From Candidatus Latescibacterota bacterium (GTDB taxonomy: Bacteria > Latescibacterota > UBA2968 > UBA8231): a stretch of 64,000 bases of DNA. The notes under the pieces were generated by a model, which worked only from the letters and a program-made list of their open reading frames with translations, did no database searches and had not been told where the DNA came from. A program made the position numbers and the translations under genes. Of this stretch, positions 1 to 64,000 are shown one piece after another. The stretch covers positions 3,328,001 through 3,392,000 of the forward strand of contig OZ241867.1 in assembly GCA_965203175.1 (NCBI GenBank). The letters run 5' to 3'. How positions within the stretch are numbered: position 1 is the stretch's first letter; each line of letters starts with the position of its first letter.

Positions 1-212
1 AGGGGGGATGCAGACACGACGGTAGCGACGATCGAGGAGAGTTTGTGAGAAGCCGTAGTGAGATGCTCGACAGAATCGTCCCACTCCTACTTGCCTTGGC
101 GCTAGCACACAAAATCCAATAGCACCAATTCTCTGGAAGCGCATTATGCGTGACATTCTCTTGGCGATTTGATGTTGGCGGCCCCACGCGGGGTGTTTTC
201 CTGTGAGGTAAT

Positions 213-1331
213 ATGATTGATTATCCGCTTCAGAACGGTCTCGTCCAGGCAAGTGCTCCGGTCGAAGTGGGCCAGGACACCGGCCATTTTTGGTTTCCGT
301 CTCTGCACCAAGTCGGCGACGACGCGCTGATCTGCGCCTGCATTCGCTCCGCTGACATCGCGCAGGGGAAGTGGCCAGCCGATCTTTTTGTGAGCTATGA
401 TGCTGGTAGTAGCTGGCACCCGGATCAGCGTATCGACTCGTACGGCCATACCTCCGTCCGGGATGCGTCGAGCACGTTGATGATGCCGTACGAGCAATGG
501 CCGCAAGCGCCGGGAGACCGGCAAAATTGCGTTGCTCCGGGCAACGTTCTGACGATGGTCGATGGTGCGCTCGTAGTCGAACCTCGGGACGTGCGGGTCT
601 GCAATTTTCCGCGCCCGCTCGCCGATTATCACGAAGATGTATTGCGGCTTCAGCACAACGGCAACATCTTGCGCCTTGAGGATGGGAACCTGTTGGCGAC
701 GATGTACGGAAAGTTCGACGGGGAAGAAGGCTATAACACGTTCGCCGTAGTCAGCGACGACGGCGGCTTTTCGTGGACGTACCGCAGTACTGTCGCTGGC
801 CCGGATGCCGCGCCCGGCGCGCCCGAAGGTCCTAACGAATCCAACACCCTGCGGCTGGACAACGGCGACCTGCTGTGCGTCTATCGCGTCGGCAGTAGGT
901 GGGACTTTCACAAGAGCGTCAGCGCGGATGAAGGCCGGACGTGGTCGCCGTCGGTGCGGATGGAGGGGATGGCCTCGGTGCAGCCAAGGCTAGCTCGGTT
1001 GGGCAATGGCGCGATAGTGCTGACCGGTGGCCGTCCGGGTCTGTTCTTTTGGCTCTGCGCCGATGGACAGGGCGAAAAATGGGAGCGGGTAAATCTAGGG
1101 GTGCATCACAATCGACTGGTCGAGCCGAATGCGGGTTTTTCAGACGCCTTCTGCAACGCGCAGGCCGGAGAGGACCCCGCCATGAGTACGTCGTACACCG
1201 CGCTGATGCCTTGGGGAGCCGATGGGTTGATCGTGGCCTACGACCGCTTGGCCAACGGCTGGGCTGGTGCCCCAGGGCCGAACGGGGACGTCGATCGGGT
1301 ATTTAGCTTATCAGTAGCAATTTCCATCTAA
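213..1331 (+). CDS. BNR/Asp-box repeat sialidase-family protein
   Basis: Asp-box motifs SYDAGSSW, SDDGGFSW, SADEGRTW; 372 aa ORF. Confidence 0.8.
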   Translation: MIDYPLQNGLVQASAPVEVGQDTGHFWFPSLHQVGDDALICACIRSADIAQGKWPADLFVSYDAGSSWHPDQRIDSYGHTSVRDASSTLMMPYEQWPQAPGDRQNCVAPGNVLTMVDGALVVEPRDVRVCNFPRPLADYHEDVLRLQHNGNILRLEDGNLLATMYGKFDGEEGYNTFAVVSDDGGFSWTYRSTVAGPDAAPGAPEGPNESNTLRLDNGDLLCVYRVGSRWDFHKSVSADEGRTWSPSVRMEGMASVQPRLARLGNGAIVLTGGRPGLFFWLCADGQGEKWERVNLGVHHNRLVEPNAGFSDAFCNAQAGEDPAMSTSYTALMPWGADGLIVAYDRLANGWAGAPGPNGDVDRVFSLSVAISI

Positions 1332-1346
1332 AAGAAAGGACCGGCC

Positions 1347-2837
1347 ATGCCCCGGCAAACGCCCAATATCATCTACATCCTCGCCGACGACATGGGATAC
1401 GGCGATATGGGATGCAACAACTCCGGCTGCAAAATTCCCACGCCCCACCTCGACCGCCTCGCTGCCCAGGGGATGCGCTTTACCGACGCCCATGCCTCCT
1501 CCAGCGTCTGCTCACCCAGCCGCTACGCCCTGCTTACGGGGCGCTATTGCTGGCGCACTCCGCTCAAGAGCAGCGTCCTGTGGCCCTGGGATCCGCCCTT
1601 GATAGAAGCCGATCGCCCCACAGTAGCCAAGCTGCTGCGCCAGCAGGGCTACCGCACCGCCTGCATCGGCAAGTGGCACCTCGGCTGGGAATGGGCGACC
1701 AAGGACGGCAAACCAGCCTACGGCGACGAGTCCATCGGCCGCCTCAACCGCGAGCAGCGCCAAGCCCTGGAGCGCAATATTGACTACAGTAAACCCATCG
1801 GCGGAGGCCCCCTAGCCTGTGGCTTTGACTCTTACTTTGGCGTCGATGTGCCTAACTTCCCGCCCTACACTTGGTTTGAGCAGGACCGGCTGGCCGCGGC
1901 CCCGACCGAGCAAAAACCCGAGGAGATGTTCGGCCTGCCCGGGGCCATGAAGCCGGACTGGAAATTGGAGGACATGGTCCCTGAATTCGTCCGCCGCGCC
2001 CGCGCTTACATCGCCGAAGCTGGCTCTGATCCCTTTTTCCTCTACCTGCCGCTGACCTCGCCGCACACGCCGATTGTTCCCAACCAGGACTTCATCGGTC
2101 GCAGCGGGGCGGGTCTGTATGGCGATTTTGTCTGCGAAGTTGATTGGGTGGTCGGGGAAATTATGGCCGCGCTCGACGCGCAAGGGCTAACCGACGACAC
2201 GCTGCTCATCTTCACCAGCGACAACGGCCCCGAGTGCAGCCGAGCTGCGGCTGGCGGCTGCTACGAGCACGTGCGTCAATTCGGGCACTACAGCATGGCC
2301 CATTTGCGCGGCGCCAAGCGCGACACTTGGGAAGGTGGCCACCGCGTGCCCTTTGTCGCTCGCTGGCCTGGGGTTACGCCGGCCGGATCGGTCTGTGACC
2401 AGCTCGCTTTGTTGGGCGATTTTATGGCCACTTGCGCCCAGTTGACCGGAGTCCAGTTGCCCTCGGGAGCAGCCGAGGACAGCATTAGCATATTGCCCTT
2501 GTTGCAGGGTCAGGTTGACGCGCCGGTGCGCCGCTCGGCCGTACACCACAGTTGCGCGGGCCGCTTTGCCCTGCGCCAAGACGACTGGGTCTTTATCGAC
2601 GCCCCTTCCGGCGACGACAACCGCGAGCCGGATTGGTTTAAGGCGGAGCGGGGTTATAGCGACCACGATTTTCCTGGGGAACTGTTCAACCTCAAAGACG
2701 ATATCGCCGAGCGGCAGAATTTGTACGGCCAGCACCCGGATATGGTGCACAGCATGTCGCGCCGCCTAGAGAAAATCAAAGTCCAAGGAGAAGCGCTGGC
2801 CGGTCCTTACGACGAGACGCTGGAGGAATCGGAGTAG
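1347..2837 (+). CDS. Arylsulfatase (formylglycine-dependent, family S1)
   Basis: PNIIYILADDMG, CSPSRYALLTG (CxPxR), GKWHLG, FTSDNG motifs; AAGGA RBS. Confidence 0.95.
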   Translation: MPRQTPNIIYILADDMGYGDMGCNNSGCKIPTPHLDRLAAQGMRFTDAHASSSVCSPSRYALLTGRYCWRTPLKSSVLWPWDPPLIEADRPTVAKLLRQQGYRTACIGKWHLGWEWATKDGKPAYGDESIGRLNREQRQALERNIDYSKPIGGGPLACGFDSYFGVDVPNFPPYTWFEQDRLAAAPTEQKPEEMFGLPGAMKPDWKLEDMVPEFVRRARAYIAEAGSDPFFLYLPLTSPHTPIVPNQDFIGRSGAGLYGDFVCEVDWVVGEIMAALDAQGLTDDTLLIFTSDNGPECSRAAAGGCYEHVRQFGHYSMAHLRGAKRDTWEGGHRVPFVARWPGVTPAGSVCDQLALLGDFMATCAQLTGVQLPSGAAEDSISILPLLQGQVDAPVRRSAVHHSCAGRFALRQDDWVFIDAPSGDDNREPDWFKAERGYSDHDFPGELFNLKDDIAERQNLYGQHPDMVHSMSRRLEKIKVQGEALAGPYDETLEESE

Positions 2838-4348
2838 AGAGGTGTAAAGCGGTACGCAAAGTCGCTGTATGGCGCAGCGAATGTATAGGCTCCCGGCTGT
2901 GCGGTCCCAATGGGGACGATTTTCATGTTCCACGTATCGACGGCGTCGATTTTATACGGTTGATTTCCCGACAATTCGAGGGTTATCGTCTGTGGGTCGG
3001 TGGTGTAAACGAGATAGTATTCCCCAGGTTTGGCGAGGACATACCGCCCGCTGTCGTCGCCAATCGGTTCGAGCGCATCAAATGCTGGCGCGTCTGCCAT
3101 AAACGATTTGAGGAATGCTATGCGCTTGGGGCTGTCGCCGTGCAGCACGCCGCCTTTTGCCCACCAGAGTAGGTCTTCGGGGTGTTTGTACGTTTCCCCG
3201 TGCCCGACGTAGCAACCGGAAACAGTCCCCGCCCAAAAGTGTTGCACCATCTGCCGTGCGCTGATATTTCCCCATCCTTGCGGAATGTCGCCCTCGTAGC
3301 GGCACTCGTCGTAAATCACGGGTTTTTTGTATTGGCTGAGATAGCGGATGCCGTGTTCCATATTGGAGGTTTGAATACTGGTGTGCGTTACCCACGGCTT
3401 GCTGTGGTCGTACCAGCGCCGCCCATTGTGAATCCCGCGCAATCGCTGATACGGGTCGTGGTCGCGGATGATTTGGAAAAATCGATCCCAGTCTGATTCT
3501 TCCTTTGCTGGCATGAAGTCGTATTCATTGGCCAGCGACCACCACACATTGCGGAAAGCGGCTAACCGCGCGACGGCGTAGCGGATGTAGCGGTCGTCAC
3601 TGGCCGCGTCCATGTTTTCGAAATCCCAGCGATCGTAGGTGTGAAACAGGATTAAATCGGCTTCAATACCAAGCTGCAAAAGGTCGAGCACGCGCTGCTC
3701 AAAGTGACGCCAGAACTCGGGATTAAATCGCGTGAAGTCCCAATTTTTCAGCGGCGAGCCTTCGAACGGATAGTACACCGGCTCGTTTTTGTTGTACACG
3801 TAATCTTTGGGGAAGATGCACATCCGCAGCTTGTTGAACGGTGCATTGGCGAGGGTTTGGAGCGTCTGTTCCTCCATGGCCTCTCCTTGATGCGCCCAAG
3901 CGTAACAGGTTGTCCCGAATTGGTGATACGGTGTTCCGTTGGCATACTGGAAGTAGAAGTCGTTGTGAATGCGCACGGGTCCGTGATTGTCTGCGGATGG
4001 TGCAATGCACGTAAACTGGCCGGTCTTGCCGTCGAGGGCGGCGTGGTTGCTTTTTGTGATATACGTCCATTCGCCGACCTCATCGGGCATAAAGCGAATT
4101 TTGTACACGCCGTCTCCATCGTAAAATCCGTGCGGCTCAAAGACGCGACCGTTTAGTGCAAATTCTGCTGTTAATTCGACATCGACGAATGGATTGCCCG
4201 TCTCCGGGCCGGTTAGTGTGAGTTCATACATGCCCCAGCGTTCGACCATGTTTATCTCCAAGTCTTGTGTAGATTCAGCGGAAGCTACGCCCAGCGAGAA
4301 GATAGCCATGAGAATCACCACCTGTAAAACTCGTCGGACTATTGGCAC
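2807..4348 (-). CDS. DUF5060/DUF4038/DUF5605 putative glycoside hydrolase (apiosidase-like), signal peptide
   Basis: GNPFVDVEL..GFYDGDG N-terminal domain, GTTCYAW, WWSLANEYD, DECRYEG; hydrophobic N-terminus. Confidence 0.8.
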   Translation of the reverse strand: MPIVRRVLQVVILMAIFSLGVASAESTQDLEINMVERWGMYELTLTGPETGNPFVDVELTAEFALNGRVFEPHGFYDGDGVYKIRFMPDEVGEWTYITKSNHAALDGKTGQFTCIAPSADNHGPVRIHNDFYFQYANGTPYHQFGTTCYAWAHQGEAMEEQTLQTLANAPFNKLRMCIFPKDYVYNKNEPVYYPFEGSPLKNWDFTRFNPEFWRHFEQRVLDLLQLGIEADLILFHTYDRWDFENMDAASDDRYIRYAVARLAAFRNVWWSLANEYDFMPAKEESDWDRFFQIIRDHDPYQRLRGIHNGRRWYDHSKPWVTHTSIQTSNMEHGIRYLSQYKKPVIYDECRYEGDIPQGWGNISARQMVQHFWAGTVSGCYVGHGETYKHPEDLLWWAKGGVLHGDSPKRIAFLKSFMADAPAFDALEPIGDDSGRYVLAKPGEYYLVYTTDPQTITLELSGNQPYKIDAVDTWNMKIVPIGTAQPGAYTFAAPYSDFAYRFTPLYSDSSSVSS

Positions 4349-4424
4349 CTTTTATCTCCCTCAAATGCAAACATTATTGCAAATTTCTTTACAAAATAGG
4401 ATTCTAAGTTCTATATTGTAAAAA

Positions 4425-5591
4425 ATGTATATCCAACGTCAGCTCAGTTCCCAGCTCAAAAAGCTGGTCCCGCTCTATCCAATTCTCTCGGTCTCCGGTC
4501 CGCGTCAGTCGGGCAAGACTACGCTTGTGCGCGAGGTTTTCCCCGACTACGCCTACGTTAATCTCGAACGGCTCGACGACCGTTTAGCAGCCGAAGAAGA
4601 TCCGCGGCGCTTTCTGGAAAGGCATGAGGGCCAGGGGCTAATCATCGACGAGGCGCAGAAGGTGCCGGCGTTGTTTTCCTACTTGCAGGTGCTGGTGGAC
4701 GAGTGCGGCACCATGGGCCAATTCGTCCTTACAGGTTCGCAAAATTTCTTGCTGCTGGAGCAGGTCAGCCAATCGCTGGCCGGACGCGTCGCTCTGCACA
4801 CGCTGCTGCCCTTTTCCCAGCAGGAGCTTGCGGCTAGCTCCGATCTAAGCCTAGACGAAAGCCTGTTCAAAGGCGGCTATCCCGTCCTCTACGATCGCGG
4901 CGTCGCCCCGCCAGACTACTATCCAGCCTATATCCAGACCTATGTCGAGCGCGATGTGAGGAGCCTGCGCAATATCGGCGACCTGAGCGCCTTCCAGCGC
5001 TTTTTGCGAGTCTGTGCTGGGCGCGTCGGACAATTGCTCGATTTGAGCAGCCTCGGCAATGACCTAGGGATCAACTACAAGACGGTGCGCGCTTGGATTT
5101 CAGTATTGGAAGCGAGTTATATCGCCTTCTTGCTCTATCCACATCACGAGAATTTTTCCAAGCGGCTCATCAAGTCGCCCAAGCTCTACTTCTACGACAC
5201 GGGCCTGCTGTGCTCGCTTTTGGGGCTGGAGGCGGCCGACCAACTCGCCACCCACTATTTGCGCGGGGCGATTTTTGAGAATTGGGTCATCGCCGAGATA
5301 ATCAAACAGCACGTCAACGCGGGCTGTCGTCCAGACCTCTACTTCTGGCGCGACAACATTGGCAACGAGTTAGACTTGCTCTACGAGCGGGGAGGTCGGC
5401 GACAGGTGGTCGAAATCAAGGCAGGCGCGACGCTGGGGACGGATCAGTTCAAGGGTTTGCGCTACTATAAGAAATTGGCGACGGCCTTGCCGGTGGAGCA
5501 GGACTACTATCTGATCTACGGTGGGGAGGAGCGTCAGGAACGCGCCCATGGGATCGTCTTGGGATGGCGGGATGTTGGGGAACTGATCTAG
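4425..5591 (+). CDS. AAA_14 ATPase with DUF4143 domain
   Basis: GPRQSGKT Walker A, IIDEAQ, LTGSQ, KSPKLYFYDTG, C-terminal ELD..EIK. Confidence 0.9.
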   Translation: MYIQRQLSSQLKKLVPLYPILSVSGPRQSGKTTLVREVFPDYAYVNLERLDDRLAAEEDPRRFLERHEGQGLIIDEAQKVPALFSYLQVLVDECGTMGQFVLTGSQNFLLLEQVSQSLAGRVALHTLLPFSQQELAASSDLSLDESLFKGGYPVLYDRGVAPPDYYPAYIQTYVERDVRSLRNIGDLSAFQRFLRVCAGRVGQLLDLSSLGNDLGINYKTVRAWISVLEASYIAFLLYPHHENFSKRLIKSPKLYFYDTGLLCSLLGLEAADQLATHYLRGAIFENWVIAEIIKQHVNAGCRPDLYFWRDNIGNELDLLYERGGRRQVVEIKAGATLGTDQFKGLRYYKKLATALPVEQDYYLIYGGEERQERAHGIVLGWRDVGELI

Positions 5592-5698
5592 TATGCGGCG
5601 ACGGTCAGTTGGACTTTCCTCGTTGCGGTGGCATAATGCGATCAGCCAATTCTCGGGTTAAGTACAAGTATCGAGTACTGACCAATGGTGTCTGATGG

Positions 5699-7459
5699 TT
5701 ATCTAACCAACATCGTCTTGCCCACGAACTCCGCCTCTGCGTCTTCGGTTTTCAACCTATAGAAGTACAAACCGTCGCTGAGTTCGCGGCCGGCATCGTC
5801 TCGCCCGTCCCAGACGATACTATAGTTGCCGGGATTCTGATGGCCCAAAGCAAAGGTTCGAACGTGCTGTCCGGCTACATCGTAAATAGCTAACTCAGCC
5901 GATGTGGCGGTGGCTATTTCATACGAGATGGTCGGGGTAACGGGTTTGAGCGCGCGAAGTTTGGCCTTCAGTTCGGCGGGCCATTCGTCCGGATCGGTCG
6001 CCTCTCGCCAAGGCATGCGCTGACGGACCTCCTCGGCGAATAGAAGCTGGCGTTCCAACTCTTCGGACCATTCCTCTTCGGACCATTCGTCCGGATCGGT
6101 CGCCATTGCCTGCTGCCAGATCCTATTATCCGAACTCGGCTTAGCCGCGCCTTTGGCCTTCGCCGGTTGCGGTTCCGTGGCGATGATCTGATTGACGAGC
6201 CCTACTTGACGGGCGATATCCATGATCTGGACGATCTGACTGTGCGTGGCGCGCTCGTCTCCTTGGATAAAAATCATCGTGGTGTTGTCCAACTGTTGTC
6301 TCTTCGCCTGCAATTCCTCTTTGAGGGTTGTAAACGTCACTGACTTGTTGTTCAGCTTCATGTTGCCGTCTTGATCCACGATGAGAAAGATATTCTTCTT
6401 ACTCGACTCAGTCGCGACTTTGGACACTTTCGAAGTGATGCCACAAGAGGGCAGCGTCACGGCGGCTAGGGGGCATAGCAGTACCGCCGCTAACACGCGC
6501 GCCCGCGTGCCCATCCGGCGCGCACTGCCGCCAAGCGTCCTGCGGATTCTCAGTGCCAAATCCGATTCGGTTGCTGCAAAAGCGTTCATCGTGGGGATTC
6601 TCCTCATCAAAGGGTTTAAGTGAGCCACCTGTTCGGCGACGTGAGCTAGGCCGCGCGCATAGGCTTCTGAGCGGCCGGTGACGCATACGACGAGATCGTC
6701 GCAGGCTTGTTCGGCTTCCCGCCGCAACATGCGACCGCACAGCCATACGGCGGGGTGGAAGAACAATACAGCGGAGACTAGTCGGTGCAGCAGCATCGTG
6801 AGGTTGTCCCAGCGGCGCACGTGTGCTAGCTCGTGCGTGAGGACCAAGGAGAGTTCGTCGGTGCGCAGTTTCTCCACGAGATCGGTGGGCAATACAATGA
6901 TCGGTCTCAGAATGCCCAGCGCCATCGGCGAGTTGATAGAAGGGGAGGTTGCCACTTCGATCTTGGGATAGCCATCGAGTATCCGACGTGCTTGCTGCAG
7001 GGCGTCGAAAAGCGGGCCGTCGTGCTGTACCTGCGCTTGTTGTCGCAAGTGCCAGACGATGCCGTAGCCGATCAGAAGTCGCCCGATGAGCAGCGCCGCA
7101 CCTATTAGCCACAGTATTACTCCCCAGCCGGCTGTAGTAAGTTGCACACTACTTGTGGCAATTGTCGGAGAAGCCGCTACTTGCATCGTTGGATGCTCGA
7201 CGTGCAAGGACGGGGCATTCCAATCAGGTCCCAAGAGTGATACCAATGGCGTGAATAGCGAATAGGGCGAACTGACCGCGATGGAAACGAGCGGCTTGAG
7301 CAGCACGACCGCCCACAACAGGTGACGCAAGGCCGGCGACTTTATTGGCAATAGGCGACTGGTGACTAGGACTAAGACCGCCAGCGCTGCTAACTCGATA
7401 CTTAGCTGACTAAACCAACCGAATAGCTGGCTACCTAACTCGTTTAAAGCCGCGTTCAT
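5699..7459 (-). CDS. BlaR1/M56 metallopeptidase with ExbD-like and FlgD-Ig-like C-terminal domains (paralogue 2)
   Basis: HELAH zinc motif, FFHPAVW, EQACDD; ExbD-like IQGDERATHSQIVQIMDIARQVG; WDGRDDAG..GLYFYRL. Confidence 0.85.
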   Translation of the reverse strand: MNAALNELGSQLFGWFSQLSIELAALAVLVLVTSRLLPIKSPALRHLLWAVVLLKPLVSIAVSSPYSLFTPLVSLLGPDWNAPSLHVEHPTMQVAASPTIATSSVQLTTAGWGVILWLIGAALLIGRLLIGYGIVWHLRQQAQVQHDGPLFDALQQARRILDGYPKIEVATSPSINSPMALGILRPIIVLPTDLVEKLRTDELSLVLTHELAHVRRWDNLTMLLHRLVSAVLFFHPAVWLCGRMLRREAEQACDDLVVCVTGRSEAYARGLAHVAEQVAHLNPLMRRIPTMNAFAATESDLALRIRRTLGGSARRMGTRARVLAAVLLCPLAAVTLPSCGITSKVSKVATESSKKNIFLIVDQDGNMKLNNKSVTFTTLKEELQAKRQQLDNTTMIFIQGDERATHSQIVQIMDIARQVGLVNQIIATEPQPAKAKGAAKPSSDNRIWQQAMATDPDEWSEEEWSEELERQLLFAEEVRQRMPWREATDPDEWPAELKAKLRALKPVTPTISYEIATATSAELAIYDVAGQHVRTFALGHQNPGNYSIVWDGRDDAGRELSDGLYFYRLKTEDAEAEFVGKTMLVR

Positions 7460-7535
7460 CGCGGGTCTCCTTTTCTGCGCTCAAGGGTTGGGTCCAGTTC
7501 CTCCCGGATCGCCGTCAATTCCTCGTCCGTGAGCG
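7456..7535 (-). pseudogene. Duplicated 3' fragment of blaI preceding the second M56 gene
   Basis: 80 bp closely matching 9883-9962 (blaI 3' end, including the RBS of the M56 gene). Confidence 0.85.
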
Positions 7536-7582
7536 ACTAGTCATCTGGCAGTTTAACCATCTTGCGGGTGCACGTTTGATGG

Positions 7583-9886
7583 TTATCTAACCAATATCAT
7601 CCTGTACGCTATATGCTTGTTCGCTTCTCTGTCGGATTTCAATGAATAGAAGTACACGCCGTTGCTGCGCTCGCGGCCGGCATCGTCCCGTCCGTCCCAG
7701 ACGATGCTATATTTGCCGGGACTCTGATCGCCCAAAAAAAAGGTTCGAACGAGCTCTCCGGCTACATTGGAAATAAATAATTCTTCAGCCGGTGAGGCGG
7801 TGGCTATTTCATACGAGATATTACCGGGTTTGAGTGCGAGGAGCTGGGTTTTGAGTTCGTCAGACCACTCGTCTGAATCGGTCTCTTCCACCTGCCGCCA
7901 AAGCCTTCTCTGACGGACCTTCTCGGCGATTTCCTCGATGGTACTGTCAGGCTCAAGCCCGAAAAGCAGGGTTTTGAGTGCGAGGAGCAGGGTTTTGAGT
8001 TCGTCAGACCATTCATCTGGATCAGTGGCCATCGCCTCTTGCCGGATTTTATCCCAGCTCTGACGGACCGCATAGGCGATTTCCTTGATGGTTCTGTTGG
8101 GTTTGAGTGCGAGGAGCTGGGTTTTGAGTTCGTCGGACCATCTATCTGGATTAGTGGCCATCGCCTCTTGCCAGATTCTGTCATGCCGACTTGGCTCAAC
8201 CGCTACTTTGGTCACTTCCGGTTGCGGTTTCGTGGCCACTAACTGATCGACAAGCCCTACTTGGCGGGCGAAATCCATGATCCCGGCGATCATTCCGTGC
8301 GGAGCACGCTCGTCTCCTTGGATGATAATCATCGTAGTATTGTCCAATAGTCGTCTCTTCGTCCGCAATATATCTTTAAGATCCGTAAACGCCACTGATT
8401 TGTCGTTCAGCATTATATTGCCGTGCTGGTCCACGACGATAAAGGGATTTTCCGCGGTAAGGTTATCGTCATTCCGACTCAACTCAGTCGCGACATTGGC
8501 CACCTCCGGAGTAGTGTCACAAACGACCATATCGACGAGCCCTACTTGGCGGGCGACATACATGATCTGGACGATCTGCCCGTGCGGGGTGTGCCCGTCG
8601 CTTTGGATGACAATCATCGTAGTATTGTCCAACAGTCGTCTCTTCGCCTGCAGTTCTTCTTTAAGCGTTTCAAAAGTCACCGACTCGTCGTTCAGCTTCA
8701 TGTTGCCGTCTTGATCCACGACCAGAAGGATACGCTCATCCTGACCCGACAGCAGTCGTCTCTTCGCCTGCAATTCCTCTTTGAGGGTCGCAAACGTCAC
8801 TGGTTTGTCGTCTTGCTTCACGAGGATAAAGGGACGCTTATCCTGACTCGACTCAGCCGAGATTTTGGATACAGAGGGTAGGGTTATGGCGGCTAGGGGG
8901 CATAGCAATACCGCCGCCAACACGCGCGTCCGCATGCCCATCCGGCGCGCACCGCCGCCAAGCGTCCTACGAATTCTCAGCGCCAGATCCGATTCCGCTG
9001 CAAAGGCGTTCATGGTGGGGATTCTCCTTATCAAAGGGTTTGAGTGGACCACCCGTTCAGCGACGTGAGCCAAGCCGCGCGCATAGGCTTCTGAGCGGCC
9101 AGTGGAGCATACCACCAGATCGTCGCAGGCCTGTTCGGCTTCCCGCCGCAACATGCGACCGCACAGCCACACAGCGGGATGGAAGAATAATACAGCGGAG
9201 ACTAGTCGGTGCAGCAGCCTTGTGAGGTTGTCCCAGCGGCGCACGTGTGCCAGTTCGTGCATGAGGATCAAGGCGAGTTCGTCGGTGCGCAGTTTCTCTA
9301 CGAGATCGGCGGGGAAAACAATGATCGGTCTCAGGATGCCCAGCGCCATTGGCGAACTGATAGAAGGAGAGATCGCCACCTCGACCTTGGGATAGCAGTC
9401 GAGCGTCCGACGCGCTTGCCGCAGAGCGTCGCAAAGTGGCCCGTCGTGCCGCACTTGTACCTGCTGCCGCAAGCACCAGACGATGCCGTAGCCGACCAGA
9501 ATCCGCCCGATGAGCAGCACCGCACCTGCTATCCACAGTATCGCTCCCCAGCCGGCTGTAGTAAGCGGCACACTACTTGTGGCAATTGTTGGAGAAGCCG
9601 CTACTTGCATCGTTGGGTACTCGACGGGCGAGAATGCGAGGGTGTCCCGACTGGGTTCCAAGAGTGACACGAACGGTGTAAATAGCGTATAGGGCGAGCT
9701 GATTGCGATGGCGACGAGCGGCTTGAGCAGCACGATTGCCCACAACAGGTGGCGCAAGGCCGGCGACTTTATTGGCAATAGGTAACTGGCGACTAGAACT
9801 AAGACCGCTAGCGCCGCTAGTTCGATACTTAATTGACCAAACCAGCCGAATAGTTGGTTACCTAACTCGTTCAAAGCCGCATTCAT
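7583..9886 (-). CDS. BlaR1/M56 metallopeptidase with ~2.5 ExbD-like domains, helical repeats and FlgD-Ig-like domain (paralogue 1)
   Basis: HELAH motif; repeated VDQxGN.LND.SV.F..LK; three DxWSDELKT repeats; WDGRDDAG; ATGA overlap with blaI. Confidence 0.85.
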   Translation of the reverse strand: MNAALNELGNQLFGWFGQLSIELAALAVLVLVASYLLPIKSPALRHLLWAIVLLKPLVAIAISSPYTLFTPFVSLLEPSRDTLAFSPVEYPTMQVAASPTIATSSVPLTTAGWGAILWIAGAVLLIGRILVGYGIVWCLRQQVQVRHDGPLCDALRQARRTLDCYPKVEVAISPSISSPMALGILRPIIVFPADLVEKLRTDELALILMHELAHVRRWDNLTRLLHRLVSAVLFFHPAVWLCGRMLRREAEQACDDLVVCSTGRSEAYARGLAHVAERVVHSNPLIRRIPTMNAFAAESDLALRIRRTLGGGARRMGMRTRVLAAVLLCPLAAITLPSVSKISAESSQDKRPFILVKQDDKPVTFATLKEELQAKRRLLSGQDERILLVVDQDGNMKLNDESVTFETLKEELQAKRRLLDNTTMIVIQSDGHTPHGQIVQIMYVARQVGLVDMVVCDTTPEVANVATELSRNDDNLTAENPFIVVDQHGNIMLNDKSVAFTDLKDILRTKRRLLDNTTMIIIQGDERAPHGMIAGIMDFARQVGLVDQLVATKPQPEVTKVAVEPSRHDRIWQEAMATNPDRWSDELKTQLLALKPNRTIKEIAYAVRQSWDKIRQEAMATDPDEWSDELKTLLLALKTLLFGLEPDSTIEEIAEKVRQRRLWRQVEETDSDEWSDELKTQLLALKPGNISYEIATASPAEELFISNVAGELVRTFFLGDQSPGKYSIVWDGRDDAGRERSNGVYFYSLKSDREANKHIAYRMILVR

Positions 9887-10290
9887 CGCTGGTCTCCTTT
9901 TCTGCGCTCGAGGGTTTTGTCCAGGTCTGCCCGGATCGCCGTCAATTCCTCGTCCGTGAGCGCTTGGCCGTTCAGCAGTTGGCTGACGAGTGCTTCGGCC
10001 GAGCCGGCAAAGAACGAGTCGATGACTTCGCCCAGCGAGCGCCGTCCCATGTCCTCGCGCGTGACCACCGGGCGATAGAGATCGGACCGGCCTTCTCGTT
10101 CCGATATCACAAAGCCCTTATCGCGCAGGATGCGCATTATGGTCAGCACGGTATTGTAAGCCATCGGCTTGACGGCTGTTAGCCGCTCTTGCACCTGCTT
10201 GACGGCTGCGGGCGACTCGTCCCACAGGACGTTCATAATGAGGGTTTCGAGCGGGGTCAGCTTTTTGTCGGGTTTGTCCTTGGTCGCCAT
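9883..10290 (-). CDS. BlaI/MecI/CopY family repressor
   Basis: LTPLETLIMNVLW, AYNTVLTIMRILRDKG; ATG at 10290 with AAAGGA RBS. Confidence 0.92.
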   Translation of the reverse strand: MATKDKPDKKLTPLETLIMNVLWDESPAAVKQVQERLTAVKPMAYNTVLTIMRILRDKGFVISEREGRSDLYRPVVTREDMGRRSLGEVIDSFFAGSAEALVSQLLNGQALTDEELTAIRADLDKTLERRKGDQR

Positions 10291-10301
10291 AGCAAGTCCT
10301 T

Positions 10302-10365
10302 TCAACTAAGAATTTAGTTGAGTATACTCGACGGCAATTGGTTTGTCAACTAAAATTTTAGTTGA
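10302..10365 (-). promoter_or_regulatory. sigma70 promoter (TTGACA-17-TATACT) for blaI-M56 with two 20-bp palindromic operators
   Basis: -35 at 10344-10349, -10 at 10321-10326 (minus strand); TCAACTAAGAATTTAGTTGA 10302-10321 and perfect TCAACTAAAATTTTAGTTGA 10346-10365. Confidence 0.85.
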
Positions 10366-10476
10366 TATGATTAGTGATAGATCGTATTGACTATCATTTT
10401 ACGATACAGCTTCTTGTGTTTATAATAATATTGTTATTTTTATCTTACTCAGGGAACGATATTGTAAAGGGTTTCC

Positions 10477-10863
10477 ATGCCCGCTACTCAGGTATTCTTC
10501 TTCCAGGATAAACAAGATATTCCAGTGAGAAGTTGGTTACAGGAATTGCGGCGAACAGACAAACGGGTTTATGCCAAGTGCGTCGCACGCATCCGCTCGC
10601 TAGCCCAACTCGGCCACGAACTCCGCCGTCCACTGGCTGACTATCTGGAAGAAGACATCTACGAACTGCGCATCCGCCGCGGTCGGGTCAACTATCGCAT
10701 TCTTTACTTCTTCCATGGTCAGAACATAGCGATCTTGACTCATGGGCTGGTCAAAGAAGACGTGATTCCCCAGGCAGACCTGACGCGGGCGATCAAACGG
10801 AAAGAAGCTTTCCTGAAAGATCCGGAGAAACACACCTACGAGGAGAATATTTCTCATGCCTAA
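10477..10863 (+). CDS. Type II TA toxin, RelE/ParE (Gp49-like)
   Basis: LRRPLADYL..IYELR..NYRILYFF..LTHG; overlaps downstream XRE gene. Confidence 0.85.
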   Translation: MPATQVFFFQDKQDIPVRSWLQELRRTDKRVYAKCVARIRSLAQLGHELRRPLADYLEEDIYELRIRRGRVNYRILYFFHGQNIAILTHGLVKEDVIPQADLTRAIKRKEAFLKDPEKHTYEENISHA

Positions 10864-11170
10864 GACGCGAGATGCAACCCAGATTCTCGACCGGATGACG
10901 GGCGACGATGAGGAAATGCGGCAACTGATTGCCGAGGAAACTCTTAACGCCGAAGTGGCTCGTTTGATCTACGAAGCACGGACAGTAGCGGGGCTAACTC
11001 AAGCCGAATTGGCCGAGCGAATCGGCACCAAGCAACCAGTGATCGCACGCTTGGAAGATGCCGATTACGAAGGACATTCGCTGTCTATGCTCCAGCGCAT
11101 CGCCCTTGCATTGAACCAGCGCGTCGAACTCCACTTCGTTCCTCTTGAGAAAACCTCAGAAGCGGCATAG
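10856..11170 (+). CDS. XRE-family HTH antitoxin (HigA-like)
   Basis: GLTQAELAERIGTKQPVIARLE HTH_3 signature. Confidence 0.88.
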   Translation: MPKTRDATQILDRMTGDDEEMRQLIAEETLNAEVARLIYEARTVAGLTQAELAERIGTKQPVIARLEDADYEGHSLSMLQRIALALNQRVELHFVPLEKTSEAA

Positions 11171-11435
11171 GCATCTAGCGGATGCGGCTTATAGAGCATT
11201 CCACGAGTTGTAGAGATTGGTCTAGCCTGCTGGCTAAGAGATCAAAACCCTTCTCGCGCAAGATGCGCATCGTGGGCAGCACGGTTAACGATTATAGTCA
11301 AGGCGCGGATAGAGCGCATTGACTGTCATTCAGCGATGAAATTCATTAAAATGATACGGTTGAATACGAGTTCATTTCGCAGAGCAACTAAAAAACTGAG
11401 AGCCTGCCCTGAGCAGAGCCTAAGGGAGCGCCACC

Positions 11436-12203
11436 ATGTCCGACTACACTGCCTATAAAGCTGATTATGACCGCGACGGCTTCGTCCTCGTGCGCAACTT
11501 CCTGCCCGCCGACGAACTCAAAGACCTAACGGCTCAGGTCGACCGCTACGTCCGCGACGTGGTGCCGACCCTGCCCGATCAGGCCGCCTTCTACCAAGAC
11601 AAGGCCCGGCCCGAAACCCTGAAACAACTACAGCACATGGGCAAATACGATGCCTTCTTCTCCGAGTACCGCGACCAACCGCGCTGGAGGGCCCTGGCTC
11701 AGACCCTCATCGGCGAGGCCGCGCAGGTGAGCCAACCCGAGTGGTTCAACAAGCCGCCACAGACCGAACACCCCACGCCGCCGCATCAGGACAATTTCTA
11801 CTTCAACCTCACGCCGCCCAACGTCGCCTCCATTTGGCTGGCCCTCGACCCGGTTGACGAGGAAAACGGCTGCCTGCGCTACAGCCCCGGCTCTCATCTC
11901 AAGGGCATCCGGCCACACAACCGCACTGCGGTTTTAGGTTTTTCGCAGGGCATTGCCGATTACGGCCCCCAAGACCAAGCCAACGAAGTCGCGGTGCATT
12001 TGCAGCCTGGTGACGCAGTCGTCCACCACGGCGAAATCATCCACCGGGCCGACCCCAATCGCTCGTCGCAGCGCCACCGCCGCGCTTTTGCTATGGTCTT
12101 CGAAGGCGTCAGTTGCAAGATCGATGAGGAAGGCCGGCGGAGATACCAAGAGGCCCTGCAGAGCCAGCATCAGAAGATGGGGCTGGAGACCTCTTCTACA
12201 TAA
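11436..12203 (+). CDS. Phytanoyl-CoA dioxygenase family (Fe/2OG) protein
   Basis: RDGF, FNKPP, PHQD (HxD), WLALD..ENGCL, PGSH, distal His. Confidence 0.9.
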
Positions 12204-13138
12204 TGCGCGTGCTGATCACCGGCGGCGCAGGTTTCTTGGGGTCGCATTTGAGCGACCTGCTGCTGGAAAAAGGCTGCGAAATCATCTGCATGGACAACTT
12301 CCTCACGGGTCGGCCCGAGAACATCGCCCATCTGCTCGGCCACTCGCGATTCCAGTTTGTTCAATACGACGTCACCAACTACATCCACGTAGATGGTCCG
12401 CTCGACTTCATCCTGCACCTCGCCAGCCCGGCTAGCCCGGCCGATTTCGAACGGTTGGGGATCAACATCCTCAAGGTCGGCGCGTTGGGCACGCACAAGA
12501 CCTTGGGGTTGGCCGTGGCCAAGCAGGCCAAGTTCCTGCTGGCCTCCACCTCGGAAGTCTATGGCGACCCTTTGGTGCATCCCCAGTCCGAGGAGTACCT
12601 CGGCAACGTCAACCCCATTGGCATCCGCGGCGTGTACGACGAGGCCAAGCGCTTTGCCGAGGCCATGACCATGGCGTACCACCGCATGCACGGCACGGAC
12701 GTGCGCATTGCGCGCATATTCAATACGTATGGCGAGCGCATGCGCCAAGACGACGGCCGGGCCGTACCCAACTTCATCATCCAAGCCCTCAAGGGCCGCG
12801 ATCTAACGGTCTATGGCGACGGCCAGCAAACGCGCAGCATCTGCCATTACAGCGACCTGATCGCCGGCCTCTACAAGCTCATGTTGTCCGACGTGACCAC
12901 CCCGGTCAATCTCGGCAACCCCAGTGAAATCACCATGCTAGACTTGGCCCACAAGATCGTCGCCATGACGGGGTCCAAGAGCTGCATCGCCTTCGGCGAG
13001 CTGCCGCAGGACGACCCTCGGGTGCGCCTGCCCGACATTGCCAAGGCCCGCTCTCTCCTCGGCTGGACGCCCCGCGTGGGGCCGGACGAGGGGTTGGGCC
13101 GGACGATAGCATGGTTCAAACGAGAATTGGAGAAATAG
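12203..13138 (+). CDS. UDP-glucuronate decarboxylase-like SDR (NAD-dependent epimerase)
   Basis: [41 protein letters not shown]. Confidence 0.92.
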
Positions 13139-13140
13139 CT

Positions 13141-14007
13141 ATGTGTGCTTTTGAATTGCGAGAAAACGCCCTCGGCCTTGAAATCCACGCGGGCGATCAA
13201 CTGCTTGCCTTGTACCGCGCTACCGAGGAGCTGCCCCGCAGCGAATCGCCCAAGCCCTGCTTCGCGCCTCTGTACACGCTTTCCGGCCAGCTCGTGACCG
13301 AGTATCGTCCGCCCGACCACGCTTGGCATACGGGGCTGTTCTTCGGCTGGGTCCACGTCAACGACGCGAATTTGTGGGGTGGGCGTTGGTATTTGCCGGA
13401 AACAAAGAAATACGAACACGTCGCCGACAGCCACGGCGTGCAGCGGCACGATGGCTTTACAGCTTTGGAAGTGGACAGTGTGACTGAGTCGCTTTCTTGG
13501 CTCGACGGCCGCGATCAGCTCATGGCGCGGGAGTCGCGTTCTTTTGGCTTTTACAGTACTGAGGGCGGCTACTGCTTGCGGATATCCACGCGCATCGAGC
13601 CAGCCGGCGATCGCCTGGTGATGGGGGCCTCGCGGGCGGCGCGCTACTCGGGGCTGGTGCTGCGCATGGGGCCTTCCTTTGCCGAAGCCGACCACTATTG
13701 TAGCGCAGGACGCCAGGGCCACGCGAACATCATGCACCAGCGCGCCCGTTGGGTGGGGGCGCGCGGAAAAAGCGGCGGCTTTGTCGCGCTCATGGATCAT
13801 CCGAGCAACCCGCGCCATCCGGTCACTTGGTTCACTCGGGCAAACTTGCTGGGCACGGGCCTGCTGATAGAAGGCGACTTAGAGCTAGCGGCTGGCGAGT
13901 GCTTGGAACTGCACCACGCGTTCTTCGTCTTAGACCAGGACCCCGGTCCCACACAAATAGAATCCCTGTACGCGGACTTTGCTGCTTCTCCTGGAGAATT
14001 GCCATGA
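13141..14007 (+). CDS. DUF6807/PmoA-like family protein
   Basis: KP.F.PL.T.SG, PPDHAWHTGLF, DHPSNPRHP..WF motifs. Confidence 0.75.
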   Translation: MCAFELRENALGLEIHAGDQLLALYRATEELPRSESPKPCFAPLYTLSGQLVTEYRPPDHAWHTGLFFGWVHVNDANLWGGRWYLPETKKYEHVADSHGVQRHDGFTALEVDSVTESLSWLDGRDQLMARESRSFGFYSTEGGYCLRISTRIEPAGDRLVMGASRAARYSGLVLRMGPSFAEADHYCSAGRQGHANIMHQRARWVGARGKSGGFVALMDHPSNPRHPVTWFTRANLLGTGLLIEGDLELAAGECLELHHAFFVLDQDPGPTQIESLYADFAASPGELP

Positions 14008-15422
14008 GGCCGTTGTGCCTCCCGGTACTGTTTCTACTCGCCTGTGCTTCGGCCCCCAAAGTCGAATACCCGGCCCTCGACTTGGCCCAGCCGGACCAAT
14101 GGACGGCTGGGGCTTCAGAGGGTACAGTCGCCGACCACTGGTGGCGCGATATGGGGGCCGCGCACCTCGACAGTCTCGTGGCGTTGGCCTTGGAGCACAA
14201 CTACAATCTCAAGATCGCCGGTGCGCGTCTGGCCCAAGCCCAGGCCCAAGCCCGGGCGGCTGGTGCGCCGCTCTGGCCCCAACTCGGCGTCAATGCCAAT
14301 GGCTCGCGGCGCAAACAGAATTTCGTCGGCCTGCCCATCCCCGGGAGAGACCCAGACCAGGTCTTGACCTCCAAGAGCACGTCCTTTGGCGTCGATCTGA
14401 CCGCGAGTTGGGAAGCCGACCTATGGGGTCGCCTGCGCGCTGGTGCCCAAGCTGCGCTCGCCGATGCCGATGCTGCCGCCGCTGATTTCCGCGCGGCGCG
14501 CCTCTCGCTGGCAGCGCAGACGGCGCGGGCTTATTTCGCCGCGGTCGAAGCGGGTCACCAAGTCGAGCTAGCGCGGGCGACCGTTGCAAACTACCGGCTC
14601 TCCGCCGAGCAGATCGAAGATCGCTATCGCCGCGGCTTGCGCTCGTCGCTCGATGTGCGCTTGGGCCGGTCGAGCTTGGCCGCGGTCGAAGCGACCCTCG
14701 CCCAGCGCCGCCAGCAACGGGATGCTGCTCTGCGCCAGCTCGAATTGATCTTGGGCCGCTATCCCAGCGCCCGGATTAAAGTCGGAGACGAGTTGCCCGC
14801 TGTTGGTGGCCCGGTTCCAGCCGGTTTGCCAGCCCAACTCGTAGGCCGACGCCCCGACCTCGTGGCTGCTGAGCGTCGTCTCGCCGCGGCCGACCGTCGG
14901 CTGGTCCAAGCTCGGCGCGCCTTGTTGCCCCGCATCAGTCTCACGGCCTCTACGGGCCGCTCGTCGAGCGCGTTGAGCGACTTGCTCGACGGCGATTTTT
15001 CGGTGTGGAATCTCGTGGGCAATATCGCGCAGCCCTTGCTGCAAGGTGGGCGTCTGCGCGCGGGCGTTGATCAGGCCGCTTCCGCAGCCGAGCAAGCTGT
15101 CTTTACCTATGCCCAGAGCGCACTTAGAGCATACGGCGAGGTGGAGGCGGCGCTGAATGCCGAAGGTTTGCTCGCCGACCAAGAACGAGCACTAACCACG
15201 GCTGCGGAAGAAGCCGTGGCCGCGCGCGCCTTAGCCGAAGATCGCTACGCCAGGGGGCTTGCCGATCTCATCGCCCTGCTAGAGTCTCAGCGCCGGGCTT
15301 TTGACGCTGAGAGCCGCCTGCTCGCCGTCCGTCGCCAGCGCCTCGATACCCGCATCGACTTGCACCTAGCCCTTGGCGGCGGCTTTGCCCTTGCCTCTCA
15401 GCACGCGGAGATTCCGCAATGA
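14004..15422 (+). CDS. RND efflux outer-membrane lipoprotein (NodT/TolC family)
   Basis: Lipobox LLAC, SWEADLWGRLR, RRPDL.AAERRL, LALGGG. Confidence 0.92.
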   Translation: MRPLCLPVLFLLACASAPKVEYPALDLAQPDQWTAGASEGTVADHWWRDMGAAHLDSLVALALEHNYNLKIAGARLAQAQAQARAAGAPLWPQLGVNANGSRRKQNFVGLPIPGRDPDQVLTSKSTSFGVDLTASWEADLWGRLRAGAQAALADADAAAADFRAARLSLAAQTARAYFAAVEAGHQVELARATVANYRLSAEQIEDRYRRGLRSSLDVRLGRSSLAAVEATLAQRRQQRDAALRQLELILGRYPSARIKVGDELPAVGGPVPAGLPAQLVGRRPDLVAAERRLAAADRRLVQARRALLPRISLTASTGRSSSALSDLLDGDFSVWNLVGNIAQPLLQGGRLRAGVDQAASAAEQAVFTYAQSALRAYGEVEAALNAEGLLADQERALTTAAEEAVAARALAEDRYARGLADLIALLESQRRAFDAESRLLAVRRQRLDTRIDLHLALGGGFALASQHAEIPQ

Positions 15423-16663
15423 TGCGCGTCTTTAAAATAATTTTGCCCGTCCTCATCCTCGCCCTCGGCTTTGGGGCCTACCAACTGCTGGCCTCGATGC
15501 GCGAGCCGCCCCAGCGTGTCTCTCGCTCCTATGACGGCCCGCTCGTCGAAGCCATTGCCGCCCCGCTGCAACAGGTCCAGGTCGTCGTTGAAGGGCAGGG
15601 CACGGTGCGTCCTGACGCTCAGATTGACCTAGTGCCGCAGGTGTCGGGCATTGTGGTGTGGAAGGATGCCGATTTCAAACCGGGCGGGACCTTTGCCAAG
15701 GGCGCGCTGCTGTTTCGGATTGACCCGCGCGATTACGAGCTTGCTGTGCAACAAGCCGCGGTCCAAGTGGCGCAGGCGCGCTACCAACTCGACTTGGCCC
15801 GCGAGGAAGCCGCCATCGCCGAAGAGGAGTGGGAGCGACTCCACGCGGAAGAAGCTCCCACTGACTTGGTGTTGCGCAAACCCCAGTTACGCGCCGCCGA
15901 GGCTAGCCTCCAAGGGGCTGAAGCGCGCCTCGCCGAAGCGCAGTTGCGCTTGGACCGCACCAAAGTGTACGCCCCGTTTGCCGGCCGGGTGCGCACCGCG
16001 CGCGTCGATGTTGGCCAGCATATCAACGCCGGCCAAGCCATTGCCCAGATATACAGTATTGAAAAGGCCGAGATCGTCGTCCCCGTCCCCGACGAGGATC
16101 TCGGGTGGTTCACCCTGCCGCTACCCATCGACATCGCCGCGGCCAGCACACCTAACATTGGGGTCGTATCCAATCCTAACGCCGAGGGCGGATCCCGCGC
16201 TTTTGCTTTTAGCCGAGAGGGAGCTAGCGCTATGGTCAGCGGCGCTTTTGCCGGTCGTCAGCACCAGTGGAGCGGGCGCGTCGTTCGCACCGAAGGTGAG
16301 CTCGACCCGCGAAGCCGGATGGTCCGCTTAGTCGTCGAGGTCGAAGCGCCCTACGGCGGCATTGCCGATGGAATCCCGCCGCTGACGGTGGGGATGTTCG
16401 TCGAGGTGGCCATCGCCGGCCGCATGGTCGATGGCGTCCGCGTCCTGCCCCGCGTCGCGCTACGCCAGGGCGACCGCGCGTGGACGGTGGGCCGCGACGG
16501 CGTTCTCAGCATCCGCCCAGTGCAAGTGGTACGCGCCCTTGAGGATGAAGTGCTCGCTTATATCGACATGCCTCCGGAAGAGCGGATCATCGTCTCGCAG
16601 CTCAGCGGCGTTACCGACGGTATGCAGGTGCGCCTCGCGGATGGGTTAGGAGGTCAGCCGTGA
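15419..16663 (+). CDS. RND efflux periplasmic adaptor (MFP)
   Basis: N-terminal TM, PQVSG, APFAGRV, GMFV; lies between OMF and RND genes. Confidence 0.92.
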   Translation: MMRVFKIILPVLILALGFGAYQLLASMREPPQRVSRSYDGPLVEAIAAPLQQVQVVVEGQGTVRPDAQIDLVPQVSGIVVWKDADFKPGGTFAKGALLFRIDPRDYELAVQQAAVQVAQARYQLDLAREEAAIAEEEWERLHAEEAPTDLVLRKPQLRAAEASLQGAEARLAEAQLRLDRTKVYAPFAGRVRTARVDVGQHINAGQAIAQIYSIEKAEIVVPVPDEDLGWFTLPLPIDIAAASTPNIGVVSNPNAEGGSRAFAFSREGASAMVSGAFAGRQHQWSGRVVRTEGELDPRSRMVRLVVEVEAPYGGIADGIPPLTVGMFVEVAIAGRMVDGVRVLPRVALRQGDRAWTVGRDGVLSIRPVQVVRALEDEVLAYIDMPPEERIIVSQLSGVTDGMQVRLADGLGGQP

Positions 16664-19600
16664 AAGCACCTGTGTCTTGGATGGCGAAGAATCACGTCGC
16701 CGCCAATCTGCTGATGGGTTTCATCATGTTGAGCGGTCTGTTTGCCATGATGCAGACCAAGAAAGAAACCTTCCCCGAGATGTCGCTCGACCAGGTGCAA
16801 ATCCAGGTGCCCTACTTGGGCGCGACACCAGCCGAGGTCGAAGACGCCGTCTGCAAGCGCATTGAGGAACGGGTGCGCGGCCTAGAGGGAGTGCGCCGCG
16901 TGCGCTCTACGGCCGCTGAGGGCATGGGCGTAGTCAGCATCGAGCTAGAGCGCGGTGCCGACATGGACAAGCTCCTCGACGACATCAAAAACGAGATCGA
17001 TCGCATCGACACCTTCCCCGCCGAGATCGAAGAGCCGGTCATCAAGGAGTTGACTCGCCGCAATCAAGCCATCGACGTGGTGCTCTACGGCGATGTCGAG
17101 GAGAAGGCCCTCAAAGTCGCCGCCGAGCTCGTGCGCGACGACCTGCGCAGCAGCGGCGTTATTTCGCAGGTCGAGCTCAAGGGCGTGCGCGTTGATGAGA
17201 TTGCCATCGAAGTCTCCGAAGAGGCCCTGCGGCGCTACAGCCTAACCTTCGCGCAGGTCGCCGACGCGGTCCGCCGCACGAGCATTGACCTACCCGCCGG
17301 CAGCGTCGAGAGCGAGGATGGCGCGATATTGCTCCGCACGCAGGGGCTGATGCGCGTGGGACGCGAATACGAAGAGGTCGTCGTCCTCACCCGTCCCGAC
17401 GGCACGGCCCTCAAGCTCAAAGATGTGGCCACGGTCGTCGATGGCTTTGAGGATACCGATCTCGTCTCGCGCTTCAACGGCCAGCCAGCGGCCGTGGTGC
17501 AGGTCTTTCGCATTGGGGACCAGAACGCCCTCGACATCTCCGCCTATGTCCACCAGTACATTGAAGACAAACGCTCAACCCTGCCGGAGGGAATCCACAT
17601 CGGCTACGCGCGCGACGATGCGCGCATCCTGCGCAGCCGCATCGATTTGCTGATCCGCAACGCCTGCCTCGGTCTGGTGTTGGTCTTCATCTGTCTGAGT
17701 TTTTTCCTCGACTTGCGCTTGGCCTTCTGGGTGATGATGGGCATCCCCATCAGCTTTTTGGGGGCCTTCGTGCTGATGCAGCCTTTCGACGCCTCGATCA
17801 ACATGCTTTCGCTGTTCGCCTTTATCGTGGCCTTGGGCATCGTCGTGGACGACGCGATCATCGTCGGCGAAAATATCTTTTCCCACCGAGTGCAGGGGAA
17901 ATCCTTCGGCCGTGCCGCTATCGATGGCGCGCTCGAAGTGAGCACGCCGGTCCTGTTCGCGGTGATGACCTCGATTGCGGCCTTTATGCCGCTGTTTTTC
18001 GTCGAGGGCATGATGGGCAAGTTCATGTCGGTCATCCCCGTAATCGTCATCTCAGTGCTCCTACTGTCACTGATCGAGAGTCTGTTCATTCTGCCGGCGC
18101 ACCTGTCTTCTAAGGGGGACGGACCACTCAGCCGCTTGTTTCGCCGGGTTTTCATCCGCCCACTCGATTGGCACGCCCGGGTCGTCGTTTCCTTTGACCG
18201 CGGCCTCAAGCACGTCATCCGCAACGCCTATCAGCCCACGCTGCGCTTGGCGCTGGCCCATCCGATTTCCAGCACCGCCCTAGCTTTATCGCTGATGCTA
18301 TGTACCGCCGGACTGGTCGTCGGCGGCCATATCAAGTTTGTATTCATGCCCGAGATCGGGGCCGATTGGGTGACGATATCGGTCAACATGCCCCAGAGTA
18401 CCACGGCGACCCAAACCGCCAAGGTCGTGCGACACATCGAAGAAAAGGCCATCGTCCTGCGCGACCAGATCGACGCCGAGCGTGAGGGCGGGGATTCAAT
18501 CTACCGCAATTTTTTCACTTACATCGGCGACCAACCCTCGGCCCGGCGTTCTTCCTTTGCAAGCACTCCAAGTGCTGGTGGCCAAGGCCATCTAGCCGAA
18601 ATTACCATCGAACTTTTACCTTCCGAGGAGCGCGATCTCGACAGCGCGGAGATTGAGGCGCGGCTGCGCCAACTGGTCGGCGAGGTACCCGGCCCCGAAT
18701 CCATTGTTTTTTTCTCGTCGCTGTTTTCCGCTGGCAATCCCATCGAGGTCGAGTTGGCCTCGGACAACTTTGACCAGCTCTTGTTGGCCGTTGATCGCCT
18801 CAAGGGCAAAATCGCCGAGTACGCCGGCACTGGCGATATCCAAGACAGCTTTGAGGAGGGCAAGCTGGAGATGAAACTCCGGCTCAAGCCCCAAGCCCGC
18901 ACCCTCGGCCTCACGCTCGCCGATCTAGCCCGCCAGGTGCGCCAGGGCTTCTACGGCGACCAAGCGCTGAGATTCCAGCGCGGCTCGGACGATGTGCGGG
19001 TGATGGTGCGCTACCCCAAAGACGAGCGCCGGAACTTGGGCGATGTGCGCTCGATGCGCGTGCGCACGCCTGCGGGTGCCGAGGTGCCCTTTGCCGAGGT
19101 GGCTACCGTCACCATCGGCCACGCCTCTGCCTCCATCCAGCGCACCGATGGCCAGCGCGTCGTGCGGGTGAGTGCCTCTGTAGATGACCAAGTCGCCAAT
19201 GCCGACGAAATCAACCGCGATCTCGAAGCGTCGTTCCTGCCTGCGCTGGTGCAGGAGTATCCCGGTCTCGGTCTGCGCTACCGCTTCGCCGGCGAGCAGC
19301 AGGAGCGGCAGGACTCGCTGATGAGCCTGCGCCTCAACTTCATCATCGCCCTTGCCGCCATCTACGTGTTGCTGGCCGTGCCATTCAAATCGTACACGCA
19401 GCCCCTCGTCGTCATGAGCGCGATTCCATTTGGCATCATTGGCGCGGTTTGGGGGCATTTGATCATGGGCTTGGACTTGGCGCTTTTGAGCCTGTTTGGG
19501 ATCGTCGCGCTCTCGGGCGTGGTGGTCAATGATTCGCTGGTACTGCTGACCTTCTACAACCAGATGCGGCGCGAGGGATCGTCGCACGAGGACGCTCTAG

Positions 19601-19869
19601 TCTCTGCCGGGGCCGCCCGCTTCCGCCCGATCCTACTGACCTCGCTGACGACCTTCTTTGGCCTACTGCCGATGATCCTCGAAAAAAGCCTTCAGGCACA
19701 GTTTTTGATCCCAATGGCCGTCAGTCTAGGCTTTGGCATCCTCTTTGCTACTTTCATCATTTTGCTAGGCGTCCCGATAGGAATGCGCCTGTTGGTGGGC
19801 GTCCAAGAGTTTTGGGGGCGGTTGAACGAGGATAAAACCGCCAAGGTCGCGCCGGTTACCGGGTCTTGA
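16660..19869 (+). CDS. RND efflux permease (AcrB/AcrD/AcrF family)
   Basis: 1069 aa; GIVVDDAIIVGEN, GVVVNDSLVL, RFRPILLTSLTT. Confidence 0.95.
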   Translation: MKAPVSWMAKNHVAANLLMGFIMLSGLFAMMQTKKETFPEMSLDQVQIQVPYLGATPAEVEDAVCKRIEERVRGLEGVRRVRSTAAEGMGVVSIELERGADMDKLLDDIKNEIDRIDTFPAEIEEPVIKELTRRNQAIDVVLYGDVEEKALKVAAELVRDDLRSSGVISQVELKGVRVDEIAIEVSEEALRRYSLTFAQVADAVRRTSIDLPAGSVESEDGAILLRTQGLMRVGREYEEVVVLTRPDGTALKLKDVATVVDGFEDTDLVSRFNGQPAAVVQVFRIGDQNALDISAYVHQYIEDKRSTLPEGIHIGYARDDARILRSRIDLLIRNACLGLVLVFICLSFFLDLRLAFWVMMGIPISFLGAFVLMQPFDASINMLSLFAFIVALGIVVDDAIIVGENIFSHRVQGKSFGRAAIDGALEVSTPVLFAVMTSIAAFMPLFFVEGMMGKFMSVIPVIVISVLLLSLIESLFILPAHLSSKGDGPLSRLFRRVFIRPLDWHARVVVSFDRGLKHVIRNAYQPTLRLALAHPISSTALALSLMLCTAGLVVGGHIKFVFMPEIGADWVTISVNMPQSTTATQTAKVVRHIEEKAIVLRDQIDAEREGGDSIYRNFFTYIGDQPSARRSSFASTPSAGGQGHLAEITIELLPSEERDLDSAEIEARLRQLVGEVPGPESIVFFSSLFSAGNPIEVELASDNFDQLLLAVDRLKGKIAEYAGTGDIQDSFEEGKLEMKLRLKPQARTLGLTLADLARQVRQGFYGDQALRFQRGSDDVRVMVRYPKDERRNLGDVRSMRVRTPAGAEVPFAEVATVTIGHASASIQRTDGQRVVRVSASVDDQVANADEINRDLEASFLPALVQEYPGLGLRYRFAGEQQERQDSLMSLRLNFIIALAAIYVLLAVPFKSYTQPLVVMSAIPFGIIGAVWGHLIMGLDLALLSLFGIVALSGVVVNDSLVLLTFYNQMRREGSSHEDALVSAGAARFRPILLTSLTTFFGLLPMILEKSLQAQFLIPMAVSLGFGILFATFIILLGVPIGMRLLVGVQEFWGRLNEDKTAKVAPVTGS

Positions 19870-19875
19870 AGGGCT

Positions 19876-21483
19876 GTGGCGCGATTGAAGTGGGGTGGTT
19901 TGTTGCCGCTGTGCATGGTGGCCTGCGCGCCTGCCGACGGCCCTTCCTTTCCCTTCATTGACAAGGCTAGTGAGTGGGGCTTGGAGCAGTCCCACGTCGG
20001 CGGCGGTGCGGAGAAGCGCTATATCGTCGAAGCCAAAGGCGGTGGGGCCGCGCTCCTCGATGCGGACGGCGACGGCGATTTGGACATCTACTGGGTCAAT
20101 GGGGAGGGCGGTGACAATGCCCTCTATCGCAACGACCGGGGCCGGGGCTTTGTCGATCGAGCGGCCGCAGCCGGTGCTGCGGGTCGCGGCTGGGGCATGG
20201 GCGCGCTGAGCGCGGATTACGATGCCGATGGCGACGCCGACCTGTACATCACGTGCCTGCGAGAAAACATCCTCTATCGCAACGACGGGTTGGAGCAATT
20301 CGCCGATGCCACGGCCCGCGCCGGGCTGGCGCTGCCGGTGTGGAGCACGGGCGCGGCCATGGGCGATGTGGATTTGGACGGCGACTTGGATTTGTATGTG
20401 GCCAATTACGCGGATTTTGATTCGTCCGCGGTGCGGCCCTTGGGCACGCAGTGGAAGGGCCGGGATGTATTCATCGGCCCGCTGGGCTTGCCCGCGTTGC
20501 CGGACGCGCTCTATCGCAACGATGGCGCGGGTACTTTTGCCGAGGTAACGGCGGCTAGCGGCCTCGGTCAGCACGACCCGGGCTATGGGTTTGCCGTGCT
20601 CTTCATCGACAGCGACGACGACGGGGATTTGGACCTGTACGTGGCCAACGACTCGACGCCCAATTTCCTCTACCGCAACGATGGCGCTGGCACTTTTGCC
20701 GAAGTGGGGCTACAGGCCCATGCCGCGCTGGGGGAAACGGGCTTGGCGCAGGCCGGCATGGGTGCGGCTTGGGGCGATTACGACAACGACGGCGACGGCG
20801 ATTTGCTGGTCACCAATTTTGAGGACGACTACAACACGCTGTATCGCAACACAGGCGGCGGCACGTTTGCGGATGTGAGCTTTGCCGCGGGCTTGGGCCG
20901 CATTAGCCTTCCCTACGTGGGGTTTGGCGCGGTCTTCCTCGATTTTGACAACGACGCCGACCAAGACTTGTTCGTGGCCAACGGGCACGTGTATCCGCAG
21001 ATCGAACGCCCGGGCAGCGGCGCGACCTACGCGCAAGCGAACCACTTGTTCGCCAATGACGCCGGCCATTTTCGCCTCGTCGAACTGGGCGAGGATCGGG
21101 CGGTTAGTCGCGGCGCAGTGGCCGGGGATTTTGACGACGACGGCCGCGTGGATCTGTTCGTCACCAACCTCAACGGCCGGCCCTCCTTGCTGCACAACCG
21201 GACGGCCGCTGATCATCACTGGCTCGGCCTGCGCCTTGTGGGCGCGGGGAAAAATCGCGAGGCCGTCGGCGCGAAGGTCGTATTGTGGAGTGGCGGCCAA
21301 AGGCAGCGGCGAGATGTGCTCTGCGGCGAGAGCTTCTTGGGCAGCGGCGACCGGCGCGTGCACTTTGGCTTGGGCGCGGCGGGCCGGGTGGATTCGCTGC
21401 ACATCTATTGGCCGAGTGGCGCGCTGCAAAGGCTGACTGACTTGCCGATTGACGCGTATGTGAGGGTTGAGGAGGGGGGCTAG
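19876..21483 (+). CDS. CRTAC1 family protein (FG-GAP repeats + ASPIC/UnbV)
   Basis: Repeated DxDxDGDLDLYV / LYRN motifs; C-terminal VHFGLG..IYWPSG. Confidence 0.9.
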   Translation: MARLKWGGLLPLCMVACAPADGPSFPFIDKASEWGLEQSHVGGGAEKRYIVEAKGGGAALLDADGDGDLDIYWVNGEGGDNALYRNDRGRGFVDRAAAAGAAGRGWGMGALSADYDADGDADLYITCLRENILYRNDGLEQFADATARAGLALPVWSTGAAMGDVDLDGDLDLYVANYADFDSSAVRPLGTQWKGRDVFIGPLGLPALPDALYRNDGAGTFAEVTAASGLGQHDPGYGFAVLFIDSDDDGDLDLYVANDSTPNFLYRNDGAGTFAEVGLQAHAALGETGLAQAGMGAAWGDYDNDGDGDLLVTNFEDDYNTLYRNTGGGTFADVSFAAGLGRISLPYVGFGAVFLDFDNDADQDLFVANGHVYPQIERPGSGATYAQANHLFANDAGHFRLVELGEDRAVSRGAVAGDFDDDGRVDLFVTNLNGRPSLLHNRTAADHHWLGLRLVGAGKNREAVGAKVVLWSGGQRQRRDVLCGESFLGSGDRRVHFGLGAAGRVDSLHIYWPSGALQRLTDLPIDAYVRVEEGG

Positions 21484-21547
21484 GGGCGGTTGCTGTGCGG
21501 CGTGCAGCGGCTATATTTGCGGACACCCACTCATATGGAGGCCTCTT

Positions 21548-21931
21548 ATGCGCGAATACCCATATCCAGAATACGACGGAGTGCGAAGCATTTTACTGGG
21601 AATAGTCCTCAGCATTCTGACGCTTGGGATTTACTATTTCTATTGGCAATACAAACAGATGGAAACGCTCAATGCGTGGCTGGGGCGGGAGGAGTACAAC
21701 TTCTGGCTTTGGCTCGTACTTTTTATCCTGACGTGCAGCATATTTGAGCTTTACTACGAATACAAGATGGCGAAGGGCATCAACGAGATTCAGGAGAACA
21801 ATAGTCTGCGCGTCAACGGAGACCTAGCGTTGATCTGCGTCCTAATTTCTATTTTTTCCCTCGGCTTGGCCGCTACTGCTATCCAGCAGTGGGAAGTCAA
21901 CAAGTTCTACGGTGAAAGTGCCGACGATTAG
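21548..21931 (+). CDS. DUF4234 membrane protein
   Basis: LSILTLGIY.FYW.YK pattern repeated; GGAGG RBS. Confidence 0.75.
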   Translation: MREYPYPEYDGVRSILLGIVLSILTLGIYYFYWQYKQMETLNAWLGREEYNFWLWLVLFILTCSIFELYYEYKMAKGINEIQENNSLRVNGDLALICVLISIFSLGLAATAIQQWEVNKFYGESADD

Positions 21932-22301
21932 TCCAGTTCACCTCGCGCGAATTTTCCTCGTTGGGTTGGCGCTCGTCGCTGCATTCTTGTCGTGGCTTGG
22001 CCCAGTGCTCGCCGAGACGTGGCCGACCCTGTGCCCCTTCCGTTTCCTCATCCAACTGCCCTGCCCAGGCTGCGGCATGGGGCGCGCCTGCATAGCCCTT
22101 GCCCAAGGCAACCTCGCCAGCGCTTGGCACTACCACCCCTTCGCGTTTTTCCTCGTCCCATTGGCCTTCGGCCTCGCGTGCTATCCGAGTCGATTCGGCC
22201 GCGCTTGGCTCGCGCTGCCCCCGTCTCTCCGCAAGGGCTTTGCCGGGGGCGTGCTGGCTCTCGTGCTGGCGTTGTGGGGGTATCGCTTACTGCTCGTCTA
22301 G
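21912..22301 (+). CDS. DUF2752 membrane protein
   Basis: CPFR...PCPGCGMGRA..A..YHP signature. Confidence 0.85.
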   Translation: MKVPTISPVHLARIFLVGLALVAAFLSWLGPVLAETWPTLCPFRFLIQLPCPGCGMGRACIALAQGNLASAWHYHPFAFFLVPLAFGLACYPSRFGRAWLALPPSLRKGFAGGVLALVLALWGYRLLLV

Positions 22302-22957
22302 TGGCTCAGCGCCCAGACCGCGATGTTGGCCCCCATTTTGAGGGCATCGAGTCGCTTGCTCTCCGGGTCGGTGTGGACGTCGGGGTCCTCCCATCCGTCG
22401 CCTAGATCTGCCTCATACGTGTACAGCACGGCTAGGCGCTCGCCCACAAAAAGCGCGAGCGCTTGTGGCCTTTTGCCGTCGTGTTCGTGGACTTTGGGCA
22501 GGCCCGCTGGCAACTCGAAGTGGCAGTGGAACAGGGGATGCTCGGGCGGCAGTTCCACCCACTCGGCGTTGGGGAAGACTTGGCGCATGGCGCGGCGGAA
22601 GCTCTCGTCCATGCCGTAGTTGTCGTCGGCGTGGAGAAAGCCGCCGCTTTCCAAGTAGTGCCGAAGCCGCACCGCCTCCTCAGCGGAAAAGGCCACATTG
22701 CCGTGCCCAGTCATGTAGATGTACGGATAGGAAAACAACTCCTCATCCATGATTTGCACGCGCGCCTCGGCTTCGGCCGCGTCGATTTGGGTGTGTTCCC
22801 TTAAGAAGCGGAGGAGGTTGGGTAGGGAAGAGGGGTCGCTGTACCAGTCCCCGCCGCCGCCGTATTGCAGCCGCGCAATGGTAAATAGGGGCTGGGCCGG
22901 GCCGTCCACTGCGAGGAGCGCGCTGGTGAGCGCGGCGTAGAGGGCGAGGCTGCGCAT
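22298..22957 (-). CDS. DUF4159 domain protein
   Basis: YGGGGDWY, YMTGHG, GGFLHADDNYG, DLGDGWE. Confidence 0.88.
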   Translation of the reverse strand: MRSLALYAALTSALLAVDGPAQPLFTIARLQYGGGGDWYSDPSSLPNLLRFLREHTQIDAAEAEARVQIMDEELFSYPYIYMTGHGNVAFSAEEAVRLRHYLESGGFLHADDNYGMDESFRRAMRQVFPNAEWVELPPEHPLFHCHFELPAGLPKVHEHDGKRPQALALFVGERLAVLYTYEADLGDGWEDPDVHTDPESKRLDALKMGANIAVWALSH

Positions 22958-22958
22958 G

Positions 22959-25169
22959 TCAGCGGCTGTTGATCACGGCGAATTTGCCGCGCACCGCGTT
23001 GCCGGTTTCAGCCTGCGCGACAAAGTAGTAAATACCCGACCCTACGAGAAAACCCGCCACACTCTGGCCATTCCAAGTGACTGCGCCTTCGCCCGCCGCG
23101 CCGTCGAGCTGACGGATGAGTTCGCCCGCCGCGGTGAAAATGCGCACGCCAGCGCCCAGCGGCAGGTCGGCAAAGGTCAGGGATGCGCCGCGCACGCCGA
23201 TGTAAAAGGGGTTGGGATACGCGTACGCTTGAGGCCCCGCCGCCGTCCCCGAGGCACCCAATTGCAGACGGCTCATTCCGTCGAGTGTGCCAATCCACAG
23301 CGCGTCGTTTTCACGGTCGAAGTACAGTGAGTTGACGCGGTTGTTGACGAGGCCGTCGCTGGTGTCGAGCGCGAACTCGACCTGGCCCTCGGTGTCGATG
23401 CGGGCCAAGCCGCCTTCGGTGCCGACCCAGATGCGCCCCCAGTCGTCTTCGGCCAGCGACGTGACCGCGGTGTTCGGCAGGCCGTTGTCGGCGTTGTACA
23501 CCTTCCAGCTTTCGACAGCAAAATGCGCGTCAGGGCGCGAATACTCGCCGCGCACTGCATTGAGGCCGTTGTTCGTGGCGACCCACACCCGCCCCGAGCG
23601 ATCGACGTGAATGTCGTTGACGGTATCGCTAGTCAGGCTTGGATATGTGGCCGTGTCGAAGGCGAGGCCGATCTCGTCGCCGGTCTCAAAAGAGGTCCCG
23701 CCATCGTCGAAGAGGAAAAAGCCGTCGAGCGCCGTCCCGACCCACTTCAGGTCGTCGGGACCAATGGCGATTTTGGTCATGTCCCGTCCCGCGGACATGC
23801 CGAAGTCCAACTGACTGTTGAGTGTGGCCCGTTGGGGCGGCCACCCATCCATGACGACTAGCCCATTTTGGACATTGGCAATCCACATCAAGCCGTTGGC
23901 ATCGCGGTCGATGTCGCTGATGGCGGCAAACGTATCGCCTTGGATACCTTCGAGGACCGAGTTCTTGGTGTTGAGGTGCTGCCACCGGCCACTGGCGTCG
24001 CGCACGTCAATGCCCACGCCCCAATTGCCGACCCACAGCAGGCCCTCGGCATCGGTTTCTACGGCCGAGACTTTATTGGACGACAGATTGGCCCTTCTGT
24101 TGTAGGTAGTCCAACCCTCGCCGTCGAACTCGTACAGACCAAAAGCGGGTAGATTGTCCTTGGGCACGGAGGCGACCCACAGATGACCGTTGGGGGTCTG
24201 GGTCATGTCGAAGAAGAAGTTGGCTCTAGGTTCGCGGGGCGGCGTCGGTGAGTCGGTGCCGAGGACGCGGAGGCCGCTCGCGCTGGCCACCCACAGGGGG
24301 CCGTCGGTATCGGACAGGTCGGCGGTACTGCTGATGTCCGACGCACTGAGCGGCTGCCAGCGGTTGCCTTGGCGCTGGGATAAGACGCCGTCAGCTGCCC
24401 CAGCGACGATGCTCCCCTCGAATAGTCCGAGGGCAACACTACTGGTCGTAGAGTAATCGATCTCGGGGTGGTCGAGCGCGGGATGCACTCGCCAGAGGCC
24501 GTCCGAAGCTGCGACGAAGAGCGTGTCTTGATAGACTAGCATGTCGCGCACCTCGCCTCTTATTATTAACTCAGCCTCCCAACTGCTGGGATCTTGGAGA
24601 TTGGGCTGGTCCAAATCTGCCCACACTAGACCGTTGACGGTCCCGGCCCACAGGAGACCGGCAAACACCTCAATGCTGGTCACCTCGGTGTCTTTGGCCA
24701 GACTCCCCAAGCGGCGATAGGTCTCCTTGACCTCCTCTTTGCTGATGATAAACGCACTGACGCCGCGTTCGCTGCCGACGTAGAGGATGTCCCCATGGGG
24801 CTCAAGGGCGTTGATGCGGAGGTTTTGGAAGTCGAGGAAGGGCGGATCGAAGTCATTTTTCTCAGGCCGATAGCGGCTCAAGCCCTGGGAGTGCGTACCA
24901 AACCACAGGTGGCCGTTGGCATCTACAGCTAAGCTCAAGATGAGGTTGCCTGGCAGGCCGTCGCGGCGGGTGAAGCGCGTATAGGTTTGGGTCTGCTGGT
25001 CGTAGCGCAGGACGCCGCCGCTGGTGCCGGCCCAGACTGCGTCTTGGTGGACGAGCACCCGGTTGATTTGGCGCATGCTGGTATAGGCTTCAAATCGGTC
25101 GTCGTCGGATAGCTGGGCACGGACGGGCAGGACCAAAAGCAGCAGTGGAGCAAGACAGAGCAAAAGCAT
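22959..25169 (-). CDS. PorZ-like beta-propeller protein with T9SS-type C-terminal domain
   Basis: Signal peptide, repeated W.GT..GL propeller blades, C-terminal AYPNPF..IFT.AGELIR..WNG..SGIY. Confidence 0.7.
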   Translation of the reverse strand: MLLLCLAPLLLLVLPVRAQLSDDDRFEAYTSMRQINRVLVHQDAVWAGTSGGVLRYDQQTQTYTRFTRRDGLPGNLILSLAVDANGHLWFGTHSQGLSRYRPEKNDFDPPFLDFQNLRINALEPHGDILYVGSERGVSAFIISKEEVKETYRRLGSLAKDTEVTSIEVFAGLLWAGTVNGLVWADLDQPNLQDPSSWEAELIIRGEVRDMLVYQDTLFVAASDGLWRVHPALDHPEIDYSTTSSVALGLFEGSIVAGAADGVLSQRQGNRWQPLSASDISSTADLSDTDGPLWVASASGLRVLGTDSPTPPREPRANFFFDMTQTPNGHLWVASVPKDNLPAFGLYEFDGEGWTTYNRRANLSSNKVSAVETDAEGLLWVGNWGVGIDVRDASGRWQHLNTKNSVLEGIQGDTFAAISDIDRDANGLMWIANVQNGLVVMDGWPPQRATLNSQLDFGMSAGRDMTKIAIGPDDLKWVGTALDGFFLFDDGGTSFETGDEIGLAFDTATYPSLTSDTVNDIHVDRSGRVWVATNNGLNAVRGEYSRPDAHFAVESWKVYNADNGLPNTAVTSLAEDDWGRIWVGTEGGLARIDTEGQVEFALDTSDGLVNNRVNSLYFDRENDALWIGTLDGMSRLQLGASGTAAGPQAYAYPNPFYIGVRGASLTFADLPLGAGVRIFTAAGELIRQLDGAAGEGAVTWNGQSVAGFLVGSGIYYFVAQAETGNAVRGKFAVINSR

Positions 25170-25178
25170 GGGGACGGC

Positions 25179-27635
25179 CTACATCATCGTTAAAGGGTCG
25201 ATATTGATGGAAAAGTGGAGGGCGTGATCTTTGGCGGCCTCGCGCATGGCCGGCAGCGCGCTGAAGGCCGTTGCGCGCAAGTGGCGCGCCGAGGGGCCGC
25301 GCAGAAGGGCTTGCCAACGGTAATGACCGCGCAGCCGCGCCAGCGGGGCCGGCGCAGGCCCGAACACGAGTGTATCTGCATCGAGGCCCTGCCGCAGGGC
25401 ATTTACGCCTTGTTGCGCCCCGATTTCAACGGCTTGTTCGCAGGGGCCGCGCCAGCGGAAGACGATTAGGCGGCCAAAAGGGGGGAACCCGGCCTGCCGC
25501 CGCTGGGCCAATTCATTGTGGGCAAAGCCCGCGTAATTTTGGTTTGCGGCCGCGCGCAGGGCTGCGTCGTCGGGCAGAAGCGTCTGGATGACGACTTCGC
25601 CGGCCGTGTGGCCGCGCCCCGAGCGGCCGGCGACTTGGGTCAGGAGCTGGAAGCTCCGCTCGGCCGCGCGGAAGTCGGGCAGGTGCATGCCGGTGTCGGC
25701 GGAAATCACGCCGACTAGCGTGACTTCGGGAAGGTCGAGTCCCTTGGCGATCATTTGGGTACCGAGCAGCACGTCGGCCTCGCCGCTGCGGAAGCGCTCG
25801 ATGAGTGCGTCGTGCGCGCCTTTCCAAGCGGTGGTGTCCACGTCCATGCGTATGACGCGGATGCCGGGAAATTGTTCCAAGAGGGCGCTTTCGACCCGTT
25901 GGGTCCCTACCCCGTCGAAGCGCAGCTCCGAGCTGCCGCAGGACGGGCACACCGGCGGCGGTGGGGCCGCAAAATCGCAGTAATGACAGCGGGTCTCAGA
26001 GGCAGCGGGTCGCCGGTGATAGGTCAGCGAGACTCGGCAACTGGGGCACTGGATCGGCTCACCACAGGCAGTGCAGCTAATGAAGGGCGCAAAGCCACGG
26101 CGATTTTGCAACAGGATGATTTTTTCGCCGCGATCAAGGCGGTCCTGTATCTTGCGCCGCAAGTCGTGCGAGAAGATGGCTCGCTGCTGCCTTTGGAAAG
26201 GCTCCTTCTTCATATCGACGACTGTCACTTGGGGCAAGGGGCGGTCGTCGATGCGGCGGGGCAAGGTGTGGAGGTGGTACTTGCCCGTGACGGCATTCCA
26301 ATGCGACTCTAGGCTGGGAGTGGCCGAGCCGAGGACAACGACGGCGTTGCCGTGCTGTCCGCGGACTAAGGCGAGGTCGCGGGCGTTGTAGGTGAGGGGA
26401 TGGCTGCTGTCTAGGTCCTCTTGCTTGTACGAGGTATCGTGCTCTTCATCCACGACAATCAGTCCCAAATTGTCCACCGGTGCGAGGATGGCCGAGCGAG
26501 CGCCTATGAGCACGCGCTGCTCGCGACGGCGCAAGCGCCGCCAAGTGTCGTAGCGCTCTCCGGTCGAGAGCTGGCTGTGGAGGACGGCGACTGCCTCGCC
26601 AAAGTGCTCCTTGAAGCGCCGCACCATCTGCCAAGCGAGGGCGATTTCTGGAACCAAGATGATTGCACCGCGCCCCGCGGCCAACGCCTGCGCTGCGAGT
26701 CGGACGTACACGAGGGTCTTGCCCGCACCGGTGACGCCTTGCAGTAGGGCTGGATAGAATTTTCGAGTGTCGAGCGCTGCCGACAGGGCGTCGAGTACCT
26801 GTTGTTGGTCGGCCGTAGGGACGAGGTCCGGCGGGGTACTGCTGGCGATGTGGGCGAGGGGATCGCGGACGACTTCCTCGGTAGTCGCCTCAAGCAAGCC
26901 ACGGCCTTCGAGGGCCTTGAGTACGGCCGAGGAAAATCCCGCCGCGCTCAGTTCGCTGCGCACGGCCGTGGGGTGATCGAGCAAGTAGCGCAGACAGGCC
27001 GCTTGGCGCGGCGCGCGTTTTTCGATGTCGGCGATGGCGGTGTGCGCGGCCGCTTCGTCGTTTAGGAGGAAGCGGCGTTGGCTCAGGGCGCGCGGCCGCC
27101 GGTCTTCGAGTACAGGCGCAATTTCAATGTGCCCGTTGCGGCGCAGAGTGCGCATCCCCTTCTCCAAGCCACGGCTGCCGAGTCGGCGCTTGAGGGTGCT
27201 AACCTTGAGAGAGCCGCTGCGATGGAGTTCGCTGAGTATCTGTGCCTCCATGCCCGTGTGGTGGACAGCGGCAGCGGACGCGTCGCGCAATTGTACGAGG
27301 CGGTTGGAACTGAGTTTGACGCCTGGGGGCAAGGCGGCCATCAGCGCACTGCCGAGGGGTGCCATGTAGTAGGAAGCCATCCAGCGGCAGAGCGCAACGA
27401 TCTCGGGGCTGAGGAGCGAGGTGTCGAGGATTTGTTCGATAGGGCGGATCTTACTTGGGGGGAGGTCTCCGAGTGTGGCTGGCCCCAAGACGATGCCGGT
27501 GAGCCGGCGCTGGACCACTGGCACCAACACCAAAGCCCCAGACCGCGCTTCAGCGGCGAGTTCAGCAGGTACGCCATAGGTCAACTCGCGCGCTACAGGT
27601 GGCGGCAGGGCGACCTCTACGTAGCCTTGGATCAT
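25179..27635 (-). CDS. priA: Primosomal protein N' (replication restart helicase)
   Basis: GVTGAGKT, LVPEIAL, DEEHD, NRRGF + CxxC motifs, GTQMIAKGLD, QVAGRSGR. Confidence 0.97.
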   Translation of the reverse strand: MIQGYVEVALPPPVARELTYGVPAELAAEARSGALVLVPVVQRRLTGIVLGPATLGDLPPSKIRPIEQILDTSLLSPEIVALCRWMASYYMAPLGSALMAALPPGVKLSSNRLVQLRDASAAAVHHTGMEAQILSELHRSGSLKVSTLKRRLGSRGLEKGMRTLRRNGHIEIAPVLEDRRPRALSQRRFLLNDEAAAHTAIADIEKRAPRQAACLRYLLDHPTAVRSELSAAGFSSAVLKALEGRGLLEATTEEVVRDPLAHIASSTPPDLVPTADQQQVLDALSAALDTRKFYPALLQGVTGAGKTLVYVRLAAQALAAGRGAIILVPEIALAWQMVRRFKEHFGEAVAVLHSQLSTGERYDTWRRLRRREQRVLIGARSAILAPVDNLGLIVVDEEHDTSYKQEDLDSSHPLTYNARDLALVRGQHGNAVVVLGSATPSLESHWNAVTGKYHLHTLPRRIDDRPLPQVTVVDMKKEPFQRQQRAIFSHDLRRKIQDRLDRGEKIILLQNRRGFAPFISCTACGEPIQCPSCRVSLTYHRRPAASETRCHYCDFAAPPPPVCPSCGSSELRFDGVGTQRVESALLEQFPGIRVIRMDVDTTAWKGAHDALIERFRSGEADVLLGTQMIAKGLDLPEVTLVGVISADTGMHLPDFRAAERSFQLLTQVAGRSGRGHTAGEVVIQTLLPDDAALRAAANQNYAGFAHNELAQRRQAGFPPFGRLIVFRWRGPCEQAVEIGAQQGVNALRQGLDADTLVFGPAPAPLARLRGHYRWQALLRGPSARHLRATAFSALPAMREAAKDHALHFSINIDPLTMM

Positions 27636-28540
27636 GGTTGGGCGTCGGGAGCCTCTTCTGTGAGGGGCTGTAAATTCGATCCTAGTATTTGTATGCCGTC
27701 GGCTGTGGCGCGGAAGCGCAGCACTTGATTGGGGTTGCCAAGCTGGCCGCCACCGAGTAATTCGCCGTCCAACCAATAGCTTATGCCGTGGGGATTGGTC
27801 GAGAGTACGACGAAGTGATCGCGGGCTTCAAAGCGGCGGCGCTCACCGGGCGCGATTGTACCCTCAAAATTTTCTACTGCCCCATCCCAGCGAATTTGCA
27901 CCCAAGTGGAGTCGCGGGCCTCTAGCTCGAGAACGACAAGGGAGGCGGTTTGCGCAGTAGCCGCGATCGTCGAGGTGTCTGCGGTAGCAGGTGCTTCAGA
28001 AGCCTCCGACTCGGTTGACGACTGGACGAGCAGGGTGTCGCTCAGGGCGACTACCGGCTGGGATTCGGTCGGAGGGGAGATCGTTTGTGCCGGGGTGTCT
28101 ATTTGCGTCGGGGCGGCGGATTGGGCTGGGGCCGTTGACGGTGCGGCTATCTTATCGCCGAAGAAGTAATACGCCACAGCGAGCAGGCAGCAGACGCCTA
28201 CTACCAAGCCGATGACGATCAGCGGCGTCCGCGAGCTACGCTGGGGCTTGGGCTGCTCTAGTAAGACCGTAGAGCGTTGACGAGGTCGGAGGACCTGTCT
28301 TTGCTGTTGGTCGAAGCGGGACAGTAACGGCTCGGGATCGAGGCCGAGGTATTCGGCATACTCTTTCAGGGCTAAACGGGCGAAGACCGGCTCGACCACA
28401 TCGAACTGGTCGGTTTCTAGGCCCTGTAAGACGGACAAACTAATGCCGGTCTGTTCTTGGATTTCTTCGAGATTGAGGCCGCGCGCTTGGCGTGCGGCCG
28501 ACAATTCTTCTGCAATGGTTTGTTGTTTTTCTTCGCTCAT
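27632..28540 (-). CDS. rodZ: RodZ-like HTH / TM / DUF4115 protein
   Basis: N-terminal HTH (YAEYLGLD), one TM helix, low-complexity linker, WVQI C-terminal domain. Confidence 0.75.
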   Translation of the reverse strand: MSEEKQQTIAEELSAARQARGLNLEEIQEQTGISLSVLQGLETDQFDVVEPVFARLALKEYAEYLGLDPEPLLSRFDQQQRQVLRPRQRSTVLLEQPKPQRSSRTPLIVIGLVVGVCCLLAVAYYFFGDKIAAPSTAPAQSAAPTQIDTPAQTISPPTESQPVVALSDTLLVQSSTESEASEAPATADTSTIAATAQTASLVVLELEARDSTWVQIRWDGAVENFEGTIAPGERRRFEARDHFVVLSTNPHGISYWLDGELLGGGQLGNPNQVLRFRATADGIQILGSNLQPLTEEAPDAQP

Positions 28541-29124
28541 TTTTGGGCCTGATGGTTTAGGTCGTACCCCACTGCGCGCAAAAGGACACAAAGACGGGCT
28601 AAGGGCAGACCTACTACATTATAATAACAACCTGCGATGCGTTCAATAAAGCGCGCCCCTAACCCTTGGATGCCATAGCCACCAGCTTTGTCGAGGGGTT
28701 CGCCGCTGGCGACGTAAGCGGCGATGTCAGCAGCGGTCAAGGCTCGCATCTCCACTTGGGTGCAAACGACTTCCTGCAGAAGCTGATCGCCGCTTTGGAT
28801 GGCCAGTCCGGTATAGACCTGATGGACCTTGCCCGAGAGGCGACCGAGCATGGAGGCTGCGTCGGCTGCGTCGGCGGGTTTGCCCAATATCGCGCCGTTG
28901 CAGCAGACGATGGTGTCCGCCGCGATAATAATGGCGTCTGCTGAGACTGCGCCGGCCACAGCGCGTGCTTTGGCCACGGCCGATTCGAGTGCGTAGTCGG
29001 CCGGGATGGACGTTGCGGGCACCGGCTCTGCCACCGGACTGGGGACGACTGTAAAGGGCAGGGCGAGTTGGCGCAACAAATCGGCGCGTCGGGGCGAGGC
29101 CGAGCCGAGGATGAGTGGCTTCAC
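28537..29124 (-). CDS. maf: Maf nucleotide pyrophosphatase
   Basis: LGSASPRR, ADTIV, GKP, DKAGGYGIQ, NVVGLP. Confidence 0.95.
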   Translation of the reverse strand: MKPLILGSASPRRADLLRQLALPFTVVPSPVAEPVPATSIPADYALESAVAKARAVAGAVSADAIIIAADTIVCCNGAILGKPADAADAASMLGRLSGKVHQVYTGLAIQSGDQLLQEVVCTQVEMRALTAADIAAYVASGEPLDKAGGYGIQGLGARFIERIAGCYYNVVGLPLARLCVLLRAVGYDLNHQAQK

Positions 29125-29564
29125 GCTGGAGACTCCACCATTAAGGTGACTGGGCCGTCGTTGTGGATTTCGACCTGCATGTAAGCGCCGAAGACGCCGC
29201 GTTGGGGCGGCAAGCCTTGTTCGGCGAGCAGGTCGAGAAAGCGCTCGTACAGGCGCTCGGCAACCGGGGGTGGAGCGGCTTGCACGAAACTGGGGCGGCG
29301 GCCCTTGCGGCAGTCGCCGTACAGGGTGAACTGAGAGATGGCGAGCACGCCGCCACCAACGTCGAGTACCGAGCGATTCATTTTGCCTTGGTCATCGGCG
29401 AAGATGCGCAGGTGAGCGCACTTTTCAGCGCAGAAGCGCAACGCTTGCTCGTCGTCGCTAGGGCCGAAGCCGACGAGCAGGACCAGACCCTGGCCGATTT
29501 GGCCGTGGAGCTCGCCATCGATGTGGACGCTAGCGTGGCTGACGCGCTGGACGAGGACTTTCAC
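29121..29564 (-). CDS. dtd: D-aminoacyl-tRNA deacylase
   Basis: QRV, SQFTL, KGRRPSF, NDGPVT. Confidence 0.97.
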   Translation of the reverse strand: MKVLVQRVSHASVHIDGELHGQIGQGLVLLVGFGPSDDEQALRFCAEKCAHLRIFADDQGKMNRSVLDVGGGVLAISQFTLYGDCRKGRRPSFVQAAPPPVAERLYERFLDLLAEQGLPPQRGVFGAYMQVEIHNDGPVTLMVESPA

Positions 29565-29720
29565 GGGCGGGAGTGGACTGTGATTATCGTGATTACTGTG
29601 ATTACCGTGATTGAGATGATATACCGGAGATGCGAGTTGTCAGAAGTCCAAGCCTTTGAGGCTTGGGGATCATCACATGAGTTTCAAATGTACCCCTCGC
29701 CGCACCTCTGTCAACTACGC

Positions 29721-32195
29721 CTAGAATCGCCGCTGGCCGCGCTCGAGTTTGAGCTGTGGGATGTCCTTTAACTGTAGCTTAAAAAAGAACGCCTGGTTTT
29801 TGTGGAAGGTGCTCGGCTGTACGTTGAGGGTCGCAGTCCAGTCGTGGAATTCCTTTTGCAGGGACAACAGCTCGGAAGTGAAGCGCTCGGTGGACAAAAG
29901 CCGCGTCCCCGGGGCGCGCAGATTGTAGTTGAGCGAATAATTGCAATGCCAGCTCGCCAAGCTAAAGCCGGCCGCGGCCCGTATCCAAGAGCGGATGAAG
30001 CCAGAGGTCGTAGTCGTGGCGCGGCGGTGCGAGATGTAGTGGCTGAGTTGGAAGCGGGCGCCGCGCCGGCGGTTGTCAATGTCGCGCATGAGGCCACTTT
30101 CAAAGCCGAAGGATTCCCGGCCACTGGAGGAGCCAAAGCTGCTCTGTCCGTAGGGGCTGGAGGAGCCGAAGCTGCTTTGTCCATAGGGGCTGGAGGAGCC
30201 GAAACCCCTCTGTCCATATCGGCTGGAAGAGTCAAAATCATCGAGTTGGTCGGCGTCCATGCGCGACGCTTGGGACCGCCGCGACCAGCTAGCTGAGGTC
30301 CGCACTTCAAGCTGCTTGCGACTCGGGGCCAACAGGTGCCGTTGGTTTTGCTCGTCGTAGAACTCGTGGCGCAAGGTCAACCGCGAATTTAGGTAGCGAC
30401 CTGCCTCGACGTTTAGGGTGGTCCGCAGGTCGTCTAGTTGACGCTCCTTTTTCTCAAAGTCATAGGCCGTATAAAAATTGAACTGGACTAGGCGCACTTT
30501 GTGTTCCTCCTCGTCGCGCAGGATTTTGGCCCAGAAGGTGTTGTCGAGGCGGAAGTCCAAGCGCCGCCGGTGTTGGAGCTGGCTGCCGTCGCCACCAAAT
30601 CCGAAGACGCCGCCGGTGTCGGCGCGGGAGGCTTGGTAGTTGAACGAGATGCTGGGTTTGAGTACGTGGCGCAGGGCTTGGAGCGGGCCGATGGATGGGT
30701 TGAAAAGGCCGTAGAAGGTCTGGCTCAAGGCTGCACGGGTTGAGAAGCGGTCGCTGCGCCGGCTGCGGGTTGCGCTCTCGCGCAGGTCCTGGTCGCTCCA
30801 GCTTTGGTTGAGCGACGGACTGAGGTTGAACCAAGAAAAGGGGCGGTACTGCGCGCTGACGCGCCAGTTCACTTGAGCCCTAGTTTTGCTGGTGGTGTCT
30901 GTGCGGCTGCCGCTCTGTGTGTTGCGCAGGCTGGCGTTGCCGTCGTAGTAAATGCGACTGTACCAGGGGCGATTTTGACGGCTTTGGCGGCTTTGGCCCC
31001 TTGGAGCTTGGCCCCAAATCGGCTTGCGGCTCTTGCGCAGGCTGAGCTCGGGCAGGACGGTGGAGAACCTCTCGGTGTCGAGGTATTTGGTCTGGCTCGC
31101 TTTTAGGCTGAAGCTATTGCCCGAGCCGCGCCAGCGCCGGGAGTAGCTGAGGTTGGAGCGCAGGGTGCGGTTGAGGCGGTCTTGGAGGCTTACACTGTTG
31201 TCTTGGGCAAAGCTGTTGTTGCTCTGGAAGGTGCCGTTGGCCCGCAGGCTCGCGTCTCGTCCTAGCTCTTGGCTGTGCCTGAATTCCAGCCGCCAGTTGC
31301 GCGAGGCCGTGCGGCCGTCTTGGCGGTTTTCAAACTGGGTTCTGACGTGGCCTCTGAATCGGTAGCGCGCGGAGTAGTTGAGGCGGGCACGCCCTAGCCA
31401 GCCCGAGCGCTGCCGTAAGTCGGCTGCGAGGGACAGATCCCAATAGTCGTTGGGTGCGAGGTAGTAGCCCAAGTTGCGCAGCTCCCACTCGCTTTGGCGC
31501 GCCCCAAATCTAAGGGTGCGTTGCCCAAAACTCGGCGTCAAAATTCCGGACTGGCGGTCTTCGCGCAGTGAGAATACATAGAAGGGAATCCACAACAGCC
31601 GCCGCTCCTTGATGCGGAAATACACCGGGCGCGCCACGGCCATGTCGCCGGCTATGACCTTGATCCGTGGGCTGTAGAAGTCGAAGTGCGGATGGTCGGC
31701 GTCGCACGTGGTGTACGAGCCTTGGTGGACGTGGAATTCGGTGCTGCTGCGGGTCTGGATCAAACGTCCGGCATAAAATCCCTTGTCGCGGTGGATCTTG
31801 CCTTTGAGGATGGTTCCTTGTTCGGTGGATAGGTTGTAGAGGATGCGCTCGCCGCGCAGGGTTTGGTCGCCTTTGCGCAACACCGGGCGGCCGACGACCC
31901 GCCCCAGCGAATCGAGGGCCGCTCGCGCTTCGACTTGGTCGAGGTCGCGGCGGAAGACGATCTCGGCGGCCTCTAGCTCAGCGCCCTTGTGCGAGACGCG
32001 GGCCTGTCCCTGCAACAGGAGCGAGTCGCCGACTTCGTAGTAGCGCATATAGGTGGCTTGGTAGGCAAAGCCTTGGTCTTTGTCTTGGCCCTTGGCTTGG
32101 GTCAGCAGGGAGCGGGCCTCTTGCAGTTGGGTATCGGACGCCTCGCTGACGTGCGGATAGGCGAGGGCAAGGCAGAGGATTAGCAGGCCGATCAT
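29721..32195 (-). CDS. lptD: LPS-assembly protein LptD-like outer-membrane protein
   Basis: Signal peptide, OstA-like N-terminal region, YTTCD..PH, RQSGILTP, beta-strand-rich C-terminus. Confidence 0.8.
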   Translation of the reverse strand: MIGLLILCLALAYPHVSEASDTQLQEARSLLTQAKGQDKDQGFAYQATYMRYYEVGDSLLLQGQARVSHKGAELEAAEIVFRRDLDQVEARAALDSLGRVVGRPVLRKGDQTLRGERILYNLSTEQGTILKGKIHRDKGFYAGRLIQTRSSTEFHVHQGSYTTCDADHPHFDFYSPRIKVIAGDMAVARPVYFRIKERRLLWIPFYVFSLREDRQSGILTPSFGQRTLRFGARQSEWELRNLGYYLAPNDYWDLSLAADLRQRSGWLGRARLNYSARYRFRGHVRTQFENRQDGRTASRNWRLEFRHSQELGRDASLRANGTFQSNNSFAQDNSVSLQDRLNRTLRSNLSYSRRWRGSGNSFSLKASQTKYLDTERFSTVLPELSLRKSRKPIWGQAPRGQSRQSRQNRPWYSRIYYDGNASLRNTQSGSRTDTTSKTRAQVNWRVSAQYRPFSWFNLSPSLNQSWSDQDLRESATRSRRSDRFSTRAALSQTFYGLFNPSIGPLQALRHVLKPSISFNYQASRADTGGVFGFGGDGSQLQHRRRLDFRLDNTFWAKILRDEEEHKVRLVQFNFYTAYDFEKKERQLDDLRTTLNVEAGRYLNSRLTLRHEFYDEQNQRHLLAPSRKQLEVRTSASWSRRSQASRMDADQLDDFDSSSRYGQRGFGSSSPYGQSSFGSSSPYGQSSFGSSSGRESFGFESGLMRDIDNRRRGARFQLSHYISHRRATTTTSGFIRSWIRAAAGFSLASWHCNYSLNYNLRAPGTRLLSTERFTSELLSLQKEFHDWTATLNVQPSTFHKNQAFFFKLQLKDIPQLKLERGQRRF
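30124..30233. repeat. 33-bp in-frame tandem repeat x3 (FGSSSPYGQSS-like) in lptD
   Basis: ctggaggagcc... units at 30124, 30157, 30190. Confidence 0.9.
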
Positions 32196-32935
32196 GGCTG
32201 GCGCTGGCGCAATACTTCGTACAGGGCAATGCCGGCGGCCACAGAGGCGTTGAGCGAGCCGATGGCCTCGCGCTGCATGGGGATGTGCAAGAGCGCGTCG
32301 CAGCGCTTTTGCACCATGCGCCGCAGTCCCTTGCCCTCGCTGCCGATGACTAGGGCGCAGGGCTGGGCAAGGTCTGCGGTCGTCAAGGGCTGTTCGCCTT
32401 GGGCGTCGAGTCCGGCGATGAAAAGTCCACAATTTGCGGCTTTTTGCAGGGCCTTTTGCAAGTTGTCAACTCGGCAGACGGGTAGGTGTTGGGCTGCACC
32501 GGCGGCGGCCTTGAGCGCGGCTGGCGAGAGGCCGGCGGCAGACCGGGCGGGCACGACTACGCCTTGCGCACCGAGCGCGTGGGCGCTGCGGATGATGGCA
32601 CCGAGGTTGTGAGGATCTTGCACCTGGTCGAGGAAGATGAGTAAGGCCGGGGCCGACAGATGGTCGAGTACGTGGTCGAAGTCCGCGTACGTTGCGGCGG
32701 CTGCGTAGGCGACGACGCTTTGGTGGCGGGGGCCGGCGAGGCGGTCGAGCTGGGCCTTGTCGCGCAGGTCATAGGGGATGTGGGCCTGCCGCGCGCGGGT
32801 GAAAATTTCGTCGATGACTGGGCCGTGCGCGCCTTTGGCGACGAGCAGGCGACGCAAAGGGCGCTCGGCGCGGAGGGCTTCGAGTACGGGGTGGCGGCCC
32901 CAGATTAGATCGTCGGGTGTTTGTTTATCGGACAT
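32192..32935 (-). CDS. rlmB: 23S rRNA (guanosine2251-2'-O)-methyltransferase
   Basis: GRHPVLEAL, QDPHNLGAIIRSA, GSEGKG, IPM..SLNASVA. Confidence 0.95.
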   Translation of the reverse strand: MSDKQTPDDLIWGRHPVLEALRAERPLRRLLVAKGAHGPVIDEIFTRARQAHIPYDLRDKAQLDRLAGPRHQSVVAYAAAATYADFDHVLDHLSAPALLIFLDQVQDPHNLGAIIRSAHALGAQGVVVPARSAAGLSPAALKAAAGAAQHLPVCRVDNLQKALQKAANCGLFIAGLDAQGEQPLTTADLAQPCALVIGSEGKGLRRMVQKRCDALLHIPMQREAIGSLNASVAAGIALYEVLRQRQP

Positions 32936-33079
32936 GAATTAGCTGAGCTCGGCTCGTGCAGACGGCAGAGCAGGTCTATTAGGAAATTACTCAACGTAAA
33001 AATACTCGATGTGCAGGTTAGATGGTAGGGATGCTGGCAGCAGCGACTCGACGATGCACTCTGGCAGCGCGGAGAAAAT

Positions 33080-33129
33080 TGGACAAAACCTCACATTTTT
33101 AGCATACTATGTCCACTGATTGTGGACAT
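33080..33129 (+). promoter_or_regulatory. Putative abiE promoter with palindromic operator
   Basis: TGGACA-17-CATACT; ATGTCCAC-N5-GTGGACAT at 33109-33129. Confidence 0.6.
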
Positions 33130-33153
33130 TGATGTATATTATTGCGGTACAAA

Positions 33154-33807
33154 ATGCTTGAAACGACCCCATTGCGGCAGCAGATCGCTCGAGATGTCTT
33201 CGATTACCAGCAGCTGGTCGCCTGTTTGTCCCAGTTTAGCAAGCCCCGCGACAAAATCCGCAGATTGTTAGCTAGTGGAGAAATCGTGCGCATTAGGAAG
33301 GGCTTGTACGCCTTTGGCGAGCCCCTCCGACGAGCCCCTATCAGCCGGGAACTGCTGGCCAATCTGATCTATGGGCCTTCCTACATAAGCCTAGACTACG
33401 CCCTGAGCTACCACGGGCTCATACCGGAACGCGTCGAGACCGTCACCTCGGTGACATTGGGGCGGTCGCGCACCTTCACTACGCCCTACGGAATGTTCTC
33501 CTACCGTCGCTTGAGTCAGAGCCGCTACGTCGTTGGGGGCCTTCTAGCAGAGCACGGCGATCTGTCCTTCCTGATCGCTTCCCCAGAAAAGGCACTGGTG
33601 GATAAAGTATGGGCCGACAAGCGCTTCGACGGGACTCGCTTGGCGACCTATGGTTCGTATTTGCTGGATGACCTGCGGCTGGATCCCGCCCGGTTGGCCG
33701 TCCTCGACCGCGATCGCCTCGATGCGATAGCGAGAGCCTACGATTCGCGGAAGCTCTATTGGCTCATGCGCTACCTACAGACGCTAAGGGAGCAGAGCCA
33801 TGCATGA
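33154..33807 (+). CDS. Type IV TA antitoxin AbiEi-like
   Basis: RIRKGLY, PSYISL..ALSYHGLIPE, IASPEKAL. Confidence 0.85.
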   Translation: MLETTPLRQQIARDVFDYQQLVACLSQFSKPRDKIRRLLASGEIVRIRKGLYAFGEPLRRAPISRELLANLIYGPSYISLDYALSYHGLIPERVETVTSVTLGRSRTFTTPYGMFSYRRLSQSRYVVGGLLAEHGDLSFLIASPEKALVDKVWADKRFDGTRLATYGSYLLDDLRLDPARLAVLDRDRLDAIARAYDSRKLYWLMRYLQTLREQSHA

Positions 33808-34666
33808 GGCCATTCGTCCCATGCTCGACCGATACGCACCTGAAACGCGCGACGATTACGTCAATGCGCTGCGGGAGATACTACAGGAACTGGCGTTGCT
33901 CGGCCTCTGGCGCAGCAAGTTTTTCGAGCATGCCGCCTTCTACGGAGGCACGGCCCTGCGCGTACTCTACGGCCTAGATCGCTATTCCGAGGACATTGAT
34001 TTCTCGTTGCTGGCACCCGACCCGGGATTTTCGCTTGGGCAATATGGCGAGTCCCTGTTGCGCGAGATCAGCAGTTTTGGCTTTAGCGTCGAGTTTGAGC
34101 ACAGAGAGCCGACCCGGCAGACGGCTATTGAGTCGGCCTTTCTCAAGGCCCATACGCTCAAACAGTTGCTCGTCATCGAAGCAGACGCCGAACGATTCCC
34201 CGGCTTGCATCTTGGGTCGGCTCTGCGGATCAAACTCGAAGTGGACACCGACCCACCCGGCGGCTTTGAGACTGAGAGCCGCTATTTGCTGCAACCTATT
34301 CCGTTTGCGGTGCGCGTTTATAGCCTGCCCGATCTGTTCGCTGGTAAGCTACACGCCATCCTGTGCCGGAGGTGGCAGACGCGCGTCAAGGGGCGAGACT
34401 GGTACGATCTAGTCTGGTACGCCGGCCGTCATCCACAGGTGCGTCTGAGCCATCTAGAGGAGCGCATGAGGCAATCGGGCGATTATCGGGACGAGATGCC
34501 TTTGACGCGAGGTCGCCTAATGGAACTCTTGCGCCAAGCGGTTGACCAACTCGATGTTGGGCGCGCCCAGGACGATGTGGTCCGGTTTGTGCGCGACCCG
34601 CGAACCATCGATGTTTGGTCGCGGGATTTCTTCCGCGAGGTCGTCCAACGCATCGAAATATGTTAG
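33800..34666 (+). CDS. AbiEii/AbiGii nucleotidyltransferase toxin
   Basis: FYGGTALR..R.SEDIDFS, KLHA, KGRDWYD. Confidence 0.92.
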   Translation: MHEAIRPMLDRYAPETRDDYVNALREILQELALLGLWRSKFFEHAAFYGGTALRVLYGLDRYSEDIDFSLLAPDPGFSLGQYGESLLREISSFGFSVEFEHREPTRQTAIESAFLKAHTLKQLLVIEADAERFPGLHLGSALRIKLEVDTDPPGGFETESRYLLQPIPFAVRVYSLPDLFAGKLHAILCRRWQTRVKGRDWYDLVWYAGRHPQVRLSHLEERMRQSGDYRDEMPLTRGRLMELLRQAVDQLDVGRAQDDVVRFVRDPRTIDVWSRDFFREVVQRIEIC

Positions 34667-34726
34667 AAGCCGTCTGAACATTCTGAGAGTGGCCCTTGAG
34701 GGCAGACGATCCCCACTGGATGTCAC

Positions 34727-35863
34727 CTAAAGGCGCGGTGAAACCCGCTTGCGCGGGAATGACGGGTGTGTAATGTCAGAAGTCGCATCAGTCTCAACCG
34801 GCCCCCTCAATCCCTGCTCGACCTTATTGCGAGGCTGCTGAAGCAACTCTCCGGCCTTGCTTGGTGAAATGAGGCCTTCGGCCAGCGCCCAATAACAAAG
34901 CCGCTCAAACCGTCGCGGCACCTCGTGCTGTCCTTCTCCGCCGTTCTCCTCCAGCGGTTCTGGCTCGTTAGAGCGCCATCCACGCGCAAAGGTCTGGAAC
35001 GCATAGGCAAGCGTCGATTCATTGATTATGCCTACTTGTTTGAATCGCACGAGCAGCGTTGCCGCGCTAACCCGGTACATCCACTTGAGTTGGATCAGTT
35101 CTTGGTAGCCGATGGCCTTGCGGGCCTCTCCAATCTCTCTGACGAGATGATCTCGCGGAATGAGAAAAGCTCCCGCAAAGACATTAGATGCTTTTTCGTG
35201 GTCCACTGGAGAGTTTTGGTCGATTAGCCGGTGTGCCAGCTCGTGGACCAGCGTAAACCGCCGCCTTTCAAGCGTGGCTTTCCGGTTTACGACAATCACT
35301 GGGACTTTTTCTTTTTGATGTTGCCGGTGGACTAGGCAGGTTAAGCCCGACACGCGCTCCGGCAATTCGATCACCAAGACCTTGATTCCCCAGTCCTCAA
35401 GCAGGGCGGTCATGTTCGGGATGGGATCGATACCGAGTTGCCATTCTTTGCGCAGATCCTCGGCGACGCTCTCGCCCTCATTTTCTTGATGGAGGAAGCG
35501 ATTCCCGAATTGCGGCGCACGCCATACCCCGCTATCTAGACCCAGAATTTCCTCAATGGTCAGATAGCGTTGCAGACAGTCGATCACTTCAGCCGACACC
35601 CGCGCTCTTGCGCCGACCGATGTTCCGGAAAGCTTCCGAAATTCCACCGCCTCAAGCTCTTCGACCTCTTCGCTCAGCAGGTATTCAAGGGACACGCCGA
35701 GTGTCTTGGTTAGCCGAATTAGGACGTCGGAACCCGGCATCATCTCACCTCGCTCGTATTTCCCGAGGGCTTGGGCGGTGACGTGGCCGTCCAGTGCATC
35801 CGACAACCCGCGCAGCGAATAACCGGACTTTTTTCTGGCAAGTTTTAGGCGATCTCCAAACAT
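34727..35863 (-). CDS. XRE HTH fused to ImmA/IrrE metallopeptidase
   Basis: MFGDRLKLAR..KYERGE HTH; RRFTLVHELAH; FAGAFL.P. Confidence 0.9.
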   Translation of the reverse strand: MFGDRLKLARKKSGYSLRGLSDALDGHVTAQALGKYERGEMMPGSDVLIRLTKTLGVSLEYLLSEEVEELEAVEFRKLSGTSVGARARVSAEVIDCLQRYLTIEEILGLDSGVWRAPQFGNRFLHQENEGESVAEDLRKEWQLGIDPIPNMTALLEDWGIKVLVIELPERVSGLTCLVHRQHQKEKVPVIVVNRKATLERRRFTLVHELAHRLIDQNSPVDHEKASNVFAGAFLIPRDHLVREIGEARKAIGYQELIQLKWMYRVSAATLLVRFKQVGIINESTLAYAFQTFARGWRSNEPEPLEENGGEGQHEVPRRFERLCYWALAEGLISPSKAGELLQQPRNKVEQGLRGPVETDATSDITHPSFPRKRVSPRL

Positions 35864-35980
35864 GTGACTCCTAATTCTGAAGTTTACATTTTTAAAATAT
35901 ATACTATAAGTGTAAACATAATCAACCAAACATCGCAGGGATGGTTAGCAAAAGATATCTGATTAGGAGGTTACTGTAAG

Positions 35981-36155
35981 ATGGCGAAACGCAATCAGCA
36001 TGTCGTTCCGCACAATAGCGGATGGGCCATTCGAGGTGAGGTAATCAGTGCGTCAGTTCGCTCGGAGACAGGGCAGCGAATTGCTTGTCCACGGTAGGGA
36101 TGGACGCATTCGGGAACGCAACTCTTACGGCAACGACCCGTTCCCGCCTAGGGGC
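35981..36155 (+). pseudogene. DUF2188 protein, internally deleted/frameshifted
   Basis: AGGAGG RBS; MAKRNQHVVPHNSGWAIRGE then, in another frame, ARRQGSELLVHGRDGRIRERNSYGNDPFPPRG. Confidence 0.8.
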
Positions 36156-36171
36156 TGCTTAGAGAAAAAAG

Positions 36172-37656
36172 TCATTCGCCTCCTCGGTTGTCGAGATCTT
36201 GCAACCTCTGCTCTATCGAGGCGACGAGGCTGGCATCGCCAGCCTTACGTGCCAAATCGCGCGCCTTCTTGAAATCCTGCCGCGCTTCGTCTATTAAATC
36301 CAACGCGGCCTTCGCAATGCCTCGATTGTTGTAGGTTTCAGCGTCGTTTGGTTTCAGGCGAACCGCCTCATCATAATCGGCAATTGCAGCTTCGTGGCGA
36401 CCCAGTTCGCTCTGTGCTCTGCCCCGGTTGAAATAGGCGTCGGCATAGTTCGATTGCCAGTGGATCGCTTGGTTATAGTCGGCGATGGCGTCCTCGTATC
36501 GCCCCAATTCGCCTTTCGCAATGCCTCGATTGTTGTAGGCTTCAGCGTAGTCCGGCTTCCGGTGAATCGCTTGGTTATAGTCGGCGATGGTGTCCTCGTA
36601 TCGCCCCAGTTTGATCTGCGCGTTGCCCCGGTTGAAATAGGCATTGACATGGTTCGATTGCCAGCGGATCGCTTGATTAAAATCGGCGATGGCGTCCTCG
36701 TATCGCCCTAATTCGCCCTTCGCAATGCCTCGATTGTTGTAGATTTCAGCGTCGTTTGGTTTCAGGCGAATCGCCTCATCATAATCAGCAATTGCAGCTT
36801 CGTGGCGATCCAGTTTGCGCTGTGCATTGCCCCGATTGAAATAGGCATTGACATGGTTCGATTGCCAGCGGATCGCTTGGTTATAGTCGGCGATGGCGTC
36901 CTCGTATCGCCCCAATTCGCCCTTCGCAACGCCTCGGTTATTGTAAGCTTTGGCATAATCCGGTCTCAGACGGATCGCTTGGTCGTATGCGGCAATCTTA
37001 TCTTCGGGCTTTTCCTGTGAAAGAAGATAACCGACGGAAAAGTGAGCTCTGGCGGCGAGTTCCCTATCGACTTCTTCAAAAGCATCGGCGATACCGTGCC
37101 ATATCTTAATGGCTTCTTCTCTCTTTCCCTGATCTTGGAGAAAAACCGCCTCAGCGATTGCCTTATCTGTCGAGGATGCTCGGGGATTTTCGCGGATATC
37201 TTCTACGACCTGCTTCGCTTTGGTCGGGTCATCGGCAGCAGTCTCAGCGTTCATGCCCTGTATAATCTCATCGGATTTATCGCGGTTCCTCTCAATCTCT
37301 TCAAGGTAGCGTTGAGCCTGAGTCTTGAACTCTTCAAATTTCTTGAAACCAAATACACTCGCGAGAAAGGCCGCAATAGGAATGGCAATACTGAAAAACG
37401 TAAGGACAATGGCGACGACAAAGAGCCATCGGTCAATATATGTTGCCCGGTCTTCTAAAAGCTTCTGCTGACGTTCGTTGAAGCGTCGCTCGAATTCGTT
37501 AAAGCGTCGCTGGATTTCGACCTCGACTGCGGCAGGTGTCGCCGGTTTGGCAGTTGGTTCGCTAGATGTGGACACGTCAGCGTCTGTCAATTGCTCATCG
37601 GGTGTCGGGTCAGCATCGCTGGTCGCAGCCTCATCTGCTGTCGGTGCGTTTTCCAT
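36172..37656 (-). CDS. Membrane-anchored tetratricopeptide repeat protein
   Basis: One TM segment, then about 8 TPRs (AYNNRG.AK..LG..EDAIADY..AI). Confidence 0.9.
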   Translation of the reverse strand: MENAPTADEAATSDADPTPDEQLTDADVSTSSEPTAKPATPAAVEVEIQRRFNEFERRFNERQQKLLEDRATYIDRWLFVVAIVLTFFSIAIPIAAFLASVFGFKKFEEFKTQAQRYLEEIERNRDKSDEIIQGMNAETAADDPTKAKQVVEDIRENPRASSTDKAIAEAVFLQDQGKREEAIKIWHGIADAFEEVDRELAARAHFSVGYLLSQEKPEDKIAAYDQAIRLRPDYAKAYNNRGVAKGELGRYEDAIADYNQAIRWQSNHVNAYFNRGNAQRKLDRHEAAIADYDEAIRLKPNDAEIYNNRGIAKGELGRYEDAIADFNQAIRWQSNHVNAYFNRGNAQIKLGRYEDTIADYNQAIHRKPDYAEAYNNRGIAKGELGRYEDAIADYNQAIHWQSNYADAYFNRGRAQSELGRHEAAIADYDEAVRLKPNDAETYNNRGIAKAALDLIDEARQDFKKARDLARKAGDASLVASIEQRLQDLDNRGGE

Positions 37657-38900
37657 GGCAGTCCCAACCCATAGAGCAAGAGCGTTGCCGGATACCGTTG
37701 CAACTCAGGCCAAAAATTTGAGCTGCCGCTCAATGGTGTCGAACCAAGACGTTCTAGCGCTCGTTGCCATACCGGATAGTGCTCTTCTTCTGCCCAATAG
37801 CCTCCGGTCATCGCCATCGCTAACAATATCGAACAGGCCGCCTCATATCCGCGCACACGCGCCGTCACCAACTCAGTGGTCGGATCTGGATCTCCGTTCG
37901 CGGAGAAAGCTTGGCCAGACGTCACCTCAACAACTTGCTCAACTGTGTTATTGATAAGGTCCGACAGTTGAATTCGATATCGAGGCTCGGGAATGTAGCG
38001 CTTCAAACTTGCTACGGCGGCTTCGGTCGAGAGAGGATGAGGTCTCGAAAACTCCTCAATGGATTCGACTTGTTGCTGGACCTCATGGAAAAATGTATCA
38101 GCGTTTTTGATGGAAATTACCTGAGCTCTACGATGGTCAATCAGTCTTTGTGCTTTGTCTTCCGGCTCGCCCCGCACTGCCCAGTATGTCGTGAACCGAC
38201 GCGATGGCGCACGGCACATCGCCTTGCGCAACGCACTATCCCACTCTGCTGACCAGCCACATACGATCAGGCCGAACTCATCGAAGATGCGATCTAAGAG
38301 TTGATCGAACGCGGGCGGATACTGATCGAGTTCAGCAGGGGCATTCCTAATGCGGGTATCGAGATAATCACCGTTTACCTTAAAGACACAGCATGGTGTG
38401 TGAATCAATGGGAGTGCGCCCTGAACCTGATCGGGGGAACTCAGAACCGTCGGTACAACTCCTGCCTCGGTGAGGGCGGTTTCCACGAGACGGTCAAAAT
38501 TCGTAGTGATGATGACTTTTATGAATCCTTGTGCAACTAGTTTTGCGATGGCGCGGTGTGCTGCCGTAGGCTGTTTCTCACCTTCCTCGCGCTCTTGGTC
38601 GTTCGGTTCAAAATACGCACGAAGTAACTGCTGTCGCTCGGCTTGCGTCTTGGCTAGTTCATTGAGAAAGTCAGAGTAAGACGCCTCCTTTTCGAATTTC
38701 TCCCGATACCAGTGTTCTATGTCGGAATCACTCGTCTCTCTGGGATGCTCTCCTAGCTTGCGAATCAGATCGAGCGTTATCTCCCAACCCGTGGGAATAT
38801 TCGCTGCCCGAGATACACCCGAACCGACAAGGACAGCGTAAACGCCAGGATTGGCCTGCATCGAAAATGCTAGCGAATGGATCGGGTCAATCATGGTCAT
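37587..38900 (-). CDS. SIR2-like (SIR2_2) domain protein, possibly 3'-truncated
   Basis: LVGSGVSRAA.IPTGW, IITTNFDRL.E, KVNGD, CGWSAEWD. Confidence 0.85.
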   Translation of the reverse strand: MTMIDPIHSLAFSMQANPGVYAVLVGSGVSRAANIPTGWEITLDLIRKLGEHPRETSDSDIEHWYREKFEKEASYSDFLNELAKTQAERQQLLRAYFEPNDQEREEGEKQPTAAHRAIAKLVAQGFIKVIITTNFDRLVETALTEAGVVPTVLSSPDQVQGALPLIHTPCCVFKVNGDYLDTRIRNAPAELDQYPPAFDQLLDRIFDEFGLIVCGWSAEWDSALRKAMCRAPSRRFTTYWAVRGEPEDKAQRLIDHRRAQVISIKNADTFFHEVQQQVESIEEFSRPHPLSTEAAVASLKRYIPEPRYRIQLSDLINNTVEQVVEVTSGQAFSANGDPDPTTELVTARVRGYEAACSILLAMAMTGGYWAEEEHYPVWQRALERLGSTPLSGSSNFWPELQRYPATLLLYGLGLPWKTHRQQMRLRPAMLTRHPMSN

Positions 38901-38928
38901 ACGGATATTTCCGTGCCTCAAGCTGCAT
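38887..38928 (-). pseudogene. N-terminal stub of HEPN/DUF86 toxin
   Basis: MQLEARKYPYDHD* starts overlapping the MNT stop, resembling MNT-HepT pairs. Confidence 0.55.
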
Positions 38929-39223
38929 AGAGCAACGTCTTAGTCTCGTCAATGCGTTGCCGGAAAAAGGGATTCTTGATGGCCGAATCGACGACGAGAT
39001 CTACCGGATGTCCAAAGAGCAACTCCAGAGCCTCCAGCAGCCCGAAGTAAGCGTCGGCGTATTCTCCCGAAGCCAGCGTTCGGAATTCAACCAAGAAATC
39101 CAAGTCGCTTTCGCCATGGTAGTTGCTGGTGGCAGCCGAGCCGAACAAGTCAAGCCGCAGAACGCGGTAACGGATGCAGAGTTGCTGTAACTCGCCGACC
39201 CGCTCCTCGACAATAGCTATCAT
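38918..39223 (-). CDS. Minimal nucleotidyltransferase (MNT/MntA antitoxin)
   Basis: LFGSAA..SDLDFLVEF..LFGHPVDLV..NPFF. Confidence 0.9.
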   Translation of the reverse strand: MIAIVEERVGELQQLCIRYRVLRLDLFGSAATSNYHGESDLDFLVEFRTLASGEYADAYFGLLEALELLFGHPVDLVVDSAIKNPFFRQRIDETKTLLYAA

Positions 39224-39247
39224 CGGATGCTCTCTGATTAAATGTGT

Positions 39248-39430
39248 TTACTCACCTTCTTGGCTGTCGAGTTTTCGCAACGCCTGCTCCGCCAAGGCGA
39301 CGAGTTTGTCATCGTTGGACTTGTGTGCCAAGTCGCGCGATTTCTCGAAATCCTGCCGAGCTTCATCTATTCGACCCAGTTTGTCCTTCGCGTTCCCCCG
39401 ATTGGAATAGACTCCGGCGTAGTCTAGTTT
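39248..39430 (-). pseudogene. C-terminal remnant of a TPR gene paralogous to 36172-37656
   Basis: DYAGVYSNRGNAKDKLGRIDEARQDFEKSRDLA..KLDSQEGE* aligns with the TPR protein C-terminus; no in-frame start seen. Confidence 0.75.
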
Positions 39431-39438
39431 TCATAGCG

Positions 39439-39699
39439 TCACTCCAGCGGGGCAATCCTGCCGGGCGGCTCTGAACGCTGCGCACGCATCCAAGCTGCCA
39501 TCAGTTCTTCTTGGTGAAGGGATGCCCATTCCACCACAAGACGGCGGGCACGGGCGGGAAGCTGTCCCTCCACCACGCTGATGCTGTTTATCTCTATGAC
39601 AGCTTCATGTTCACCGTACAGCGCGTGAAAATGGGGCGGATTGTGGTCGCGAAAGTTAATGCGAATGCTGATCCCATAAAATCTACAGAGTTCAGGCAT
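39439..39699 (-). CDS. DUF4160 protein
   Basis: FYGISI..DHNPPHFHA.YG..VEWA..HQEEL..W..IAPL. Confidence 0.9.
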   Translation of the reverse strand: MPELCRFYGISIRINFRDHNPPHFHALYGEHEAVIEINSISVVEGQLPARARRLVVEWASLHQEELMAAWMRAQRSEPPGRIAPLE

Positions 39700-39982
39700 C
39701 GCGGCTCTGGATTACCTGCTTCACGCCGGGCATTACTTCCTCAACAGATTTGCCCGTGAGTTCCATGTACAGCGCATCGGCGCAAAGCTCGAGGTCATCG
39801 TCCCAAGCTATGGCCCTGTGGGGAGTTATATGCACCTTCGCGAAATATCCCGGCTCGTCCCAAATTTTGAATACGCCCTTTCCGGCAAGGTGCGACAAGT
39901 CGATCTCACCGGCGACGCCATCTGCATATCGAAGCCAAATGCGGTAGCTAGTTCGTGGCTGAACTTCGGTCGGCTGAATCAT
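39692..39982 (-). CDS. DUF2442 protein
   Basis: YRIWLRYADG..GEIDL..GVF..IAW..ELCADALY. Confidence 0.88.
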   Translation of the reverse strand: MIQPTEVQPRTSYRIWLRYADGVAGEIDLSHLAGKGVFKIWDEPGYFAKVHITPHRAIAWDDDLELCADALYMELTGKSVEEVMPGVKQVIQSRDA

Positions 39983-40005
39983 GGTGCTGCCTCCTCTATG
40001 ATTCA

Positions 40006-42627
40006 TTATTCCCCATTCTTAATTTTCTCTTTCCACTCATTCAGCTTGAGCAACGCCTGAAGCGGCGTAATCTGGCTGAGGTCCATGTCCCGCAACTCCG
40101 CCACCCACGGCGCGTCCGCAGGCGCGGGGAAGAGATTGAGTTGGGGTTGAGGGGCGGGTGGGGGCACATCCGGGCTATGGATGTCCTTGGTGTCGATCTG
40201 GTCCTTTTCGAGGCGGGCGAGGATTTCTTGGGCGCGTGCGACGACTTGGGCCGGCATCCCGGCCATCTGCGCGACGTTGATGCCGTAGCTTTGGTCGGCA
40301 GATCCCGGGGCTAGGCGGTGGAGGAACACCACGTGGTCACCTTCTTCGCGCACTTGGACGTTGAAGTTGACGACGCGCTCTAAGTGGCTTTCGAGTTCGG
40401 TCATCTCGTGGTAGTGCGTGGCAAACAGGGTGCGCGGGTGAACCTCGCTGTGCTGGTGCAAGTATTCGACAATAGCCCAGGCAATGCTCAGGCCGTCGAA
40501 GGTGCTCGTGCCGCGGCCGAGCTCGTCGATGAGGAGCAAGCTGCGGCTGGTGGCATTGTTGAGGATATTGGCCGCCTCGTGCATCTCCACCATGAAGGTG
40601 CTCTCGCCACCGGCGAGGTTGTCGGACGCGCCCACGCGGGTGAAGATGCGATCGACCACGCCGATGGTGGCTTGGCGCGCGGGGACGAAGCTGCCCATCT
40701 GCGCCATCAGCGCGATGAGACCCACTTGGCGGATGATGGTGCTCTTGCCAGCCATATTCGGGCCGGTGATGAGCATGATCTGCGCGCCGTTGGCGTCGAG
40801 GCGCACATCGTTGGGCACGAAGCTGCCCGTGCGGAGCTGGCGCTCGACGACTGGGTGGCGGCCGTCGCTGATTTTGATTAGTTGGCCGTCGTCAACTTGG
40901 GGCCGGGTGTAGGATTCGCTCTCGGCGACTTCGGCGAGGGAATACAGCACGTCGATGCGCGCGATGGCACGGGCGATCTGCTGGACTTGGGGCGTCCAGC
41001 GGGCGGCGCGGTCGCGCAGGGCCAAGAACAGCTCGTTCTCCAGCTCTTTGAGGCGATCCTCGGCCCCTAGGACCTTTTCCTCGTACTCCTTTAGCTCGGG
41101 CGTGATGAAGCGCTCTGCGTTGGCCAAGGTCTGTTTGCGATGGTACTCCTCGGGGGTTTTGTCGAGGTTGGCCTTGCTGATTTCGATGTAGTAGCCAAAG
41201 ACTTGGTTGTAGCCGATTTTGAGCGAGGCAATGCCAGTGCGCTCGCGCTCGGTAGCCTGCAAGCGGGCGATGTAGTCCTTGCCGCCGCGGGCGATCTGCC
41301 GCAACTGATCGACGTCTGGGTGATAGCCGTCGCGGATTAGGCCGCCGTCGGTCAGGGTCGCTGGAGGTGCGTCCACTAGTGCGCCGAGGGTTTCGGCGAC
41401 CAATTCGCTGACGTCGGGTAGCCCCTTGGAGCAAAGCTCTTGCAAGAGCTCGCTCTGCGCTGGGGATAGTGCGGTGCCAATGGCGGGCGCGAGGTCGAGC
41501 GAGCGGGCGAGGGCCACCATGTCGCGGGCGTTGGCCCGCAGGCAACAAATCCGCGCGATTAGCCGCTCTAGATCGCCGACCTGCTCTAGGCATTGGCCGA
41601 GGGTGCGGCGGAGCTCGCGCTGGTGTAGGAGTTCGTCAACGGCCTCTAAGCGGGCGCTGATTAAGGGTGGGGACTTGAGCGGCTGGGCCACCCATTGGCG
41701 CAACAGACGCGCGCCCATAGGGGTGCGGGTGCGGTCGAGGATTTCGAGTAAGGTGTTGGCGCGGCCCCCGTCTTGGCGATTGGCAAGGAGTTCTAGATTG
41801 CGCTGGGCCGTGGCGTCGATGAGAGCAAAGTGCTCGCGGTACTTGCGCTGGAGGCGGTTGATGTGCTCGACTGCACCGCGCTGGTTGTCGCGCAAATAGG
41901 CCACTGTCGCCCCACCGGCGCGGATGGCAGCTTCCATGTCGTCGCAGCCAAAGCCCTTCAGCGTCTGGACGCGGAGCTGGCTGGTGAGGGTTTCGTACGC
42001 GGTATCCGCGGCGAAGTGCCAGTCCGCGAGGCGGCTGAGCGCCACGTTTGGCAGGGCGTTTTGCAGGGTGGCGACCCACTGTTCGTCGGCCCCTTCGGCG
42101 ATGAGCAGCTCGGCCGGTCCCAAGCTCTCCAGTTCGTCGGCGAGATCGCTGGCGGGGATCTCGTCGAGCGAGAAGTCTCCGGTTGACAAATCGACGCTGG
42201 CGAGGCCGACGCGGCCGGCGTGCGCGCAGAGGCCGACGAGGAAGTTGTTGCGCTGTTGGTCGAGCATGGCGTCGGCGAGCGCGGTGCCCGGGGAGACGAC
42301 CTCGACTACGTCGCGCTTGACTACGCCCTTGGCCTTTTTGGGATCTTCGATCTGCTCGCAGATGGCGACCTTGCGCCCGAGCTGGATGAGTTTGGCCAGA
42401 TAGCCTTCCATGGCGTGGTGGGGCACGCCGGCGAGGGGTAGGTCGCCGGATTTGCCAGCGGGACGCGAGGTCAGGGTGAGACCCAGCAGGCGCGCGGCCT
42501 CTTTGGCGTCGTCGCAGAACATCTCGTAGAAGTCGCCCATGCGGAAGAAGAGAATCGCGTCGGGATGCTGACGCTTAAAGTGCATGTACTGCTCCATCGC
42601 CGGCGTGAGTTTGGTTCTCGATAGCAT
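40006..42627 (-). CDS. mutS: DNA mismatch repair protein MutS
   Basis: TPAMEQY, FRMGDFYE, TGPNMAGKST, DELGRGTSTFDG, FATHYHE. Confidence 0.98.
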   Translation of the reverse strand: MLSRTKLTPAMEQYMHFKRQHPDAILFFRMGDFYEMFCDDAKEAARLLGLTLTSRPAGKSGDLPLAGVPHHAMEGYLAKLIQLGRKVAICEQIEDPKKAKGVVKRDVVEVVSPGTALADAMLDQQRNNFLVGLCAHAGRVGLASVDLSTGDFSLDEIPASDLADELESLGPAELLIAEGADEQWVATLQNALPNVALSRLADWHFAADTAYETLTSQLRVQTLKGFGCDDMEAAIRAGGATVAYLRDNQRGAVEHINRLQRKYREHFALIDATAQRNLELLANRQDGGRANTLLEILDRTRTPMGARLLRQWVAQPLKSPPLISARLEAVDELLHQRELRRTLGQCLEQVGDLERLIARICCLRANARDMVALARSLDLAPAIGTALSPAQSELLQELCSKGLPDVSELVAETLGALVDAPPATLTDGGLIRDGYHPDVDQLRQIARGGKDYIARLQATERERTGIASLKIGYNQVFGYYIEISKANLDKTPEEYHRKQTLANAERFITPELKEYEEKVLGAEDRLKELENELFLALRDRAARWTPQVQQIARAIARIDVLYSLAEVAESESYTRPQVDDGQLIKISDGRHPVVERQLRTGSFVPNDVRLDANGAQIMLITGPNMAGKSTIIRQVGLIALMAQMGSFVPARQATIGVVDRIFTRVGASDNLAGGESTFMVEMHEAANILNNATSRSLLLIDELGRGTSTFDGLSIAWAIVEYLHQHSEVHPRTLFATHYHEMTELESHLERVVNFNVQVREEGDHVVFLHRLAPGSADQSYGINVAQMAGMPAQVVARAQEILARLEKDQIDTKDIHSPDVPPPAPQPQLNLFPAPADAPWVAELRDMDLSQITPLQALLKLNEWKEKIKNGE

Positions 42628-42663
42628 GATTCGGGAGGGTTAGGGGGTTGGGTTGGCAGAAAT

Positions 42664-42698
42664 AAAAACGCGGTGGAACGATTGTTCGTCCCACCGCG
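42664..42698 (-). terminator. Intrinsic terminator after rpsA
   Basis: cgcggtgg..ccaccgcg stem followed by a T-run on the minus strand. Confidence 0.7.
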
Positions 42699-42718
42699 CT
42701 TGGTTGTTGCTGCGGGGC

Positions 42719-44608
42719 TTACGACTTGTCTTGCTCAACGTCTTGCTCAACGTCTTGCTCAACGTCTTGCTCAACGTCTTGCTCAACGTCTTGCTCAACG
42801 TCTTGCTCGGCGTCGTGGACGTCTCCCCAGCTCTCCATCTCGTCGTCCTTGTCGGCAGTGTTCTCCTCGGCGGCGACCTCTTGGACGGGATGCTCGGCTA
42901 AGTAGGCTTCGTACTCGGCTTGATCCTTGTCCTTAAAGTACTCGCGCACGCTGAGAACGATCTTTTTCTGATTCTTATCGAATTCGATGACCTCCAGCGG
43001 AAGCTCATGCCCTTCGGCAAAGCTCTGGCGCGGAGTTTGCAACCCGTCGATAGCCAACTGCGACAGCGGCACGAACCCATCGACTTCGTCGACGAGCGAG
43101 ACGACGATGCCGCGCTCGAGGATCCGCGAGATCGTGCCTCGCACCTCGACGCCTACTGCGTACTGTTCGGCGAAGCGAGGCCAGGGGTTTTCAAAGGCAT
43201 CCTTGTGGCTGAGCGAGATGCGGCGGCGCTTGATGTCGATTTCGGAGACAACTACGGGGATTACGTCGCCCTTTTTGAACATTTCGCTGGCTTGGCGAAT
43301 GCGCTTAGTCCAAGACATATCCGAAATGTGCACTAGCCCGTCGATGTTGTCCTCGATCTCGATGAAGGCCCCAAAGTTAGTCAGGCTGCATACCGTGCCC
43401 TCGATCTTGGTGCCGGGGGGGTACTTGGCGTCGAGGGTATCCCACGGATCGTCCTCGGTTTGCTTCATGCCGAGCGAGATCTTCTGGTTCTCGCTGTCGA
43501 TCTTGAGCACCTTCACCTCGACGATGTCGCCGATGTCGACCAGCTTGGAAGGATGGCGCACGTGCTGGGTCCAGGACATCTCGGAGATGTGGACTAGGCC
43601 CTCGATGCCCTCTTCTAGCTCGACGAAGGCACCGTAGTCGGTGATGGAGACCACCTTGCCGCGAACTTGGCTCTCAATCGGGTACTTCTTCTCGATGTTT
43701 TCCCACGGATGAGCCGTTAGCTGCTTAAGCCCCAAGGAGATGCGCTCGCGCTTGCGATCGTAGCTAAGCACCTTGACCTTGATGCGGTCGCCAATGGAGA
43801 CCAACTCCGAAGGGTGGTTGACGCGTCCCCACGACATGTCGGTAATGTGGAGAAGGCCATCGACGCCGCCCAAGTCGATGAAGGCACCGAAGTCGGTGAT
43901 GTTCTTGACCACGCCCTCGCGGATTTGGCCTTCCTCCAACACCTTGACGATCTCCTCGCGCATCCGCGCCCGCTCTTCCTCTAGCACAGCGCGGCGCGAG
44001 ACGACGATGTTGCGCCGCGCCTTGTTGAGCTTGATGATTTTGAAGGGGAACTCGTGGCCGATGAACTGGTCGAAGTTCTTGACCTGGCGGATGTCGATCT
44101 GTGAGCCGGGCAGAAAGGCCTCGACGCCAAATAGATTGACGACGATGCCGCCCTTGATGCGGCGCATCAGCCGGCCCTCGACAGTGTTGCCGGTGTCGTG
44201 AGCATCCTTGATCAAATCCCAGACCCGCATGAAGTCGGCCTTCTGCTTGGAAAGCACGACTTGGCCCTCTTGATCTTCGACATTCTCCAAGAAGACCTCG
44301 ATTTCTTGGCCTTTTTCAATGGATTCTGGGTCGGAAAACTCCTTGATCGGCACCGCGCCTTCGGACTTGAAGCCGATATCGACCATTACTTCGCTGGGGC
44401 CGATGGAGACGACCATGCCCTTGACGATCTGGCCCTCTTTGATGCCAGAGATACTTTCCTCGTAGAGAGCCATCAGTTCGTCGAATTGGGCCTGATCGTA
44501 CTCGGGCTTTTCCAGCTCTTCGACGCTGACGTTGCCGTACACAGGAGCTTCTTGTTGCTCTTCTGTTGCTTCCTGCTGCTCTTCTGCTACTGTGGTTTCC
44601 TCAGTCAT
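42719..44608 (-). CDS. rpsA: 30S ribosomal protein S1
   Basis: Six S1 domains (DIGFKSEG, AFLPGSQID, TDFGAFIDLGGVDGLLH, GLVHISEMSW). Confidence 0.98.
   Translation of the reverse strand: MTEETTVAEEQQEATEEQQEAPVYGNVSVEELEKPEYDQAQFDELMALYEESISGIKEGQIVKGMVVSIGPSEVMVDIGFKSEGAVPIKEFSDPESIEKGQEIEVFLENVEDQEGQVVLSKQKADFMRVWDLIKDAHDTGNTVEGRLMRRIKGGIVVNLFGVEAFLPGSQIDIRQVKNFDQFIGHEFPFKIIKLNKARRNIVVSRRAVLEEERARMREEIVKVLEEGQIREGVVKNITDFGAFIDLGGVDGLLHITDMSWGRVNHPSELVSIGDRIKVKVLSYDRKRERISLGLKQLTAHPWENIEKKYPIESQVRGKVVSITDYGAFVELEEGIEGLVHISEMSWTQHVRHPSKLVDIGDIVEVKVLKIDSENQKISLGMKQTEDDPWDTLDAKYPPGTKIEGTVCSLTNFGAFIEIEDNIDGLVHISDMSWTKRIRQASEMFKKGDVIPVVVSEIDIKRRRISLSHKDAFENPWPRFAEQYAVGVEVRGTISRILERGIVVSLVDEVDGFVPLSQLAIDGLQTPRQSFAEGHELPLEVIEFDKNQKKIVLSVREYFKDKDQAEYEAYLAEHPVQEVAAEENTADKDDEMESWGDVHDAEQDVEQDVEQDVEQDVEQDVEQDVEQDKS
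42728..42808. repeat. Perfect 12-bp tandem repeat x6.75 encoding (EQDV)n at the RpsA C-terminus
   Basis: gtcttgctcaac repeated. Confidence 0.97.
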
Positions 44609-44689
44609 GTTGCGCAGATCCTCAAAAAGGTTAAGACGAAGCGCGCACTTCGCCTGGTGTGATACCGGCGCGGCCTTTCCGCGCCAGCG

Positions 44690-45361
44690 CTAGGCACCGC
44701 GTTGGCGAGCCAATGCGACGACGCAATCTACTTGGTCTTCCAAAGTCATGTCCGTCGTATCGATTTCGACGATCTCGGCCGCAGCGCTCGTACCTCCGTA
44801 GTCGCGCTCGGCGTCTTCCCGATCCCGGGTTTGAATGTCAGACCGGACCTGTTCCAATGTGATGCATACTCCTTTGGCAGTCAATTCCCGATGCCGCCGA
44901 AGGGTGCGCTCATCGAGATTGGCCACTAGGGCGATTTTTAGCTCGGCGTCGGGGAAGACCACCGCAGCTATGTCGCGTCCTTCGGCGACTACGCCCCCCT
45001 CCCGGCCCAATCGCTGCTGCTGGGAGACTAAAGAGTGGCGCACCAAGGGTACATCTGCGTACGCACCCGCTCGGCGGGTGATGTCGGGCCGACGAATGGC
45101 TTCGCTAATGTCCTGTCCGTCGAGCAGGACACGCCCCCGGCCAGAATCCAAATCTATGGTCGAGGTCGCCAATAGGTCTTCCAGTGCGTCCTCGTCTTCA
45201 GGTTCCACCCCACGGCGGGTCGCCGCTAAGGCTACGGCTCGGTACATGGCTCCGGTGTCGAGGTGGCGATAGCCCAGCTGCTCGGCCACCCGCCGGGCCG
45301 TGGTCGTCTTGCCGGTGCCAATGGTGCCGTCGATGGCGATGACTAGCCCTTGCCGCTTCAC
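44690..45361 (-). CDS. cmk: Cytidylate kinase
   Basis: IAIDG..G.GK.T, LDTGAMYRA, AEGRDI..VVFPDA; upstream of rpsA. Confidence 0.95.
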   Translation of the reverse strand: MKRQGLVIAIDGTIGTGKTTTARRVAEQLGYRHLDTGAMYRAVALAATRRGVEPEDEDALEDLLATSTIDLDSGRGRVLLDGQDISEAIRRPDITRRAGAYADVPLVRHSLVSQQQRLGREGGVVAEGRDIAAVVFPDAELKIALVANLDERTLRRHRELTAKGVCITLEQVRSDIQTRDREDAERDYGGTSAAAEIVEIDTTDMTLEDQVDCVVALARQRGA

Positions 45362-46107
45362 AAACCGACCTCGGTTTTGAGACGACGAACTTCCCCAGGG
45401 CTGAGGCGGCGGTGCTGGCCTGCGGCGAGCGGGCCGAGAGTCAGCCCGGCAAATTCGACCCGCGCCAGTTGCCGCACCGGATAGCCGACGGCGCGGAGCA
45501 TGCGGCGCACTTGGCGCTTGCGTCCCTCGTGAATGCAAAGGCTCAGCCGTGCCCGCTTATGCCAACCACTGCTCCAGCGCTCCTCGACTTGGACCTGAGC
45601 CGGTGCTGTAGGCCCGTCGCCGAGCGCGATGCCTTCGCGTAGCCGGTCGAGCTGGTCCTCGTGCGGGTCGCCGCTGACGACGGCCTCGTAGCGCTTGGTG
45701 ACGACAAAGCGCGGGTGCAGCAGCCGGTGGCCGAGGGCACCATCGTCAGTCAGCAGCAAAAGCCCGGTGGTGTCGAGGTCGAGACGGCCCACGGGCACGG
45801 TGCCTGGGTGGAGGTCGGGCAAGAGGTCAAAGACCGTGGGCCGGTCGCGTGGGTCGCTACGGGTGACTAGATATCCGGCCGGTTTGTGCAAAAGTACGTA
45901 TTCGTACTGGCCGGGCAAGGCGACGACTCGACCGCGGCACTCGACTCGGTCGGTACTCACTGCGACTACTCGGCCCGGCTCGGCGACGATCTCGCCGTTG
46001 ACGCACACGGCACCACTTTGTATCAGCGCATCGCTGTGGCGGCGCGAAGCCACACCGCAGCGAGCCAAGAAGCGATTGAGACGCATTTGCGGCTCAGGAG
46101 CGTTCAC
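45358..46107 (-). CDS. rluB: rRNA pseudouridine synthase (RluB/RsuA family)
   Basis: S4 domain RLNRFLA..GVASRR, VGRLD..TTGLLLLT, EGRKRQVRRM; follows scpB. Confidence 0.85.
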   Translation of the reverse strand: MNAPEPQMRLNRFLARCGVASRRHSDALIQSGAVCVNGEIVAEPGRVVAVSTDRVECRGRVVALPGQYEYVLLHKPAGYLVTRSDPRDRPTVFDLLPDLHPGTVPVGRLDLDTTGLLLLTDDGALGHRLLHPRFVVTKRYEAVVSGDPHEDQLDRLREGIALGDGPTAPAQVQVEERWSSGWHKRARLSLCIHEGRKRQVRRMLRAVGYPVRQLARVEFAGLTLGPLAAGQHRRLSPGEVRRLKTEVGL

Positions 46108-46750
46108 CTTCGCCCTCTTCCTCCGCCTGCTTTTGTAGCTCGTCTAGCTCGGAGGCGAGTTGGCGGGCTGCGGTCGGCGGCTGGCCTTCGGCGAGTAGCT
46201 CTTCTAATTCCTTGGGCTTGGGTAACTCGCCCAGTCCCCGCAGCCCAAAGTGGACCAAAAATTCTCGGGTCGTGCCAAAGAGCATGGGCTTGCCAATGCC
46301 ATCGGAGCGGCCAGCGAGACGGACCATGTTGAGTTCCATCAGCGTTTGCAACACACTGGCCGAGCTGACGCCGCGGATGTTGTCGATCTCAACGCGGGTG
46401 ACCGGCTGCTTGAAGGCGACGATGGCGAGGACTTCGAGACCCGCCGGCGAAAGGCGCACTTGGCGCGAGGTCTTGTGGTACTTGCGCAGCCAAGGGGCGG
46501 ATTCTTGGCGCGAGGCGAGTTGGTAGCCGCCGGCCAATTCGACGACTTCGATCCCGTGCCCGGCCGCTTCGTACTGGGCGTTGAGCGCGTCGATGGCCTC
46601 GCGGATATCGCGGCCGTTGTACCCGGCGAGCAGATCGACGAGGCGACCGGGGGTCACCGGCTCGGTTGCCGTCAGCAGGATGGCCTCAATGATCGCGCGA
46701 GCCTGCACAGGGTTGACATCGCGCGAGGCTGCTGTGGGTTCATGGCTCAC
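46094..46750 (-). CDS. scpB: SMC-Scp complex subunit ScpB
   Basis: IEAIL, LE.LAIVAFKQPVTR.EI..IRGV, FL.HFGL. Confidence 0.95.
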   Translation of the reverse strand: MSHEPTAASRDVNPVQARAIIEAILLTATEPVTPGRLVDLLAGYNGRDIREAIDALNAQYEAAGHGIEVVELAGGYQLASRQESAPWLRKYHKTSRQVRLSPAGLEVLAIVAFKQPVTRVEIDNIRGVSSASVLQTLMELNMVRLAGRSDGIGKPMLFGTTREFLVHFGLRGLGELPKPKELEELLAEGQPPTAARQLASELDELQKQAEEEGEGERS

Positions 46751-47528
46751 GGGTCTGAATAGTCCCCGCTGCGGTTGGTTGGAGTGGTGATTGTTCGATC
46801 CAGATCTCGTCGAAGGGACGCGCCTGCTGGACGCGGACGCGCTGCAACTTGAGTAGCTCTAGAACCCCGACAAAGGTGGCTATTAGGGTTTGGCGGTCGC
46901 GGCCTTGGAGCAGGTCCATGAAGCTAATGCGCGAACGGCGCTCGAGTACCGCCAACAGATGGTCGATGCGCTCGGCGACCGAGACTTCTTCTTCGGCTAT
47001 TTGGTGTACTAGGTTTTCGGGCACGGTGTCGAGCACGTGCTTGTACACGGCCAATAGGTCGAAGAGCGATACGGGCCGGAGTTGGGCCGACTCCTCAACG
47101 CTGTCATCAGGGCCTTGGCGGCGCAGGTACACGTCGCGCCGCTCGTCTTTGCGCACGCCTAGCCAGTCGGCGATGTCCTTAAACTGCTGGTACTCTAGGA
47201 GGCGACGGACCAACTCGGCCTTTGGATCTTCCTCGCCGTCGCCCTCGCCGTCGAGACCGAGTTCCTCGCGGGGCAACATCATCTGCGACTTGATTCGCAG
47301 CAGGGTGGCCGCCATGAGGATAAAATCGCTGGCCTGTTCGATGTCGAGTTGGTGGATGTGTTGCAAGAAACCTAGGTACTGAGTGGTGATGTGGGCTATG
47401 GGAATGTCGTAGATGTCCAGCTCGTCTTTGCGTATCAGATAGAGCAACAGGTCCATCGGACCTTCAAAAACGTCGAGCTTGACTTCGTAAAGAGTAGCTT
47501 CTTCTTGTTCGATCTCGTCGCGTTCCAT
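46740..47528 (-). CDS. scpA: Segregation/condensation protein ScpA
   Basis: FEGPMDLLL.LI...LDIYDIPI, MAATLL.IKS.M.LP, F...LEL. Confidence 0.95.
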   Translation of the reverse strand: MERDEIEQEEATLYEVKLDVFEGPMDLLLYLIRKDELDIYDIPIAHITTQYLGFLQHIHQLDIEQASDFILMAATLLRIKSQMMLPREELGLDGEGDGEEDPKAELVRRLLEYQQFKDIADWLGVRKDERRDVYLRRQGPDDSVEESAQLRPVSLFDLLAVYKHVLDTVPENLVHQIAEEEVSVAERIDHLLAVLERRSRISFMDLLQGRDRQTLIATFVGVLELLKLQRVRVQQARPFDEIWIEQSPLQPTAAGTIQTREP

Positions 47529-47541
47529 GAGAGCGCCTGCC

Positions 47542-48045
47542 TCAGTCAATAAAAAGATACGGTTTCCAGCGCTGATCGTCGATACCGACGAAGTTGCGGA
47601 TGAAGCTCACGTTGTTGGGGCGCTTGGGTTTGGTGCGCAGCACGAGGCCGACCTGCTCGGGCAGATGTTCGCCTTTCTTATTGTTGCACAGGGCGCAGGC
47701 GCAGACGAGATTTTCCCAAGTCCCTTGGCCTCCTTTGGTGCGCGGCACGATATGATCGACCGTCAGTTTGCCGTCTTTGCTACCGCAGTACTGGCACTGG
47801 TGCTTGTCGCGCTTGAGGATATTGCGCTTGGAAAGCACGACCCGCCGGCGCGGCGCGCGGATGTAGCGCTCGAGACGAACGACGCTGGGCACTGGATAGT
47901 CTCGGGAGACCGAATGGATCACCTCGTTCATCTTCTCGACGGCTTCGGCCTTGCCGCGCAAAATCAGCAGCAAAGCCCGGCGCACGCTGCATATGCTTAG
48001 CGGCTCGTAATTTTGGTTGAGGACGAGTACGGTTTTTTCCAGCAA
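47542..48045 (-). CDS. HNH endonuclease (McrA-like); start codon uncertain
   Basis: VLVLNQNYEPL, RD..CQYCG, TVDHIVP..GG..WENLV.AC..CN.KK. Confidence 0.9.
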   Translation of the reverse strand: MLEKTVLVLNQNYEPLSICSVRRALLLILRGKAEAVEKMNEVIHSVSRDYPVPSVVRLERYIRAPRRRVVLSKRNILKRDKHQCQYCGSKDGKLTVDHIVPRTKGGQGTWENLVCACALCNNKKGEHLPEQVGLVLRTKPKRPNNVSFIRNFVGIDDQRWKPYLFID

Positions 48046-48199
48046 GAGTCTATCCACGGTGTAGAACTGACTAAACTGACTAAATTTAAAGCTACTTTTG
48101 GCATGTTCCAACCCTTGGATTGGAGTTATTAAGCTTCACCCTCCTACGGCAATTTTGCATCTCTTATAAAAAGCGTCCTAACAATGAACAAGTGCAAGG

Positions 48200-48592
48200 T
48201 CAATGGTTGGCGAGCAGGTTGGCGTAGTCTTGGGCGCTGAGCAAGTACTCCAAGTCCGCAGAGTCGTCAATGCGGATCTTGAGCAGCCAACCGCCGCCAT
48301 AAGGATCTTCGTTGATCTGTTCGGCCCCTTCCGCGAGGTTGTCGTTGACTTCTAGAATCTCGCCGGAGACCGGGGCTATGAGGTCGGCAACGGTCTTAAC
48401 CGCTTCGAGCGTGCCAAAGGTTTCGCTCCTTGCGATATGCTCGCCCACTTCGGGCAACTCGGCAAATACTATGTCTCCCAATTCGGTTTGCGCGAAATCC
48501 GTAATGCCAATAGTGGCGATGTCGCCTTCTAGTAGAATCCATTCGTGGCTTTCCGAGTAGAGCAAGTGTTCGGGAATCTGGGTTTGGCTCAT
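48200..48592 (-). CDS. gcvH: Glycine cleavage system H protein
   Basis: HEW, GITDFAQ..LGDIVF, EAVKTV, INEDPYG.GW. Confidence 0.96.
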   Translation of the reverse strand: MSQTQIPEHLLYSESHEWILLEGDIATIGITDFAQTELGDIVFAELPEVGEHIARSETFGTLEAVKTVADLIAPVSGEILEVNDNLAEGAEQINEDPYGGGWLLKIRIDDSADLEYLLSAQDYANLLANH

Positions 48593-48611
48593 AATCGCCT
48601 CTCGTATTTGC

Positions 48612-49958
48612 TTAAGACGACCGCTCCGCGTTGGCTACGTAGCCGGTGTCGAATTGCCCGGCGACAAAGTCGGGGTCGTTGAGTAGGGTTTGGTGAAAGG
48701 GCAGGGTAGTGGCCACGCCTTCTATGGTGCATTCGCCTAAGACTCGACGCATCCGCGCTATGGCACCTTGGCGGTTGGGACCGTAGACGATGATTTTGGC
48801 CAGTAGAGAGTCGTAGTAAGGAGGAATCTCGTAGCCTTGGTAGATGTGGCTGTCGATGCGGACGCCGGGTCCGCCCGGCAGGTGGAGGGCCTCGATGACG
48901 CCCGAAGAGGGAATGAAGTTGCGCGCGGGATCCTCGGCGTTGATCCGGCATTCAATGGCGTGCCCTGTGAGTAGGATGTCCGCTTGGCCAAAACGCAGGG
49001 ATTCGCCGGCTGCGATGCGGATCTGTTCCCCGACTAAGTCGATGTCGGTGACCATCTCGGTGACCGGGTGTTCGACCTGGATGCGGGTATTCATCTCCAT
49101 GAAATAGAAGTTGTGGTCTGAATCGACGAGGAACTCAATGGTACCCGCGCTGTAGTAGCCGACGGCTGCTGCTCCGGCGAGGGCGGACTCGCCGAGCCGC
49201 TGGCGCAAGTCGGCATCAACTACTGGCGAGGGGCTTTCTTCCAAGAGCTTCTGGTGCCGTCGCTGGATGGAGCATTCGCGCTCGCCGAGATGGACGAGGT
49301 GTCCGTGCTGGTCGCCGAGAACTTGGATTTCAATGTGGCGCGCCTCTTCGATGGAGCGCTCCATGTACACGGCGTCGCTGGTAAAGGCGGTGCGTGCTTC
49401 GCGCCGTGCCATCTGCCAGGCTTCCTCTAACTCATCCATGGCGTGGACGATCCGCATCCCGCGCCCGCCGCCGCCAGCGGAGGCTTTGAGACGCAGTGGG
49501 AAGCCGATCTTTTCCGCCCATTGACGGGCGTCTTCTAGCGACTGGAGCGCGCCCTCGCTGCCCGGCACGACGGGCACGCCGGCCTCCTGCATGGTGTGGC
49601 GGGCGACGGCCTTGTCGCCCATTTTGCGAATGGCCGCAGTCGGCGGGCCGATGAACTGGAGGCCGCAATCGGCGCAGATTTCGGAGAAATCGGCGTTTTC
49701 GGCCAAAGGGCCGTAGCCGGGGTGGATCGCGTCGGCGTTGGTCAGTTCGGCCGCGCTGATGATATTGACGATGTTGCGGTAGCTGTCCTTGCCAGCGGCT
49801 GGCCCGATGCAGACATCCTCGTCGGCGAAAGACACGTGGAGGGAGCGGGTGTCAGCTTGGGAGTGAACGGCCACCGTCGCGATGCCCATCTCTTGGCAGG
49901 CGCGGATGACGCGCAGCGCGATTTCGCCGCGGTCGGCGATGAGGATTTTCTCGAACAC
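48612..49958 (-). CDS. accC: Acetyl-CoA carboxylase biotin carboxylase
   Basis: [38 protein letters not shown]. Confidence 0.96.
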
Positions 49959-49964
49959 AGCCTC

Positions 49965-50420
49965 TTAGCTAGGGCGAATTTTGAACAGAGCTTGGTTGTA
50001 TTCTACAGGCTGGCCATCGCCGACGAGGATCTCAACTACTTCGCCTTGGACATCTGCCGGAATCTCGTTCATGATCTTCATGGCCTCGATGATGCAGACG
50101 GTCTGGCCGCTTTCAATGCGATCCCCCTCGCTCACAAAGGGATCGGCTTCGGGCGAGGCGGCCTGGTAAAACGTACCGACCATGGGCGAGAGCACCTCGT
50201 GCAGGCCGTCGTCGGTCTTCTCGGTGGGAGCTAGCTCGGTAGTGGGCGCAGTGGGCGCTGGCGCAATGGGCATGGGTGCAGCGGGTGCCACTGGGGAGGG
50301 CGCACGACTGCGGGTCAGGCGGATACGCGTGCCGTGCCAGAAGCTGTGTTGGACCTCTATTTCTTCTAGGTCGCTATCGCGAAAAAGCTCTAGCAGTTTG
50401 CGGAGCTTGCCTTCGTTCAC
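49965..50420 (-). CDS. accB: Biotin carboxyl carrier protein
   Basis: SPMVGTFY, EAMKIMNEI biotinylation motif. Confidence 0.96.
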   Translation of the reverse strand: MNEGKLRKLLELFRDSDLEEIEVQHSFWHGTRIRLTRSRAPSPVAPAAPMPIAPAPTAPTTELAPTEKTDDGLHEVLSPMVGTFYQAASPEADPFVSEGDRIESGQTVCIIEAMKIMNEIPADVQGEVVEILVGDGQPVEYNQALFKIRPS

Positions 50421-50438
50421 AGGAGATGTCGTCCTTTC

Positions 50439-50996
50439 TCAAGCGCGCTCTACGTATTCGCCAGTGCGGGTATCGACCTTGAGCCGGTCGCCCTTATTGA
50501 CAAAGAGCGGCACTTGCACCACGTAGCCGGTTTCTAAGGTTGCTGGCTTGACTGCGCCGGTGGCGGTGTCGCCCTTGACGCCCGGTTCAGTGTGGGTGAC
50601 GACAAGAGAGACAAAGTTGGGTAGTTCGACAGAGACGACCTCTTCTCTCGCTACGAGGAGGAAGGCGTTCTCACTTTCTTTGAGGAGGTTGCTGGTCGCG
50701 CCGACGACCTCTGCGGACACCGGGATCTGATCGTAGGTATCCAAGTCCATGAAGTAATATAGCCCTTGGTCGGCATACAGGTATTGCATCTGGCGCTTTT
50801 CGAGCCGGATTTGCTCGACCTTGTCGCCCGAGCGGAAGGTGCGGTCGAGCACGGCACCCGTTTTGGTGTTTTTGAGCTTGGTGCGCACGAAGGCGCTGCC
50901 CTTGCCCGGTTTGACGTGCTGAAACTCGACGATGGAGAAGATCTCGCCGTCGAGGGACATGGTAAAACCGTTTCTAAAATCCGTGGTGTCTGCCAT
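50439..50996 (-). CDS. efp: Elongation factor P
   Basis: HVKPGKG, PGVKGDTA, VPLF, DTRTGEY. Confidence 0.98.
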   Translation of the reverse strand: MADTTDFRNGFTMSLDGEIFSIVEFQHVKPGKGSAFVRTKLKNTKTGAVLDRTFRSGDKVEQIRLEKRQMQYLYADQGLYYFMDLDTYDQIPVSAEVVGATSNLLKESENAFLLVAREEVVSVELPNFVSLVVTHTEPGVKGDTATGAVKPATLETGYVVQVPLFVNKGDRLKVDTRTGEYVERA

Positions 50997-51006
50997 ATTG
51001 CTCCCG

Positions 51007-51849
51007 TTAGTTCGCGTTGCTGCTTTTCTCTAGCGAAGCCAGCTTACTGCGGATGATGGTGTTGGTCGGCTCCTGTTCGAGGAGCTCGCGATAGGTTTCG
51101 ATTGCCTTCTGGGTCAAGCCCTGAGTGGTGTAGATTTCGGCCAGCGTCATGGTGGCGATGCGCTTGCTTTTTGGTGCGCTCGGCTCGCTGTCGGCCGGCG
51201 TGAGTGGTTCTGCAGGTGCGGGTACCGGTTCGGGTTCGGGCCCTTTTTCTTCTTCGATCTCCTGCAAGAGGCGGAACAATTCGCTGTCATCGGTGTCGCC
51301 GTATAGAGCGTCGCGGTCTTCGTCTTCTGACGGCTGGGGCGGTGGTAGAGCTTGGGGCTGAACGACTTTGGCCTCTAGGGTCTGCGACGCTGCGCTGGCG
51401 ACAAGCTCTTCGGGTTCGGGTTCGGGTTCGGGCGTGGGCGCGGCTTGGTGAGTTTGGCCAGCGACGCGGTCGACCCGCTCTGCTAGGGAGGCGTCGAAAG
51501 GGTCGAGGTACGCGGCTTGGCGCAGGCTTTGCAAGACCAGTGACGTGACGCCGAGCTGCTCAAAGAGGTGGGCGAGGCGCTTGTACCCGCTGGGGTTTTC
51601 CGGGTCGAGCCGCAGGGCTTGCCCCATGGCCTCGCGCGCTTCTTCCAAGTCACCCCGTTTCTCATAGCACTTGCTGAGGACGATAAAGCCGGTAGCGTAG
51701 TCGGGAAAACTCGCACAGCCCTTTTGGCAAAGCTCGAGGGCGCGCTCGGTGCGCCCGCGCTTGAGATAGCGGTCAGCGAGGCGAGCGAAGTGCGGGGAAT
51801 CCGGATCGCGTCGGAATGCTTTTTCCAGTTTGGTTATGGAGTTGGCCAT
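51007..51849 (-). CDS. Tetratricopeptide repeat protein
   Basis: N-terminal TPRs, acidic Pro-rich linker, C-terminal TMTLAEIY..QG..KAI..Y. Confidence 0.8.
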   Translation of the reverse strand: MANSITKLEKAFRRDPDSPHFARLADRYLKRGRTERALELCQKGCASFPDYATGFIVLSKCYEKRGDLEEAREAMGQALRLDPENPSGYKRLAHLFEQLGVTSLVLQSLRQAAYLDPFDASLAERVDRVAGQTHQAAPTPEPEPEPEELVASAASQTLEAKVVQPQALPPPQPSEDEDRDALYGDTDDSELFRLLQEIEEEKGPEPEPVPAPAEPLTPADSEPSAPKSKRIATMTLAEIYTTQGLTQKAIETYRELLEQEPTNTIIRSKLASLEKSSNAN

Positions 51850-52003
51850 GGCGATAGGGATGGGAGGTGCTAAGGCGGCTGAAACGCGAGGCTATTTTAT
51901 GCTTTGAACTGCGAAATGTCAAGGATAGGGCAGGACGATGAGAAGGCGCGAATTGGCGGCCAAAGGGAGTGCGGAAACGGCGTCCGCAATCTCTCGGCAA
52001 AGA

Positions 52004-52044
52004 TGGTGCGCCCGCAGGGGCTTGAACCCTGGACCTGCTGATTA
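52004..52044 (-). repeat. att site: 3' half of tRNA-Lys (anticodon loop to CCA), outer island boundary
   Basis: 39/41 identical to 58235-58275; ends in CCA on the minus strand. Confidence 0.85.
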
Positions 52045-52208
52045 TACATCACATCGTCTGGGAGGGACGTTCCGATGCCGGCCGCAAGCTCAACTGCGGC
52101 ATGTAGTTCTATGCGTTGAAAACTGGCGCGGCGGCGTGGCGCAAGGCGATATTAATTAAGTGAGCCGGAGCGTTTGGCCGGGACTTTCCAATCGTCGGAA
52201 GGACGAAT

Positions 52209-55200
52209 ATGAGCGACATATCCTTTGAGCACGTGTTGAGCAGCCAATACACGGTTTTTGATGGGTTGGCCGGGATGCACGTGGAAGACATCTACCAAGA
52301 CCGCCAAGGCTTTCTCTGGATCGCCACGGCCGACGGCGGCGTCAGCCGGTTCGACAGCGCTCGGTTTGATACGTTTGGCCTCAAGGACGGTCTGCCCAAT
52401 CTGACAGTCATGGCCATTGCCGAGGACGCGGATGGGCGACTGTTGTTCGGCACGTTCGGCGGAGGACTTGCCGCGTACGACGGACGCGGTTTTCAGGTGT
52501 ACACTACTGAGCACGGCCTGCCTTCCAACGAGATTTTGGGTCTGCAAGCCCAACCCGATGGCTCGATTCTGGTGCTGACGGGCGCGGGTGTGGCTTGGTT
52601 TGTCGAGGGGCACTTTATAAAGTGCATAACCGAAGTTGGCGGCCAACCGTTGGAGTGGGTGTACGATATGGCCACTGACGCGGGAGGCACTACTTGGTTT
52701 GCGACGTGGGGAGGCGCCCTCAGTTTGGATGGACAGCACATGGGTATCGGCGACCGGGCGACCCAATGGCCTTGGAAGTTCGCCCAAGATCCCTCCGGGC
52801 ATCTGTGGATTAGTCTCCATTACACGGGTACCGAAGTCTTGATCGGCCGCTACGATCCACGGGACCAACATCTTGAGTTTATTAACGTGGGCAAGGGCGA
52901 TGAGGGGATGGTACAGCACGGGACGCGGCACGTGCGGGCTGACGAGAGGGGCTGGCTCTGGTTGACCCACCGAGGCGTGATGGTACACGACGGGCAGGAG
53001 TGGTATCCTTTTTCTGCTTCCTTGCCAGATATTGACTTTTCGGCTACGCGGCTGACATACGAGGACCGCGAGGGCAATATCTGGATCGGGCTTTGGGGCG
53101 GAGGGCTGATTTTTTGCGATCCAGCTAGTATCCGGCGCTACACGGAAGCCGACGGCCTACCGGACCGCGAGATTCGCCACTTAGGCGAAGACCATGAGGG
53201 TCGAATGTGGATTGGTACGATGGGGGGTATGGCCTGCATGGAAGAGGGGCAAATCTGCCCGGTCGAGACGGGGGAGATCGTCTCGGCGATAGTGGTGGAT
53301 GGCCAGGGGCAGGTCTGGAGTGGTGGGAGTGCGGGCAAGGTGTACAAGTGGGAAGGCCAAACGCCACAAGCGATCACAGTGGTCGCAGATCCCCATCCCG
53401 AAGAAATCGCTGGGCTATGTGAAGATGGGCAAGGGCGTATCTGGGTCGGCACGTCCGAGGGCCGCGTTGGCTGGATAGAGAAAAATCGCTTTATCCATCT
53501 TGATGAATGCAGCACCGCGCTGCAAGACCAAGGCGGGGTATTCTGGGTCGGAACGCTGCTGCGAGACCGAGACGGAGTATTGTGGCTCGGTTCAGTTGGA
53601 TTAGTACCAGCACTCTACTGTTACGAGGATGGGCACTTGCGTCCAGCGGATATGGCCGAAGCGGAGTCCATCTCTTACGTCAACGTCTTGTGGGAGCACC
53701 AAAACCTCCTGTGGGTGGGCACGGCCAAGGGGCTTTTCACCCTTGATCTTTCGTCGCGAGAGGTGCGCCGGTTTACCGCCGAGCAGTTTGGGTTGTCGGC
53801 CAATGGCATCTTGGCGCTGGCGGCCGATTCGCAGGGCAATATCTGGATGGGCACCAGTGGCGGCGGCGTCCTTCGCTACGACGGCGAGACCTTCCAGAGC
53901 ATTCGCTTGGGGCCATCTGCCCTCGAAAACATGGTCGAAGCCGTCCTGTGCGACCATCGCGGTCGGCTGTGGTTTGGCACGCGGGCGGGGCTGGTTGCCT
54001 ACCAGCCGGGACACACCCCGCCGCGCTTGGTCATCCGCGAGGTCATGGCCGGTACGCTCTTGACCGCGCCCGAAGCTGTATCCTGCCCAGAAAGCACCCC
54101 GGAAATCCGCATTCACTTTCAAGGCATCAGCTTCCGCACCGGTGCGGGACAGATGCGCTACAACCACCGGCTGTTAGGCCACGGTCCGGCGGAACAATGG
54201 AGTGCGTTTGCGGTCGCCGATGAGGTCGTGTATAGCGCCCTGCCGGTGGGCGAGTATTGCTTTGAGGTGCGGACGATGGACCGCGATGGTTTGCTGTCCG
54301 AGGTGACTAGCGTGGAGATTCAGATCCTCCCCGACGCCAAAACCGAACGCATCCACGCCCTTGAAAGCGTATTGCGAGCTACCGACCACGTCGTACATAG
54401 TCAGAGTTGGGCGATGCGCCAAGTGATGGAGCAGACCGTGCGGGTTGCTGAGACGGCAATGACCGTGCTGGTGTTAGGCGAGACTGGCACGGGCAAGGGC
54501 TTGCTCGCGCAGACCATCCACGAAACAAGCACTCGCCGCAAGCGGCCTTTTATTCGCGTCAATTGTGGGGCGCTGCCGGCCGGGTTGGTTGAAAGCGAGT
54601 TGTTTGGCCACGAGAAGGGGGCTTTTACCGGAGCCGCTAGCCGTCAGCTTGGGCGCTTTGAACTGGCCGATGGCGGCACCCTCTTTCTCGACGAAATCGG
54701 CGATTTGCCGTTGGAGTCTCAGCGGGTGCTGCTGCACATCTTAGAGGAGAATGCGCTGACCCGGGTTGGCGGCCAGCAGCCTGTGAGCGTGGATGTGCGG
54801 GTCATTGCGGCGACCAACCGCGACTTGCGGCAGGCCATCCAGGAAGGCACGTTCCGCGAAGACCTGTTCTACCGCTTGAGCGTCTTTACCTTAGAGCTTC
54901 CGCCGCTACGGCAGCGGCAAGAGGATATCCCGGCTTTGGCAGTGCATTTTGCAGAGCGGTATGCCCAGCACCTGCGGCGTCCAGTGCCGAGGATAGACGA
55001 CGGGGTGGTCGCGCACTTGCAGGGGTATGCTTGGCCGGGGAATGTGCGCGAGCTGGAGCATCTGATCCAACGTGCGGTCTTGCTGTGCAAGGACGGTGTC
55101 ATTCGGGTGGATGATTTGCCGTTCCTGACGGTTGGACAACGAGCCGGGGACACGGACGCAAGGAAGTCGTTTTCGCCGCTTGCCCAGCCCGCCGAAGGGG

Positions 55201-55364
55201 AGGAAGAAAAGCAACAACTCCTAGCAGCACTCCAAGCCGCCAACTGGATTATCTATGGCGATTGGGGGGCGGCCCGGCTGCTGGGCATGAACCCGGAACG
55301 GTTGCGCTCGCGGATGCGCAAGTACGGCCTGCGGAAACCGAAAAAGCCTGGCGCGGGGGCGTAG
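52209..55364 (+). CDS. sigma54-dependent activator: Reg_prop beta-propellers + Y_Y_Y + AAA+ + Fis-type HTH
   Basis: Repeated EDxxGxxWxGT blades; GETGTGK, ESELFGHEKGAFTGA, LFLDEIG, WPGNVREL; C-terminal AARLLG. Confidence 0.92.
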   Translation: MSDISFEHVLSSQYTVFDGLAGMHVEDIYQDRQGFLWIATADGGVSRFDSARFDTFGLKDGLPNLTVMAIAEDADGRLLFGTFGGGLAAYDGRGFQVYTTEHGLPSNEILGLQAQPDGSILVLTGAGVAWFVEGHFIKCITEVGGQPLEWVYDMATDAGGTTWFATWGGALSLDGQHMGIGDRATQWPWKFAQDPSGHLWISLHYTGTEVLIGRYDPRDQHLEFINVGKGDEGMVQHGTRHVRADERGWLWLTHRGVMVHDGQEWYPFSASLPDIDFSATRLTYEDREGNIWIGLWGGGLIFCDPASIRRYTEADGLPDREIRHLGEDHEGRMWIGTMGGMACMEEGQICPVETGEIVSAIVVDGQGQVWSGGSAGKVYKWEGQTPQAITVVADPHPEEIAGLCEDGQGRIWVGTSEGRVGWIEKNRFIHLDECSTALQDQGGVFWVGTLLRDRDGVLWLGSVGLVPALYCYEDGHLRPADMAEAESISYVNVLWEHQNLLWVGTAKGLFTLDLSSREVRRFTAEQFGLSANGILALAADSQGNIWMGTSGGGVLRYDGETFQSIRLGPSALENMVEAVLCDHRGRLWFGTRAGLVAYQPGHTPPRLVIREVMAGTLLTAPEAVSCPESTPEIRIHFQGISFRTGAGQMRYNHRLLGHGPAEQWSAFAVADEVVYSALPVGEYCFEVRTMDRDGLLSEVTSVEIQILPDAKTERIHALESVLRATDHVVHSQSWAMRQVMEQTVRVAETAMTVLVLGETGTGKGLLAQTIHETSTRRKRPFIRVNCGALPAGLVESELFGHEKGAFTGAASRQLGRFELADGGTLFLDEIGDLPLESQRVLLHILEENALTRVGGQQPVSVDVRVIAATNRDLRQAIQEGTFREDLFYRLSVFTLELPPLRQRQEDIPALAVHFAERYAQHLRRPVPRIDDGVVAHLQGYAWPGNVRELEHLIQRAVLLCKDGVIRVDDLPFLTVGQRAGDTDARKSFSPLAQPAEGEEEKQQLLAALQAANWIIYGDWGAARLLGMNPERLRSRMRKYGLRKPKKPGAGA

Positions 55365-55469
55365 AGCGCATATCCGACCGAGATTGAGCGCGATTCTAAT
55401 TCAAAAACAAAATCAAATTTGTAAGGCTTACGGCTTCCTGTCGCCGGGGATACAGGCTGGCCTAGGTCT

Positions 55470-55530
55470 ATACGGAATCTCGTATAATTCATACGGAATC
55501 TCGTATAATTCATACGGAATCTCGTGTATT
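55470..55530. repeat. 21-bp tandem repeat x3, each with an ATACG-N6-CGTAT palindrome (candidate enhancer)
   Basis: ATACGGAATCTCGTATAATTC at 55470 and 55491, plus a degenerate copy at 55512. Confidence 0.9.
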
Positions 55531-55646
55531 ACTTTGTGCCGATGGCGGAGTCAGGCATCATATAAAGCCCTGTCCCATTATTTAAGTGTCATGTTTTTCA
55601 ATCCTTTAGGGTGTCCTAAAGGATTTTTTTGTCGGTGGCCCAATCT

Positions 55647-55663
55647 TTGGCACAGAATGTGCG
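55647..55663 (+). promoter_or_regulatory. sigma54 -24/-12 promoter
   Basis: TTGGCACAGAATGTGCG: TGGCAC and GG-N10-GC spacing, about 55 bp upstream of the TlpA ATG. Confidence 0.8.
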
Positions 55664-55718
55664 TATATCTTCGCAGCTACGCACCGCATGATCCTCCTCA
55701 AACCTTGGAGAAAATCTG

Positions 55719-57734
55719 ATGAACGTATATGTCGCAGCCATAGTGGCCTTGATCGTCCCCTTGAGCTTATGTCTAGCCCCAGCAAGCGCCCAAAGTCAGT
55801 CCCACGCCGTGATCATCACTGGCGAGGTCCACAACTCTCCGTCGCGGGAAATCGAGTTCCGCCACGAGCCGCTACTTGTTCCCGGGCCTTCCGAACACCA
55901 CATCGTCTTGGACGAGCAAAACCGCTTTGCACTTCTCTTGAATATTCCCAAAGGGATTTTTGTCACCGGGCATTACAAAGATGAGCACAGCATCCCTTTC
56001 TTTGTCGAACCCGGCGATAGCCTGCACGCGGTCGTAACCTTCGCCGAGGTGACGGAGGCCGACTCTGCGGCAGCGGTGGAATCCGATCATTCGCACAGTG
56101 CAGTTTCCTCTTACTCCCTGACTTTTAGCGGCCGGGGAGCGGAAAATAATCACTTCTTAGCCGAGTTCTGGCCTCAACATAGTGCCTTTGAACCAGACTA
56201 TGCGCTGGAGCCCGAGGAGTTTGCACGCCAAGTCAAACAGCGGCGTCAGGATGAATTTGCCTTGCTAGCCGAGGGACGCGAGGAATACGCACTTTCTCCG
56301 GGGTTCATCGACTGTATGACGGTCTTTTTCAACTACAAGTGGGCCGAGCAGATGACTGCCTATCCACTGCTTTCGTTTAGAAACGGCGTCCTAGGGCGCT
56401 CGGCCTCTGCCGACCCAGACAGAAGAAGAGCGGTTCCCCCGGACTACTACGACTCCCTACAAGAAATTCCCTTGATAGATGAGAAAGCTATCGGCGTGGG
56501 GGAATATCGCCGATTTCTGGTGAATACCCTAGCGTTGGAAGCGAAGTCGGATGGGCTATATAGACTTTCCGATAGCTACAAGCTGTCTGGGTTGGGTCTG
56601 TCGGAGTCCATCCGTACCCGACTCGACTCTATGTACGACGCGAACATAAATCCCAGATTATCGCAGATGATCGCTCTGTCGGGTTTGGGTCTGTCGGAGT
56701 CCGCCCAAGCCCAACTTGACTCCATGTACGAAGATCCCAAAAAGGCCAGCGCGTCCGAAAAGGCTGCTTGGTTGGGGTTGGAGTTATCACCCGCCGCCCT
56801 AGCTGAACTCGACGCTTATGAGGAGTATAGTATGTTGCTCGGTGATACCACGAAGACCGATACGACGGGCGGGATTTTGACCTTCCATATGCCCATGGCA
56901 AAAATCAACGAGTGGTTTACCTACTTACACAATCGCCCGCTATCGACAAAGGTTGACTTATCGAGTTTGGAGTTATCACCTGCAGCCCAAGCCCAACTCG
57001 ACTCCATGTACCAAAACCGCAAACCACTCAAGCTAGACTTAGCGGCCTTGGAATTATCGCCAGCCACCCAAGCCCAACTCGACTCCATCATTGCTGGACC
57101 GAGTTTTCCTATCTCCCCTGGGGCTGCAGAACGATATGACCTCGCCAAACAAAAACTGCAAGGGCAAGTACTCTACTGGTTTCTGGCCGGAGAGTTGAGG
57201 ATTGGAATTAAGTTTGGCCTTGAAGCCTATGTGGATGCTCGCTGGCAATCCTTTGAACAGAGCAATCCCTTCCCCGAATACACCGAGGCCCTCCAAGCGG
57301 AAATGAACAAGACCCTAGTCCTACAACCCGGGCAACCTGCTCCCGATTTCACTCTCCATGACCCCGACGGCCAACCCGTATCGCTGAGCCAATTCAAGGG
57401 CAAAGTGGTCTTGATGGATTTTTGGGCGAGTTGGTGCGGACCGTGCATCGGCGATTTGGAGATTCTCCGCAAGATCAAGGAACAAGTGGCCGATCAGCCG
57501 GTCGTCTTCCTCAACGTCTCATTGGACGCGAATGAAGGAGCTTGGAAGAGGGCTATTGCCAAACACCAGATCCAAGGCGTCCACGTGCGCTCGGACGGCC
57601 AAGTAACGCAAGCCTATAATGTGTTCGGCATCCCTCGGTATTATCTCGTGGATCCCCAAGGGCTGATTGTGGAGGATCGTTTGGGGGTATCGGACATTGA
57701 TGAGGTTGTGGCGAAAATCGAGAAAAGTCTGTGA
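55719..57734 (+). CDS. Exported TlpA/redoxin family disulfide reductase with long repeat-containing N-terminal region
   Basis: Signal peptide (ASA-Q); APDFTL, DFWASWCGPC, GIPRY.LVD. Confidence 0.9.
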   Translation: MNVYVAAIVALIVPLSLCLAPASAQSQSHAVIITGEVHNSPSREIEFRHEPLLVPGPSEHHIVLDEQNRFALLLNIPKGIFVTGHYKDEHSIPFFVEPGDSLHAVVTFAEVTEADSAAAVESDHSHSAVSSYSLTFSGRGAENNHFLAEFWPQHSAFEPDYALEPEEFARQVKQRRQDEFALLAEGREEYALSPGFIDCMTVFFNYKWAEQMTAYPLLSFRNGVLGRSASADPDRRRAVPPDYYDSLQEIPLIDEKAIGVGEYRRFLVNTLALEAKSDGLYRLSDSYKLSGLGLSESIRTRLDSMYDANINPRLSQMIALSGLGLSESAQAQLDSMYEDPKKASASEKAAWLGLELSPAALAELDAYEEYSMLLGDTTKTDTTGGILTFHMPMAKINEWFTYLHNRPLSTKVDLSSLELSPAAQAQLDSMYQNRKPLKLDLAALELSPATQAQLDSIIAGPSFPISPGAAERYDLAKQKLQGQVLYWFLAGELRIGIKFGLEAYVDARWQSFEQSNPFPEYTEALQAEMNKTLVLQPGQPAPDFTLHDPDGQPVSLSQFKGKVVLMDFWASWCGPCIGDLEILRKIKEQVADQPVVFLNVSLDANEGAWKRAIAKHQIQGVHVRSDGQVTQAYNVFGIPRYYLVDPQGLIVEDRLGVSDIDEVVAKIEKSL

Positions 57735-57770
57735 GGGAGACACCCGGCCCTAAGGTTAGTCTATATCAGC

Positions 57771-58064
57771 ATGGTGCGCATCAACACATTGAATCGCTGC
57801 GGCCGGACCTTAACCATCGAACTCATGGGATATATCAATAAGACGGAGTTCGACATCTTGTATGAGTGCCTACAATCGCATGTCGAGGAGGGGGTGACGG
57901 AGGTCTGCATCGTGGCCGACGAAGTGCGGAGCCTCAATCCATTGCTTGGACGAGACGCGACCCGTTTGGGACAACTGGTCCCAACGTTGCGCTTCCAGCA
58001 ACTGGCTCCTTCCATACAGAGCACGTTAAAAAGCTGGGGTTTGGAGACGTGGATAGATGATTGA
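57771..58064 (+). CDS. Small STAS-like domain protein
   Basis: 97 aa; TIELMGYI..V..EVRSL..L..WGL pattern; followed by a terminator. Confidence 0.5.
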   Translation: MVRINTLNRCGRTLTIELMGYINKTEFDILYECLQSHVEEGVTEVCIVADEVRSLNPLLGRDATRLGQLVPTLRFQQLAPSIQSTLKSWGLETWIDD

Positions 58065-58101
58065 AAAACCCCCGTGCCGAGGATTTGGCACGGGGGTTTT
58101 T
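58064..58101 (+). terminator. Bidirectional intrinsic terminator
   Basis: aaaaacccccgtgcc-N8-ggcacgggggttttt. Confidence 0.9.
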
Positions 58102-58234
58102 CGGTTCTCTCAGGTTTCAAAGAGGCTCACGACCGAATAGCGACAACGACTTGAACCGTGTTGGCTGGTGAGATAGTGGTGACACAGCCTTTTCGCCGCT
58201 ATCACATGTTTTTCATAACCTCTTGTTTTTTTAT

Positions 58235-58297
58235 TGGTGCGCCCGCAGGGGCTCGAACCCTGGACCCGCTGATTAAGAGTCAGCTACTCTGCCAATT
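58235..58297 (-). repeat. att site: 63-nt 3' portion of tRNA-Lys(CTT) lacking the 5' acceptor strand
   Basis: Minus strand AATTGGCAGAGTAGCTGACTCTTAATCAGCGGGTCCAGGGTTCGAGCCCCTGCGGGCGCACCA; upstream bases cannot pair with CGGGCGC. Confidence 0.88.
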
Positions 58298-58533
58298 TTC
58301 CCGCCTTAATCATCTTTAATCCAATTTAGTAAATCCTTTAAAAATTAGGAATTTACAGTTTCATAATTTTAATTTGCGTTAATTGGATTTATGCCATATT
58401 TTGTCTTTTGGGGAACAAATTGGTAACAAAAAAATTATGATTCCTCTCTTTAAACACCGCCAAAAAATCAAAATTTGGTAATAAAAACAGGCCGAAAAAA
58501 TACCTTCATACACCCTTCAAGAAAGGACTTACC

Positions 58534-59697
58534 ATGCTTACGGAACGCATCGTGCGAGACGCGAAACCAGACGGCCAAAAGGTGCGGATTTTGTGGGATA
58601 GCCAAGTCAAGGGGCTTGGCCTCAGAGTCAGCACGGCGGGCACCAAGGCGTATGTCTTGAGCTATAGAATCAACGGGCGCAAACGCATAGCGACCCTTGC
58701 CCGCGCTTCGGAAATCAGCCTGAAGCGAGTACGCGAACTGGCAGGGGATCAACTGGTACGTATTCGGATGGGGGAGCTTGACCCGCTGGCCAATCGGCAA
58801 GAGGCCCAACAAGCTCCAACAGTGGCCGATGGACTGCGCCGGTTCTTCGACGAGTTTGTCCCGGCACGTATAGAAATGGGCCGCTTGAGTCCGCGCACTG
58901 TGACGGACTACCGCAAGCAGGCGCGGAGGTATATTGAGTCGTTGGGCAAACTCAAAATTGGCGAGGTTACAAGGGATCACGTAGAGCGGATGGTTGCCCC
59001 CCTGCCCAAGGTACAACGCAATCGGACGCTGGCGTTTTGCTCACGGCTTTTTAACCAGTTCGAGCGTTGGGACTTGCGACCACAGTATTCCAATCCTTGC
59101 CGTGGCATTGAGCGGACAAGAGAGACGCCCCGCGACCGGGTACTGTCGCCGTCCGAACTGGCCGCACTCGCCAAGGCGCTGAACCAGCACGAAGAACAAT
59201 ACCCCGCGTCTGTGGCAGCGATCCGAGTGGCGGCACTGACCGGGCTGCGGATCGGGGAGGTTTTGGGCATCCAATGGAACCACATCGACTTTGAGACGGG
59301 GCGGCTGACACTGCCGGAGACGAAGACCGGGCGGCGGGGCCATGACCTTCCAGCGCCAGCACTCGCGCTTCTTGCCGAGCTTCCCCGGTTTAGTACATGG
59401 GTGTTCACTACAACGGGAACGGCACCAACCACCTATCGCACGGTGCGGACCCACTTTGCCAAGATCGCCGCTGCTGCTGGTATAGAGGAAGTGAGACTGC
59501 ATGACCTGCGGCGCACAGTGATGACACGGGCGGCCGCCTCGGGTGTTAGCACGCATGTCCTGCGCGACTTGCTCGGACACGAGACAACGGAGATGGCCGA
59601 CCGCTATATCCGTGCTGTTGGCGACCCGGTCCGCGCCGCCCGCGAGCAGGTCGGAGCCGAGATGGCCGCCCTGATGTGGAGCAGCGAGGACGGCTAG
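58534..59697 (+). CDS. Tyrosine recombinase/integrase with Arm DNA-binding domain
   Basis: WD..KGLGLRV..G.K; catalytic TGLRIGE, TKTG, HDLRR, LLGH, RY. Confidence 0.95.
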   Translation: MLTERIVRDAKPDGQKVRILWDSQVKGLGLRVSTAGTKAYVLSYRINGRKRIATLARASEISLKRVRELAGDQLVRIRMGELDPLANRQEAQQAPTVADGLRRFFDEFVPARIEMGRLSPRTVTDYRKQARRYIESLGKLKIGEVTRDHVERMVAPLPKVQRNRTLAFCSRLFNQFERWDLRPQYSNPCRGIERTRETPRDRVLSPSELAALAKALNQHEEQYPASVAAIRVAALTGLRIGEVLGIQWNHIDFETGRLTLPETKTGRRGHDLPAPALALLAELPRFSTWVFTTTGTAPTTYRTVRTHFAKIAAAAGIEEVRLHDLRRTVMTRAAASGVSTHVLRDLLGHETTEMADRYIRAVGDPVRAAREQVGAEMAALMWSSEDG

Positions 59698-60052
59698 GTT
59701 GTGTCGATAGGGTGTCGTCTTGGTTGATCCTGGAGGCTATGCCCCCTTCAAGCGGGGCGAAAAGTGTCTGTTGACCAAAAAATCTGCGGCTTGACTTTCA
59801 AACTAGCCCACTTCCCGAAAAACCTTTGTGGGCTAGTTTATTGCAGGACAAGAAGTTGGCACAGTTTTTGCCAAGGGGAACTTTACATATTGACATTTTT
59901 GGGGCGAAATCGGGAAAGTGATAATTATTCGTTTTGAAATGGAACTTGACTGAGTTTTTTTCTTTGCTTTGTGGGCTAGTGTTTTCAAATATCGTTGTGG
60001 TTCTTTAGAAATAGTCTCATAAAATCCCCTTTTTTTAATCCTTGGTTCTCTA

Positions 60053-60984
60053 AGAAGCCGTCTGAAAACCCTTGCTGTGGTCTGAATTTGAAACGGCGTA
60101 CTCATCGGGCCATATTCAGGTTTCACGACAAAATCTGAATAGAAAGGCTCTTATGATGAGTACGCCGCGAATGCAATATGCTACCGATGTAACCGATGCG
60201 CAATGGCAGCGGATCGAACCGTTACTGCCGGCTCCGAGGTGGTGGCCGAACGGTCCGGGTCGGCCCCCGCGGGATCGCCGCCAGATGGTCAATGGCCTTT
60301 TGTATTTGACCAAGACGGGGTGTCCTTGGGCGTTGTTGCCTATTTGTTTTGGGCCGTGGAAAACCGTGTATGATTACTTTCGTCGCTGGACGCTCCAAGG
60401 GGTCTGGCCGCAGGTGTTGGATCAACTCAGCCAACGGGAACGTCGCCGACAAGGCCGGGTATCCACGCCGTCGGCAGGCTGTATCGACAGTCAGACAATT
60501 AAGACGGCAACCCAAGGTAAAACAACCGGATATGACGCCGGCAAAAAGATTCAAGGACGCAAGCGGCATCTGTTGGTTGACACCTCGGGCTTGCTTAGAC
60601 AGGTGGTGGTTACCGCCGCCGATGTCGACGACCGCGACGGCCTAAAGCAGGTGTTGACCCGCTATAGTACCCCCGACGTACCCCGCTTGCGCAAACTGTG
60701 GGTCGATGGGGGCTACCAAGGTGAGGCGATCCGAACGTGGGTAGCCGACATAAAAAAGACGCACAAGATTGACTTGGAAGTCGTCGCCAAACAAGGCGGT
60801 GGATTTACCGTACTCAAACGGCGTTGGGTCGTTGAGCGTACGTTTGCGTGGTTGATGAATTTTCGTCGTCATGCGAGAGATTATGAGGTGTTGACCTGCC
60901 ATAGTGAGGCCTTGATTCAGATTGCCATGATCCACTTGATACTCAAACGGATCAAGTGAAAAATATAGTTTTCAGACGGCTTCT
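60053..60984 (+). mobile_element. IS5-family insertion sequence (932 bp)
   Basis: Perfect 17-bp TIRs AGAAGCCGTCTGAAAAC, TA target duplication. Confidence 0.92.
60153..60959 (+). CDS. IS5 family transposase
   Basis: Y.TDVTD.QW, TGCPW..LP..FGPW.TVY, IDSQ, GRKRH..VD, DGGY, RWVVERTFAW. Confidence 0.95.
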   Translation: MMSTPRMQYATDVTDAQWQRIEPLLPAPRWWPNGPGRPPRDRRQMVNGLLYLTKTGCPWALLPICFGPWKTVYDYFRRWTLQGVWPQVLDQLSQRERRRQGRVSTPSAGCIDSQTIKTATQGKTTGYDAGKKIQGRKRHLLVDTSGLLRQVVVTAADVDDRDGLKQVLTRYSTPDVPRLRKLWVDGGYQGEAIRTWVADIKKTHKIDLEVVAKQGGGFTVLKRRWVVERTFAWLMNFRRHARDYEVLTCHSEALIQIAMIHLILKRIK

Positions 60985-61049
60985 TAGAGGAAGGGCAGCG
61001 GGTAGAAGTAGAAGACACGGCAATTTACCCCTAGAAAGGATGTTGACTG

Positions 61050-61292
61050 ATGCCTTCCGTATCTAATATAGTTCCGCCGATCCGTCCCGGCCAGTACACA
61101 CCGCTTTCCTCTGACCGCTTTACCCCCGCTGATCCAGACGCTTTCACGCCTACACCCGAGGGTAGTTTCCGGCCGATTCAGGGAGAGTTGGAGCCTGTGC
61201 CCGAGGGGAGCTTTAAGAAGATTGAGGGCGGATTTACGCCGCTGGAGGAGATACCGTTAGAGCAGCGTTACTTGAGAGTTTGGGAGGGATAG
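61050..61292 (+). CDS. Hypothetical 80-aa Pro-rich protein with short internal repeats
   Basis: AGAAAGGA RBS; repeated (F/Y)TP and PEGSF. Confidence 0.55.
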   Translation: MPSVSNIVPPIRPGQYTPLSSDRFTPADPDAFTPTPEGSFRPIQGELEPVPEGSFKKIEGGFTPLEEIPLEQRYLRVWEG

Positions 61293-61305
61293 AACAGCTT
61301 TAATT

Positions 61306-61497
61306 CTAAGGTCCTTGAGCCTGAATCCTGTCAGCGATAGCCCTTAAATCTCTTGCTGCACTACTATGTGAATTAAATCGCTGAAAAAATTGTTTTCTGT
61401 CTTTTGTTTGCCATAAAACAAGAATGTTTTTTTCCGACCTTTTTACTCCAACAAATTTAATCTCATTTTCTCTAAGGACTTGATTGGTCGAGGCCAT
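61306..61497 (-). CDS. Hypothetical 63-aa basic protein
   Basis: AGAAAGGA RBS before ATG 61497; upstream TTGACG-17-TATCGT promoter (61639-61667). Confidence 0.55.
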   Translation of the reverse strand: MASTNQVLRENEIKFVGVKRSEKNILVLWQTKDRKQFFQRFNSHSSAARDLRAIADRIQAQGP

Positions 61498-61672
61498 AGT
61501 ATAATCCTTTCTGTCTTCTGGACGATTCCAGGTAGGTCCGGGCCGATGGATAAATTTTCTCGGCGGGGGAAAGGCCCTGCTCGAACTGATGAGCGAGGGC
61601 CTTTCCTTTTTCGCGTTGCTACGCTTTCCATTGAGAGAACGATAACAGACCCCATTCGAGTCGTCAAGTTCT

Positions 61673-61720
61673 AAAAAAATAGCGATCTCCCGCATCTTCG
61701 TAGGAGGTCGCTTTTTTATT
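61673..61720. terminator. Bidirectional terminator-like hairpin
   Basis: A-run, agcgatctcc..ggaggtcgct stem, T-run. Confidence 0.7.
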
Positions 61721-61927
61721 TTTGGCGCTGGTCCTGTATATTTGGACCGATCTTTTTTTTAAGCCCAACAAAAAACCGAGGTTCCTGTTAGCAGGCAGAA
61801 ACCTCGGATTAACCAAAAGGACACTTCTCTATGTCTGAGATAAATATAGAGGGACTTGCCCTTTTCAGCAATCTGCTTCTTTCCCTCAAAAAGCCGCAGT
61901 ATCATCACTAGCGAAAGGACGAAGACC

Positions 61928-62596
61928 ATGTTGCGAATACTACTTGTAGGAACCTTGCTAGCCACGCCTTTGTCGGCCGATGATTTGGTTGGGGGGTGGA
62001 GTGTTTGGGACTCTGACGCAGGAGATGTTATTCTTGATCTGTACGACGACAGGACGTTCTATCTGGCTATATATCCATCGGAGTCGTTTTCTGAGGTTAT
62101 TGTCGATAACGTCCTCCGATTTTTTGTTCCCTATACTTTGGCCGAGCTAACTGACAGCGGAATGCGAGAGACGGTTGTACAGTATATAGAGATGAATGGC
62201 ACGTATTCCGGGGTAGGCGATACGTTGCAACTTCATCATCCAGAGGGAGCTATACACAACATCGACGGGCATGAGTTCAATACTTGGGAACTTGTGACCT
62301 TCTTGGCCTCTTCTATATTGGCAGGGGCGGATCTAGAGTTGAGCGATGGATATAAAGAGCATTTGATATTCCTCGCAGATGCCTATATGGTCGAAGTGAT
62401 GTTAGACGAAGCCTTGCTTACAACGAAGCTAGGATATGATCTAAGCGAAGGTGATTTGACCTCGCTGACACTGTACGGCCTAATGGGTAAAGAAGAGACG
62501 ACTTTGGATTGGCGAGGAACGCTGATAGAACGAACGGCGACGGGAGTGGAGGGAGCTACATGGGGTGAGATAAAATCGTCGTTGCCTTTCCGATAA
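61928..62596 (+). CDS. Exported hypothetical protein with C-terminal T.VE..TWG.IK motif
   Basis: AAAGGA RBS, signal peptide MLRILLVGTLLATPLSA, tail ATGVEGATWGEIKS. Confidence 0.7.
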   Translation: MLRILLVGTLLATPLSADDLVGGWSVWDSDAGDVILDLYDDRTFYLAIYPSESFSEVIVDNVLRFFVPYTLAELTDSGMRETVVQYIEMNGTYSGVGDTLQLHHPEGAIHNIDGHEFNTWELVTFLASSILAGADLELSDGYKEHLIFLADAYMVEVMLDEALLTTKLGYDLSEGDLTSLTLYGLMGKEETTLDWRGTLIERTATGVEGATWGEIKSSLPFR

Positions 62597-62602
62597 ACGA
62601 AG

Positions 62603-62640
62603 AAGTGGCCTCCTGCGAAGATGCAGGAGGCCGCTTTTTT
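62603..62640 (+). terminator. Intrinsic terminator
   Basis: ggcctcctgc-GAAGAT-gcaggaggcc stem plus T-run between convergent genes. Confidence 0.85.
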
Positions 62641-62666
62641 CTGCTCAAGTAAAAATCAAGTTCTTT

Positions 62667-63518
62667 TCAGAAGTCGTAAATGACGATTAGAACGTTGTGT
62701 TCGTAAACGACTTCTTCTACTCTGCCGTCGATCACGAAAAGAGTCACGAGCCATTCGCCGCTTTTGGTAGGTGAACCGGAATATGCCGGCCTGTTTGTCT
62801 GGAAAATTGTATCGTAATGCCAAGTGAAGTAAATTTCATCGGGGAGCGCGGTGTGTTCGTAGGAGGACCAGGGGAGCAGTTCAGGGGGGACGAAGGGGAG
62901 ATAGGTAAAGCTCTCGCCGATTCGGTTGCGAAAAGTTTCTATTTCTGGCTCTTCCTCTGGCGTCTCGTCCGGTTCTTCTTCCTCTGGCGTCTCGTCCGGT
63001 TCTTCTTCTGGTGGCGCTGCGGGAAAGGTGCCTTGGTAGACGGCCGAGGGAAACCCGTAGAGCGTTCGCTTGCCGCGCGACGTGCGGAACGGATAAGCTA
63101 CAAGCCCTAAGCTGTAAGCGGGTTCCGCTTGGTATCCTTCAAGTTCTCCGAGGCCAGCATTGTCAGGGTCAACCCATCGTTGAAGGCGAGTAGCTGGAAA
63201 TTTCTGCGGGACCCGGAGCCAACCGGAGGCCGTAGGATCGGCGGCGACCCATACGGTGTCGGATTCGATTAGAGCGATTCCGGCCGTGTCTGTGGCCGTA
63301 CATGCGCTGATAGCCTCACAACCCCCATGTGCTAGGTCATGGCCCCAACGGTCGCAGTAGGCCCGCCAGAAGGCTTGATCTCGACAATAGAGGGAGTCCG
63401 GGCCAACGGGGACTTCTCCAACTGTAATTTTTCCGCTGCTCAAAGGAGCTAGCGTCTTCGAGTCATCTATCCCGCAGGCAGACAACATCAAGCTCAAAAG
63501 AAAAAGCAGTTGTTGCAT
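62667..63518 (-). CDS. Hypothetical lipoprotein with acidic PEEEPDET repeats
   Basis: Lipobox LSAC; GGAAGG RBS; 27-bp repeat near 62944-63012. Confidence 0.7.
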   Translation of the reverse strand: MQQLLFLLSLMLSACGIDDSKTLAPLSSGKITVGEVPVGPDSLYCRDQAFWRAYCDRWGHDLAHGGCEAISACTATDTAGIALIESDTVWVAADPTASGWLRVPQKFPATRLQRWVDPDNAGLGELEGYQAEPAYSLGLVAYPFRTSRGKRTLYGFPSAVYQGTFPAAPPEEEPDETPEEEEPDETPEEEPEIETFRNRIGESFTYLPFVPPELLPWSSYEHTALPDEIYFTWHYDTIFQTNRPAYSGSPTKSGEWLVTLFVIDGRVEEVVYEHNVLIVIYDF

Positions 63519-63676
63519 AATTTTCCTTCCTAGTGTGGTGGAGACGCCGGCATTTTTGCCGGATTTTTCCAGGATAGTGCCGACGACTCGAATAGGCAGG
63601 GCATCGCATGGCTTGTACCCCTTCCTACCTTGCGCTGAGCCGCCGACACGTTAAAAGCGTTGTTTCGATAGGGTGT

Positions 63677-63886
63677 TTACTGGTGGGCTTCTTCGATCTC
63701 GTTTAGGAGGTCGGTGGTGGCCCTGGTGAGCATCTTTAGGAGAGTCTTTTCGTCTTGGCAGGAGAGTGTGATTCCTTCGCGGATCGGCGTTTTCCCGTCC
63801 TCTTCGATGCAGCCTTGAATCTCAATCTCTTTCGGGCTTTTTAGGACGAGGGCATCTAGGGTGAATCTCTGCGTTGAATTACTCAT
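63677..63886 (-). CDS. Hypothetical 69-aa protein
   Basis: ATG overlaps the stop of the upstream partial ORF (ATGAGTAA). Confidence 0.5.
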   Translation of the reverse strand: MSNSTQRFTLDALVLKSPKEIEIQGCIEEDGKTPIREGITLSCQDEKTLLKMLTRATTDLLNEIEEAHQ

Positions 63887-64000
63887 CAGTCTTTTTTTTA
63901 CCCGTTTTGTATTTCTTCGGCCGTTTGGGTTTCGGCCAGGCTTCATCCACCATGTCAAGGAGCCAGTCTAGGTCGTAGAGCTTGTCGGTGACGCCTGCGG
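63879..64000 (-). CDS. Partial CDS: C-terminus of an IS1-family-like transposase
   Basis: AGVTDKLYDLDWLLDMVDEAWPKPKRPKKYK..* resembles the (TPAMA)AGVTD..PK.R..YK tail. Confidence 0.55.
   Translation of the reverse strand, partial: AGVTDKLYDLDWLLDMVDEAWPKPKRPKKYKTGKKKTDE

Follow-up and report, generated by a model that had tools for sequence, protein, structure and literature searches.

An SD-like motif and in-frame ATG in the predicted self-cleavage loop of BlaR1-type M56 proteins from a Latescibacterota bacterium

In the accessible part of the structural work on Staphylococcus aureus BlaR1 (PMC9834060), the protease is described to cleave itself at S283|F284 within the α8–α9 loop (residues 271–289) and to form a domain-swapped dimer via α9. 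According to the available portion of a preprint (bioRxiv 10.64898/2026.08.03.742534), atypical BlaIR pairs without a β-lactam sensor, such as Pseudomonas aeruginosa PvmSR and mycobacterial BlaIR, control matters other than β-lactam resistance. M56–TonB C-terminal fusions, e.g. Bacteroides thetaiotaomicron TonB1 and TonB10, are referred to as uncharacterised and suggested to signal in the accessible text of another (bioRxiv 10.1101/2023.07.07.548152).

Here, a window of 64,000 nucleotides from a Candidatus Latescibacterota bacterium was analysed (contig OZ241867.1, positions 3,328,001 to 3,392,000). Two of its genes appear to encode BlaR1-type membrane sensor-proteases, in which a periplasmic ExbD-like/FlgD-Ig module would replace the β-lactam-binding sensor. 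Both contain an SD-like motif followed by an in-frame ATG. We consider it probable that ordinary protein architecture largely accounts for these elements, the site being a latent start within a BlaR1-type loop.

Architecture of the locus and of the M56 proteins

All features described are located on the minus strand. The gene upstream of the M56 pair codes for a BlaI/MecI-type repressor (9883..10290; Pfam Penicillinase_R, E = 2.8e-29; PDB matches to MecI and BlaI) and likely starts at ATG 10290 (MATKDKPDKK) rather than at the mechanically listed TTG 10305. It is preceded by a promoter region (10303..10364) with a TTGACA-17-TATACT promoter (10349–10321, 11/12 in the promoter scan) bracketed by two palindromic operators, CAACTAA-N4-TTAGTTG (10347–10364 and 10303–10320). 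Pattern search gave these two matches in the window versus 0.04 expected, and 17 of 74 loci had the same operator pair ahead of either blaI or the short genes. The repressor stop codon overlaps the start of M56 paralogue 1 (ATGA; 7583..9886, 767 aa), which comprises a BlaR1-type protease, a linker, a membrane helix, repeated ExbD-like domains and FlgD_ig. Paralogue 2 (5699..7459, 586 aa) has the same order of elements with a single ExbD-like domain (protease, Pfam 18–276; ExbD-like, residues 343–430; FlgD_ig, 517–573). Pfam assigned Peptidase_M56 (E = 3.4e-36 and 4.5e-37), ExbD and FlgD_ig to both. A remnant of a blaI 3'-end (SLTDEELTAIREELDPTLERRKGDPR-stop; 7456..7536) provides the AAAGGAGAC Shine-Dalgarno sequence of the 586-aa gene, and the same sequence precedes the M56 start in orthologues. 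Within the M56 genes, the promoter scan detected nothing promoter-like on the minus strand. With 77% overall identity and a dS of 0.36 across codons 1–345, the two are recent paralogues, and a motif shared by them therefore counts as one observation, not two.

A profile of 46 family members matched BlaR1 (8exp) with E = 2.3e-12, profile positions 27–326 corresponding to BlaR1 13–310. In this alignment, M291-N292-A293|F294 of paralogue 2 (family 'v-n-t-f') falls on S281-H282-S283|F284 of S. aureus BlaR1, and the invariant R304 and D254 on R294 and D246. The AF2 model of paralogue 2 (pLDDT 85.7) has a sole low-confidence loop at residues 289–295 (pLDDT <50), between helices assigned to 264–287 and 291–309; the six best Foldseek matches in the PDB were BlaR1 chains (TMq 0.41–0.44). 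From profile alignment and model, this loop (P-T-M-N-A|F-A, 6575..6595) is the predicted self-cleavage site with A293|F294 as scissile bond (F294 at 6580–6578). It is followed by a helix equivalent to BlaR1 α9 (ESDLALRIRRTL, residues 296–309, 6533..6574) that contains R304, and by the last membrane helix, equivalent to TM4, at residues 318–337 (6449..6508; AF2 helix 318–334). In paralogue 1, the latter was placed at residues ~318–337 (8876..8935) by alignment with paralogue 2 and its AF2 model. A MAFFT alignment of the wider family (136 representatives kept from 150) revealed that the linker 'NxFAAxES..R(I/V)RRIL' and the membrane helix are kept in front of very different C-terminal domains, and that the 'GLP/LPS' end of the helix is conserved.

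In the initial annotation, the basic and hydrophobic stretches behind the internal ATG had been read as a long signal peptide, in one copy with a lipobox-like LPSC, of an exported effector under BlaI control. In the AF2 model the signal-peptide-like region consists of the helix following the loop and the last membrane helix, and the hydrophobic part is the post-protease membrane helix of all BlaR1-type proteins, as in the 136 M56 representatives. Nor is LPSC a conserved lipobox: of 120 close homologues, 75 have Cys after T[LM]PS, the others V (33), Y (11) or M (1), and Pro is found at −2. The reading of the short form as an exported effector under BlaI control is not supported.

We propose that AGGAGA and ATG are codons (Arg286-Arg287 and Met291) of the short loop between the protease domain and the helix that follows, Met291-Asn292-Ala293|Phe294 representing the aligned P3-P2-P1|P1' of the BlaR1 self-cleavage site. 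The basic stretch would be the α9-like helix bearing the conserved active-site Arg, and the hydrophobic one the final membrane helix that would hold the C-terminal domains outside the cytoplasm. With these roles, the amino acid pattern would be explained by protein function. Self-cleavage of these M56 proteins, which we infer solely from the alignment, would, if BlaR1-like, yield a protease-less C-terminal fragment three residues shorter than the proposed isoform, with no need for a second start. As nucleotide sequence, the same codons would form a good latent ribosome-binding site; in related genomes, paralogues that have lost their 5' part and the protease use it as their actual start.

Occurrence and conservation of the SD-like motif

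As initially annotated, both M56 genes contain the motif (T/A)AGGAGA, nine nucleotides and ATG (at 6589 and 9013), and translation from these codons would give products of 296 and 476 aa. In paralogue 2, the site (6587..6610; ...CCTTTGATGAGGAGAATCCCCACGATGAAC) reads GAGGAGA, with AGGAGA (6604–6599) encoding Arg286-Arg287 and a 9-nt spacer before ATG 6589–6587 (Met291). The paralogue 1 site (9011..9030; ...CCTTTGATAAGGAGAATCCCCACCATGAAC) is TAAGGAGA, with AGGAGA at 9028–9023, the same spacer length and the in-frame ATG 9013–9011 (Met292). The internal site has its SD core in common with AAAGGAGAC at the true start of the gene. AGR codons are indeed uncommon: the 49 other long ORFs use AGA or AGG for 9.2% of Arg (127 of 1378 codons), compared with 9/39 and 17/59 in the two M56 genes. 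The base rate was determined in the 51 greedy-longest ORFs of the window by searching AGGAG/GGAGG within −20..−5. Among 235 internal in-frame ATGs, 33 had a 4-mer SD core and 7 (3%) one of the 5-mers; the seven include this pair and a further site in the 586-aa gene at Met482. If the remaining ATGs (5/233) are taken as the rate, the chance that a gene having 12 such Met codons contains one such site is ~22%. On the window alone, the motif does not exceed chance.

In 29 orthologous genes, AGGAG was kept in 17, reduced to GGAG in 9 and lost in 3, i.e. at least GGAG was present in 26. Codons 286–287 were AGGAGA (16), AGGAGG (1), CGGAGA (7), CGGAGC (1), GGGAGA (1) and AGTAGA (3), and the three genes with AGT-AGA, which lack the SD, were not mutual closest relatives in the tree. 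Parsimony assigned four synonymous and four amino acid changes to codon 286, the codon being AGG in 17 of the genes and CGG in another 8. Codon 291 was not ATG in 3 of the 29 genes, and all 29, which extend to as little as 56% protein identity, had ATG or GTG at one of the codons 290 and 291. Codons 286–292 showed 2.0 synonymous events per codon versus 3.6 gene-wide (rank 28 of 302 windows) and ranked 41 of 310 in heterozygosity; synonymous change at the site is mildly low (7th–15th percentile), and the reduction is not significant. Among the 136 wider-family representatives, the Met291 column contained V (45), A (33), M (21), L (18) and I (6), and was non-Met in 115. Two neighbouring columns of the linker have Arg as their commonest residue (58 and 45 of 136); MAFFT sets them one column 3' of R286/R287. 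The initial annotation's expectation that homologues keep the AGR codons and the Met thus held in part, given CGG for AGG in 8/29, AGT(Ser)-AGA in 3/29 and absence of the Met in 115/136. Conservation of the motif in orthologues is real but imperfect, and selection for the site as a start in full-length genes is not demonstrated.

Codons 281–288 (TTA, CCT, TTG/TTA, ATA, AGG, AGA) form the rarest-codon window of the first 345 in the 29-gene average (rank 1 of 338–340), all 29 genomes being scored with the codon-usage table of this window as a stand-in; in the window's own two genes they ranked 4–10 of 336–340, depending on window size. In the other genes of the window, ATA accounts for 10% of Ile, TTA for 4% of Leu and AGA for 4% of Arg codons. 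The GC content near the site is 0.49, compared with a gene value of 0.59. In 29/29 genes, the 60 nt surrounding the ATG fold more weakly than the remainder of the gene (mean z = +1.62; +1.07 versus shuffles). Compared with GC-matched windows, the two window genes had an unremarkable fold, 0.22 of these windows being equally weak or weaker.

Short genes and alternative explanations

In three related Latescibacterota genomes (loci L003, L009 and L010), protease-less genes of ~180 aa begin exactly at this SD and ATG. These intact genes, whose upstream M56 part is deleted or frameshifted, have no start available other than the identical AGGAGAATCCCCACG-ATG. Counting also short genes with a BlaI N-terminus, the ORF was intact in 7 of 7. 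M56 remnants upstream of the type A short genes support descent of the short genes from full-length ones. A protease-less C-terminal product arising near this point, as initially suggested, is thus real in the family, given the aligned BlaR1 cleavage and the three short-gene loci; its reading as an exported effector is not supported.

These findings bear on a possible second initiation at Met291/292 within the operon mRNA, which would give a membrane-anchored rather than secreted protein of α9-helix, membrane helix and ExbD/FlgD-Ig domains that might associate with the full-length sensor and modulate signalling. The SD match (7-mer TAAGGAG or 5-mer) with 10-nt spacing to an in-frame ATG, its retention as at least GGAG in 26 of the 29 orthologues, the start-type codon at 290/291 in all 29, the AT-rich patch of rarest codons, the weak mean local fold, and the use of the same site as a working start of intact short genes all argue for it; in addition, the α9 domain swap of BlaR1 would offer the short form an obvious partner. 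We nevertheless regard genuine internal initiation as rather unlikely: the SD was lost in three genes that are not mutually closest, codon 286 changed synonymously four times, the synonymous rate lies at the 7th–15th percentile, the Met is unconserved beyond the clade, both window genes have an unremarkable fold among GC-matched windows, such motifs accompany 3% of internal ATGs, and nearly the same product would already result from self-cleavage.

The rarest-codon patch could also slow ribosomes after the protease domain, before the last membrane helix emerges, and aid folding or membrane insertion. This is very unlikely in view of a synonymous rate without significant reduction, a codon ranking that used one window's table for 29 genomes, and the disputed nature of ribosome pausing at SD-like sequences itself. 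Similarly unlikely would be selection of SD and ATG restricted to the stand-alone short paralogues, with spread to full-length genes by recombination or gene conversion in tandem blaI–M56 arrays. The arrays are visibly recombinogenic, as seen from the blaI remnant upstream of the window's second M56 gene, from short genes of two types, some with the Met291 start and others with a BlaI N-terminus, and from a discordance between N-terminal type and C-domain similarity (L001_B is nearest to L009_A, and L003_A to L002_B and L006_B). Against such spreading, the search turned up no short gene in the window, distant genes (L020–L025) whose fetched loci gave no short-gene match in tblastn have the motif too, and the M56 remnants preceding type A genes support descent of the short genes from full-length ones. 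A latent start site within a BlaR1-type loop remains the preferred explanation.

Comparison with known systems

Like S. aureus BlaR1/BlaI (PDB 8EXP–8EXT) and MecR1/MecI, the locus combines an M56 gluzincin domain (HExxH and equivalents of E242, D246, Y261 and R294), an α8–α9 loop with Phe at the aligned P1', and a membrane helix after α9 with an adjoining BlaI-type repressor and paired palindromic operators. A difference is that MecI N101|F102 aligns with Q104|L105 in this BlaI. Self-cleavage is established for BlaR1, whereas it is predicted here. Unlike BlaR1/MecR1, the proteins are without a penicillin-binding sensor, their outside part being composed of 1–3 ExbD-like domains, acidic 'DPDEWSDELK' repeats and an FlgD-Ig domain, and no β-lactamase or PBP2a-type target gene is located nearby.

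In-frame internal starts giving rise to two isoforms are known for ClpB, IF2 and CheA-short, where the isoforms were seen experimentally. The M56 genes share with them an in-frame SD and ATG within a longer ORF, and the short product would likewise lose its N-terminal domain; they differ in imperfect conservation and a competing protein-level explanation, the putative isoform being predicted from the sequence. The joining of an M56 N-terminal module to a periplasmic domain of the Ton system resembles the M56–TonB fusions as presented in the accessible text on them, but the borrowed domain here is ExbD-like: tblastn segments over residues 321–431 gave 59–64% identity to stand-alone ExbD of the phylum, with alignable similarity beginning at residue ~354, past the membrane helix, which is without the Asp found in stand-alone ExbD 'MIDVVF'. 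As in PvmSR and mycobacterial BlaIR, the M56/BlaI pair is without a β-lactam sensor; as far as described in the available portion of that work, these pairs wholly lack an outside sensor domain, whereas the Latescibacterota proteins bear a large ExbD/Ig module.

An internal Shine-Dalgarno motif in two paralogous M56 genes

Both M56 genes downstream of blaI carry, on the minus strand, a Shine-Dalgarno (SD)-like AGGAGA followed by an in-frame ATG. In the 586-aa gene (5699-7459) the site reads ...TTGATGAGGAGAATCCCCACGATGAAC with the ATG at 6589-6587 (Met291), and in the 767-aa gene (7583-9886) it reads ...TTGATAAGGAGAATCCCCACCATGAAC with the ATG at 9013-9011 (Met292). Initiation at the internal ATGs would give products of 296 and 476 aa, as stated in the initial annotation. 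The SD (TAAGGAG or GAGGAG) is placed 10 nt from the ATG, a workable distance; the true M56 start has AAAGGAG with a spacing of 7 nt. Complementarity was judged against the general anti-SD sequence, as the window contains no rRNA; scanning it against Rfam and for tRNAs gave no matches. AGR codons, which form part of the SD, are indeed uncommon elsewhere in the window (127 of 1378 Arg codons, 9.2%) but are not rare in the M56 genes themselves (9/39 and 17/59 of the Arg codons).

Both gene products contain Peptidase_M56 (PF05569, E = 3.4e-36 and 4.5e-37), ExbD (PF02472, E = 4.5e-10 and 4.9e-16) and FlgD_ig (PF13860) domains. ExbD and FlgD_ig were the only Pfam matches of the C-terminal part, and its PDB sequence matches were to ExbD and FlgD. 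In the 767-aa paralogue, the outside part (7583-8870, minus strand) has at least two ExbD-like stretches in Pfam and several acidic 'ATDPDEWSDELKTQLLALKP' repeats; the 586-aa paralogue, with a single ExbD-like domain, has fewer of these repeats, so that domain copy number differs between the two. The genes share 77% identity overall, with a dS of 0.36 and a dN/dS of 0.23 over codons 1-345. Because they are paralogues, the motif common to both counts as one observation.

The base rate of such motifs was estimated from 51 uncurated greedy-longest ORFs (≥100 aa) that stood in for the genes of the window. An SD core of four nucleotides was present at 22 of the 51 ORF starts, indicating that SD use is real but moderate. 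Beyond codon 60 the ORFs contain 235 internal in-frame ATGs, 33 of them with a 4-mer SD core. AGGAG or GGAGG at -20 to -5 precedes seven of the 235; the M56 pair accounts for two of these, and Met482 of the 586-aa gene is another. The five ATGs other than the M56 pair that have AGGAG or GGAGG within 20 nt, Met482 included, are located at 18871, 19321, 56832, 6016 and 3877. Internal SD-ATG pairs as strong as that of the M56 genes are common in the source genome.

The upstream blaI gene (9883-10290, minus strand) encodes a Penicillinase_R repressor (PF03965, E = 2.8e-29). Its start is most likely ATG 10290 and not TTG 10305 of the ORF list; the latter falls inside the promoter-proximal operator palindrome of the region 10290-10364 (minus strand). 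The promoter TTGACA-17-TATACT (10349-10321, minus strand) is the only minus-strand promoter-like match with 10-11 of 12 consensus positions between 5600 and 10500; a weaker 9/12 match is found within blaI (10182-10153). The promoter is bracketed by two CAACTAA-N4-TTAGTTG palindromes; no others occur in the window, for which 0.04 would be expected. The SD of the 586-aa gene is supplied by what is left of a blaI 3' end, 81 nt immediately upstream (7456-7536, minus strand; SLTDEELTAIREELDPTLERRKGDPR and stop). The array is a duplicated blaI-M56 cassette in which the second blaI was subsequently deleted for the most part. On the plus strand (10477-11170) and divergent from the blaI promoter, a Gp49-like gene (PF05973) overlaps a gene for an XRE-type helix-turn-helix protein, and this pair looks like a HigB/HigA-type toxin-antitoxin system.

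A probable BlaR1-type layout at the site of the motif

The protein segment encoded around the motif was compared with the wider M56 family, using residues 1-345 of the 586-aa protein (numbering of this protein throughout) as query against 1.84 billion representatives. Among the 89,195 matches obtained at E ≤ 0.001, the majority of the best 150 align through residue ~338. For alignment, 136 of these 150 were used, all with HExxH and at least 140 residues following it. They share the sequence 'N-x-F-A-A-x-E-S-(D/N)-..-R-(I/V)-R-R-I-L', then a hydrophobic helix and 'G-L-P', and behind this conserved segment the C-terminal parts are of very different lengths (up to 2590 aa). Arg is the most frequent residue at two adjacent linker columns (58/136 and 45/136), which MAFFT places one column 3' of R286/R287. 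These representatives belong to a wider M56 subfamily of the 'RRLLVNTFAAAES' type.

A profile built from 46 wider-family sequences, for which shorter ones were picked to keep the alignment manageable, matched S. aureus BlaR1 (PDB 8exp) with E = 2.3e-12, profile positions 27-326 corresponding to BlaR1 residues 13-310. The HExxH zinc site is represented by H209, E210 and H213, none of which varies in the 46-sequence alignment, and its downstream Glu by E250 (conservation of at least 90%). D254 and R304 are invariant as well; the BlaR1 counterpart of R304 is R294, and counting of alignment columns puts D254 opposite BlaR1 D246. For BlaR1, self-cleavage in cis is described between Ser283 and Phe284, in a loop (residues 271-289) between helix α8 and the domain-swapped helix α9, with L280-S281-H282-S283-F284 as P4-P1'; R294 on α9 completes the active site, in which roles are assigned to Asp246 and Arg294 (Alexander et al. 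2023, PMC9834060). The 'v-n-t-f' of the M56 family profile aligns with BlaR1 S281-H282-S283-F284, and by this mapping Thr290-Met291-Asn292-Ala293-Phe294 take positions P4-P1'. The M56 protein is thus predicted to cleave itself between A293 and F294, the latter being a hydrophobic P1' residue that aligns with BlaR1 F284 in the predicted loop.

An AlphaFold2 (AF2) model of residues 1-345 (mean pLDDT 85.7, pTM 0.83) has a flexible loop of low confidence (289-295) between helices assigned to 264-287 and 291-309, and a further helix at 318-334 that is preceded by R304, R306, R307, R314, R315, R319 and R321. A membrane helix following the α9-like helix is kept across the 136 wider-family representatives, and the C-terminal domain would accordingly face the extracytoplasmic side. 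The six best PDB matches of the model were all BlaR1 chains; their TMq values of 0.41-0.44 are modest, as is to be expected for a monomer model set against a domain-swapped dimer.

The initial annotation had read the basic region and hydrophobic stretch behind the internal ATG as a long signal peptide, in one copy ending in a lipobox-like LPSC. The BlaR1 alignment and the AF2 model assign this stretch instead to α9 plus the last membrane helix. A lipobox follows the consensus [LVI][ASTVI][GAS]C after short n- and h-regions; LPSC has Pro at -2, and its Cys lies 49 residues past Met291. Moreover, Cys follows T(L/M)PS in just 75 of 120 close homologues (V in 33, Y in 11, M in 1) and in 16 of the 29 genes analysed below. 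The proposed exported effector nested in the sensor gene gave way to a standard BlaR1 layout of self-cleavage loop, helix and last membrane helix, and by the alignment the amino acids encoded by the motif belong to a BlaR1-type self-cleavage loop. A resemblance of the 'MNAFAA' loop to 'DSFFAGS' of BlaI, as a mimic of the repressor, was considered and rejected: the MecI cleavage site N101/F102 aligns to BlaI Q104/L105 and not to DSFF.

Conservation and use of the internal start

A contig scan of related genomes yielded 74 loci. The first 25 (L001-L025) hold 27 M56 genes, which together with the two of the window gave a set of 29 with 56-100% identity over residues 1-345; L026 has no M56 ORF of this kind, and L027-L074 mostly contain stand-alone exbD genes. 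The motif is genuine and widespread among them: at least GGAG is retained in 26 of the 29 genes, and all 29 have ATG or GTG at codon 290 or 291. In L021-L025, the most distant loci, the ATG is at codon 290, 7 nt from the SD, which is the spacing of the true start. Initiation at Met291/292 in intact M56 genes would fit this pattern. Other details speak against a selected start. Codons 286-287 read AGGAGA in 16 genes, CGGAGA in seven, AGTAGA in three and AGGAGG, CGGAGC and GGGAGA in one each, so that AGGAG is present in 17, GGAG only in nine and neither in three. On a FastTree phylogeny of the 29 genes, codon 286 underwent four synonymous and four amino acid changes, and the three AGT genes (L003, L009, L016) are not mutual closest relatives. 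The dipeptide 286-287 also varies among 120 close proteins (RR 98, SR 15, RG 4, SK 2, unmatched 1). Codon 291 is ATG in 26 genes, GTG in two and TCG in one, and in the wider family this column has Met in only 21 of the 136 representatives (V 45, A 33, L 18, I 6).

Synonymous change was scanned after setting aside columns with majority Met or Trp, or with the majority residue in fewer than 18 of the 29 genes. Codons 286-292 showed 2.0 events per codon versus 3.6 gene-wide, ranking 28 of 302 windows; codons 285-292 ranked 20 of 286, codons 286-290 ranked 49 of 322, and synonymous heterozygosity ranked 41 of 310. The reduction thus lies at the 7th-15th percentile. Arg287 (AGA in 27/28, one event) is kept no better than Arg243, Arg263 and Arg314 (CGC, one event each). 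Part of what the initial annotation named as refuting it was seen: CGG stands in place of AGG in eight of the 29 genes, and 115 of the 136 representatives have a residue other than Met at this position.

Further features of the site speak for a selected start. With the codon table of the window standing in for all genomes, no other stretch within codons 1-345 uses codons as rare as 281-288 in the 29-gene mean (rank 1 of 338-340); in the two genes of the window the rank of 281-288 varies with window size, from 4 to 10 of 336-340. GC content is 0.49 in the 60 nt around the ATG versus 0.59 for the gene, and RNA folding around the ATG is weaker than in the rest of the gene in 29/29 genes (mean z +1.62; true start +0.80). 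The weak fold is, however, largely compositional: z was +1.07 against mononucleotide shuffles, and a mean fraction of 0.16 of GC-matched windows from the same gene were as weak or weaker (0.22 for both genes of the window). Taken together, the evidence that the motif nucleotides are selected as a start is at best suggestive, and we regard true internal initiation in the intact genes as rather unlikely.

Related loci contain protease-less genes that begin at or near this site. A search with the hypothetical 296-aa product returned many predicted proteins starting at the equivalent Met, 22 by pattern match. DNA context was seen for one of the 22 (P0344, located in L009); many of these proteins were predicted on contigs of 1-2 kb and may reflect erroneous gene calling at contig ends. 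The C-terminal domain of the ~180-aa gene was matched at full length in eight loci, with an intact ORF of 179-185 aa in seven. L016 carries a variant in which blaI is fused to an M56 remnant, the copy in L014 is partial, and a full-length M56 gene of L017 ends in this domain. The short genes encode an α9-like helix, a membrane helix and a small domain without a Pfam match. In one type (L003 1069-1608, L009 1069-1611, L010 about 1090-1643) the protein begins MNAF... directly behind AGGAGAATCCCCACG, and of the M56 sequence upstream only a frameshifted remnant is left, ~23 nt after the stop of the preceding gene in L003 and at least ~105 nt in L009 and in L010. In the other (L001 766-1305, L002 748-1287, L006 763-1302, L012 745-1302) the first 12 blaI codons (MATRNKPDKNLT) replace everything up to Leu303, and the gene is located behind a blaI promoter with both operator palindromes. 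In L009 (as read) and L001 (by position), the gene that follows the short one encodes a protein of 427 aa with a redoxin domain of the AhpC/TSA type. The window itself contains no short gene.

The ORF is intact in 7/7 short genes, and their pairwise dN/dS of 0.49-0.92 (median of 0.24 for M56 codons 1-345) indicates weak constraint. Their N-terminal type does not track the similarity of their C-terminal domains, which points to repeated deletion or recombination. In L003 and L009, the blaI ~40 nt upstream of the M56 start (3001) is an internal-deletion remnant (...VLWDESPA fused to KGDQR and stop), a further sign of frequent deletion in blaI-M56 arrays. The SD-ATG is at least a usable start and the protease-less form arose repeatedly, which does not imply its use inside intact M56 genes.

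On this basis we favor, with some reserve, an explanation from protein architecture: the self-cleavage loop would account for the coding of the motif, and the latent start it contains would sometimes be exapted. It is unlikely, by comparison, that the motif is a selected second start by which each blaI-M56 operon makes, besides the full-length sensor-protease, a membrane-anchored protein that lacks the protease and consists of α9, the last membrane helix (TM4) and the ExbD/Ig part. Such a short form would be nearly identical to the predicted self-cleavage product; it might pair with the sensor via the domain-swapped α9/TM4 and set the signaling threshold, the stand-alone ~180-aa genes being a hard-wired version. 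Other nucleotide-level roles, taken together, appear quite improbable. An internal promoter for a short transcript was rejected, as a consensus scan gave no minus-strand promoter-like site inside the M56 genes.

Origin of the outside part and comparison with known systems

In tblastn, segments over residues 321-431 (6170-6430) were 59-64% identical to the stand-alone ExbD of the phylum (L027-L074), which points to a rather recent recruitment of a housekeeping domain of the Ton system as sensor module, the M56 outside part being copied from the cell's own ExbD. Alignable similarity begins at ~residue 354, past the membrane helix; the N-terminus and the helix differ. Stand-alone ExbD begins MAERVEKKELTMPDLTPMIDVVF..., and with similarity starting only there, the SD-ATG was rejected as a relic of a captured exbD start.

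In the literature library searched, no paper combines BlaR1 with internal translation initiation, and a search there on M56, ExbD and BlaR1 gave no account of M56-ExbD fusions. Uncharacterized M56-TonB fusions are noted in one preprint (bioRxiv 10.1101/2023.07.07.548152), and BlaIR pairs without a sensor domain are described in another (bioRxiv 10.64898/2026.08.03.742534). The main value of our analysis lies in the correction of an apparent nested exported effector to a standard BlaR1 layout. Also of interest are BlaR1-type sensors with an ExbD-derived outside part, and the repeated shedding of the protease domain, which left short membrane proteins that start at the latent site or are fused to 12 blaI codons. 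If full-length genes also gave the short form, this would be a new way of tuning a one-component proteolytic signaling switch.

The ExbD membrane helix has a conserved Asp (D25 in E. coli). Compared with the Ton/Tol stator ExbD, the M56 proteins have the periplasmic domain and lack the Asp-bearing membrane helix: their helix RVLAAVLLCPLAAVTLPS is without Asp, whereas stand-alone ExbD has MIDVVFQLLIFFMV. With BlaR1/MecR1 they share the zinc site of a membrane-embedded gluzincin domain, the Asp/Arg pair, the helix following α9 and the adjacent BlaI-type repressor with its palindromic operators. The penicillin-binding (class D β-lactamase-like) sensor domain is absent from both M56 proteins in Pfam and PDB sequence matches; where BlaR1/MecR1 have this β-lactam sensor, the M56 proteins have ExbD/FlgD_ig instead.
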